64,000 bases of DNA from Kondoa subrosea (taxonomy: Eukaryota), in contig BCIN01000006.1 in assembly GCA_039545335.1 (NCBI GenBank), positions 372,001 through 436,000 of the forward strand. Direction: 5' to 3'. Shown in pieces: positions 1-64,000 of this stretch. The notes beneath the pieces were generated by a model, which worked only from the letters and a program-made list of their open reading frames with translations, ran no database searches and was not told the origin of the DNA. A program made the position numbers and the translations under genes. Position 1 is the stretch's first letter. Each line of letters begins with the position of its first letter.

Positions 1-102
1 GTACATAATGCATTTTAGCTCTTTCTCTCTGTTGCAATTACGATTTCGATTCTTCTATCATTCCCATCCCTTGCTTCCTCACTTTCATCTCCTTATCAAA
101 TT

Positions 103-1120
103 CTACTCCGCAATAGCCTGACCAGCTTTCTTTCCACCAAACTTCTTCTCCCATCTTTCTTCCAAATCCGAATCGACCAAATGTTTTGCCGCTTTCCAGA
201 ATTGAATACAACTAATGATTTGTTTCCCAAAACACACAGGGAAACTCAAAACCGCAATCACTTGAGGGAAAGTCAATTTTTGTAAAGCTGACCAGAAACC
301 TAATGGGATTGAATGTCGGATTGTTGGAGGTAAGAGAGACATTAGGTATGGTGAAGAAATACCCATTGGGGTTCGGTAGAAATTGATTAGGTATAAAGCG
401 ACGAAGAAAGCTTCGTTACCGAAACAGAAGAGGAAGAGAGTGGTCTATTCGATTGTTTGGTATTAGTGAATGTGAATCATTTTTAACAGTGCAGAAAAAT
501 AGTAAGCCTACTTTGTTGTTGTAGTACAGCCAGAGAATTCGACTGTGCTCTTGCGTCACTGTCTTGTGACTCTTTGATCCAGCTACTAATGATCTGTAAG
601 CCGCCATGGAGTTGCAATATCAGGATAAGCTGATACCGCACGCCATCTGCTTACGAATACATATGAATGTAATGACTGCTGAAATCCAATGTGATGAGAG
701 CTTGAAAGAGAAGGGCGAATTTCGGGTAAGCGGAAGAAAGGAAACAAAGCAGACATGAAGTCGTGCATCTGTCGGTAACCATATCCAGCACTCCACCAAA
801 TTTCGATGACTGCCCTAAAGCTCTTGCTGCTTGTCCATCCACTGCATCCAATAGCTGAGAGATTGTATAAAGTAGAGTACAGTAAAGCGGATGATAGGAC
901 ATGAAGGTAAGGGATACTGCCGCCAAGATAACTCGAGTGTAGCCTTTATACCCGTTTCAGACTCATATGGTGCACTGCGATGATGCAGCCTACCTATCAG
1001 ATTCGGCACAAAGAGAAAGACATTCTCGTCCGCTGCTCATGCAATTGTCAGCCAGCGTTGTACAGTCGCAATCGAGAACGCACTCTTCGGCCTTTCCTGA
1101 GGATCTACCAGAGACCCAGG
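103..1120 (-). CDS. PIS1: CDP-diacylglycerol--inositol 3-phosphatidyltransferase (phosphatidylinositol synthase), multi-exon; start codon not resolved
   Basis: Exons give DENVFLFVPNLIG and the CDP-alcohol phosphotransferase motif LLDAVDGQAARALGQSSKFGGVLDMVTDR, then LDFSSHYIHMYS; stop at 103. Confidence 0.93.
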
Positions 1121-1356
1121 TGCATCCGTCTTGGAGTCTACGAATAGCCTTACTCAGTTCCTTGCATTTTTGCGAATGAGCTTTATCGCTTGAACAAGCA
1201 TACCAGTGAATCTTCTAGCTCTTCTCTTCATCTCTGTCTGCTCTTAGTCTGTGTGTGTCTATGGCAATGACCTCTGGGTATCAATTCGCTTGAGAGGTCG
1301 TTCGCCGTGACAAAGAGAGAAGGCCGAAATCTCAATAGTCAGCTTGGCGCGCGCGC

Positions 1357-4156
1357 ATGGCAGAAGAAAGTCTAGATTGGGCTCTAGATGAAGATGATTT
1401 CATCAGTGCTACAAAAGTCGGCCCCCTTCTTAGCTCTGCTGCTTTCCTGCAAATGAGCTCATCCGACGTTTACTTAGGCTGTCTTCCTGCTGCCATACAA
1501 AGGCAAAGACGAGGACGCAAGTCAGTAGCTTAGACTCATTTACAAATCTTTTCCTCATACGTGCGAAAAACAGGTCCGTCACCACAGGAAATTGAACAAG
1601 ACCTTCGAAAGACGCTCTTCAGTGCAGCTTGGTCAGAGTGTTCTGAGCGCATCAATGTATGTCCTATTGTACCACTTGATGGTTTCGATCTTTATACTGT
1701 GACAACAACAGACTGTTCTTTCGCAACAAAGAGCTCAAGGTTTAGATGAACTTGTTCAGTTCGTGCACGACTTGGATCGAAAGAACTTCTCCTTGGTCCA
1801 AAAAGTCTCTAAGAGAGCCCCTTTGCCTACAGCCGTAGTCATAGGCAAGTCTTCAGAGGAAAGCCTTTGTGTCTGTCCCTAAGTTTCTAAGTTTTGGTTA
1901 TCAGATTCAAGTAGTTCCAGGACTGAAGCCATCATTGAAGCACTTCGCATATCTAGTGATGAATCCGATCAGACCAATATCATCGTCTCACTTGGTGCAA
2001 AAGACGGAAACAACCTCAAGAACTTGATGAAGACTTTGATACTTCGAATTATCGGTTCAGTAGCTGATGACGAAGATGAGCCGGTCAGTCATATCCTATG
2101 CAAATTTATTCTCGGCCTAAGCATGTATCTTAGGGACCGTCAAAACCTAAAGGCAGAAGGAAACCGTCTTTGCTTTCGCCTGATGATATTTCGGTACTCG
2201 ATGCGTGGTACAAAACAAAGTACCCTGCAGATAGCGAATGTAAGCTCAGATATGAGTGTATGTGCAGCTGGCTCATTCGTTGAAACACAGTTCAACCTGA
2301 AATCATCATTCTATTCGAAGAATTCGAGACCTTCGACCCGAACCTACTGAATGATCTTCTTTACATTCTGAGTATCTATGGTCACTCTCTACCTTTCATC
2401 CTCATTTTTCAAGTGGCTACCTCTCTCGAAGCTATTAAAGCTTTACCCTTCACTTCTCGATCACTACTTCGCATCGAAAGCTTTCAGTTGGATAGAGGCA
2501 TGGAAACCTTCAACGATCTCATGAAAGAGGTATGCATGTGAAGATATTTACCCAGCTGAACCGATCAATGGCTTTTTAGGTTTTTCTGGATTGGACTCCA
2601 CCGCTTTCAATAGGTCCCAAGGTTCTTGAACAACTCAAATCAAACTTCCAAGACCGGAATCGATCAATTGATGCAGTCGTTGCCTCATTACATGTACGGT
2701 CAATGCTGTCTTCGCCCTGCTTGACCTAAATATTCCAACAGTTCCTCTACCTCGATCATTACATGTCTTTCCCACCAGCATTGGCTCATAAGGGTCAATC
2801 TCTCCTATCCGTTTTACCTACTCCTCGAGCAACTGAAATCTGCGATCAAATTCGTTCTATCCCATCATTCATTTCCTCTATCAACTTATCTCTGAATCCA
2901 ACCGATTCAAGAAGGAATTTGCAAGAAGAAGCTCAGAAAGCTTTCATGTACATGAATGAAGATGATCGCTTGCTTGAATTAATTGAAACTTTGGGTAAGA
3001 AAAGAATTAGTTTGGAGAAAGAAAGAAGAGCTGCTGTGAGAGTTTTCGAATTGTTACAGTGGCAGTGGAAAGCAAAGAGGAAGAAAGAGGATGAAGTGCT
3101 TGAGGGTTTGTGGAATGGAAGTCTTGTCGAATTTGCGCTTGAGAAGACCGAGCTACTCAAGTTCGTCCCTCGTTCTTCTTGACTGATAAACGTAATACTC
3201 AAAGGTCACTTACAGAAAAGCTAGAGATGATGCGATCTTGGAGTTCTTGCTCTCGGTCGAAAAAGAGCTTTCGGACGATATCGAATGTCAAGATCTTTGT
3301 TCTACCCTGACTATCTATCGCGAAAGGCTACAAGAGTTGATGGAGAAGTTTGATCCAGTAAAACAAGGTCGACAACATTTGATCAACGGCAATGAATTGG
3401 GTCCTACACCGACTCTTCCAGACGACAAAGAGTTCACGAGGTTGGCCGCAAAATTGGCAGCCGTTCTGAAGGAGACCTTTCAGTCAGTCAATGCCTCGTA
3501 TGTCCAGCTTCTGCTAAAGTGTACGTCGCCAGAGCTATGTTCAAGCCGCATACTGGAATGACATTTCATGAACTTTGGTACACTGATGAAGCAGAGGTTC
3601 TACAACAGGCAGGTTTCTTTTGCTCAATAGTGCTCAAACATCCCTCAGATCTTCTCCCTTGCAGGCTTTTCATCCGAACATAGTCGAAGACATTCGAACG
3701 ACTTTAGAAGATCCACCTCCGCATTTGTCTGAGCACTTGGGAGTAGATATGACCCAGAACGATTTAGTGATTGGATATCGACTTTTCAAAGATGCCGGTA
3801 AACTCGTTAATTTGGCTGATTGGCACTCTGCTTTCTCCGATGCGATCCAACGAAACCTTTCTTCTTCTTCTACTGCTTCCAATGATGATCCAACCCCTTC
3901 TTCCGCACCACCTAAAATAGCTATACCCAAAAAGAAGTCCAAAGGGAAAAGCAAACAAAAGGCTATCGAGCCTGATCCAGCTGCTGAAGAAGATAATGAT
4001 GATGAAGAAGAAGAAGCTGAGAAGGATGAAGAGCAGTTGAAACGCGAGGAAAATATATACGCTAGGTTCTTGGTCATGGTCACACAATTGGGCAGAATGG
4101 GTTTCTTAGGACCAACAAAGAGGAAACCTGAACATGTAGCGAAATTGATCTTCTAG
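1357..4156 (+). CDS. ORC3: Origin recognition complex subunit 3, multi-exon
   Basis: Spliced exons give FHELWY...AFHP, INLADW..AF and a C-terminal winged-helix motif ARFLVMVTQLGRMGFLGPTKRKPEHVAK, typical of ORC3. Confidence 0.85.
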
Positions 4157-4197
4157 CCTTGCATTCACATTGAAATGCACAGTACTTGTTTAGAGCT

Positions 4198-5607
4198 TCA
4201 AGAAGCAGGTGTAGCGGGAGGATCTTTAGCCGGCCGTTTTGGATTCGCTAACAGATTGCCAAGTAATCTTCTTGATGCTCCATCAGCATTGATCACTGGT
4301 CTTCGCCTTCTTTCTGATTCTGTACTCTCTCCTCCTCCTTCTTTCTGTTGGACTTGCGCTTCTCTATTCACTGCGGGTTTAGCTTGCGAGCTTGCTGCCC
4401 GAGGTTGTTGAGGTGCTTTCTGCTTAGGTGCTTTAGTAGTAGTAGCAGAGGAAGGCAGAACGGGAGCAGCCGAGGATGAAGTTTGGTTTGAAGCAACAGC
4501 AGTAGCTTGGTTGGGTTGAGTTTGTTTGGGTTGTTTGGCAGGTTTAGGCTTCTCCCCTTCTTTTGGACCTTTCGTCTTCTCATCCGACTTCGGTTGTGGT
4601 TTAGACTTGGCTTTCTTATTCCCTTGATTAGCAGCTTTGTTTGAAGCAGGAGGTACTTGTGAAGTAGGAGGAATAGTTTCTTGTTGCTGTTGAGAAGGTG
4701 TTGCTGATCTAGATCCTTTGTCCTTCTTTCCCTCTTGCTGACCAGTCTTTTGGCCCGAAGAAGAAGATGCAGAAGAGATTTGTCTTTCTTTAGCTTGATC
4801 AACTATCTTGTTTAGATTCTGTATAGTTGGTTTGCCCTTTTGCTGATTTGGTTTGATGTCCGATTTAGGTCCAGTAGGTACATTGTTGCTGTTGACTCCT
4901 TTGTGCTGTTGATGTATAGTCTTAGGACCCGAAGGTGTATGAGAACGTTGATGAGTCTGAGACCGCAAGTGTTCGACTAATGGAGTGATTTGCTTTTCTG
5001 CTGATGTGGATAGCTTAGCAGCTATAACTTGAGCATTCGAAGTTCCCGCTGAGTCATTATGAGCTCAGAAGCCAAGTAGAAGAAAGCTATAAGAACATAC
5101 AAACGATGGTACCGCTTGATGCTTTAGGTTCCTCTTCTGCAATGACTTTAACAGGGTTCAGTGATTCCAGGAAAGCGATGTATTCCGGGTCTAGTAACCT
5201 CTATCAGTCTACACCACCCTCTGACGTACATGAAACACACCTTTTTCAATAGTACCTTGCCGAGGATCTGCTTTACACGACTTGGGCGTCTTCTGAAACG
5301 GTGCAAACTCGACAGAAGCTTGAGTCAGGTTTCCCTGCTTGTCTTGGAAGGTGTGGCCATTGTAATTCGCATGAAAGTTGATCAACTCCTCCAATGAGTC
5401 GAAATTGATAAATGCTACAGAAGAGCGGTTCGTTTTGGATTTTGTTTTCCCCAGTTTCCCTTGATGATAACATTTCCAAGTACAGCCAGTCAAGTAGGGA
5501 GCGGTAGATGACCAAAAGACGGATTCAGGCAGATTGCAAGGTAAACCTCTGATGACCACTTTCGAGGGCAGAGGTCCAGCTGTTGGGCTCTTTGGGGTAT
5601 GACTCAT
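4198..5607 (-). CDS. UPF3: Nonsense-mediated decay factor Upf3 (Smg-4/UPF3 RRM-like domain plus low-complexity tail)
   Basis: KVVIRGLP.NL, AFINF, YNGHTFQDKQGN...VEFAPFQKTP...DPRQGTIE; Q/K/P-rich C-terminus. Confidence 0.9.
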
Positions 5608-5732
5608 TGCTCAGCCAGCCTTCCCTAGGGTATTTCTGCAATCTTGGTATAATCACACGTTCTTGAGCGGCTGCTCTTGGCTAAGAGATATAATTTCTCG
5701 AGGCGACTCTGGTCTGAAGCCACGAAAGCAAG

Positions 5733-7800
5733 ATGCTCAGCACGCTGCGGAGTCGATGGAATAGTCTGCGGCATACTAGAGCAAGTAGTAGTGCGAATGG
5801 TCAATCGACTCAAGCTGGAACTCAACTAGAAGTCTTGAAAGCTGTTTGGCACCTCGGTTTCACTTCATTCGGTGGTCCTGCTACTCATTTCCAGATCGTA
5901 TCTCTCTCTCATCTTCCTCTCTTCTATGTCCTTATTCTGCAATCTCTCTCCAGTTTCATAGACTCTTTGTGGAGAAGTTGCGTTGGATAGACGAACAACT
6001 ATGGCAGGTCAGTCTATCCTACCGGTGCTACAATCCAAGCTAAAGCCTCGAGAACAGGAAATCTTCGCTATCTCACAAGCAATATCAGGTCCAGCCTCAA
6101 CTAAAGCACTCTTCGTCTTATGTACCGTCCGAGCTGGATTCTGGGCTGGTCTGATGGCTTTCTTAATCTGGTCATTACCCGGTGCCTTGGGTATGCGCTC
6201 TTTCGTCTGCTCTAAAGCTTTGGTCACTGAGAATAATTCGTATTAGGCATGTATGGCTTGAGTTTGGGCATAGGTAAATTGGACACCACGTGTTGCAAAC
6301 CCTCGCTAATCCGATTACTTTGTAGCAAGGACGCCTGATGTCTTGCCTGGACCTGTATGTCGATTTCTCCCATTCCATAATGCTGCACTAGAACTCTAGC
6401 GACCAGGTCTATGCCCTAAGTTTGCAATCCCCTTTGCGTCGTCTACAATATCGCTGACATTTCATCGTTGCAGTCACCGGCCTGAACGCAGCGACAACAG
6501 GAATCATCTTGCTAGCTGGTGTTCAATTAAGCGATAAAGCAATAACGGATCGAATCACTCGTATTCTCGTTTGCGTTGGAGGCGTTTTTGGAATCTGTTA
6601 CAACGCTTTATGGTACTATCCAGTTCTTATGATCATAGCTGGCTTGATCTTAATGATACATGATCTGAATTGGGTGGATCTGGTTCTCAAGAAACTCAAC
6701 ATCAGGAAAGTGAAGAAGGAAGATGAAGAGATACCACAAGCAGGACTTGAAATGACTAAAATCGCTGGGTCAGCTTCAAATGAAAGTGCCGTGCCGACTT
6801 TGAGACGAATTGGTACTCCTACACCGACTGGACAAGCTATCATACCTCAGCCTACATCCGCGGTCATGCAAGAAGAGTCGAAACCTGTTCCGCAAGAAGG
6901 TATCATTACGGTATTGACTTGGAAAACTGGATTAGCGGTCCTGGCTGGCTTTGTGGCCTCTTTCGTGCTCATTATTACGCTGAGGAATACTTTGAACAAT
7001 CCACCAAGAGGGTTTGCGTTGTTCGGAAATATGTATTTGGCTGGGTGAGTTACTTCCCTCAGTAAACTATACCGAGACTGAATTAAGAATTCGTTAGGAC
7101 AATCATATTCGGAGGAGGACCTGTGGTAATTCCACTATTATCCGACTACATCGTGACTGAAGGTCAGACAAGCCAAACTGCTATCATCCTCGTGCTGATG
7201 TCAGAAGCTTTGATTTGACAGGCTGGGTCTCCTCACGGGACTTTTTGCTTGGTCTAGCTATCATTCAAGCTTTTCCAGGTAAATCTTCAATGATATCCGA
7301 CATCGAGTATACCTTAATCCGGGCTATAATAGGACCCAATTTCAACTTTGCAGTCTTCCTCGGCTCATTAGCAGTTCAGCGTACCTCTTTACCAACAGCA
7401 GTGGGGGCTCTGATCGGTTATATCGGTATCTTCTTACCTGGTCTATGGATCGCCAGTGGCTGTATTGGACTTTGGAAAGAGCTTCGATCAAGACGATGGG
7501 TCAGGAGTCTGTTGAGAGGTGTGAATGCTCTGGCAGTAGGATTGGTCTTTGCTGCTGTCTATCGATTGTTCCAAATTGGCTTGGTGGAGCCTGAGAATAG
7601 AAGCGGAATACCATTAGGTGGAGATGCGTGAGCTGAAGGCATTTAAACGACCGGATAATATTGATAGTCAGACCAGATATTGGGTGGCTATTACTGCTGT
7701 CAGCTTTGTCGGTGGCAGATGGTTCGCTCTTTCGCCTCCGCTGGCAATAATCTGTGGAGCTGTTCTTGGATTACTTTGGTACGCAGCTGTCAAGACCTGA
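5733..7800 (+). CDS. Long-chain chromate ion transporter (CHR family), multi-exon
   Basis: Two CHR half-domains: LGFTSFGGPATH / FAISQAISGPAST and IIFGGGPVVIPLL / AIIQAFPGPNFNF. Confidence 0.92.
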
Positions 7801-8067
7801 GAGGTCCAAATGTAAGGATTCTACTGAGCATTCTAGAGGGACAAGCTAAATCCAGAGCAGAATTATGATGCATCTTTTGTTCCTTTCGTTCCCATCTCCA
7901 AGGAGCCAGCCGTGCTCTTCCTTTCCGTATCTTCATGTGTCTTTCAGTGAAATATCATCGATTTGGAAATGCTCCTGTGGCTGTGCGAGGCAGTACAGCT
8001 CAAATCGAACGAAGCCAGTTCTTCTCTTCCCATCGTTCTTTGAATTACTTTCAGTTTCAGGTTTTCT

Positions 8068-9088
8068 ATGCCTCGGCGTAGTCCTGGAAGATCTCGCTTT
8101 CGAGAGCATATCCCGCTTGCTGAAGAAGATGTTTCTGCTGAAGACGAACGAAGAGCGAGACTAAGAAAAGAAGATTCATTCGATAATGATGATAACAAGC
8201 CAGCACGCCGAGGTTGCTTACATGCGTGCAAATGTATCAGACCTGTCTTCAGAACGCCCAGTAAGGTCTTCTTAGATCGTTGATAGCTTTCTCATTTTGC
8301 CAAAGTTCCGAACTGGCTTCGGATATTGTTCTTTATTACAGATCTTGCTGCTTTGATTATGCTGGGAGTATCAGTGCATTTTCAATACTTTTATATCAAG
8401 AAGGTCAGCTTTGTTAGCTTATCTGCTGAAAGAAGACTAACGCTTTGAGCAGTCTATCTTGCACAAAGGGATGTCTTTAGATCAACATTTTGATACTCCT
8501 CTCAATGTCAAGGAAGGACTGGCCAACGAATATCGGAAGAAAGCTTATGCACTGCTCGGCTTGTGTTAGTTAATCTTATTTCCGACTTTCGTCGAATGAT
8601 GTCAAATTTCACATAGTGATGGGCTCTTTGGCGTTTGTTGGTCTGTATGAAGGCTCTCTTCTACTCAGATCTTTTGCCAGCAAGGATGAAGCAAGCTGTT
8701 GTGGGCGTCAACTGCATCGATTTATACCAAGCTATAGACAAGTCTTTTGGATAGTTCTGATCCTTCTCGCTACTATATGGGTCATAATCTGGCAGATTGT
8801 ACAATATTCTGCAGTCGTCTTCTTTCCTGCTATCAAATCTAAGGACTTCGCCGGTGTCCGAATGTGAGTCAAGCTCGTGATGTCGTCAACTGATTGCTTA
8901 CACGGGACAGTAATGTTCCTGTACCTGTTCATCTGTCGATGGAGAAAGGATTACACATCAATTTGGGCTGCTGCATCTACATTCTTCTCTCCAGTTTCTT
9001 TCGCTTTTGGATGCGGGACAGCCAAGAAGACGACTACGGAGAGGAAAATCCGGAAGAGTACGACAAGAAGAAAGGAGAGGGTAGATGA
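8068..9088 (+). CDS. Hypothetical multi-pass membrane protein (about 4 TM, SUR7/PalI-like topology, tentative)
   Basis: Spliceable exons give a charged N-terminus, hydrophobic segments (WLRILFFITDLAALIMLGVSV; VFWIVLILLATIWVIIW; INLGCCIYILLSSFF) and an acidic tail ending KKGEGR*. Confidence 0.55.
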
Positions 9089-9161
9089 CAGAGCCTACAA
9101 TGGCGCGAGTGACTTATATGCGCCGCGGAAACTTTTCTCTGTTGCTAGATCTGTCTGAATG

Positions 9162-10660
9162 TCATATTTCATTACTGGTGGACGAATAATATGTTATCGA
9201 AGCTCCCAATCCCGTCACTGGCTTTGACTGCCCTACATTGAGCGTTGCTCCTACTGCACACAGACAACTTGCTAGCTTTGTCTCCCAAGCTAGACCAATC
9301 TCCTGTCAAGCGTGTTAGCTTCAGACTTCTGTCTGTACAGTAGGATGGCTCACTGAAGAGGTCGATAATCTTGCCTTAATTACACTGACAATTTCTCCCT
9401 CTTCTGAGTCCGACACAGATTGCCAAAAAGAATTGGTCAGACCAGAAGAACCGTTCATCCTTCGCGCTGTGTTTCTCTTCTTCCGCCGTTGGAACCACTC
9501 TCCTCCAACAGAGAGCTCGGACAGCAGTGAATGGACATTGAAGTCGTACCTACTACCCAGAGCTACTGATCGACCAATCTGAGCTGCGTATGCTGCTGAA
9601 CAATGACCCATGATCGGATTGACAGTAAATCTACGCGATTATGAGAAATTTGGCAGATCAAGGAGCCTGAAGGACAAACGTTGCTATTGTGGGAGGCTGG
9701 GTTGACACTTCTCCAGATTTGCTGGGTATTGTCGAGAATCGCAAACCAGTCGATACTGTCATTTAATTCAGCCTCTTCTTCTTCATCTTGAGTCGCCACT
9801 GAGAACCGACTCACAACCCGCTGACATAGTTTTCGCCGAGAAGAAGACCTCTCCGCCTAAACTGAATCTGCCTTTCAATCCTTGCTCGTTGTCTTCTCTT
9901 GTATCCTTTTCTTGCCCCAAACCAAAATGGTATAACGCTCGACAACCAATCAAGCCATCATCCAACGAATAACTGTAATCCGTTGCCCAAGTACCAGAAT
10001 CTTGTTGTAGATTCAAAACGATGTTTGTTATTCCCTTTTGGTTAGTTGCTCGATTAGAGGTTGGCGGAGGCAGAGCGGAAATGAGGGAAATCATCCCTAG
10101 TAAAGTTGGAGAAAGACGTAGAGCAGCTAGTCCATCTATACGACCGGTAGGTAGGTAGAAACAGCCATACAGAAAAGTACCTACACAATTATCAGCAATT
10201 GAAGGGAAAACAATTACGGAAGATGGACTTCGTTTGTCACTTAGTGATGTCTCTGCTCTTTCTTGAGATCTTACAGGCAGCCGAGGTACCCAGAAATGAT
10301 CAACAGCTCTTTTCAGTCGGGTAGAAGCAGAAGAACCAATATTGAGCGCATTGGAAGTTGCTAGATACCCTATTGAACCGCTGAGGAAACTTTCAGGAAG
10401 AGATGATTGAGAGTAAGCTCTCAAAACAGCGCTGTTTGCGAATGCCTCGGAAGGAGATTTAGAAACGGAAACCGATAATCCATCGGGTATTGCGAAATTG
10501 AGTAGAGCTAAAGCTCGGAAATTTAGCGAAGAAAAGATGAAGAAAAGATAGAAGCAGCACCTCTACTACTGTGCGTGAGAGTTGAGTAGGAGTTCTCGCC
10601 TTGCCTCCATCCTTCATCATAGAGCCAATTTCGCAAAGCATAGGCAGCAAAGTTGTGCAT
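9162..10660 (-). CDS. MDM10: Mitochondrial outer-membrane beta-barrel ERMES/SAM subunit Mdm10
   Basis: MHNFAAYALRNW...ENSYSTL, FLYGCFYLPTGRIDG, LQQDSGTWATDYSYS, GRFSLGGEVFFS, NPIMGH.S..Y, SRYDFNVHS. Confidence 0.92.
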
Positions 10661-10821
10661 CTAATACAGGAATTTAGTGATTGTATGACGTGTATGTTGA
10701 CTTTGTACTTGCTCTGGGCTAGTCTCAGGGCTCTGCCGCAAGATTTGACATGCCCGTAAGAAACAAACAAAGTGAAACTTGGCCTAAGTCGACGATTTCC
10801 ATGATCTGAAAGCTGAGCAGC

Positions 10822-13800
10822 ATGGCTAAGGTCAGTCCGATGACACTATACACAACGAGGCAGTAGCTGATCATCGATTACTATCAGCGCGTTTTGATGC
10901 CAGCGACCCCAAATTCCGGTGATGGAATTGAAGAGGAAGACGAGCTGGAAAGTCAGCTGCAGCCTAGTCAAGCTCCTAGTCAAACACCAAGTCAAGGGCC
11001 GAACGTGTATCTGAAGAATGCCTTGGGTTATTCTCAACTACAATCTCAGTATCCTGCCTCGAACAATGCCGCCTCTCCCTTTCTGCCTCATTCGCCTGTG
11101 TTAGAGGACGAGCTTGAGTCGCAGCAATTGGATTCACACATTTCGGAATCGGCTGCTCCTGCTGTGCCTGCTTTGTCACCTCAAGAGATTGCGAGCCGTA
11201 GGATTTACCATGACGAATCGTCTGAAGAGACTCAGAATGCTTATGGTGCTCTCATGATACTGCACAAGAACGCAGTCCAGCAAGTTGTCGCTTCTAATGC
11301 ATCAGCTGCTCAGTATTCTGCCGCTTACAGCGAGCAACCAAGCGTCAACATGTCTTACCCTCAAGGTTCCATCAGCCCCTCTGCGGTCTATCCTCAAGCT
11401 CCTGATTCGTCATCAGGTGAAGTCGCGAACAGAATACTTCCACCTCAACCTTGGGCGAATGCAAGAAAGACTTCTTCCGCTTCTTCTTCAGTCAGAAGAG
11501 AAGTAGTTCCCGCTCACACTTCCTTCTCAAACTCAGCAGAAGAAGTATCTCAAGAACTTGCGCATGATTTCTCAACGATGTCCAGGGTTGGCGAAATCTC
11601 AAACGCTCCGCTACCAGATTCACCAAGCGATATTTCTCATGCTCCTCATTCTACTGCTGCCAACAAAGATCCACTTCAACGAATCAACAGTGAAGCATGG
11701 CCCTCGTTTGGTCAAGATGTTCCAGAAGCTCTTCCAGCTATGATGCTCAATCCCGGTGCAAATACAAGTACGGACTATCTCGCACCTGTAGCTCCAGATC
11801 ATCTCTCTCCTGGTGGACAGCGTCGCAAGAAGAATAAGAGGAGAGTTAGCTTTCAGGACGATGACGATGCGAATAAAGACGTTGAAGAGGAGGAAGATTC
11901 AGCCTCGATCGTTATCCCTGCTTTCAAAGCACCTACTTTCACCTTGCCTTCTGCGCCAAACGATACTGAAATGGACATATCTATGGAAACGAGCAAGTTG
12001 GCTGAGGTAGAACACGAGGAAATCTTTCTTCCGCCTCTTCAACCTAAAATCGTTCCTCCTTCTAATCCAAGCGATGAAAGTTCTCAGAATGCCATACCTC
12101 ATGGCACAGGAGACTCTACTATGACGAGTGAGGACAATCATACAGAAATTGAAGCCACTCAACCTGCTGAAGAACAAGTTCTGCCTGAGAGTCACAGGCA
12201 AACGGATGATTCTAGACGACAGCAGTTCAGTAGACCAGGTTCGCCTGAACCATGCATCTGCTATCGCGTAGCTGATCATTGTCGCTTGGAGAGCCAATCG
12301 CAGACCACCTTCACCTGAACAAGCACCAATTCCGCGTCATCATACCTCTTCCCCTGAACCAGATCTTCATGCCTTGGAGGAAGTAACTGAAACTCAAAAC
12401 GTCATGAGTACTGTACACAAAGCTTCAGCCGGTTATGAAGACTCACAAGTGGCCGACAATGTTCGATCTTCTTCACCTGATCAGTTCCTTAAAGATCAAC
12501 TCAAAGCTCCAGAACCTGAAGATCCTTTTTCTGCTGCAGCTCAGACTGTACCGGCTGCTAGCATTGTCCCTGATAGTGAAGAGGCGATCAAGAATCTTTC
12601 TGTCATTGAATCTACTCCTCAATCATCAGGCGATATTCCTTTAGCTCGTCGAGATCCACCAAGTTCTCCTAAATCGACTAATCCACTCAAACGTACTGCT
12701 CTAGCGGAGAACAAACAACTCACTGTTTGTTCCTCGCCGCATGTCAATAATAACAGCAAGAAAAAATCTGGGCTGTCCAAGAGACAAAGTTCTCCTTTGA
12801 CTGATCAAGATGAAGGAGAGAATGAGAGTGATCCCAATGAACATTCAGAAGATGATTATCAGGAAACGAATTACGAAGTTCCGCCTCATCTTGCTCTTCC
12901 GCCCGCTAAGAAGAAAAATGCAACTAACAAGAAATCTACTAATGACAAAGACCAAGAACCTAGCGAAGGAATGGTGACCCGTAGAAGATCTGGTGCTTCT
13001 TCCGTTGCTTCCACTAGCAAGAAAGGGAAAGGGAAAGCTGCTGCCAACAAAGCCACTCAAGTCAAAAAAGGACCAGTCAATAATAACAACAAGAAAGGAA
13101 AACAACCTGCTACTAGAGCTTCTACCTCTACTGATAAATCTGCAACTCGCAAACGAGTTGAGCTGGAAAGCGAAACTGAACCTGAAGAACCTACCGAGAG
13201 GCCAAGTGCGAAGAAGAAGCTCAAGACGTATAAAGGTCGATCGAGCGATAAAGGCAAACAGAGAGCCGATCCTCAAGAAGAGGAACAGGAAGAACAACAG
13301 CAAGGTATGGAAATGGATCTTGACTTCGGCGGAGATGGAATCGTTGTTGAAGAACCCTCAACTTACGTTGGTCAAGATGAGTCTGCAACGGCTACTGCGA
13401 GTCCTTTCGACAAAGAAGCTTGTGGTGTACCTGAACCTCAGATATCTGGTTTACCTGTTCATCGAGTCTTCGCTTACTGGAGGGAAGACAAATCTTACTA
13501 CCCTGCAGACATTATAGCTGTCGAGAAAGATCGATTGGAAGTCAAATTCGATGATGGGACAGTCACTTTCGTATCATACAAAGACGTGTGTCGATGTGAA
13601 GTCAAAGTAGACGATCCGGTCAAATATTGTGGGCATGAAGAAACGCAACATCAAGCTGACACACTGTACAAACTGCATCGAGTCTATCGAGTCGAATGGG
13701 CAGACGATAGTGGGAAAGTCGTACCCGACGGAACACCCTTAGGAGCAAGAATGAATTTGGCTTGCAAATCGGACGAAAAACGAACGGTCAAGAGAAGATT

Positions 13801-14969
13801 TCGTGTCGAAGCCATTCGAGTCATCAAAGAATCTTCGGCTACTCTCAGCGATCGCAAGCTTACTTCAGATCAAATCGCAGCTTTCAAAGCTTATGCTGAT
13901 CGTAAAGCTTCGGCAAGTACTTTGGTCATCAAGCCCAGAGAAACTCGAAGAGGGTCTTCTACTGTTCCGGATCGTCGCATCGCAAGCACTTCGACAGTGG
14001 GACCTATTGCACGTCGCACACCGAGCGTTACTGTCCCGCCTCCTGCTCCTCGACCGCAAGTAGTCGCCAATCGCTCAAGTACCAGCTCCCTTCGATCTTC
14101 TACAAGTACCGGTTCTCTATTCGCTGGATATGGATTTGTCTTGACTGGTTATGAAGATGATTCAGCTTCCTCGACAGGTCCGGATGCGCCGCCTACCGAA
14201 GGCCATTATCGATCATCAAACAAACAAATCGTGGCTGAACGAATTCGGCGAGAAGGTGGTATTATCATTGACGACATTGCTGAACTATTCAGAGCCAGCG
14301 AAAGTACAAATGGAGAAGTTCAACTTACTTTCCAAACAGAAGGCAAACACAAAGATCTGAAAAACATCTTTTGCCTGTCTGATAGACCACGACCTCGGGA
14401 AAAATATCTTCTAGCTCTGTCTATTGGTATTCCTTGTATCTCTACAAGATGGGTTGACGAAACTTTCGAGACTGGTATTAAAGCAGAATGGGATCTTTAC
14501 ATGCTTGGATCAGGTTACTCGTTGGACATGGGAGGTCACTGTTGGGGCCGACAAGCGAAACTACTCAAGCACGACACATTCTCTTTGGCTGAATTGGAAG
14601 AACGTCATTCAGTCCAACAGATTTTCAAAGATCGCAACTTCTTGTTTGTGACCCCTTCCGGTCTAGCTAAGTCTGTGAGTAAATTTGTTGAACTTTTTAA
14701 CTTGTAAAGGCTGACTTGATGATCAGCGCGTCACGCTTGTGCGAATGATTGTTACTGCATTGGGCGCCAATCGATTCGAAACCTGTTCTGAGAAAGACAG
14801 CACACTCAAGGACAAGACAATCAACGCTGATCGAGTCATGCTCGAAGATAAAGCTTCTATTCCTGCGTCACTACCTCACAGCAAACGAAATGTTTTGGTC
14901 AATATGCAATGGTTGAAAGAGAGTTTGGCTGCTGGAAGAGCTTTACCGCCTTTGCGAATGGAAGTGTAG
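10822..14969 (+). CDS. DNA-damage checkpoint mediator, Rad9/Crb2/53BP1-like (SQ/TQ cluster, Tudor, tandem BRCT)
   Basis: N-terminal SQ-rich region; Tudor-like VFAYW...YYPA...VKFDDG; BRCT LFAGYGFVLTG...KYLLALSIGIPCISTRWV; second BRCT ending VNMQWLKESL. Confidence 0.82.
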
Positions 14970-15187
14970 CGTAAGATCCGGTTTGCAGATTATGAGAGCG
15001 TCGTGTACTTGTATCATAGCTTATCATGATTGTATTACAATGAATCATGAAAATGCAAGATAAAGTTGCAGCTGTAGATATCGCGCAAGCTTAGGAGATA
15101 GATCCACAGCAATTTGATGCCTTTGCCCGTGTCAGGTCGACGTGTCCATTTGATAAATTTCGCGTTTCTCTTTGACCTCGGTCATCC

Positions 15188-16538
15188 ATGCGCTCGTTGA
15201 TACCCATTCAGCTGTTACTAGCTATCCTGCTATGTCTAATAGCTACAAGTTTGGCCAAATCCACAGATTATTACAAAGTACTTTCTCTACGGAAAGACGC
15301 AACATCTGCTCAGATCAAGACGTCTTACCGCAAACTATCTAAAAAGTGGCATCCAGATAAGAACAAATCACCTGAAGCGGATCAAAAGTTTCACGCCGTT
15401 TCCGAGGCATATGATGTTCTGTCAGATGAAGAGACTCGTAGGATCTATGATCAACACGGTGAAGAAGGTGTGAAAAGGCATAGAAGCGGTCAATCTGCTG
15501 GTGGTCATGATCCGATGGACATCTTTTCTCGTTTCTTTGGAGGAGGGAGACAGCAACAGCAAGAACGTAGAGGTCCTAATATGGTCTCTGAAGTGCTTGT
15601 AGATCTCAAAGATATCTACGTTGGTAGAACGTTCGATGTAGGTGTCTATCATTAAAGGTCTTACGAATTGTCAGGCTGATTTGACATGGCCCAGTTCGAC
15701 ATATCTGCTAAACGATTGTGTGAACATTGCGGTGGATCAGGAGCGCACAGTCCGAAAGATATCATTGATTGCCCGACATGTCAAGGTAGCGGAGTTGTTC
15801 TAGTACGGCAGCAGGTAATCACTATTATCTGCCATCTGTTACACCTATCTGACTATGATTCAGCTTGCGCCTGGTATGTTCACGCAAATGCAATCACATT
15901 GTAACCGAGTAGGTCGAATCGAAGCCCTTGTTGCCTTCTTCATACTAACAGTGCTATAGTGCGGAGGAAGAGGCAAACAAATTAAGAGAACCTGCAAAAC
16001 ATGTCAAGGTCATCGACTTTTGCAATCTCCAGTCTCGCTCTCGCTTTCAATAGATCGAGGGTTACCAGATGATTCTGAGATTGTTTTCGAAAACGAAGCA
16101 GACGAACATCCTGATTACGTTGCTGGGGATGTGATTGTTCGAGTGAAAACAAAATTAGAATCCGGTGGTTGGTCTAGAAAGGGAGCGAATTTGTACTGGA
16201 AGGAAGTGATCAGCGTTCAGGAAGCTTTGTTTGGTTTTGAGAGGAGGATAGAAAGTTTGGATGGTCATTATTTGACTTTGAAAAGGGATGAAGTGACGCA
16301 ACCTGGGTTTGTGCAAGTCATCAAAGATGAGGGTATGCCGCATTACCATTCAAGCGGTAACGGTGATCTTTTTGTTCGATACGATGTCGTACTACCATCA
16401 AAGCTGGGCGCAAAGACCAAATCAAGTGAGTGATGTCTTCTATAGATCTGTGCTTCCTTCTGATCAAGTACAACAGAGCTACAAACCGCATTTGGATACT
16501 CAACAAAACAAGCAGCAGATATCCACGTCGACCTATAG
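15188..16538 (+). CDS. SCJ1: ER-luminal type I DnaJ co-chaperone (Scj1-like)
   Basis: Signal peptide; J domain with HPD; four CxxCxGx zinc-finger repeats across exons; C-terminal DnaJ domain; last exon ends ...DIHVDL*. Confidence 0.88.
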
Positions 16539-16547
16539 AACCAGATG

Positions 16548-18778
<2,231 letters not shown>

Positions 18779-18818
18779 TTGGTACTCCTCCTCGACTGTA
18801 TGAAGTCAAGCCAATTCA

Positions 18819-18832
18819 CGCGCATTACGTAA
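18819..18832. promoter_or_regulatory. CGCGCATTACGTAA motif upstream of MSM1 (bZIP-type palindrome)
   Basis: TTACGTAA lies about 47 bp upstream of the MSM1 ATG; a near-identical 14-mer occurs at 30971. Confidence 0.35.
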
Positions 18833-18971
18833 CACAGGTTGTTGATACCTTGAATGATGGAAAGTAATTGATACGGCAATGTACAGATGGTTATGCACGA
18901 GAAAACGGAATTAGCTGAATACAAAAGAGCCTATCCAAATATCTCTTCTAGTCGATTCGGATCCTCTACTT

Positions 18972-21793
18972 TTACTCATTCAAACTCTGGAATTTCGAAG
19001 TGATGCGATCGTTCAATGACTTGAGTTCTGTCAGAAGCCACACAACGATGAGTATATAGTATACCGAAGTTTTCTGATCACTGACTTTGATCGATGGTTT
19101 CTTGTCCCTGTGAAGGGCTTTCGAACTTCATCTGTCCAACAAAAGCTGCTTTTTAGCACACATACATGCAAAGAGAAACCATCGCCGAACCTGAGACAAT
19201 GCATACCACTCATCGTTAGTTGCTTCCCTGACTTTCGACCAAGTCAGGTCTCCAGATTCAACAGCCTTGAGTGCTTGATTGTAGTATGACATAAAGTTGC
19301 GAATCATACCGTTGGTCTTGTACTGTGAGCGAAAGTCCCAGTTCTTAGCAAGCACAACTTGCATACGGACTATATCACTCACAAATGGACAATATCTGTC
19401 GTATTCCGAAATACCGTTCTGTTGCAGGAAATCGTCCTTGATCAACCTCGCAACATCCAGAGTAACTTTATCCGGTTCTCCCAAAGCACTCTTTCCTACC
19501 AATTGCACAATCTCTGCCAACTCATCTTCCTTTTGCAGAACTTCTTTGCAGCGATTTCGGTAGTCAACGAAAGCAGGTTCTGTTTTGGCGTACCAAGGTT
19601 GCAAGACGCTGACATATTTCGAGTAGGAAACGTTCCAGTTGACTGAAGGGAAATGTTTGCGCTGTGCCAATTTTTTGTCCAATCCCCAAAACACCTGTAC
19701 ATCGATGGTAACAACTAAGCCAACTATGGCAAGAGCTCGACATCAACGTACCTGAACGATACCAAGAGTAGCAGACGTAACAGGATCTGAGAAATCGCCT
19801 CCAGGTGGTGAAACGCTATCAATCACAATTCAGCCTTCCTTCACCATAATCCTTATAAAGCAGGCACTCACGCTCCAATAATAGAAACTGTTCCTTCTCT
19901 GTTTGGTGAACCCAATAAAGTCGCTTTACCCGCTCGTTCATAGAAGGAAGCCAATTTCGCTCCAAGATAAGCAGGATAACCAGAATCGGCAGGCATTTCA
20001 GCTAATCGACCAGAAATTTCACGTAAAGCTTCAGCCCATCTTGATGTAGAATCAGCCATCATTGCTACGTTCTTGCCTTGATCTCTAAAGTATTCGGAAA
20101 GTGTGATACCAGTGTAAATGGAAGCTTCTCTAGCAGCCACAGGCATGTTCGAAGTATTAGCAATCAAGGTTGTACGTTTCATGATTGGTTCTTGTCGTCC
20201 ATCAACATCAATACTCAGTTCAGGGAATTCCATCAAGACCTGTGAGAAAAAGGATGTTAGAATCAGCTGATGCTGATACAACCATCACAATACCCACTTC
20301 AGCCATCTCGTTGCCACGTTCACCGCATCCAACGTAAATGATGATATCAGAGTTTGAGAACTTAGAAACAGCTTGAGAAATGACAGTTTTGCCGCAACCG
20401 AAAGCACCAGGAATAGCAGTCGTTCCTCCTTGTACACATCTGTACGGCAGATAGTATCAATTTTGAGCATGATAGTATACTTCAGTTGACACATGCACGC
20501 ACGGGAAAAGACAATCCAGAACACGTTGACCAGTAAGTAGAGGGTAATCAGCTTGAAGTTTCTCTCCCGTTGGTCGAGGTGCTCGAACAGGCCAGACTTG
20601 CATCATTGTATGTTCAGTCTTCTTTCCTTGGAACTCAGTCTCCAGCACCACATCCTATTTGTCGAAGTCGTTCAAGATCTCCTTACGAGATAATGAACGA
20701 TCAGACGAACCTCAACAGTGTATTGACCCTTTTCAGCAATGTGTGTAATTGTACCCATAGCACGAGGAGGAACCATGATCTTGTGATCGTGCAGCAAAGA
20801 GTTTTCATAAACTGTACCAAAGATGTCCCCTCCGGAAACATGATCGCCAACTTTGTAATCTGTCGGTGTGAAATCCCACTTGATTTGACGATCTAGAGCA
20901 TTGGTGTTGATACCACGAGGGATGTAGATGGATTCGGAAATGTCGGCGATGGATTTCAGTGCTACATGCGCAAAAGGAGCTAAGCAAAGTAATTGCTTTA
21001 ACCATTTTGGACATACGTCGCTGAATACCATCATAGATGTTACTCATGAGACCTGTGCGTGACGAGAGAAGCCTTGAGTGAGTTCTCGCTATTCTGCACT
21101 TCAACGCACCTGGACCCAATTCGACTGATAGCGGTTTGCCAGTCCGAAGTACTGGATCTCCTATCGACATGCCCGAAGTCTGTCCAACACCTCGCAAGTA
21201 AGCAACGAGCTTGCAGATGCGATAGGTGACAAACCTCTTCGTAAACTTGAATAGTAGCTTTATCGGCGTCAATGCGAATAATTTCTGTAGGCAAATCATA
21301 GTCATAAGCTGTCACAGTATATTGACTCGGAAACCTACCTCCAACGAGCTCATCGTGTCCAACTCTGCATCACGATTGAGCTCGGACAACTCCTGATTAA
21401 CATCTTGAAACTCACTTGACCAATTCGTACATAGCAGCTCCAGCCTGTGCAAAAGAACGAGCCGACTTAGCTACTATGCAGCAATCCCAGCCCTCAACGC
21501 ACCATATGCTCGGCCACGACGACGCTGAAGCAATTCCAATTGAGCACTCGCCCAAGCATTTCATCGAATTGAGGCAGACTTACGGTCCAGAAACAGAGTA
21601 GACAGATCCAAAGACAGCCTCATTGTCCTCTGTAGGCTCATCTCAGTCACGCCATCCCCAAGTAAGGGGAAAGGAGATCTGTTCGAACTTACCGTCGCTG
21701 ATGCGCTTGGTTTTCTTTGCTCTGTCCATTGCGCCCTGCGATCTAGAGTTAGGTATACTTCCAGCGGTCTCGTAGAGCTCTACTGACGGCCAT
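18972..21793 (-). CDS. VMA1: V-type H+-ATPase catalytic subunit A, highly intron-rich, intein-free
   Basis: Walker [65 protein letters not shown]; 6-nt first exon ATGGCC at 21788-21793. Confidence 0.97.
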
Positions 21794-22042
21794 ATTGAAA
21801 GTAACTTGGCGGATTGGGATAGAGAGAGAGCGTCAGTGCGAATCTGCGACTGAGATCACTTGACTGGGTCTACCTCCTACAACGACAACGACTCAAGGAG
21901 AGTGAAGCAAGAAAGCAACGGAACTATGCTGCTCGCAATTGCACATTGACATTTTACACTGATTTGTATACTTCCGCTTCCTTCACCAACTTATCCCAAT
22001 CACAATACTTAGATAGACAATTGGATAAGAAGCATAGCTACT

Positions 22043-24446
22043 TTAGTTGTGATAGAGTTCTTGAATTCGAGGAGAAGTAAAGAAATCTTGTCTTTCCAAT
22101 TGAGCGCGTCCAGCAATTTCACATTGGGTTCCAGTCTTGGCTGATTTATCGGCTCGAGAAGAGTAAGCGAAAGCTGGTACCAAACGTATCGGCTGAGTTT
22201 CTGCATCCAAAGTTGAGTAAGGATACCATTTAGGAGCGGTCTTCAATGCGTATTTGTTTGGGCTGCGGATCGTTTTGAGTCATTCTACGAAGAGAGACAG
22301 GAAGAAACAGCTCACTCGCCAGATCGAATGAAAGAACCAATATAGGCACGGAATTCCAAAGCAACATTAAGCTCTTCTTCAGTCATGATGGCAGTTGCAT
22401 TTTGCAAGTAAGTATTGTCGGCAGAATGCGTGACGAAACCCAGAGCATACTTGTCTCCATTTCTGCCAGTCGTGCCAACATTAGGAGCGTCGAATCTGAA
22501 ACTGAAGACGCATTGAGGGTTGGCGTATTTCGAAAAGGCTTTAGCCATCAAGCGCTCCTGATAGATAAGTCAATCAGTGTCCTCATGGCTGGTAACAAGA
22601 AAGCTAACGGATCCGGAAATTCCTGAGTCACCAAAAGGACTGCCACCCAACTCTTGAGCTTGATGACCATCCACCATGAAAGCACCTCCGCCAGTCACAT
22701 CGCCAAAAGTACCATTGACTGGATAGTAGCTGGCAATTTCTGCCGCTACACTCGAGACGTTGAATACTAGAGTAGTTCTCAGTACTTTCTCAGGTCATGT
22801 AAAAGAAACGTACGATTTGTGTTTTGGGCAGTCAGTCCAGTAGCATTGGCCGGTAGCATTGCGCCTCCTTCATCATTCACATAACCAACAATGAGTGGCT
22901 TGTTTGCGACTTTTCCAGCTTGGTATAAAGCGGTCAAATGATCGGTAAGAGTGACATGGTCAATAGCTAAAAAACATCCGGATCAGCTTGCGTTGCAACG
23001 AGAGAAAGGTTGATAATCACTAGGTATGAACGTTCCCCAGGTCACGTTAGGTTTGGTTTGATCGATGGGCATATCGCTTAAAGCATCAGCAGCGGAAACC
23101 AAAGCAGATGGCTCTTGCGCGCGGAAACATGCAAGCTGGCTCTGATCAGAAGAACAGTTGAGTAGGCTTGCATAGAGATCGTTGCGCGCTCCGTATTGCT
23201 CGATAGTGTACATGGGCGAACGCTGAACGGATCTGTAAGGTTGATGAGTGGACATCAAGTAGAGACGAGACCAATGTCATACCGAGCAATAGCTTGCTGA
23301 AATTTAGTGCCCTTACCGTCATACAACGCAAGCTGAGCGGCGACAGAGTATCCACCCTGATTAGGAATCAGCTTGATGTAATTTCAACTTCAGTGAGGGC
23401 CAACTTACCCCTGATTGACCCGCGATAGTCAGCTGTTCCGGATTACCGCCAAATCTAAACCAAGTGTCAGGATAGATAAAAGTCGAACTGATCATAAATT
23501 GACCTACTCTTCGATATTGTCGATAACCCACTGCACAGCCATGCGAGAGTCTAGAAGGCCAGCATTCGCAGATTCACCTTCCTTAGTAAGCTCCTCGCTA
23601 GCCATAAAACCAAGCCCTCCTAATCTATATGCTGGATTGACAGCGATGAAGTTCTGATCTTGTGAAACCCCTATCAAAAGCTCGTTAAGTCAATCTTAGG
23701 ATCGCATCTGAAGCACAGCTGCTCACAGTCCGAGAAATCGTTGTTTGGTGCAGAGGAGAATTCTATCGAAGACAAATAAGCCTAAATTTCATGTCTAACA
23801 GACACAGCCTTACGAAGTCCACCGCCTACACGACAAATTCAGCACCTCAAAATAGAGCCATAATATCAATGCGTACCATGGGTGTAGATATGTACGGGCA
23901 ATTTGTCCCCTTTCTTCGCACCTGCCGGTTTCCAGATCCAAAGCTTCAAGCAATCTTCCACACCTGGTCCAGCTTTTACACCAGTATATTTTCCGTTAGC
24001 TACACCAAATTGAACGCAACTATCATCCCATTTATATCAAATGAGGGATATGGTCGATAATAATGAAGTTCATTTACCGTAAAGCATCATCAGAAACATC
24101 TTGAACTTCATCTGATTGAGTAGGGAGCGGCTTAGGACCTTTGTAACGTAAATTGCCAACAGGTGGAGCGGCATAAGCGATTCCCTTCCAAGACTTCAAA
24201 CAAAAGCTCGTCAGACGAATCAAACATTCGAATAGGAAGCAATGAAGTACTGACCTGGACGGTTCCGTTATTCTGTAGGATACCTTTCCACTTGCCTGCA
24301 GCACCTAAGTCGATTACTGGGTAAGCAGAGGAGGAAGAATTATCGTTATTGCGAGCATTAAGGACATGTCGCTCTTCCCAGACTAGAGGAGACGCCAACG
24401 ATGAAGTAATCGAAAGTGCTAGGATGAGACTAGAGACGGATACCAT
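22043..24446 (-). CDS. Secreted type-B carboxylesterase/lipase (alpha/beta hydrolase)
   Basis: Signal peptide; WKGIAYAAPPVGNLR; spliced HGGG oxyanion motif; YRLGGLGF; NAGLLD; FGGNP...GQSGG nucleophile elbow; THSAD His. Confidence 0.9.
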
Positions 24447-25053
24447 GTTAAATCTGACAGGTCAATTACAAGAAAACTCTCAAAAATAGACCGAGAGAAG
24501 TTACTGCATGCAAAATGATTTCGCTACAGAGGAAGAATGTGGCCCCGCTTTGGTGCGCTAATGAGAAAGCGATCGCGTGTAACGGGAAAGAAGGTCGCGC
24601 TAGGCAGTACCATTGAGCAGATACCGACCAGGCCAAAGGTATGTAGTAGAGTCTCCGATGAGACATCCGGCACAGACAGCGTTGATATCAAATAGCGCTC
24701 GCTCGTTCACAATACCTTGACGACCTTTTCGACATTCGGAGTGCACCGAACATGATGGGTTTCTTGTCCTCTTAGCACAGGCGCCGGACAATAGGTACAT
24801 GTGAAGAGTGTCTTGCTATCCTGAGCAAGGGCAACAGCCATTGTATGCTGCAAAGTGTGTACATCCTGAAATGACAAGTATTATAGTTGCATTTGAAGCT
24901 GGTGTAGATATCTTGCAGACATTGATGGCTGTAGATTCATGTAGGAGACATCCTTCTAGGGGAAAGACAAAAAGAGTGGCACAGATCTATTATTCGACTA
25001 TTGTTCGCTGTTGCAGCAAAACACTGAATTTTGATCGCATGAACACTGTTATC

Positions 25054-26679
25054 ATGGCCGACGACGACGACTCAGGCAGACCAAAGAAGAGGGCCAGAAC
25101 AACACAAGATGGCCCTGTCTTAGCAGATTCTGTTGCTTTATACCAATCTTCGGTTGATATCCTGCATGCTTTCACTTCTTCCGATCTCACTGCTACTGGC
25201 TCTCCCAATGCAGCACACAAAGTCTCTACTGTTCCATTCCCTTCTATCATCTTAGATAACCTCTTCTCCCCTTCCTTCTTACTTAAAGTCAAGAGCCAAC
25301 TATTGTCCCTAGCCTATTATCCACGCAAATCTGATCTCTTCTCCTATTTCGGCACACACGATCTATCGACCAACGATGTAGTTTCGTCCAACAGCGCTTT
25401 AGCTATATTGCGAACAGAAATTCATTCGGAAGCGTTCACGACCTTTTTGTCGCAAGCTACTGGAGTGGAACTTACACCTGGCAAAGTGGATATGAGCTCT
25501 CATATTTACAAGAGAGGTGATTGGTTAGGGTGTCATGACGATGATATAGAACAAGCGGATCAAGGGAGAAGGATAGCGTTCATCATTTATTTGGTTGATG
25601 AAGCTTGGAGTGAGAAAGATGGTGGGAATTTGGCCTTGTTTGATTTGTGAGCTTCAATCATCAAGCAAGGTTCGGTGTTGAATTTTCTTGCGCAGGGATT
25701 CTGGAGGTAATCCAGGTCAAGTCAAGAACTCAATAGCACCGAAATGGAATCGAATGGTGAGCTATCCCATTACGCGAGTCTATCAATCCTAACTAAGATG
25801 ATTAGGCCCTCTTTGAAGTCACTCCTTCCTCATGTCATGAAGTCCAAGAAGTGACTGTTCCAGCATCAGACGAATCCAAGCGGTTCAGGTTATCAATCTC
25901 AGGCTGGTTTCACGGTCCTCTATCTTCTCGATTAGCTCTGCGAAACTTCTTACCTCTTACTACCACATTCTTACAAGACTTTATCAATCCAATTTACCTC
26001 GATTCGAGAAAACAACTCGAACTTCGGCAATCTTTCGCAGAAAGCTCGGTGCTTTCCCTGATCGATTTCTTACGTCCTGAGATACTAAGGAAGATTCATT
26101 CTAAATCGGTACAATGGAATGAACAAGCGATCGGACCAGCTAGCGTTAGACGATTTCATACACTTTCTCCCTCTTCCTCCTCTACTTTGGATCAAGTGAG
26201 AGCATGGTTCGGTTCCTCTCAAGGCTGGGAGTTCCTCAAATCTATAACGGGTCTGGACGATGAGAGTCCAAGAGTAAGATGTATGGCACGGAAATTCTCT
26301 CAAGGTTGTTATGTGAGTTCTCAACTTCTTCATTGTCAGCTACAAGCTGATTCAATATGTTCAGACTATGCTGCATGATCATGCGCAAGATCCATTGGGT
26401 CTAGATGTGATTCTGAGCCTTACTGCTTCAGACTGGAACGAAGAATACGGCGGGAAAATCATTTATTCTCCTGCTGCTCCAACATCCGAAGAATCTCAAG
26501 CTGAAACAGCGGAAGATGGATCATTGTTCGAAGCGAGTGCAAAGAGCAACGTGCTGAGTTTGGTTTTGAGAGATAAAGGTGTTTTGCGGTTTGTGGAACG
26601 CGTCAATTGTCGGGCTGGATCAGAAAGTAGGATTGATATCGAGGCTTTGTATAGAGTCGATATGACTGGAGAAGATTGA
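25054..26679 (+). CDS. TPA1: Tpa1/OGFOD1-like ribosomal prolyl hydroxylase (2OG-Fe(II) oxygenase)
   Basis: LGCHDD (HxD), RRIAFIIYLV..W...DGG.L.LF, PKWN, HEVQEV, RLSISGWFHG, and a C-terminal OFD domain (VLRDKGVLRFV). An alternative ATG lies at 25039. Confidence 0.85.
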
Positions 26680-26843
26680 TATCTTTTGCATGTCGGTATA
26701 CCGAGTCACGCTCTTGCTTTGAATTTCGTAAAACCATCCGTTGTTTCCTCAAACATGCTTCGTGTTTCCTCATTGGGAGGTGCATTAGCTTGACTCCCCA
26801 GTCAGCTTATGCTACAACTTCCTCTGGAAGTAAAACTCGCGCT

Positions 26844-27720
26844 ATGAGTCAAGACCGCATTTCCTCGTGTGTTGCTTGTTTTGTGTATGTAACTTAAGCT
26901 GACAATTGTATGCAGTCTACACGCAGATCTCTATGAGATCATACACTTTTCGAGAGGGGGAAGGTCCGAGTCTCATCATCCCTCTGCTACTGGTCAATGC
27001 TCTCGCCGAGCAAGACTTAAATCAAGTCGATGCGCTTCACCAGAAATTATATCCCTCCACCCCTCACTCTTTTGGAATCTGCTCGAGTGTCTTTCTCAAA
27101 AGCATAGAAATTTTGGCCTGTCGATGTTATGGTGGTCCGCGAAAGCGTGATCAACTGGTCGAGTCAAGTTGATTGAAAGCATCGCCGTCAGCTTAACGAA
27201 TTTGTGTCTTCACACCAAACTTCCTTACTGCACGACTTTTGGCATGCTTTTCTTTCCTGGTCTCCCTTATTTGTTCTTCTTCGGAAGTACAACAAAGTTT
27301 TACGATACTTCGCAAACGTTTCAAAGAGCATCGTTCTATAGCTCCGCGCAGCTGGTTCTCGTTCGCTGCCTTCCATAGCACGTATGTCAGAATTATCGAT
27401 CGGTCTTCATCACCGTGAGAACATGCTTGCGTTTTGACGAAAGGAGAACTTGCTGGAAGGGATGTGTTCGTGCTGGAAAGGAAGACTTTGTTTTAATACA
27501 AAGCTCGAGTGATTGAGAGTGAGGATTCGAGGTTGGGAATGGAGCGTAGGGATTGCCTGATCTATATTTCTCATCCTTTATTGGATTTGAGGAAGGAAAG
27601 GGCTTCAGCTCACTCTGCGGTGGGCTAAACGATTGTGCCCCTGTGCCTCTCTCAGCCTAACTCGATGTGAGTTGACTCAATTTACCTTGTTTGCTTTTGA
27701 CTGATGTGTCTGTGTCTAGT
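26844..27720 (+). pseudogene. Possible decayed gene (F-box/LRR-like fragments) with residual introns
   Basis: An ATG at 26844 and intron-like segments (~26867-26915; 27667-27719) give MSQDRISSLHADLYEII and LRR-like SLTNLCL...FPGLPYL, but every frame is broken by stops. Confidence 0.25.
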
Positions 27721-27761
27721 CGGACTATTCTGACTCGTAGCGCACCTATCTCATACTTTAA

Positions 27762-27835
27762 ATGATGATATTTAGATTCGGGTCTCTGTTGTGACGTCTT
27801 TAGACCGAGCACATTGAACTAATCTACTACTCTGA
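27762..27835 (+). ncRNA. Candidate box C/D snoRNA-like sequence
   Basis: ATGATGA (C box, 27762) and CTGA (D box, 27832) 74 nt apart with an internal hairpin, in a non-coding region. No rRNA guide was identified by eye. Confidence 0.22.
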
Positions 27836-28153
27836 TACTGTATCTTTTTGATCTGTGCAATCCATCTTGTGATATGAAACAACATGTGACAGACTACAGA
27901 GTGCTCGCTTCTTGTAATATCTCTTCTCCCTCGCAAAAGTAGCAAGGTTTCCTCGCAACTGTGTTGTCCTTTTGATTGGTCTCAATCGTTCCTCTAATCG
28001 CTGCTCTTTGCCTTAAGTGATTACTCACAATAATGCAAAGCGGCGGTTATGACTGGATCTTAATGCACTCTAGCCACAATAATGCGAACTATATTTCTAA
28101 GGCTTACTATAACACTAATGCTCTACTCTGTAATACCCAAGCTACTACATTGT

Positions 28154-30661
28154 TCATATCGTCTTGAAGCGAGGCAGCTGCTTCTTTGCGTGCTTTCGCA
28201 ATTCATAGCTCGAGACTTCATCTTCGCCTTCGGGCAGAAGACCTTCGAATGCTTCCTTCGGCAGAACAATAGCTCTGTCCAGCGCGTATGGTAGACCTCT
28301 ATGTCGTCCACGATACCTAGAGACGTACTCGTCAGCAACTTATGGGGCTAAACAAGCTACGAGCATACATCATTGCGCAAACGACCAGTTTACCAAAGAT
28401 GCCAAAATCTCCACAAAGACTTGTATCGGTCGACATTGTGCCTAGACTGAGTCCCACGTTTGCATAGCCTGTTGTGCTAATTCAACAACGTCAAAGACAT
28501 CGGTTGCGAGTCTTCCTTACCTGAGACAACTTCGAAGAAGATAGCAAAGACCGTGAAAGCTGTTTCTTCTGGGTCGGCCAATCTTTTTGATTCTGCTACA
28601 CAGATGCAGAAGATTCCAATGAAGATGTACCTAATTAGACCATCAGCTTTATGTAGATTGGTATGGATCTTGACTTACCATAAATCAAAGCTCAATTGGT
28701 TCCTCATATGGTTGAGTAAATATGTCCGAGGGTTTTGATCATCTTCCGGATCAGCATGTATTTCATATTTCCCCAAAGCTCTTTCTTCATAGGTGTTGGA
28801 AGCTCGGATTGCGACGCAAATGGGATAAACTGGCAAATAGATGAGCATCAAAGAAGATGGCACAGATAATGGCCATACCAGAGATGTACATCATGACCAA
28901 CAGACTGAATTGTACAGCAGGATTGACAGCTGCGAGAAGAAAAGTTGCAGTGCCAGTATGTCTGCTCGAAGCGGCTTGAAAAAGAGCAGCAAGGACTCTT
29001 GGTCCAGGCGAGAGCACGTTGACAGCTGGATTATCGAGATCCAAGACGACAATAAGCAAAGTGTCGATAAAGTTCAGTGCGAAGAGAATGCCGAAAAGGA
29101 TCCAAGTGACTCGACCGGGAAAGAGCAAGGTATAGCATCGACGAGGATGATCAAGGAGAAAGCGAAGAGGTTCTTGCATTGAGCTCTTCTTGGGCGTCAG
29201 TTTGTGAACAATCCAGATTGACAAACGAAGTAGGATAGGATAGCAAGTGTTGCCAGCGAAAGCCAAGAACGTCGTGACCAACATCACCCAAGTCGAATCG
29301 CGAAAATCGATCATCGAAGTTGGAACCAGAGTGAAGCCGAGGTTGCTGATCATGGTCTGAGAGGTATAAAATGCCCTACAGCAAAGCAACAACCTTGAAT
29401 ATAGACAAGGGTATTGATACGAAACACATACCACCAGATTCTATTCTGATCCTGCTCAGCCAGCACCTCTCGATACTTGGCCGAAGCATTAGCAGCCCAA
29501 GGGGCCAGACACAAGGCGCCGAAAAGATGAAGGCCAAAAAAGTAACCTAAGCATAAAGATGAGCTGGAGTTTCAGCTCGCGAACCGCACTTACCGATAAT
29601 GAACTTCAGTAACAACTTCAAGCTGCGATATTCTACACCACCCAGTTTCTCTTTATCCTCTGTCGTCAGACCACGAAAATTCGAGTTGCGCTCTGCTATG
29701 ACAGTGTCCGAGAAGAAGGAAGGTACAGATCTTGCTGACGGTGTAGGACCTAGACCGCCAAAAGAGACCGTTCGAGTCGGCTCAATCTTCAAACGTAGGC
29801 GCTCGCGTTGACGATCAGGCGTATCTCCAAGTACAAACATATCAGAAGCGATCCTTTTCAAAGCTTGAGCTCTGGGTCGACTGCGGAGAGCACCTATGTC
29901 TTCCGAAGCGACGCTGATATGGTCTATTAAGTTTTTTAAGTCCATAAGGACGCATGACACATTATGGCTATAAAGAGCTTGCCTTCATCCTCACCATGCT
30001 CACTCTTCCCTTTGTGTTTTGCGACTTCTTCTGGGATAGGCTTCAAGGCAATACCCTCAGTCGGCCTTTCTAAGGTAGTCTCTTCAACCAGTGTAAGATT
30101 GGACGATTCAGATGTGAAGGTGTTGCCGGCAGAGATAGCAGATGGGCGACCGCTCTTCTCCTTGTCTGAAGTCGCATTCTTGTGTCTATGTAAGGCAGGT
30201 CCTGTGTTCAACGTGAGCTGAGCACAAGAACAAGACAGGAATACTAACCCAGCTTTTTCAAATGTTTCTCGAACCATAGTAACCTGACGATGACAACAGC
30301 TATGTTGACGAAGCCTAGGTTGGTTATGATAGGGAAGAAGTAGATGACCAGTTGTTGCCAAACATGCAAGACCTTGACGTCAACCCTGATAATATATACA
30401 TTTCATTCAGATCCATGACCCAAGGAAGATTTCTATCTGAAACTCACGTGTTGAGACCAGATTCGGTGCATCCACTCATGGCAAAGAAAAAGGCATCAAC
30501 GCCTGCAATGTTTCGACCTCCCAAGAGGATCAGGAATGCTAGGATCGAGCATCCCAGTATATACAGATCTGCGCTAAATGTCAAGTTTGATATGTTCTGT
30601 CCAGTTTGATAACTCAACAATGGATTGAGATGAAGCTCAGTGAGATCGATGGCTTCCACAT
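28154..30661 (-). CDS. Trk/HKT-family K+ (cation) transporter, compact form
   Basis: Four pore loops TESGLNT, SNLGFTL, SRHTGT, YANVGLSLG; also LGGVEYRSLKLL, LAFAGNTCYP, GRHRGLPYALDRAI. Confidence 0.92.
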
Positions 30662-30970
30662 GTTGCCTTGGAAAAGCTTGCGCCCAACGTGGTGTATGTG
30701 TGTATTGTCTACCCAAAGAGATAACTCTGCTTGATGCTGTCGCTCGTAGAGAAATAGAGCACGTCGCACAGCAGAGAGGGTGAAAGGCTATGAAGGGAAA
30801 AGGAATTAGGGGATTTACGCTAGTCTTGGCATATCGGATTGATAGCTGAGCCGGACCGATGGGCTATTTGCGTACAATTGATCGTAGGAGAGAGGTAGCC
30901 TAGCACAGATAGCCTTGAATCAGTGACAGGGACAGAGCAGCAGTGAGTGACAACTTGACAAGGCTTTGAG

Positions 30971-30984
30971 CGCGTATTACGTAA
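30971..30984. promoter_or_regulatory. CGCGTATTACGTAA motif in the divergent Trk / hypothetical-gene promoter
   Basis: Same composite motif as at 18819, in an intergenic region. Confidence 0.35.
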
Positions 30985-31250
30985 GCAGATTACAAACAAG
31001 GATTGTAATTGAAGAGGTGGAATTGGCGACTATGGTGCAGGGCTATGAGGATACTGTTGAGCTGCACAACCGGGCCATCTCAAGTTCAGAGCCAATTTAG
31101 AATTCCTCGTATCTGGTCAAAACACAATATCACGGCTTGCGGCCAACGAGACTACTACGAGACTCTCCAACTGGATTATCGCGTGAAGCTCATCCAGGTA
31201 TAACCCTCGCCATCATCAGGGTCTTGAGATCTTCCCACTTTGGCTGCTTT

Positions 31251-32689
31251 ATGCCCATGGCTACTCCTCAAGTTGTAACAGAGCTTCAACACGGTGCTAT
31301 AGCGCTGGCCTACCAATTGCCTCGCACTGGTGAACCTGGTTATACTGGCAAAGGCAATTGGACAGATCAACCATTCTATAACCTGAAGTGGCACACTACT
31401 GAAAGCCGCGGGGTGCAAACTCACTATATAACAGCCTACGCACCGAGTGTCGAAGATCTCTACCTACGTTTTGAATTTCGATGGAAGCCTCATGGGAAGC
31501 TCTTCCACTGCTGGAATGCACCACGGGCTGAAGTACTCAAAATGTACATTGATAATCTGGAGCAACCTCTCACGCATTGCGAAATATTGCAAAAAGCTCA
31601 GAATCCAATCTCTTTCGGACGCATCTTCACTAAAGGTATTGATCAGACTGTTCTCTTACGCTTTGGATCAAGACAATCGCAATCACACGCGCTCAAGGAT
31701 GTGTTGAAGCTATCCAGCTTGTCGGCAGACGATGTAGACCAGTTCTCGAGCATCAGGTCCGCATTTCATGATTGCACCTTCTCTCCTGAAGGAGAAAGGG
31801 TACCAAGACCAGAGGAAACTGGCTTCGATGATCAAGAAGCTTTGAAGCGCCATCGAGGCCAACATCCAAGACTGTCACACTACATCAAAACGTGTGAACC
31901 TGTACCTACTACTCCAGCTGATTTTGATGGTTGGCCAATGGATGATTGTTGGGTACCGAACTGGGTCGATGAGAATCCAAGGGTGGTATTTGAGATTCGC
32001 TATAAAAGTAAAGGTGAGCTCACTTCAGGCAGCAACAGAGACGATGACTGAACTTTGCTGCAGATCTTCTGGACGACCTTGGCTTTCAGTTGCAAAAACC
32101 GCAAGCTAATTATAAGAGGAAATTACCAGACGAAAATCTACCGTCAGACTGCAGGCGGTCCTCGAGAGGCAAATTCGTAGATAGTGACAGAACTCTTACG
32201 CCAGACTCTGACGAAGAAGACTCTGAAGAACCTGCTCCAAGGCCTCCGAAACCCGGTAAAGCGAAAATGAGCAGGGTTGGCAAAATAGCTGCTGCTTCGT
32301 CTTCGACAGTGAAGCGCAAATCACCGCCATCGAAAGCTAGTCAATCATCCCGTACTTCTTCTACATCAGCTTCTTCTTCTTCCCGGCCGCCAACATCAGA
32401 TTTCGCATCTTCTGCCAATGCTGCAGCATCCAGCAATGGCAATCAAACATCGAGAACACAGGTCGAGCCAGAAACACTCAAACCAGTCGACTCATTCGCC
32501 AAAGAAGCAGGAATACAAACGGAACAGAATGTAAAAGCTTTACTTCAAGCTGGATTTGAGGAGAGGAAGATATTTCTGCAAGCGTTAAAGTCGAGCGAGA
32601 GCGATCTGCTATGGAAGGAGTTGAGGACCTGCGGTATGGCTTTACCTGCTTGGTTGGTGTTGAAGGAATATGTGAAGAAGACGAAGTAA
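31251..32689 (+). CDS. Hypothetical fungal protein: DUF7918-like beta domain, Ser-rich linker, small helical C-terminal domain
   Basis: Two ORFs joined by a GTGAGC...CAG intron; motif P.VVFEIRYKSK.LL.DLG resembles the F.FRYRS...L...G end of DUF7918-type domains. The family call is from memory. Confidence 0.5.
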
Positions 32690-32854
32690 ATCTTTGGGGC
32701 TGGAGCTCAGACATGCACTCGCACGTCATTAGTAGAATACTCTTGCTCTTGATGTACTATCCGATCGGTAATATACTTTGGTGTACTTGTAATGTATTTC
32801 ATGCCATAACTTCGCTTCATTTGCTATTCCGCATCCAAACAGAGACTACGTCGT

Positions 32855-34124
32855 CTAGTTTCCAATTTCCTTCTTCATGAATGCCTCAAACTCGTCTTTA
32901 TAATCAGGATGCCATCTACAGCAGCGTCAGCCTAGCTTTGATAAGCAGTAATAAGAATGACCTTGAAAGAGCCGGCCTCTTTTCAGCCGCATCGGTAGCT
33001 GACCATTTCATGCGAGCGACATCCATAGCTTCTGTAGTTTCATTATCGGGACTTATGATTGTCCATCAGCAAAGTACATCTGTATGTAGTCTAAATAGCG
33101 TACCAAATGATGTAGAACTCTTTTTTCTCCAATTTCTCCAGTCTAGGAAACACGATTTAGATTAGCATATCGACTCTCAGGCAAAGGACCTACAGATAGT
33201 CAACAGTCTGATCAGGCGTCCATGCACCGTCGGGCTTTTTAACGCTGTCTACATCGCCACCTTTCGTCGTGAGTTTCGAAAAGACCCAGCCTGGTACTAA
33301 GAGCGAGACAGAAATCTTGTCTGTCTTTTGTCGAACCTCATGCGCCAGAGCTTCGGTGTAAGTCTTGACTGCTGCTTTCGAGACATTGTACGCTGGACCT
33401 GTTCCAATGTATTGAGAAGAGAAGATATTGGAGCAAGAGGTGGTCTTACCTGATCCCGGAGGCGCTGTGATGCCTTGCTTAGAGCCTGTGATGATGATTG
33501 CACCATCTGTGGTTCTTTCATCTATCATTCGACTAGCGACCGCTTGTCCACCATTGAGTATCTAATGCCAAAGTCAAAGGCTTCACCCGCACGAGAAATG
33601 GACCTTACACCAAAGAAGTTGACACCGAGGATCTTGTCCCATGCATCTAAGTCACCGGTACAGCTGGAAGGTCCTCCGACACCAGCATTAAGATGCAATA
33701 CATCGATTCGATCAAACTTCTTGTATACTTCATCTGCCAGAGCTTTCATTTGGTCCAATTGCGAAACATCTATCCTCTCATCAGAACACATCTGCTCCTT
33801 CTAATAAAATGACATACCAGTCTTGTGAATGAGAATATCTTTCGAATCGACTTTAGAATCCAGCAAGACTTTCTCTGCTTTCTTTAGATTGGCTTCATCC
33901 ATGTCGGCCAAAGCTACGCGCATAGAGTATTTGGTTGCCAAACGCTTTGCGAAAGCGAATCCAATTCCTCCGTACGCGGAACCTGCCTTGAAAGGTCAAT
34001 GACTTTCGTCATGCAATTTTACTCCGGAATGGACCTGTGACTGTCCAAAAGCATTAGAATATGGATATGCAGTATCTGCAAACTTACTGAGAGCGACATT
34101 GCCTGCTTTGATAGCTGGATGCAT
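32855..34124 (-). CDS. Short-chain dehydrogenase/reductase
   Basis: Spliced VALITGSAYGGIG Rossmann motif, LNAG, ITGSKQGIT, catalytic YNVSK, LVPGW; ends RWHPDYKDEF...GN*. Confidence 0.9.
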
Positions 34125-34300
34125 CGTTGTATCTGGACAAACATCATTACGTAATCTTAGATCGTTTTGATCTGTGGAGAAGATAGCTGAAGTTAAGCAG
34201 AAAGCAGCCCAAGTGACAGTGATCATGTATGAACGAATTACAAATTATATTGCACAAAGAAAATGAACACAATTGAATAGCACGACCCAGATTCAGAGAT

Positions 34301-35140
34301 TCAGGCGAGTTGCAATACCCCCAAAGCTACCAACGCCATAGCTACAGCTAATGCAGATGAAAGAGTGGCAGCCACAGAGTCGCGAGTCTGTGAGCATCGT
34401 CATGAGCGTCGTCATGAGCGGAAGATGCAGACAAACAGACCTGATTTATCTGTGCAGCGGCTTGCACGAATGCCTTGTATGTCTGCCCTCTATATCAAAT
34501 AATTAGCTTGTGGGGTATGACTCTCAAAAAGCAATGGCTTACATAAGAGGAGGATTTATCGCCGTCACAAAACCAGCTTCGCAATCCGCTTCATTATTCG
34601 CGAAGATCCAGATGGGATCGACGTCTTGTATCTGAAGGACTCGTGTAGCTGTGGGGATGGAGCCTATCAGAATAGCCTATAAGGCAAACTGAAGCTGAAC
34701 CTACGTAATTCTGTTGCATTACTCGCTATCCTTATGATGTTCGTTTGGAAGCCAAGTTCACCAGTTGTTTCGTTCCTTGACAGTCTATAGAATAGTCAGC
34801 ATTCCATATCAGAATTTATGATTCCTGTACTCACTCGCAGGGTTTCTCGAAAGTGCTTTGAAAGATCTATGACGATTTCGCATCAGACCTAGATCTGGTA
34901 CATAGAGCGAGGAATCCATACTATTGATCGATCTTTCTGGAAGACGAAAAGAATACTATCTCCCATAGAAGCCTTGCGGATAAGCTGATTAGCATTAGCC
35001 CTAAGCGGTTAATTGGAAAAGCGTACTGTCACTTCTTTAGGACTGAAGGCTTTCTCCCCTACATCTATCCTGATCTCTTTCGCTTGAATGAGCAACAGAG
35101 CAGATGCTTGCAGCAAGAGAAGGTAAAGTGATTTCATCAT
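34301..35140 (-). CDS. Secreted, probably GPI-anchored cupredoxin-fold protein lacking copper ligands (absent from ORF track; 7 short exons)
   Basis: Manual splice: MMKSLYLLLLQASALLLIQA-KEIRIDVGEKAFSPKEVT-ASMGDSILFVF...QSTFEKPC...DPIWIFANNEADCEAGFVTAINPP...TYKAF...hydrophobic tail ALAVAMALVALGVLQLA*. Confidence 0.78.
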
Positions 35141-35654
35141 TTCGTTGAGGTATTGGCTAGTAGGACAGTATAGAGATATGGCAGGGTTGCAAAATACGAT
35201 GTTGATCGTGATCGTAGGAGAAGAGAAAGAGCATGAAGGCTCAGCAAGCTAGGCATCTTTTTGAGCGCTATGACCCGAAGATTGGAACAAAAGATGTTGA
35301 GTCTAGGAACACGAATAGAGAAGGGTCGGCTCCAGAGATACGTGCGACATTGGGACGATCTGGTAGCAATACAGCGTAGCAGGCATTCGCGCAGCAGGAG
35401 TTGTGCACGACGTGAACCACTTCGGTCATTTAGCGTGGTCCATTCTGGGCCGAAGGTACAGTCATGCCAGTCTAAGGAAGACCGAAAAAGCCAGTGCTGA
35501 TAGTACAGAGTAGTGCGGACACGGCAGACTCGTGACAAGGTGTTGCTCTGACAATTTCATCGGTTTAATCCTGCCACGAGCGCGTCTGATACCTTTGCAA
35601 GCTGGAGCATACCTATAGCAGCTGTAATATCAGCTGCATGATAACCCTCGCAAT

Positions 35655-38600
35655 ATGAATGCATTGCGCAACTTTGTCGCAGACCTGGACACTGTCACTT
35701 CTCCTCCTTCCCCTTCCCTCTCCCGAGCAGAGTCTCCTCTAGGCCTATCCGCATCTACCAGTGGACCAGAAGCAACCAGGCCTAACATTCATAGAAGATC
35801 AACCAGTCTCACAGGCGAATTGGCAGAGAATGCTTTCTCGACTCTACGCAAAGGTTTCCAAAAGGGTGCTTCTCATGTCAGCAGAGCAAGTAAAGGGAGT
35901 ATAGACCTACTCATGTCCCCTTCTTCGCCTATTCACGAACTTCTGAACTCGCCCTTTCATAATCCTACAATGAATGCTTATATGGGACCACAACAACTCT
36001 ATGCTCCTGCTCCATATAAAGAGCCTCCAATACGTGAACCTGCTCCTCAGCGATTAGAAGCTTTCTCGTTGGGCGATGAAAGTCGCAGCGCGACCCCAGC
36101 GAGAAGTAACACTCCTGCTTTGGGTTTGGATATCCCTTATCACGAAGAAGAAGACTTGACCAGAGTACAATACGCAATATTACCACCTGAGACACCTAAT
36201 CTTGAGAAGGTAGATCTCCCATCGCCTTCAATACCATGCAATATTCCTTTACCAGAAGAAGAAACTTTCATCTCTTCCGAACCATTAATAGTACCGAAAA
36301 CACCTGAAATAGAAGCACCTCAAGATTCCATTTATCTCTCGCAAGAAGATGAAAAGGAGTTACAAAGATTAACGGATTCACCTCAACATTCTGCTTTTGG
36401 TTTCACTCCGACTTCATCAGAACAAGTGGACGCACTATATAAAGCAGTTCAAGAAGCAGCTCGCGCTGCCCATCATCATCCCAAACCACCTAGCGCAGGT
36501 CAATTAGCCTCTAGAAGACCTTCTTTAGCTATCGAGATTCCTGGTACACCTTCTTTCAGTTTCGAAAATGATAATGGAGAAGAAGAGGTGGAAGAACAGG
36601 CTGGAGCTCCTTTAGGTCATATGCCCTCTACTATCTCTGAAGCACCTTCAGCTATGGAAAGAGCGCAACCCGTCACTGAACCAATATCAGATTCGCGCAA
36701 TCTTGATGTAGCTGAGGAAGCGGAAGATTCGTCTTCGACAGATGCGCAAGTTGGACCATCATCGCAAGTGGCGTCTACTTTGGTAGAGGATCCAGCACTG
36801 CCAGCAGAAGCGCCAACGGATAAACTAGCTATACCCGATGATTCGACTGCAGCAATTGAAGCTGCAAGTACAGTATCTGCCCAAGTGGAGACATCAGAAC
36901 CTGCGCAAGCAGAAGCAGAAACTGAGGAGATCACCAATGGGCAACCGAGATCAGAATCGATATCAAAAGCAAATGATACAGCTCCGCAGCCATCGCAGAC
37001 TGAAGCAGTGCTATCCAGCCTATCGAGCGAGAACGAATCGAAGGAGGCACCTTTAGCTGATTCCCAGCCAGCATTGACGATACCAAGTAAGGCGGAAGCT
37101 ACTCTTCCCCCTAGCGACCCTCTGTCGTCGCAGCCTCACACTAACAACCAGCTTCAAACCAATGACCAAGCTCATCCAGCACCTGACAACCCTCCTTCCG
37201 TCACTTCAACGAATGTTGTAGCATCTCAGCCCGATACCGTAGTTCCTCCTCCAGTTTCGAATCCACCTACTGCTCAATCCACCTCTTCGCCGGCAGCTAA
37301 GCCAGTCAAGTTATCTCTTTCTGAGAGATTGGCCCAGATTGCGCAGAGCAAAGTTCGCTCTGCGACGACTTCCCAAACTCAGCCGAGTGCCGAGAAACCA
37401 GCTGCAAAACCTAAAGTCGAAACCCTGCCTCCTATAGCAGCGAACACTAGTCTTCCACCTCCGCCCATAAGTGCTTCACCTGAAGTCGTCGGCACCTTAG
37501 CTGAAGCTCATACAATATCTCAAGCTTCCTCCAATCTTTCAGCGATCAATGGTCTTTTCGCCCAATATACGAATCTTACAAGCGGTCTAGATGATTTAAA
37601 GGCTCTTGAGAACTTCTTACTCACTACAAGTCATCAAACGCAGCAATTAGAGCTTCTTCGCGGGCAGCTAGAGCGTGAGTTTGCAACCTTTCGAAGTTCT
37701 GAAGCCCTTATCTGAGTGGATCTAACAGAGCAAAAAGAGCGAACGAGCGAGATACGGGATTCGCATAGACTTGAAGTCTCTTCCCTCTCTACCGAACTCG
37801 ATACTTTACGGAAACAAGTTTCGAACCATTCTACCGAGATCAGCAAAGCCAATGCTACAGTCAAAGAAGAAGAAGAGAAACGAGCGAAATCGATTTCTCT
37901 GTTGAAAGCTCTAAGGCAAAAATTGATGAAGGCTGAAAGCACTAGAGAAGAAGCTGAGAAAATCGCTGAAAGGGAAAAGAGTGCTCTTGTGACTGAAAGA
38001 ACTAAGTGGGAAGGAGAAGTTCTGGCTGTCAAGACGGACAAAGAGAATCAACTCAATCGACTTCGAGCTGGTTACGAGAGAGAAGTCAATTCCGTTCGAG
38101 CGCAATACGAAAGAGAAGCTCAAAGCAAGAAGGCTCAAGTGGAACTGGAAGCTGTCACGATGAAAGCTGCTCAGGCGAGGGAGTTGAGTCAAAAGGATGC
38201 TCGAGTCAAAGAAATGGAAGCTCGAGTTGCTCAACTGGAGAAAGAGCATGATTCGGTCTTTGGTGCTAATCAGACAACATCGGCTGAACTTGAAGCTATT
38301 CGAGAAGTCAATGCTAGCCTGGAAGCGAAATTATCTGAACGTGATCTCGAATTGCAAGAAGCTCATCACCGAGAAGAGGCGGCTCAAGACCAACTTCGTG
38401 CTTCTGCTCGAGTCACTTCATCCGAAGAGACCTCTCCTTCAGTATCCAGAGCGCTTTACGAAGCTGAAGCTCGACATGCAGCTAAAGTAGCTGGACTCGA
38501 AGCCAAGATCAAGAAGCTCGAGAAAGAACGAGGCGAAACGGACGAAGAAATGAGTCGAAATATGGAACAGCGACTCAATGAGGTCGAACGAATGCGTCGA

Positions 38601-39418
38601 GAAATAGCTCGCAGGGATTCTGAGTTTGAGAAGCATCAACGGAATGCCGATGAAAGACAACGCAAAGCTGAGGCCATTGAGACCAAAGTCCAAGAGCTGG
38701 AAGATCGGGCAAAGGGCTTGGAAGGTCTTCTGGATATGTCCAGAGACGAGACCACGCGGGCTACAGATCGCTTAGTGAGGTCTTGAAAAAGATTGCGAGG
38801 TCTTACTAATTGATCGAGCAGGAGTCTGTTCGAGAAGAGATGCATGACCGCGACGTGCGTATCACAGAACTCGAGGGTCGTCTCGAGGAAATGTTGCAGC
38901 GCGAAAATCAGCTCCGAGTTAACAACAAGGTCAGTCTGGAATGTCTTTCATCTGCCTTGTGCATACTGACAAGGTATTCAGACCATGAGAGATGAGCTGC
39001 GCAAAGTCCAATCTGGCATCCTGTTATCTGAAAAATCTCGCGGACCTGGAGTTGGATATTTCAGCAATTTCGCTTCATCTTCTGCAAATTTGCATAGCAA
39101 TAATACCACCGCGCCCTCATCTCCTCAGCCTCAGCCAGTCTCGGCGCCAGTGGAACCTTCGCCGCGAGACTCAACAAGTAGTTTAGTTAGTTCGAACGAG
39201 ACCAAGGCTGAAGAAGCTATCAACTTCGAATATATACGCAATGTTATATTACAATTCTTGGAGCACAAGGAAATGAGAGTCAGTCTTCTTTCTTAATGAT
39301 CATCATGTGAAGGTCTCTGACGTTCATAAAATAGCCGCATTTGGTTGGAGTTTTGGGTGTGATTCTACATTTCACACCTCAAGAAACAAGGCGACTAACA
39401 AGTAAAGCTGGCGCATAG
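35655..39418 (+). CDS. GRIP-domain golgin (Imh1-like coiled-coil tether)
   Basis: Long disordered N-terminus, extended coiled coil, C-terminal GRIP: INFEYIRNVILQFLE...HLVGVLGVILHFTPQE. Confidence 0.88.
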
Positions 39419-39551
39419 CAAGATATCACCTGTAGATAGAAATCTAGTCGTGTATCGCAGGTCAATTGTATTTAGCATATGAAGTTGCATCAAGCATGTC
39501 TAAGTTATCCACAAGTTCCTAGAATTACAACCCACATTAATACAGTGCGAC

Positions 39552-42500
39552 TCATCTACTTGAACCGTCTAAAAACATCTTGGAGAGAGGCCTCTCTCGT
39601 ATGGTACTCCGATAACCTGATCCAGACCTCAAATGCTTCAAAGTTTGATCGAAGCCGTTTCGCCCTAAAGAGTTTCGTCCATCGCCAGAGCCTTCTCTCT
39701 GACGTCTCCGTAGCGGACTTCGGGAGTTGTCCATCTTGCGACCAGGTGTAGCCAACTTCGATGGCTAAATATGTACTCAGTGAAATTGAAACACAAAGCG
39801 AGGGAATATATACCTCCGGAGCTGCTCCCCTACGCGGCGCAGCCATTCGAGCCTTCCTGCGCTCGTCTTCTGCCATATCTTCTTCAGTCTTGTTCAGCAT
39901 GCCAGCGAAAGTGACCAAGATTGAGAACACATCTTCTGGCTTTGTACTTGTAGGATCTTCACCGTAGTACGCTACGAGATCCCGCAGATCCTGGTCCATA
40001 CTGACAACGAGTTTTTGTAGGACTTCAACGGCAGGAGCAGCGGTGTTCATAAATGTCTGATCGGATTCGGTCACTTAGAGCAGATGAAATTACAAGCAAG
40101 AAAGGTCTTACCTCCATAATTTCGACGAAACGATCGCCAGCTAATTTGACAGCCTTCTTGGCTTCTTGAACCTCGTACTTGAGTTGCGCAAAGCTACTTG
40201 CGAATGCAGACGAGGCAGCAATCAGAGAGGCGATTGATACTAAGACATTCGGTTAGAAGAGAAGAGTCTGCATTCGTTAGCTTACTGCGAGAGGCAGCTT
40301 CGACATGCTTCATCGATGTCAAGTAATTCAATAAAGAAGGATCGAGCTTGCGGATCTGCTGTACAAGGAAGTGTAGCAGGGTAGGCGTATTTGTTCCGAC
40401 GCTACTTGCGCGCATGTCTTTGAGCTGTAAGGTAGCGCATGTATTTCAATAGCTGTTAGATGATCGGCAGAAGAATCGCTACAACCTTGAGCAGGGCATC
40501 CAGCTGGAATCCGGATGCATTTCCGCGAAAAGTAGACGCATTGAGGTTGTTCCCGATGACCAAAATGATAGATAGGAGCTTCTTGAGCATTTCTGAGTTC
40601 CGCAACTCATTGTTAGCTGATCGCAATATAGTCAACTCGGGCTTGATTTCTTCCAGATCCATCTCGAATCGTCGCCTGAACATCATGCAGCTGAGACGTT
40701 CGCCTAAGCGAGGTATATTTGCGATCTATGGCACAGCGAGAAGGGGCGTGAGATGTAGTCATCCCCGTACACGATTGCTTACCTCTTTGAAGAGCTGATC
40801 ACCTGTTGAAAGAGACTTGAAATCGCCTTGGAAGTTTCGTATGTTTTCGATCTATTTTGCATATTAGCAATGTACAGTAAAAGCTACATTAAAGCATGTC
40901 GGAAGATGCTGACCTCATCAGGCTGCGGCGATAAGCCTTTCAAGGCTTTAAGCATATCAAGTGATATCTTCTTGTCATCTACTTTAAGTATCGCATCGCG
41001 AATCGCGATCGCGGGCATTCTGAAGCGGGCCAGCATTACTCCGATACTCGTTGCTCGATTGATGTCCAGAAGAGTTTTCAGTTGCGCTTTGGCAGGTCGC
41101 GCAGGTGCAGAAGGTGATTTACCTTGGGCCGGGGGTTTAGCTGAAAATGATGTCTCCAACTGCGAAAAGTCAAGCTGAAGATCTTCTGGTGCTATGTCGG
41201 CCCATACACTCTTCTGAATATTTGGCATAGCGAGTTTATTCCAAAAGAAAGGCTTCATCTTGACGCCAGTATTTATGTGAATTGGCGGTAGGCGAGGTAT
41301 CGCTTTTACCGCATTCGGCAATGCTGGAGCAGGAGGAGCATTGATTGAAGGAGAAGCACGAACTAATGAAGGAGGAGGCGGTGGCGGAGGAGGTATGCCA
41401 TTGCTCAAGATCGGCGCAGACATGCTTGATGCTACCGTAGGTCGGGTTATAGGGAGTGCAGCTTTCAGCATAGGTGGAGGAGGAGGCGCTAATGGCGGAT
41501 TAGTGATGGTAGATGCTACGAGAGGCGGCGGAGGCGGAGCTATAGGTATATTTGAGCCAGACGAAATAGATGATTCTGAAGTTGAAGCAGCAGTTGTGCT
41601 TTCGATATCTTCTTGGGGTGGTAACGGAGCAGATCTATGCTGAGACACGAGGCCACTGATTTTTCTAGCATTCACGACTCTCGACCGGTCGAGCTTGCTT
41701 TGAGCTGCAAGTTGCGCTTTCAGGGATGAAACTTCCGCCTCAAGATCCCGAACAGCTTCTTCTCGTTGAGCTAAAGCTTCCATTGACTTATTAACCAAAT
41801 CATCGGTGGTATTACTGGCTTCTGGTCTGGCTGAATCCTCAGCTTCACTGAGATTCGATTGAAAACGGGTGTAGACTGATTCCAGAGCTCTTTTGAGATA
41901 TATGATTTCCTTGTCTTTCTGTGTTACCGTTTCTTCCGAAGCAATTATCTGTAGCGCATTTAGGAGCAATGTGACACACGAGGGTACTGACAAACCTTGG
42001 TTTTCAATTGTGTAATTTCATCCATTAAGCTGGTCCATTGCCGATTCCTTTCCGCTCTTTCCTTTTTGAGATGCTCGGGCTAGGAAGTATCGCTCAACAG
42101 GGGGGATGAAGCTTAAAAAAATATCACTGACATCTTCTGCTCGTAGCTTCCCAGAAGCGGACAATCGCTCCACTTCCGCTTGCAGCTGTAAGACTTGCTT
42201 CTCCTTCTGAACAAGCCTTTGGATCACGCCAGAGAAGTTCTATGCGCCAGACTATTGGGTTCAAAGTGCTAAACAAGTACAGGAGGATCGAACCTCTTGA
42301 TCGCCAGATCGCCATGAACCACGCTACAAAGCATATCAGCACCATGCTGATACAGGTAATCGTGAATTACACCATTGCTTCGACTAGGCGAAGGCGGCGA
42401 TTCCGAAGGCAGTGATCTGAGCGTATTGGTCTCTGCTATCCGATCATTCAGTTCCGCTCGTAAGGAGGTTCGCTATCCGCGAAGAGCATAAGTTTAGTAC

Positions 42501-45445
42501 AAGAGATCGATCTCTTATTGTTGCATACCTCGTCAGTCAATTCATCGACTTTGGCTCGTAATGTTTCAAGTTCTTCGATAAAGCTCGAAGGTACGCTTGC
42601 TGTGTCTGAGACTTTGGAAGAGGGGATAACAGCTTGCTTTCCGACTATATGCTGCACTGAAGCGAGATATTGACGCATAAACGTTCGCCAGCCTTCGCCA
42701 AAGTTTTCGAGATGTCCGGCATGTTCCACGAAGTTGTCCAGTACAATCAGGAGATCTTCTTTGAGCGACCTTCAAATCAGGCCAGTAAGCGTAGTCACAA
42801 TCATGGAGAAACATGCTCACTTCTCAATCTGCCTATCAAAGATCGCAATGTACTTCTTTACTGTTTCTACTAGAATGGGATATAGATCCTCATGTTCTTG
42901 CGTAAGCTCGATCAGCTCCGAGAGAGAAACTCCAGAAGAGCTGACCGAATCGTCTGAGAGCGGAATGCGCAGTTGAAAGCAGACTAACCTGTCTTGTCTC
43001 GTTCTGCTGACTGTTCTTTCGTGCAAGTCTTCTTGATCTTCCTGCTTCTCTTCCATATACACTTGTATTTGAGTTAACACTGCATCAGGTGGTCCGCAAT
43101 ATCTCAATGCCTGTTTCAGCCATATATTAGACTTTCTTTCCGATAGCAAACTCGCGTAGCTTACAGTCATGACTTCGTTGATACCTCGTCTTGTCAATTC
43201 TTCTCGCAAAGCTACGCGCTCTTCCAGATCTTCCGGCGAATTTGTCAATGCGTTGAAAAGCGAAAGGGCTGCCGCGCGGTACTCCCAAACACCGATATTT
43301 GATTCTTCTTCATCCGGATCATCTTTAGGCATGATAGAATCAATGAGGTATTGAAACCGGAACTTCTCATCGTGAGCGACTTTGAAATCCGATAATGCTG
43401 CAAGAACGATCCGGTGCCCATCTTGTAGAGAAAGCATACACAAAGCAGCAAGAATATCAGCAACTTGTGATCTGAGTTTGTTGGGAGTATTGAATAGACA
43501 ATAAGCGATTGTCGTGATCAGGGAAGCGCTTGCTAGAACTCGATCGAAACCAATCTGTGCACTCGATGAATTCTGTTCACCCATCTGCGACAGTGTTAAC
43601 TCACTTCTGTGTTCATGACCACTCTCAAGCACTTGACGCATTCCAATTGCATAGCATCATCCGAATCACCAACTTCGACTCGTTTGCTAACAGTCTTCTC
43701 TAACAAATCTTCCAAACATTTCACCCCATCCAATTCATCGCTGACAAAACTTTCCATCCAAGCTAAAGGTTCAGTTGCTAATTTGACTCTGAGATTGATG
43801 AGATGCTTGACCAAATTTTTTCCTTTAGACGATTTGAGGACGGTAATGAACCAAGCTGGTGTTTCTTCTGCTACAGCAGTGGAAGAAGAAGAGAACCAGG
43901 AAGCCCAGCCTGATTGAGTTGGAGGTGGAAGTCCCGATACAGCATGTATGGAATTGATAGATCCAGCAGGTGAGTGAGTACGAGTTGGCGCAGCGGGCGA
44001 GGAAGGTTCTTCCGACCAGCCTGATAGACCAACAGTAGCAAGAGACATTCGTTTAAGGTTAGCTAGAGTGGATTGTTCGATTGAGGGAGCAGGACCAGTT
44101 TGCTGAGGCCGTAAAGGTGCCATGTTCTGCTGTTGATGTTGTTCAAGCAGGAATCGTTTTCGATCATCAGAAAGTGATCGCATGCCTGCTTTAGAGTCTG
44201 CTTTGATTCCTAAGACTACCATGAGATTTTCAAACTGTTCATCTAGACTGATTTCTTCTCCTTGATCAAAAGTAATACCTAATGCTTGAGGTGAAGAAAG
44301 GCGAAAAGTATTGAAGTCTGGTGACTCCATTTGTAGTGGTTCAGAAACCATGCGTGTTCGAGGTCGAGGAGCAGCATCAACTTTAGGTGTTCTAGGTGAT
44401 TGTTCTGCTGAAGGGATCCAAGCATCGAACAGCGAAGATAATCGGGATCCAGCATTTGTAGATCCGCGAGCTCTTAGACTAGCGCCATCTATGGGAGGCG
44501 AAGCAGCTTTAAGCGTATCTGGAGCTACGTCATCTTCATCTTCTTCCTCAACAGTTTCTTCAGGTGTTGGCGAAGTCCACAACCCGAACATTGAAGAAGG
44601 TCTCCAGCTAGATTTGGCAGAATCAGAAGAGTTGCGACTGACAACAGTAGGTCTTCGAGCTAATTTAGTGAACCCATTTGCTACTGTTCCCAATCGAGCA
44701 AACCATTCTCTTGATAATGTAAATCTGATCTGATACGGGGGACCCATTGCTCTTTGATCCTTCAAGTGCTTCATGAGTATTTCATTGGAAGGAATCGCTT
44801 GATCTCGACCAGGTAATTCGAAAGCGTATTCAATCTTTGCGCTTTTGGCACCTTGTTGAACTGTTCTTTTGATCCCAAACTCGTCCAAAATCGCTTCAAT
44901 ACAATCATTCACAGTCATAAAAGCACCGAAGAAACAGCAGTATTGAAAGTCTTCTGGCATTTCAGGTATATTGCTGAATGTCAGATTGAGGCAGTAAGGC
45001 AGATAGACGAGTCGAAGGAAAGGCTTGTGTAGATGTGAAGTGAGATGAAAGTCGCTGAAGGATCTGTCAGGTTTGGGTCTGACTCCCGCGTTGCTGCTTG
45101 ACTGGGGTACCAATTGCGAGAGTTTAGTATCGAAATCTGCCAGACCTGCATATTCTGATGAGACAGATCGAGGTAAGAGCTGATGGACTGACCATCACCT
45201 AGATCCTGCAGCTCCGCTTCACTCCAGACTTTGCCAGGCTGAGCAACCAGCACTTTCTGAATAGCCCAAAGCTCATGCTTGCTTAGAACTGCTTCTTGAT
45301 CAGGCCCAAGTAGAGCTAAAACGATTTCCTTGCCATCTTCTTTGAGCAAACGTGAAACAAGGGCTGCTAAAGATGCCTCCTCGGACAGAAAGACAGCTTT
45401 CACAGAGGAATCGGGTAACAGCACTTCAAACAGAGATTCACGCAT
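39552..45445 (-). CDS. Formin (GBD/FH3, polyproline FH1, FH2, DAD-like tail) with N-terminal ubiquitin/RA-like segments
   Basis: Polyproline tracts; FH2 motifs MKPFFWNKL, LLDINRA..IG.ML, LVIGN.LN..TFRGNASGF.L..L.K, TLLHFL; ECVKCLRVVMN in the GBD; tail RERPLSKMFLDG. Confidence 0.93.
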
Positions 45446-45571
45446 GGTATCATAGCCAAAACTAGGTCATGGACGTATCATGTCAAAAGAGCAGAGAGGC
45501 ACGCCCTGCTTTCAATGCATTGACCTCCTATCAACACATTCAAATTTAGGTTGATCTGCTTCAGCGACGTG

Positions 45572-46260
45572 ATGGCCAGCTTGATTCGACCAGTAGTAAC
45601 GCGAGCATGGGCTCGGGCAGCTCCTAGGCAATCTCTGCCAGTTCTGGCTCGAGGCATAACGAGTGAGTTCGTTCATGCGAAACAACACAACTCTCGATCC
45701 CCGCTTACAATTCATGAGGGATAGCTATGAAATACACTAAAGCACATGAATGGGTCTCTTTCGATTCCGATACTTCAATTGGCACAATGGGTATCACAAA
45801 CTATGCACAGAATTCTTTGGGCGACGTCGTCTTTGTCGAATTGCCTGAAGCTGGTGCTAAGGTGGAACAGCAAGGTTCGTCTGCTATCGTATGTATTTCT
45901 ATATGAAATTGGTACAGAGAGTATTGGCGAACAGATCAAATCGGAGCTGTCGAATCAGTGAAAGCGGCTTCTGATATCTATGCACCAATCAGCGGAACAA
46001 TACAAGAGATCAATGAGGCACTAAACGATAAGCCTGGATTGCTAAACAAGAGTCCAGAGAAAGATGGTCAGTATCTGTCTTCGCTTGCATCGCTTCTTGC
46101 TAATGTGTTATGAAGGCTGGCTATGTAAGATCAAGGTAGAGGATGGGAAGGAATTAGAAGTACGTCATATTCGTCGAATAGAGACGCCTCTGATACTTTC
46201 ATACAGGCGTTGATGAGCGCGGAGGCATATCAAAAACATTGTGAGGGTGAAAGTGAATGA
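45572..46260 (+). CDS. GCV3: Glycine cleavage system H protein, mitochondrial
   Basis: Presequence; [27 protein letters not shown]; lipoyl motif [14 protein letters not shown]. Confidence 0.95.
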
Positions 46261-46491
46261 AGCTCGTCGTGGAACACAGACTATCGTCGTTACTTCTTCT
46301 CCTGCTCTACGCGACTCGCATTTTACGCTGTTCATCTTTCGAGCTTCTGGATTTATCTTCTCCATTTTCTGGTCTCACGAGAGATGTCATTTGTACAGTG
46401 CACGCGGCACCTCGCTAACGAAAATCTAAACTAAAGAATTGCATAATCACGAGAAGAAAATGAATTGTGTATGCTTAGAATATTTCATAAT

Positions 46492-47887
46492 TCATAGAGT
46501 CTTGGTTTCCAATTTCAGCACCTTGCAAACTTCAGTGCTAATCCCCGGCTTTCCTGTTTCCCAAGTAAAACTCATGAAGTGAACAAACGCTTGTTTTGGG
46601 TAAGTGGAAGGCAACAAAACTGCATATAAATGAATACTAAATGAGTACTCCATAAGACAAAACTTGGATCGACAGACTCGAGGGTTTGTGAACGTAAGTT
46701 TTCTCGAACCGCACAGTGGCGTGATTGTGGCGGTCATAATCAACTTCGAGACTGAATGATTTCAATATGACGGAAACCTCAGAGACGACCAGAGGTTCAG
46801 AGTTGTGAGACCAGCAAAGAGTATAGGCTTCAAACATCTTCTCGAATAGATCCTTGTAAGGCTGATCTGGAGAGGCCTTCAAAGCCAATGCACCGTATTT
46901 CTTGACTTGTTCAGCGAAAGGCTTTCCAGATGTTGATTCGGTGATCATAGCCAGATGAGATTGAAGAGTCGTATTTCCGGCGTTTCTGGCGCCAGGATGC
47001 GTTTGTGAATGTACCAGAAATTGTACTCGGATACATTGATTGACGACCTGTGAGGTTTCACGTGTTTCTCGCTCTGAAAGAAGCCGATAAAGGAAGATGC
47101 GCATAGCCACTTTCACGTCAGCGTTTGCAATGCCTTGTTCTTCCACAGTTGTGTAGACAGGCCGAAGATTGTTTCGAAAAACTGTAAGTTGAGAGACAAC
47201 GAGATGATATTCCGCAGCAATTTCCTTGCTATCGGCTAAGTCCATGTTCCATCTTAACATTGGAGCTATCGTTTGGGCTATTGCACAGCTGAGATCCAAC
47301 AGAATACTAGATTTTCGCAATCGCTTACTATTGGGCTCTGCAAGTGCATGGTATCTTTCCATAGCCTGGGTTACATGATCCTTGTTGTAGTTTCCTGGTA
47401 GTGCTTCAACCTTACTGAGATGAGTCTCGAGATGTTTTCTGTAGGTGCCAGGCTTCAGACTCCCATTTGGTAGTACGGGAACTAATTCAAACAGTGTGAG
47501 AAGAGAGCGTGAGAAAAAGTAGCGCAGCTCGCCAGCTACCATTTTGCCATCAGCGTTCTCAGTATGGATGCAGAGCATATTGGTCGCGATCTCTTCCCTT
47601 GAAGCTGGCCCAAGAATGAAGGATCAGACGCTAGCACCGGTCACAGCATGAGACATACGATACTTAATCTTCGGATCATGCTTCCATTCATTTCCATTAT
47701 GCTTATAAACTTGCGCGTCCTGGTGATTTATAGCTATCGGAGCGCGACCTGGATAGGAAGGATAGTAATGTAGGCCTAATGCAGCAGCTTCGAATTCTCC
47801 TGCAGCGGGCAAGTTGCTATCAGTGAATGATAAGAAGGTGTAGAAGAACGTACTGGGATCATGATGATTGGTTGGAACTGTTGCCAT
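46492..47887 (-). CDS. Hypothetical (orphan) protein, about 430 aa, 3 exons
   Basis: ORFs 47624-47887, 46637-47578 and 46492-46743 join through GTATGT..GGCCAG and GTCTGT..ATGCAG introns; no motif recognised. Confidence 0.65.
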
Positions 47888-48274
47888 TTTGGAGACGAGA
47901 TCGAAACGCAGAAATTCGACGAGCGATAAGAAAAAAGAGAGACAAGGAGAAGACAAGAACAGAGAAAAGAGGTTATCGAGAGGACATCCTCTACGAGTAC
48001 AAAGGGATCGATGGAAGGTCTCATCCGCAATCTTCACAAAACCAATGAGCCCAGAGCCCTTCATACGAGACTTGCACATCTTGCGCGCAGCGAAATACAA
48101 GTAAGATAAGTCGAGAAGAGTAGGCGGCGCCGCGAATTTGCGTTAAAGCTGATGAAGGTAACATCTTCAGTCACTGCATTACGATGAGACTAGCTTACAG
48201 GCCATACTATACACCCGATCCAAGTGATAAGAATACACTAATCCACAATCCACTCATTTTCTCTCTCCACCAAC

Positions 48275-49437
<1,163 letters not shown>

Positions 49438-50166
49438 GGCTGCCTGTGGTATACCGCGGTAGATGTGGTATCCGCCCTTTTGTACTGCTCTGTGGAGCTG
49501 ATATCTTACTTCGCTGGACCGGAACAAGAGCTTCTCCGCGAAATTGATAAGGTTGTCCCTAATTAGCCAAGTAGTGGGAACGCAAGACACATCAACTATG
49601 GCTGCTCATGACCTTGCACTCCTTCCAAGTTCACCTTCCTATGTTTGACCGAGCGCTTCACGCCGGTCATTCGAATTTGCGTGCAGTTGCGCGGAGTCAT
49701 GGTACTTCAAGTGCTCGTGTTCCGTCTTCCCTCTTTGCCAGGTCCCTTCGTACAAGGCCTTATTTCGCTTCTGCAAGACACGAGGCAGATTCTGAGGATT
49801 TAGACCCTGTTTTCACCACAACTCTGCTTTCATCAACATTGTTCAGGATACTGTCCACTATCGCCTGCACAAGCGTCGTCCGCTGCTGAGTAACAAAGCT
49901 AGCAAAGCTAGTCGTAATCAATCACGTGATGAAATATCCAATGCAATGAATCGCCTCTTGGCAAAGTATCATCATTCCTTGCTAAACCAGCATCATGCTC
50001 TGCTCCAGATGCCCTTCGTACCTCTAATTGACTAGGAATTCTCGGGAGAAGCTGTCCGGGAACCGTCTACTAGTTTCAGACTCCCTTTGTGCTGTTAACC
50101 ACAACCAAGCGAAATTGGCGAATACCTCTTGATTTCTCAATCCTCTTGTCCATCTCATCCCTTCCT

Positions 50167-50877
50167 ATGACTTCTCAATTACATGCTCACCCTTCTCATC
50201 ATTCCAACTATGCTCATGCACAGGCCATGATGCAATTCGATCGACCATCCGCTGCCTTCAAAGAAAACAGTACAGAGATGAGGCTGTACGTCGGTTGGCT
50301 TTCAGCCCAAGAATATACCAACCTGAAGAGGATCACGGGTCCGGCTCTTTACGATCACGCTACGGCTAACAATCCCGTTACCTGGCTTCAATTGCGCTAT
50401 TCTGAGGATATCGGTCCCGCTCACCTGGTTATTCTTGCTTACAAGCACGAGGGCCCTCAGATATGGTCTTTGCACGCTCATGCGGAGATCGATATGAATT
50501 GTAGGTTCTCTGCCACCTTTATTTTGGAAGTTGCTAATACATGTGCAGCTGGTAGCGGAGCGAAAATCATCCTACCGAAGCTTATCAATGATCCGACCAA
50601 CCATCCTTTTACGGAGAGCATCGCTCCTCAATCGCCAACACTGGCACAGAACATGATCTATTATTTGATGAGGGCCGCTGAGCACCATTGGCCTACTCGA
50701 GCGGTCGCTAATTGGCATCGAGTAGAATACACCATTATTACCTCTAACAATAGAACTAGTCCCTATCTGCAAGTAATTGGGCAATTGGCCTTCAGATCTG
50801 ATCCAGCAAGGGATGAGAAGGATGCTCAAGGACGTATCACTGGTCATGCGTATGCTCATAGCCCCCAAGCACCGTAA
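50167..50877 (+). CDS. Hypothetical intronless orphan protein, about 236 aa
   Basis: Uninterrupted ORF from MTSQLHAHPSHH after a pyrimidine-rich leader; no motif recognised. Confidence 0.6.
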   Translation: MTSQLHAHPSHHSNYAHAQAMMQFDRPSAAFKENSTEMRLYVGWLSAQEYTNLKRITGPALYDHATANNPVTWLQLRYSEDIGPAHLVILAYKHEGPQIWSLHAHAEIDMNCRFSATFILEVANTCAAGSGAKIILPKLINDPTNHPFTESIAPQSPTLAQNMIYYLMRAAEHHWPTRAVANWHRVEYTIITSNNRTSPYLQVIGQLAFRSDPARDEKDAQGRITGHAYAHSPQAP

Positions 50878-51089
50878 GAGATGCCTCTGTCTGCAGCGAA
50901 TAATATGCCTGTAACATAATCTCTCATTACAACATTACTTGACAATACAGTAGATGCTTCCCGCTTAAATACATTGACAAGTATAGACAGCTCAAAGTAT
51001 GCCCTGGTATCCACAGCAATAAGCATTCCGATCGACAGGACAGTAAGTCAATCTAGCTTACGCTCTTTGGAAGACTTCGGATCCGCCTT

Positions 51090-52869
51090 TCATTTGGATG
51101 TTTCTTCGGCGCTAGCATGACTGGAATCTTCACAATCACATCCTGAGCTACACTTGAGCGATTCTGTGTCGGTGATGAGACTAGAGATGGAGTCTTGCAT
51201 TGTCTTTTTGAGCAACGAGTTCTTCTTCGGTTTCTTCCTGCTAGACATCATTCTTGGTTCTTCGATTTCATTCGCAGGAGTAGAAGGTTGAGTAAAAGGG
51301 GAAGGTAAAGCAAGCATATGACCCATTCGTTGTACTTTGGTTTTGAGATATTTGTCCAACTCCGCGCTATCGGTCAAACCAGCTCCAATCATCCCAACTC
51401 CTGCTCCACGTTCATGTTCTGAATTATTTGAAGAATCTGTCTCCGAATCCTCTTCTTCCCAATCTTCATCTTCTGTCGTGGTTGTAGGAGGTTTTGAATT
51501 TATCTTCTTTGCTGCTCTTCTTTTCCTCAGTTTTCGCCTAGCAGCTCTTTCATTCGCATTCCTCCAAGATCTAGGGACCATTGAAACTCTTTCCATGACT
51601 TTGATCCCTTCCTTTTCCGCTTGTTCCATTTTATCAGGATTATTCGTCAACAACCTAACCTTCTCAATCCCCAAATCCCGAAGAATACAAGCCGCTAGAT
51701 CATAAGTTCTTGAATCCGCATGATGACCTAACAACAAATTCGCAGAAACGGTATCATGACCTAAATCTTGCAAATTGTAGGCTTTGACTTTTTCGAGTAA
51801 ACCTATTCCTCGACCTTCTTGACGAAGATAAACGATAACACCACGACCTTCTGGAGCAGAGGAGATAAGTCTGAAAGCTTCATCCAATTGTTCACCACAA
51901 TCGCATCGTTGAGAACCGATCGTTTCGCCAGTGAAGCATTCAGAATGGATCCTGACTAATGGTGCTTCTTCTTGTTTTGTAGGAGTAAAGGAAGACGAAG
52001 ACGCCACGGCGTTATCGGAAGATAAGCGACCTATATAAGCACCTCTAACTATTCGTTCATCTTCCGTTTCATTTGCTTTCCACACCGAATCCAGTGAAGA
52101 GGACCGAATCCATATTGATTCAGATTGAGAGGAAGAAGTAGAAGAAAGTTGAGCACGATCAAAAACGAAAGCGAGGTGTTCTTTGGCGTCTCGATTGTTT
52201 TTGTACACATGTAAGTAAACATCGCCATGAGGTGTGGGCACTCTTGTTCTTGCGTGACAAGTGACTATCAATTGTTCTGGTGTATCTGGTAAAGGTGACA
52301 TGGAAGCAGCAGGACTGGCTGCTAGTACTTTAGACAAAGCTATTCGATCGCCTGTAGTTGATGATCCTCTTCTGGATTTGGGTTTTACATCTTGCGATAA
52401 TCCTAACCGCAGATTGCGAGGTGCTTGTTTGGATTGCAAGTAAGGAGAAGTAGGTTTATTGTCCAGTTCATCGCTTGCTTCATATTGCTTTGCATGAGGA
52501 TACATCAGCCCGCCTGCCGCCGGATCAGTCAGATATGCAAGATAGTATAGCATAGGTGACAATGTGACAGACCATGCATGTAATGGTTGCGGGTTCTGTA
52601 TAACCGGTCAATTCAGTGGTCATGACGGATGATATGCGGAAAACTCACTGAGGCCCAGATAATGTAGCAGTCTGCAAGATCAAAGGCTCCATAGTCCTTT
52701 GAGGCCTCCGTTCGGCCATGGCTGATCTTGCCAGCTGTACTTTCGGTTTAGGCGGTGGTGCGAGCATAGATTTCAAGAAATCCAAGTCGCTGCTGTCCAT
52801 ATGATGCGTCGCATGGGTCGTAGTACTTCCATGGTTGTGTCCATGCGTACAGCCAGCAGCGCAACTCAT
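51090..52869 (-). CDS. RIB1: GTP cyclohydrolase II (riboflavin biosynthesis) with long extensions
   Basis: [77 protein letters not shown]. Confidence 0.95.
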
Positions 52870-53328
52870 AATCTGATAAGTTTGGCCGATGCAGGTCAAG
52901 CGATGGGATTGGTCTTGTTCTTCTTGTACAGCCAAATATCAAACATCCATCGGAGGCTATACCGCGGGCTGCTTGGAAGAGTCGCTGTGACGGAAGTCAG
53001 GAACTAGAGCTGCGGACTTGTAGCACCTCTGCTTGTAGACGACTTTACATTTCTCGAGAAGAAGCACTTCAATCCGCCCGCTCAAGCCACTGGACTCAGG
53101 CAGGACCTCTAGTTCTACCATTGTAGCAAGCTATTGGCTCTCTTCGGTTCCTTTCTGTGATCTCTTCGCACTGCTTTTCCAGCTTGGGACCCGCCGACTT
53201 ACAAAGATTCCACAGACGACAGAGCTGCGTGCGTCTTATCCTGTGCATGCGTTGTTTGAAGACTGAAGTCTGCTGCAGGCACGGTCCTGTGTAGCTTAAC
53301 CGAATAGAAAAACAGACTAATACAGCTA

Positions 53329-55053
53329 ATGCCTGCTGTCAACAATGTACCTTTGGATGTCTGGAACATAGTGTTGGATTACCTCCAACCAGACCAACCG
53401 AATTTAGCCAATTTGTGTTCGATAAATAGTAAGTTTGCTACATCTTGACACAGCATTAGTACTGAAAGACTAATCTGTAGAAATCTTCTGCTCGGTCGCG
53501 CAACCTCGTCTCTTCTCTACTATCAGCGAATCTCAAGTCACGCAAAGCCATCTAGTCCACACGCTTTCCACGAATCCGCGTCTTGCCGAACTCGTGAGAG
53601 CCGCTGGTTGCTTGGTAGGAGTAGAGCAAGAGGCTGTACTTTCATCAAATACGCCGATGGTTGCGACATTTGCAGTCCATGGCGAACCTTCACCTACTAT
53701 TCTCCAAATGTGTCCGAATATCACTGCTCTAACCGTCTATCAACGTCGGAGCAAGCACAACGACCATGCTGCCAGTGTACTGAAGCTGGAAACATTACCT
53801 TTCCTGAAGCAGCTAACCCGCTTAACATACAGCTTTGCCGGCTATGACGGTCAAGAGCCAAATCCTCCGCTAGCTTTACTGGAATGGCTGCTTCAGAATA
53901 CAGATCTCAAAGAGCTCTACTTGGTATCTTTTGAGCACCTAGAGGAGAACATCTTGAAGCCCGTTATCAGGTATCAGCGTCCCGATCCATCTTTGCTTCC
54001 TCAAATCCTTTCGGATTACAAAGAAGCCATAATTCTTCCATGGCGCAATCCACTCAAGCTGTCCAGATCGGCCTTCAATCGAATTACTTCTTTGAACCTC
54101 AGTCTCCCAGCAGTGATAGACTATCAAGTATTAAGAGACCCCATTTACTTTGCCGGCGTATATCCTTCTTGTCAAGATCTGACTGTACGTATCCGAAGGT
54201 TCGCTCGTAGCAATGGCCAAACACCAACGCTACAGATAATGAAATCCTACATGGACGATTTATTTCCAGCAAACACACCTTGTCCCAACCTCAAGAGCAT
54301 TACTTTCCATTTTGATGATCTCTACAGCAGCATTCTCTATCGTCCTTTTCCTCGTGGTAGCTCTTTCTTCGCTCGATTTTGCGATACATCACAATTCCCT
54401 AAACTAGGAAGCCTGGACGTTTCTTTTGGTCTAAGCTCTATTCCCGATACTTGTCGAACTCTCCTCGTTCGGCCCAATACAAATTATCAAGCACCACGTC
54501 AAGCAATTGAAGCAGAATTTCGCACGGAGTTGGAACGCTTGAAGGATAAAGCCAGGACGGGACTGTCTATAGAATTCACATATCGGATCGAGCAAGTTTT
54601 CCAAATCAAAGTATGGATTACTGAGTGTCAAGAAGTGGAGAGTAGGGTAATATGGGCCCCAGAATACATCGCGGAAAAAGTTGTCAGTCCACTAAATACT
54701 CTTTCCGAACGCTGCTCACCAATCGCTGATGACAGCTTTCTTCCTATCCATCACGTCAGATCAAAGCCGGGTGTATGTCCTGCGCAACATGTCGTGACGG
54801 ATCTGGCTTGTGTCCAACAGGAAGTTGGGTAGCTTCATCTGGGTGTAGGTGACACCTTTCATGTTCAATGGCAATCTGATTCTCGTCTGTGCATATAGGA
54901 TATCAATAATGATGAAGATCTTGGATGCTGTCGTACTCATGGCTTAGAGTTGCCTGCATCGCAAATATATGACCACAAGCGAAGTATCGATCTGTTGTAC
55001 GGCGGAAGAAGTTGTAGATTCGCGTTTGAAGCATTCATAAGTTGGCAGTATTG
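53329..55053 (+). CDS. F-box protein with degenerate LRR/RNI-like region and Cys-rich tail (3' end uncertain)
   Basis: Spliced N-terminus MPAVNNVPLDVWNIVLDYL...NLANLCSINKIFCSVAQPRLF (F-box); CPNITAL, CPNLKSI and FPKLGSL repeats. Confidence 0.7.
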
Positions 55054-55385
55054 AGCTCGCACCATTTCCAGGATCTCTAAGCCCGAATCTATGAATCCAA
55101 AACTCGTGGGTGACAATGTTGAAAACCCAAAGGTGTCTTTAGACTACCAGCTCTGGATTACGTATCGGGCATATCACGAAGCTTGAGGACGATACACCAA
55201 GCCCTATCCATCGCTGTTCAGATAGCTTGTCTCCAGCTTCTTAAGACGTCAAGCCAGGCAGAAGCACTTTTTGGGCAACCAGCTCGCTCTCGGAGTCTAC
55301 CAGCTTGTGACAGCTCCCTTTCGAGAGGTCTTTTCTACAGCACTCGATTTCTATTGGCTGTGCACTTCATAGCACTGTCTCAATT

Positions 55386-57261
55386 ATGCAAGAGCTTATA
55401 CTAACCGCAACTACTGCAACGCTTTCCTTGCATGACCTGATCACTGGCTCACAATCCATCAACTTCAAAAACGCAAACCTATCCGCGGACAGCGGTGCAA
55501 ATCAGCAGCCGCAGGCTTCCTCTTCTTCTTCTGCACTTCAACAGCCTTTACATACACCGGGTGGAAGTCTGCCTCCTCGAAAGAATACAGGCTATGTCGA
55601 GACTTCAGATGGTCAAGGAGGATTCGTAGCAGGATGCGGCGGACCTGGTAAAGGAGCAGTGAATGTCTGGAGTTTCGCGAAGGTTTGCCTTGTCATATGT
55701 TTGGTTGCGAGGAAAGTCTCAAGAAAGATAGGAAGCACCGATACAACGAAGTCTCATGGCTGTCAGATTGAACACTATGGCTTTGTCACCTTCTGGCATT
55801 TTTCTCGCTGGAGGATCTCATGACGGCAGAATACTGGTCTGGCAGGTCAGTAAATACCCTCTATTGCCAGCCATACTCTAAGATGAGCAACAGATCAGCA
55901 CTGGAGCTCTTCTTACTTCATTTGATGCACATTATCGGAGTATAACCGCTTTGGCTTGGACGAGCGACGACGCTGCGCTCCTGTCAGGCAGTGAAGACTC
56001 ATTGGTACATGTATGGTCGCTACCTGGGTGCGTGGTTGAGCGATGTTTGCATATATTACTTACATCGTGCTTGTGATACGCATAGTATTCTGTCCAGCAA
56101 ACGAGACTCAAATCTTGCACCTGCGCCCTTCTCCACTCTTTCACATCATACTTTACCGATAAGCGATATAGCAGTCGGTATGGGTCTATTTCCGAGAGTT
56201 CGTTTGTTCACAGCCTCCTCCGACGGTTCTTGCAAGGTGAATTGTTCGAATCTTGCAAAAGATCTAATTTGACACAATGTAATAGTTATGGGATCTGACC
56301 ACCGCTTCTCATCCACTCCTCTCAACATTCGTCTTTCCCGCTCCAGCGCAAGTAACGCATGTCGTGCTCGACGCAAGTGAACGATATTTCTTTGCTGTCT
56401 ACTCGAATCCGACAGATACTCTGGTAGAGAAAGGAGCAGCATTAGCCAGTGGAAGTAAAGTGTTACCTCAAGAGCAAAGGAAATCAATAATTCAAAGGGT
56501 AGACTTGATCGATGTTGCGGGAAATGGTCAAGGTGATATTAACAGCATCTCATCAGAAGGCTCGCTTTACACATCCTCGTACATCTTGCACTCTTTTTTG
56601 CTGTTTTGAAAAGAGCTAATCTTAATCAATAACAGAGAATTCATCACTGCAATACATCTGTCGAAACTCTCACCACATCTGCTTATAGGCACTCAATCAG
56701 GATCAATACAAGTCCTTTCCTTACCTTCTCTACAATCACTTCGCACAATCACACCAGGATCAAGTCAATCCCTCCCATCACCAAATCCAGTAACGTTTCT
56801 CTCTACTATGCTCAGACCGATCGATTTGGCAGTGAAGAGTATACAGAAGAGTGAAGGATTGGTAGTAAGGAATGTTGCGCCGCTAGCGAGGGAAGTGATG
56901 AGTTTAGATAAAAGGATGGAAGAAATCGTTTGGGTTCGAGTGACGAGAAATGAGGATGTGAGTTTATCTCCCTCTGTATATCTAAAGAGGCTCCGACTAA
57001 TTTATGATTTGTGTGAATTAGGTACAGGATATGATCGCGCCTCATCTGAAAGCATTGGTCAAACCTCAACAGAGCATTAGTGCTACTGCAGCATTGCCAA
57101 CACAAGGTCCAAGTGGAGCACATGCAATGGATGTGGATCACACTGCTCTGCAAAGCGAGAATGCTAAACTCAAGGATCAACTGGCGAAAGCTTTACATAT
57201 GAATGAAAGGATGTGGACGGAGTTGGTAGATAGGAATTTACCGAGTAGCAATGGAACATGA
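55386..57261 (+). CDS. IPI3: Pre-rRNA processing WD40 protein Ipi3/WDR18
   Basis: MQELIL, LAGGSHDGRILVW, FDAHYRSITAL.W..D...L.SGSED, HHTLPISDI, RLFTASSDGSCKLWD; C-terminal coil ALHMNERMW. Confidence 0.87.
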
Positions 57262-57428
57262 ATGGTATATTCAGATCAGAGCATCGTCGCTGTTTGAGAG
57301 CTACTTCCGATACTTGCAACTCAAATGACATAATTTCCGCTCCCAGCTTGTTACGAAACCATAGTTGACCTGTCACGCACAGTAGTCGCCAAGCCCATAC
57401 TCCTGTCTAATCTCCAATAAAATACACA

Positions 57429-58592
57429 ATGAGGATCGCAGTAGCTGGCGCAAGAGGTTCCGTTGGGCAAGAAGTCGTCAAGCTCTGTATTGCAAAAGGA
57501 CACTTTGTCTACCAGATCAACAGGACTAAAGAAGAAGGAGAGAACACTAAAGATGTGAGCTCACACTTGTGCAGCGATAATACATTCACTTAACCGATTC
57601 GCGGACAGACGGAATACAGGATTGGTATGTCTCGATCATGAAATAATCTCGGACTTCCACTGATTACTAGCACATAGCCAACTTGGCGGAATCGTACGAT
57701 GATACTGTAGAGGCATTCAAAGGAGCAGATGCTCTCATTCACTTGTCTTCCGTTGTGAGTCCGAAGTTCTTCTTATACTAGTACCGTGCCCACTGAAAGA
57801 TTGATCGCAGCCAAATCCTGAAGGCAAAGACGATGCATATGTTCACAACAATAACGTTTCTTCTTCATACAATGGTTTCCGAGCTGCTGCCGAAGTCGGT
57901 ATTAAGAACATTGCTTTCGCTTCTTCTGTTAACGCCCTAGGTCAGTCCTGGCATGGTGTCTGCTGTATTATAGCTAAACAATTGCGGGTTGACAGGTCTG
58001 CTCTATGGCAAGAAGGATCCAGCCCTATACTATTTCCCTATCGATGAAAAACACCCGCAACATCCCTCTGACTCATACGCGTGTTCGTCTTCCTATCTCT
58101 GCATGCACTTCCTGTCCAATCTGCCTTCGCTTTCACAGTAGGGAAACAAGAAGCTGAAATTCAAGCTGATTCTTTCTGCTACACTTACGATGGTATGAAG
58201 ATTGGTTCTATGAGAATCCATCAAGTCGATAGCAAAGAAACTTGTAAGAAAGATCATGAGGATTTGACTATCGGGAAAAGACAATTGTGGGCTTGGGTCA
58301 ATCCTGTTGCTACTGCCAGAGCTTGCTTGGCTGTCTTGGAATCTGATTTCAAGGTTCGCTTAAATCTGGCTCAATTGTCAACTGCTGACTTTGGTGCCGA
58401 TATGGTGAACAGGGCCACGAAATTTTCAACATCGTCGCTCCTGATACTACTCAAGATATTGATACGAAAGAGCTGGCGAAGAAGTATTTCCCAGATGTTG
58501 AGATCAAGGGCGATATTAGCGGAAAGAAGAGTTTCTTTACCTCTGAGAAAGCCGAGAGGATGTTGGGTTGGCATCATCAAGAGCAGGAGTAG
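57429..58592 (+). CDS. NAD-dependent epimerase/dehydratase family protein (extended SDR)
   Basis: MRIAVAGARGSVG; DALIHL; ASSVNA; YFPIDE.HP; spliced YAVGK (YxxxK); LWAWV; KAERMLGW. Confidence 0.85.
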
Positions 58593-58673
58593 ATCTGGTA
58601 GTCTTCTAGCCGATCCACGAGAAATGTCAATATAATGAAAGCTGTGTCATCTTCTCACGAAACTATTACGATT

Positions 58674-59784
58674 ATGTCATCAAGTTTATCATTCTGTTTG
58701 CAAGGGCTGTTGGAAATCCTGCATGAGAAGAAGTATGCCTTCCATACGCCGACACCGGAGACTCATCAGATCGTCATGGATGTGCAAGGTGGTTCATTAG
58801 AAAGCAAGAGCTTGACCGATATCTTTGGCTGGAGCTTACCCTTTACTGAGTTCGCTAGAGTGAGCATGACAGATTTATCTATGTCTTATTTGTCGTACTA
58901 GACAAACGCTTTCTTCCCTTCTACCGCCTGATTTGGTACAAGAATTCTTACGAACATGTGCATCAAAGCAAGACAATGGGCTGTATAAGAGTCACTATCG
59001 AGTCTCTAGTATGAGTACATCACCTCATGCTCAACTCTATCTGCATTCCTCTTTCCCTCCAGTTCAAGATTCAGTGTACGTCCTTGATCACGTAAGCATT
59101 CGAAAGTAATGCTGAGAGGTAGATTGTATAGCTTCTTTGGTCCAGATACATATCGCTACCTCTCCTACCTAGAAACTCATCTCCCTTCACTCTCAATACC
59201 GAACGAATCAATCCTAGTGGATGTTTGTACCGGCGGCGGAGCAGGTGCAGCAGCTCTTCATTCCTCTTACCCCATTTATTCTGTCATTGGATTGGATATC
59301 AACCCAAAAGCACTCGAACTAGCTCGTATAAACGTTCCTTCAAATAAAGTTTCATTCCAAGAATCTTCTTTATTAGCTAAAGTCAAAGATCAAAACATAG
59401 GACTGATTATTTCTAATCCTCCATTCATTTCGGGTGAAGAGAAACCAACGTACGCTTCGGGAGGGAAAGAAGGACTAGGATTATCTTTTATGATTTTGGA
59501 GGAAGCGGAACAAGTGTTGAAAGATGGTGGGAAAGTGGTGCTTTATACTGGAGTGACTATGGACTTTAGGGCACCGATGAGAGATCTGTTGAAGGAGAAG
59601 ATAGAGAAGATGAGTGTTTGGAAGACGATCCGCTATGTGGGTTCAGTCTGAGATTGGAAGAGCTAAGCTGAAGATCGTTTAGGATATTATCGATGTGGAT
59701 GTTTTTGCCAATGAGATTGGGAAAGCAGGGTATGAGACTGCTTGTAGAACACAAGTTGTCGGCTGCATCCTGGAAAAGCAATGA
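58674..59784 (+). CDS. Class I SAM-dependent methyltransferase (HemK-like NPPF motif, bacterial-type family)
   Basis: YAFHTPTPETH, DIFGWSLPF, LHSSFP...VFFGPDTYRY, VDVCTGGGAG, DINPKAL, ISNPPF, LYTG, DVDVF. Confidence 0.85.
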
Positions 59785-59885
59785 GAAACAACGCTATATA
59801 ACATTTAGATATCTTGTGTATGCATGCTTGGTTATTCCCTTTCAAAAGTTGAACAGATCACTTTCCCTTCTCTGTCCGGTCTCAA

Positions 59886-60498
59886 TTACTGATCTTTCCT
59901 AGGTTCTTCCTCCAAGTGTACTTCCAACCTCGTCTGTGTTTCGTTTTCCGTTCCAAAATCCAACATCGGTCCATCAATTCCTATGCTCCTAGCTCTAGCT
60001 CTTTCCAAAGATCTCCTCCGTTTGATTTGAGGTGGTTGTGACATAGCTCTTCTCTTTGCAGCGGAACTGAATTCCAATTGATGAGGATGTAATGCTTCGG
60101 GCAATTCTTTCCTAGAGATAGTTGGAGAAGATTCTGGAGAGGTTTTAGGAGTTGGTGCTACCGATCGAGGGAAAGGCCATTGTTTATAAAGAATTGCTAG
60201 GTGTTACATCATAAGTTTGGTTAGATGACCGCTACTAGACGAGCTTACTCCTTGCGCTGCCAAACGGTTGATGTACCATTCGAAAGTAGATATAGCATAC
60301 TGTCGCATGTGTCAGCGCATGAATGTTGAAAGGGATTACGAGAATAGACTCACGAAGATCAAGAGCTGTAAGCAAGATGACTGGAGCTATGATAGCGAAA
60401 GAAATGAAGCGGAATAGAGAAGGCAAGAGACTGATTGGCCATGGCAGCGGCTCGGGTATTGGGTTCCAGATCAGCCAGAGAACTTCTTGCCAATTCAT
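59886..60498 (-). CDS. Hypothetical small membrane protein
   Basis: MNWQEVLWLIW...FRFISFAIIAPVILLTALDL; introns link it to a basic, disordered C-terminal exon ending at 59886. Confidence 0.55.
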
Positions 60499-60871
60499 TC
60501 GAACGCTTATGCTTCACACCAGTCCGCTTTCCAGTGCAGCAAGCAGTGAGGCTTAGGATAGGCCCAGAAAGCTTTGCCAGCTTGGCGTTGGTCGACGTAA
60601 TCCAAGCAACTTGTAGCTGAGCAGCTCGACGAGCAACTATGACTTAAATTCGCTTCCAATACAGGCTTTTGTATACAGCTATCCTACTCTGCTGTACATC
60701 CCTGTACAGTATTCTGGACTATCGAGATCTCGCTTCGACGTGACTTGGTCTATTGATCATGTCTAATGACGCGCAGAGGTGCCGCCAAATATGTTGTCAG
60801 AAATGACGCTAGAGAGTGCCATTGACTCCAGCTATACAAGTTGATTTCTACCCATACAATCTTGTGTTCAT

Positions 60872-62219
60872 TTATTCTTCGAAAGCCTTCAAGATCTTGT
60901 CTTTGAGTATGATCATTGCGCTACCGGTCAATTGCGCAGGCACTTGCTCTCCCTCTTCTTCCATTTTACCCATATCGAAGGTTTCAACAGAGAACACCCT
61001 AATCAATCTCATTAGCATAGTTTCAGCTTGACAAACTATCTCGACATGCCCTCTGAATCCCGTTTGAAAAATAGCTTCGATAACAGGCATGACAGGTAGA
61101 TAAGATTTCCTAGCTGGATTGAAGGGCATCGGGCGGAAACTGTCAGACCATAATCCTCTTGGTGGTTTCTCTGTCGACCAAGCTGGATGACCTGGACCTA
61201 ATGGTGGATCCATTCGTGATGCAGAAGAGATCTGACTCATGTAAGCTGGCTTTAATCCTTGCAAGGGCACACCGCAACTCACTTGTAAGTAGAATATCTT
61301 GTCAGCTGGAACTTCTTCAACCAGTTGTTTCAAAGATGCTCTGAGATTCGCTGCTTGATCTCCGACTGATTCATTCAGGCCAGACTTCGTTGTCGGATCA
61401 GCATAATCAATACCAGTTATCTGGAACGTGTCGAGGCAAAGACCAAGATTCGGTCGATCGGCAGCTTTGACAACTTGCCAACTATGTTGCCATGTATTGA
61501 GATGCTTGCCCCAGCACCATTGTTCGTAAGCGATCTTGATTGGTGGATTTCGAGTAGCTGCTCGATCTGCTAGTGTTTGAAGATCTTTTATATGTACTTG
61601 GATATCATCCGATGAATCTGGTTCGTCTGTTGTGCCGCATTGAAGCATAGGGTTGCCAAGAGCTTGTATAATTCTGCAAGCGGATGAGTTCGATACTTGG
61701 TTGAGAGGTCTGGCTTACCTGAACCAGCCTTCAGCTCTCTCGAGCGCTTCTTCCCTATCCGCTTGCTTTGTATAACCGCCTATATCGATATCAGCGATCT
61801 TCATTTGGTTTTTAGCAGCTTCGACCGAAACATACCATATGCTCCAAAGGGCATTATCGTACATACATAAAGACCCAATTCCTCACATTTCTGATGCACA
61901 GTCTTTGCAACTTGCTCCAAACTATCGAAATCTTTCTCTCCTCCAAAAGATTCACCCAAAGTAGATTCCGCGTAAGAAACCAGATCTGGGAAACCCATTT
62001 CAACTTGAGTGAAACCCGCTGCTGCTATGGCTTGGAGTTTGAGAATTAGTGTATGTCCATCGTGAGCTCCAGCTACATAGTCCTAAGTGAGTTAGATGAA
62101 GGATCAATGGGAAGAGCGAGAAACAAACCCGAAGGCGTGCAGTAGCCTAAACGGATCTTGTCTAGCTCTGCTTTGGGTAGCTTGTAAGTCGCCTTGAAGT
62201 CTTCGTCCGATATTGACAT
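60872..62219 (-). CDS. Xylose-isomerase-like TIM barrel, 3-dehydroshikimate dehydratase (QutC/qa-4)-like
   Basis: HTLILKLQAIAAAGF..VE; IAYEQWCWG; DRPNLGLCLDTFQ; IFYLQIS; WS..FRP.P; GFRG.FSVETF. Confidence 0.8.
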
Positions 62220-62415
62220 GCCGGGTAGTGAAAGAGAGAATGAAGGCATAATGACGATCACAAGAGGCTTGCTTACGTAATAAAGAGTAATCGGACTCAA
62301 GTAAGCTCATAACCAGCCGATAGCACGTCTCAGTTGAATCGTGGAGATATTACAAGCAAAAGAAGGTAAAAGCACTGCCTGAATCTCGTTCGAAGCTGTA
62401 CAAGCCAAAGGTAAT

Positions 62416-64000
62416 CTAATAACCCGCTGGACCCCTGCTGCCCTGTCTCCTCATAGCAGGTGCTCTTCGGCTATGCATCCTCTTACTGAATATTTTAACT
62501 TTGATAGATCGACGTTTCTTGTGTGAGCACTTCTTTTTGCTTGCAGTTGAGGCAGAAGAGGTTGAACCATTGCTGCTGAGTTTCCTGGAGGAAGTAGACA
62601 CTGTCAGAGATGTTCCAGCAGGTGAGTAATCCGAGTAGGTATCTGGTGCTCCTTTTTGAGATTCAGACATGCCCAACGAGAACTGCACAAGACAAGTCAA
62701 CTAGAACTCTTCCATCCACGATATGAGGCTTACCAATTTGGGTGCATCGCCACTTAGACATTGCTCAAGAGCTGAAGGGATACCAACTGCGTAACTACCT
62801 TGACAAGCGTTGGCATCTTTGCAAACACCTTCGAAAGTAGGTTTGTCAACTATTCTTGCACTCCATCAGTAATTATCAATGCTAGCCAGCAGATTGATCT
62901 CACCAGAGACGTAGGAGCAAGCATTAGCGCTCTTCTCGGAAAGATCTCCGCCCTGTAAGCAACTCGGCAAGATGAAGTTATTATAAACTTCCTAAGCGGT
63001 CTTACTTACCTTGAATAGAGGGCAAGTAGGTTTCGCGCCTGTCGGACCACCGCTAATGACCAAATCTACGCATGCTTTGAAGGGACTGTTGGCTTCTCCC
63101 GAATTACCTGCCCGTCGCCAAATAAGAAAAGAAGTAGATCGCTCAAGATACAATTTTCACGAACCGGAGCCGAAATATATCCATTGAACACTGTAGAGTA
63201 CGATGAATAAATTAATCTAGTTTCCGTGAAATAGCAAAGGGTGACTAACGTGTATTTGCCATCTTCTAACCAGCCAGGGATTTTGAAAGCGCCAGAGCAA
63301 GCGTTGGACCAACCTTTGGAACCATTGGAATCTGGATGGGAGTATCACATGAACATTTACCATTGCAAAAAGCGAACAGAAATCACCTCCTCCGTCCCAA
63401 TCTCCGCGAAAGATTTAGACCAAGCGCTCTCCGTTGGAAGAATACCGAATACTTACTGTTTGGTTGAGATCCACCGTAAGTCGCATCGCATCCATTCTAT
63501 GGAAAGGATCAGAATCGTAGCATTGGTGGTCCAACCTAATTCACCTGGTTGCAATGATACGAAAAGACCGCAGCGTCGAAAGCGCTTTGATCGCCAGATT
63601 CACTCTGAGGCACAATAGAATATCTAATGAATCCACCGACTGTCAATCTCAATGTCAGTGTTCTATGTCGAAAAGAGGCATGAGGTATGAGAATAGACTG
63701 ACCGTGATTGTTTCTCCACCAGGAAGTTTCAACCTCATCACCACGTTTGTAAGTAGTTTGCTTCTTCATGACATCAGAAGAACAGCAAGTAGGGTTTCCA
63801 GAACTGTTTTCCTCCCTCTTAATATACGGTGTGGATTTCGAGAAACCCAAGACGTACCCGAAGTGCTGTTTCCAATGATGGACTCGAGACGTAGTATTGA
63901 CATAGGGCAAGAACGCACACACAAGAGCTCGTTATGACCTTGGCCATCCTCTGTGGTGATGGGAAAACCAAACTTTTCAGTCAAACGAGAAGCTGTAAGA
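62416..64000 (-). CDS. Cys-rich LPMO-like (chitin-binding type-4-like) protein; 5' end lies outside the window
   Basis: Spliced exons: TYKRGDEVETSWWRNNHVGGFIRYSIVP...YHC...C..AFKIPGWLEDGKYTVQWIYFG...PFKACVDLVISGG, a Cys-rich module, a Ser-rich linker and a basic tail. Confidence 0.65.

Follow-up and report, generated by a model that had tools for sequence, protein, structure and literature searches.

An unnamed family of LPMO-fold proteins with a predicted histidine-brace copper site, represented by a gene of Kondoa subrosea

New LPMO families have tended to bring with them a new substrate or a new biological role, and it is the residues around the copper that decide if a protein with a histidine brace cuts polymers, makes peroxide or does no more than carry copper. 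In AA9, the second-sphere motif has the spacing H-x8-Q-x-Y. The sections of PMC12186267 used here give the axial and second-sphere pairs as Tyr/Glu in AA11, Tyr/Gln in AA9 and Phe/Glu in those AA10s that are shown, state that the Gln or Glu two residues before the axial aromatic tunes catalysis in AA9 and AA11, and describe AA11 as acting on chitin; the second-sphere His and Gln of AA9 are also named in a passage of PMC10088020. According to the same sections of PMC12186267, and to parts of PMC10952591 on X325/Bim1, a histidine brace is by itself insufficient for an LPMO. Proteins filed in AA11 appear in excerpts on an "AA11 expansion" in Kickxellomycotina (PMC9866270) and on Rozella (PMC6690862), and the LPMO14 and LPMO16 groups of Voshol et al. 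(PMC5320794, PMC6950343) are portrayed as mainly fungal and as seeded with Aspergillus genes.

A set of proteins published as AA9 also belongs in this comparison. The relevant portions of Liang et al. 2020 (PMC7720654) report 16 and 17 "AA9" genes in the mycoparasitic Pythium oligandrum and P. periplocum, respectively, expanded by tandem duplication, with seven of them highly expressed on Phytophthora prey, the wall of which contains cellulose; PyolAA9-13 is highly expressed also without prey. The AA9 label was assigned there by dbCAN at a 1e-3 cut-off.

We analysed a 64,000-nucleotide window of the Kondoa subrosea genome (G000:C6:372001-436000; the genome comprises 18.9 Mb in 27 contigs), extended past its end. 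The original prediction had hand-spliced a candidate LPMO-like gene at the edge of this window. Built by coordinates on the minus strand of the extended contig sequence, the gene has 14 exons (1050 nt) that encode 349 amino acids with no internal stop, and all the hand-spliced motifs are found in this model. Its 13 introns are all GT-AG and 48-63 nt long, with YAG acceptors in eleven, AAG in intron 1 and GAG in intron 7; such short introns, together with a micro-exon, are a fungal architecture. All exons lie on the minus strand, and positions without a contig prefix are those of the window. Exons 1 and 2 (G000:C6:436188-436130 and 436073-436054), which lie 54-188 nt past position 64000, carry the start codon, a 19-aa signal peptide, His1 and mature residues 2-7. 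The gene model enters the window with the 3' end of intron 2 (63993..64000), and its N-terminus is the same in P0003 and P0026. Exon 3 (63919..63992) encodes the conserved Arg10 and a clade-specific EDG, exon 4 (63858..63865) is an 8-nt micro-exon required for the match to homologs, and exon 7 (63457..63496) follows from the gene model. Intron 7 (63456-63402) ends in the non-YAG acceptor GAG, demanded by the frame and by the homolog alignment, and the 15-nt exon 8 (63387..63401) that comes after it agrees with the homologs.

A search of 5.8 billion proteins recovered intron-free homologs on JGI/Logan contigs of 1.0-1.8 kb, presumably assembled transcripts, with 54-63% identity along the whole protein. 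Because these intron-free sequences align full length, the splice junctions are independently confirmed. The best of them, P0026, is 62% identical over 372 columns, covering residues 1-344 (E 6e-162). A pseudogene or chance frame was ruled out by the open 349-codon model and the full-length homologs. Pfam searches with single exons gave nothing informative, and a search of sequencing runs found no holder of RNA among the runs listed.

A signal peptide followed by His had been predicted past position 64000, and the contig extension bears this out: a 19-residue hydrophobic leader ends in A-Q-A, and His follows directly, its codon split by intron 1. The hydropathy of the leader peaks at 2.55 (11-residue window, residues 4-14), compared with at most 1.38 after residue 25. 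Since the leader is the sole strongly hydrophobic stretch, and hydropathy over the whole protein detects no hydrophobic C-terminal segment, neither a membrane anchor nor a GPI anchor is indicated. Signal peptidase would presumably cut behind A-Q-A, leaving His1 free.

The conservation of the putative copper ligands was examined in an alignment of 118 rows. Besides mature P0026 it comprises 6 close homologs and 111 of the hits listed, fragments and very long proteins being excluded. The His1 column holds His in 93 of 101 non-gap rows. The second His, also anticipated from its RNNH context, is mature residue 68 (aa 87, codon 63706-63704), the last of the W-W-R-N-N-H that ends exon 5 (63703..63803); it is His in 113 of 118 family rows and lies between model strands 58-64 and 72-79. 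The predicted axial residue, assigned from sequence by alignment with the axial Tyr motif of AA11, is Phe164 (aa 183, codon 63081-63079) in the S-P-F-x-x-C-x-D motif of exon 11 (63010..63107). This column is aromatic in 114 of 118 rows (Tyr 85, Phe 25, Trp 4). The axial Phe had been foreseen correctly and was described as typical of AA10 and some AA15; in this family Phe is a trait of the clade, the wider family having mostly Tyr, and the closest known family is AA11. A Gln or Glu two residues before the axial aromatic occurs in only 3 of 118 rows, the gene having Ser there, and the Asp that is common in the family just before the axial residue is replaced by Pro in this clade. Other conserved polar residues are Asn66, Asn67, Gln/Glu102, Asp121 and Gln150 (P0026 numbering). 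Further conserved elements are the G-G-F-I-R strand and C-x-Q of exon 6 (63545..63639; C-x-E/Q in the family, with Gln or Glu in 98 of 118 rows), the I-P ... D-G-x-Y of exon 9 (63250..63331), and the Q-W strand of exon 10 (63165..63190), whose Gln is mature residue 148. We consider it highly probable that a histidine-brace copper site is present, and infer that the gene product, a member of what is hereafter called the RNNH family, would bind copper in brace geometry and be catalytic.

The fold was modelled on mature P0026, a 62%-identical homolog of the gene product. With the family alignment, AlphaFold2 gave pLDDT 90.3 and pTM 0.91 over 269 residues; with six close sequences alone, pLDDT was 45.8 and the order of the core strands was unchanged. 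When the model was compared with 48,161 solved chains by VIA-align, ranks 1-23 were all LPMOs or LPMO-like proteins aligned from model residue 1, as were all 16 chains with Z>=8. Some of the AA family labels given to these chains are ours and do not come from the structure titles. The top match is AA11 7p3u (Z 10.3, rmsd 3.6, 161 aligned residues, 16% identity), followed by AA11 4mai (9.8), 5acf (9.5), AA15 5msz (9.5) and AA13 4opb (9.2, at 17% identity to the P0026 model), and then by AA10s (7.2-8.8), AA16 (8.1), X325 (7.6) and AA14 (7.3); these scores are near-ties at the superfamily level, where differences below 1 Z count as ties. Residue 1 of the model superposes on residue 1 of the AA11, AA15 and AA13 structures. 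Foldseek also ranks an AA11 first (9exj, E 7e-7), and the VIA-align list contains no chain titled AA17. The product is thus predicted to be a secreted protein with the immunoglobulin-like beta-sandwich fold of LPMOs, in agreement with the fold originally proposed. In the ESM Atlas every match to P0001 was below 0.9, and the Coemansia member of the family matched best to a Zoopagomycota cluster without a name (0.93), which may be its own; a viral fold library gave two unnamed matches at E<=0.001.

The region that begins in exon 11 and continues through exon 12 (62904..62952), with G-G-D and a conserved Cys, and exon 13 (62734..62849), the remainder of the Cys-containing stretch, had been read as a second Cys-rich module. 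In the structural comparison, the alignments of AA11, AA9 and AA14 chains reach model residues 236-268, and those of AA10, AA13, AA15, AA16 and X325 chains end at 177-180; Cys203 is present in 115 of 118 rows, and G-G-D is conserved. Because the AA11, AA9 and AA14 alignments span this region and its landmarks are conserved family-wide, the supposed module is most likely, as judged from the model, a C-terminal extension that belongs to a single catalytic domain about 250 residues long. A separate Cys-rich module is judged improbable on these observations and on the pTM of 0.91 over 269 residues.

Exon 14 (62416..62682) encodes the end of the folded domain, a linker, the motif K-K-K-C-S, a 40-aa basic tail and the stop codon. 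The Ser-rich linker of the original prediction was found as a Ser/Thr-rich segment (22 of 50 residues), and the tail described as rich in K, R and H proved rich in the first two: its 40 residues, starting with K-K-K-C-S, contain 16 K+R, only 2 His, one Cys and no acidic residue. K-K-K-C-S is present in the paralog described below and in all nine close homologs checked, and a strongly basic C-terminus in 15 of 88 family hits of at least 300 residues. Disordered tails are common on LPMOs, as stated in a passage of PMC8615602, so the basic tail is a known kind of feature and not a novel one. A close parallel is the tail of PcoAA14A, reported in the part of bioRxiv 10.1101/2025.11.04.686606 at hand to bind copper, to dimerise via Cys and to bind basidiomycete spores; there, as here, a basic patch containing His and one Cys comes after a low-complexity linker, although PcoAA14A has 4 His and the present tail 2. 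Cys-driven dimerisation is also described for CoAA9A in a section of PMC10990093. By analogy, the tail probably binds an anionic cell surface, and its Cys may dimerise the protein.

A profile of the six close homologs, searched against 1.84 billion representatives, collected 356 clusters at E<=0.001 and 139 at 1e-10. Within the best 150 of the 356, a crude signal-plus-His pattern was seen in 91 and an RNNH-like motif in 104; many others are fragmentary. When 20 distant or partial hits were looked up, organism names were obtained for four (Pythium brassicae, Coemansia sp., Neoconidiobolus thromboides and Porphyra purpurea). Sequence comparison delineates a discrete family that occurs in oomycetes, Zoopagomycota and a red alga and has four genes in the K. 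subrosea genome. One of these is an intact paralog 16 kb from the gene, on the opposite strand (G000:C6, about 452.5-454.0 kb; L006:2493-3962 +). It has 8 exons with all-GT-AG introns, three at positions common to both genes, and encodes 359 aa, 62% identical to the gene product over 285 columns, with a signal peptide, His1 and a Phe-type axial position; its first 206 residues are about 90% identical to the homologs P0006/P0032. The paralog has no counterpart of the 8-nt micro-exon at 63865-63858, the intron before it being missing there. Two distant family genes lie on contig C1 of the same assembly, near 2,391.5 kb (L017:1010-2150 +) and near 63.7 kb (L018:945-2100 +); inspection by eye shows in each a signal peptide, His1, A/S-N-H instead of RNNH and an axial Tyr, and in both an intron immediately follows the His1 codon on its 3' side.

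In a quick IQ-TREE phylogeny of 130 out of 160 rows (the other 30, incompletely covered, were removed), the gene groups with its paralog and nine close homologs, all of which have S-P-F, in a clade that is supported by SH-aLRT 100 and whose stem is long (0.78); in this tree, which has no outgroup, deeper relations are poorly resolved. A Pfam scan of 119 members detected above cut-off Chitin_bind_1 in 3, GH18 in 1, CBM_2 in 1 and ricin lectin in 2, so that only a minority of members have a chitin-binding module, and those that do sit on branches of the tree other than that of this gene. Fusions to a GH18 chitinase, PKD plus EGF, a proprotein-convertase P domain or a ricin-type lectin were noted in P0149, P0170, P0110, P0135 and P0164.

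We regard it as somewhat more probable than not that the gene product oxidatively cleaves some polysaccharide; the more specific proposal, that it is a secreted, soluble monocopper histidine-brace enzyme of the RNNH family that oxidatively cleaves fungal-type wall polysaccharide, appears to us about evenly balanced. Copper would be held by His1 and His68, with Phe164 axial; reduced copper together with H2O2 (or O2 and a reductant) would oxidise a C-H at a glycosidic carbon, and this would lead to a break in the wall polysaccharide chain. The likeliest substrate would be a fungal-type wall (chitin, chitosan or beta-glucan), belonging to the fungus itself or to other fungi nearby. This choice is based on the affinity to AA11, on the few members fused to chitin-binding or GH18 domains, on the expression reported in Pythium, and on the cationic tail, which would anchor the enzyme at an anionic cell surface and perhaps dimerise it. 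Chitin is unlikely as the only substrate, since the wall of the Pythium prey contains cellulose and the family occurs in a red alga. Our literature searches found no assay of any RNNH-family member.

Because the usual second-sphere Gln or Glu is missing, the main rival is a brace copper protein that does not cut polysaccharide, being either an H2O2-producing oxidase that feeds AA9s or a copper-handling protein like X325/Bim1. We think this rather unlikely, although the canonical residue in just 3 of 118 rows speaks for it and precedents exist: AA16 enzymes are described in the pertinent passage of PMC10088020 as making H2O2 and boosting AA9s, and X325/Bim1 in parts of PMC10952591 as having the brace without convincing redox activity; the eight AA9 loci of this genome could be the partners. 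Against it, the axial aromatic is retained in 114 of 118 rows, and the fusions to chitin-binding, CBM2 and GH18 domains indicate polysaccharide targets. By Z score, AA11, AA15 and AA13 (9.2-10.3) are nearer in fold than AA16 (8.1) or X325 (7.6), with differences below 1 Z again counting as ties. The second-sphere role could, moreover, be supplied by Asn66, Asn67, Gln/Glu102, Asp121 or Gln150 (P0026 numbering); in SmAA10A, as presented in the sections of PMC12186267 cited above, a Glu from another sequence position does so.

The reading as a polysaccharide-cleaving enzyme leaves the question of where the family belongs among known LPMOs. The original view that the protein is unlike fungal AA9, AA11 and AA14 is upheld insofar as Pfam yields no clean assignment. 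Among the six close homologs there was no AA9, LPMO_10, AA14 or BIM1 match at E<=1. In the broader scans, AA9 (PF03443) was narrowly over cut-off in 4 of 119 distant members (29.8-32 bits, the cut-off being 27.8), LPMO_10 (PF03067) matched 1 of 118 weakly (E 2e-4), BIM1-like gave weak matches in 3 of 118 (best 25.5 bits, cut-off 27), and LPMO_AA14 (PF22810) was absent from the 14 Pfam families to which the 118 members showed matches at E<=0.01. Weak NCBIfam matches to SCE4755 monooxygenase-like proteins in 9 of 118 (best E 1e-4) are taken as superfamily-level only. At E<=0.01, 21 of 118 members match DUF7492 (PF24320) weakly, and this family is also a neighbouring cluster in the ESM Atlas, but no scanned member reaches its curated cut-off of 27 bits (best 26.7); it is a related but separate uncharacterised family. 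By fold and ligands the protein is like an LPMO, yet by the Pfam models and motifs used here it falls under none of AA9, AA10, AA11, AA14, AA15 and X325.

Among known families AA11 comes closest, rather than AA10 or AA15. The family profile run against the PDB found AA11, AA9 and AA16 chains in 30 of 31 hits, the best solved LPMO being AoAA11 (42.5 bits, E 6e-10; AA16 7ze9 scores 32.9 bits), and AA11 structures (AfAA11A 7P3U; AoAA11 4MAH/4MAI; AfAA11B 9EXJ/9HDG) are thus the best matches by profile and by fold (Z 10.3 and 9.8). The two families share His1, a second His before a G-G strand, an aromatic three residues ahead of a conserved Cys, and a structural alignment that runs through the C-terminal extension (model residues 1-254 and 1-258). 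They differ in that identity to AA11 structures is just 15-16%, that the Tyr+Glu fingerprint of AA11 is replaced in the gene by Phe+Ser, that R-N-N-H stands where AA11 has its own sequence before the second His, and that no X278-like module was seen in the gene, which has the basic tail instead. AA9 is likewise similar in fold (5nns, Z 9.0; 7ntl, Z 8.8), in the C-terminal extension and in weak profile matches, but the pattern H-x(7-10)-Q/E-x-Y/F-x-x-C, which allows for H-x8-Q-x-Y, occurs in 0 of 118 rows and in neither gene on C6, and the six close homologs lack a PF03443 match. AA15 (TdAA15A 5MSZ), AA13 (4OPB) and AA10 resemble the model in fold, and AA10 also in its axial Phe; in these families the extension is missing, and the gene has no Glu before the Phe.

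It is conceivable, though in our view improbable, that the RNNH family is a very divergent branch that CAZy curators would file in AA11, or in AA9 as Liang et al. did. AA11 is first by profile, Foldseek and VIA-align and has the C-terminal extension in common, and a few members pass the Pfam AA9 cut-off; on the other side stand the low identity to AA11, the Phe+Ser pair in place of Tyr+Glu, and the 41 family hits outside the profile, which score 78-296 bits against 42.5 for AoAA11, a comparison that is not independent because these hits were selected by a related profile. For AA9 in particular, the Pythium label comes from a loose dbCAN threshold, and Pfam searches of the K. subrosea genome, which serve as an internal control, detect at least 8 loci of AA9 and 3 of AA14 but not one of the four family genes. 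LPMO_10 had no match in the genome. A GH7 search of the genome was also without a match, but its control was silent too.

That the family is poorly characterised holds in the sense that no paper defining it was found in our literature searches (most subscription papers and the CAZy site lay outside their coverage), but members of it have been published. In Table S2 of PMC7720654 the string RNNH appears 32 times, and the 15 places viewed account for all but one of the 16 AA9 rows of P. oligandrum; the exception is the prey-induced PyolAA9-3, which is without exact RNNH and, like the high expression of PyolAA9-13 without prey, complicates the picture. PyolAA9-2 reads identical, by eye, to the family hit P0061 (both 324 aa), and PyolAA9-1, -2, -4 and -13, reported in the same paper as up-regulated on Phytophthora prey, all have RNNH. 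Judged by these motifs, the Pythium "AA9" expansion consists largely of RNNH-family proteins; they belong to the same family as the gene but form a separate clade (11 rows, SH-aLRT 100), with axial Tyr or Phe and other tails. The description of this expansion as cellulases consequently rests on a loose HMM call, and the family expanded and induced in mycoparasitic biocontrol Pythium is probably not a cellulose-active AA9.

The least probable of the rival readings, a true LPMO that serves feeding on a plant or algal polysaccharide such as cellulose or hemicellulose, can appeal to CBM_2 in 1 of 119 members, to the 8 AA9 and 3 AA14 loci of the genome and to the cellulose in oomycete prey walls, but chitin-binding and GH18 fusions exceed the cellulose-binding ones, and the family occurs in Zoopagomycota such as Coemansia and Neoconidiobolus, which to our knowledge are not cellulose degraders.

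The RNNH proteins, for which cleavage of fungal-type walls is our preferred role, form a widespread LPMO-fold family that has no name as yet; its copper environment is unusual, and part of it has been concealed by the AA9 label. Its members retain the brace and the axial aromatic but lack the usual second-sphere Gln or Glu, and Tyr and Phe versions coexist within one genome, which makes the family a ready test of what renders a brace catalytic; the proteins are small and secreted, so that their function is directly testable. A broader interpretation, offered tentatively and still doubtful as a whole, is that RNNH represents an ancient unnamed LPMO family of fungi, oomycetes and red algae with a novel second copper sphere and a microbial-wall role in mycoparasitism and interfungal competition. 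If this were true, the expanded "AA9 cellulases" of biocontrol Pythium would be reassigned, the present gene would stand for a Phe-type fungal clade whose cationic, Cys-bearing tail targets the enzyme to fungal surfaces, and the second copper sphere would do without Gln or Glu before the axial aromatic, with R-N-N before the second His instead.

The neighbourhood of the gene shows no CAZyme cluster or carbohydrate context in the 56 frames scanned (53 of the 130 frames listed, together with 3 from the window), in which the only Pfam hits were Duo1, a helicase, DUF1264, an isomerase-like TIM barrel and a methyltransferase. The TIM barrel, which is xylose-isomerase-like (PF01261), belongs to the downstream gene (62200-60872, minus strand), which starts some 200 nt beyond the stop codon of the gene described here.
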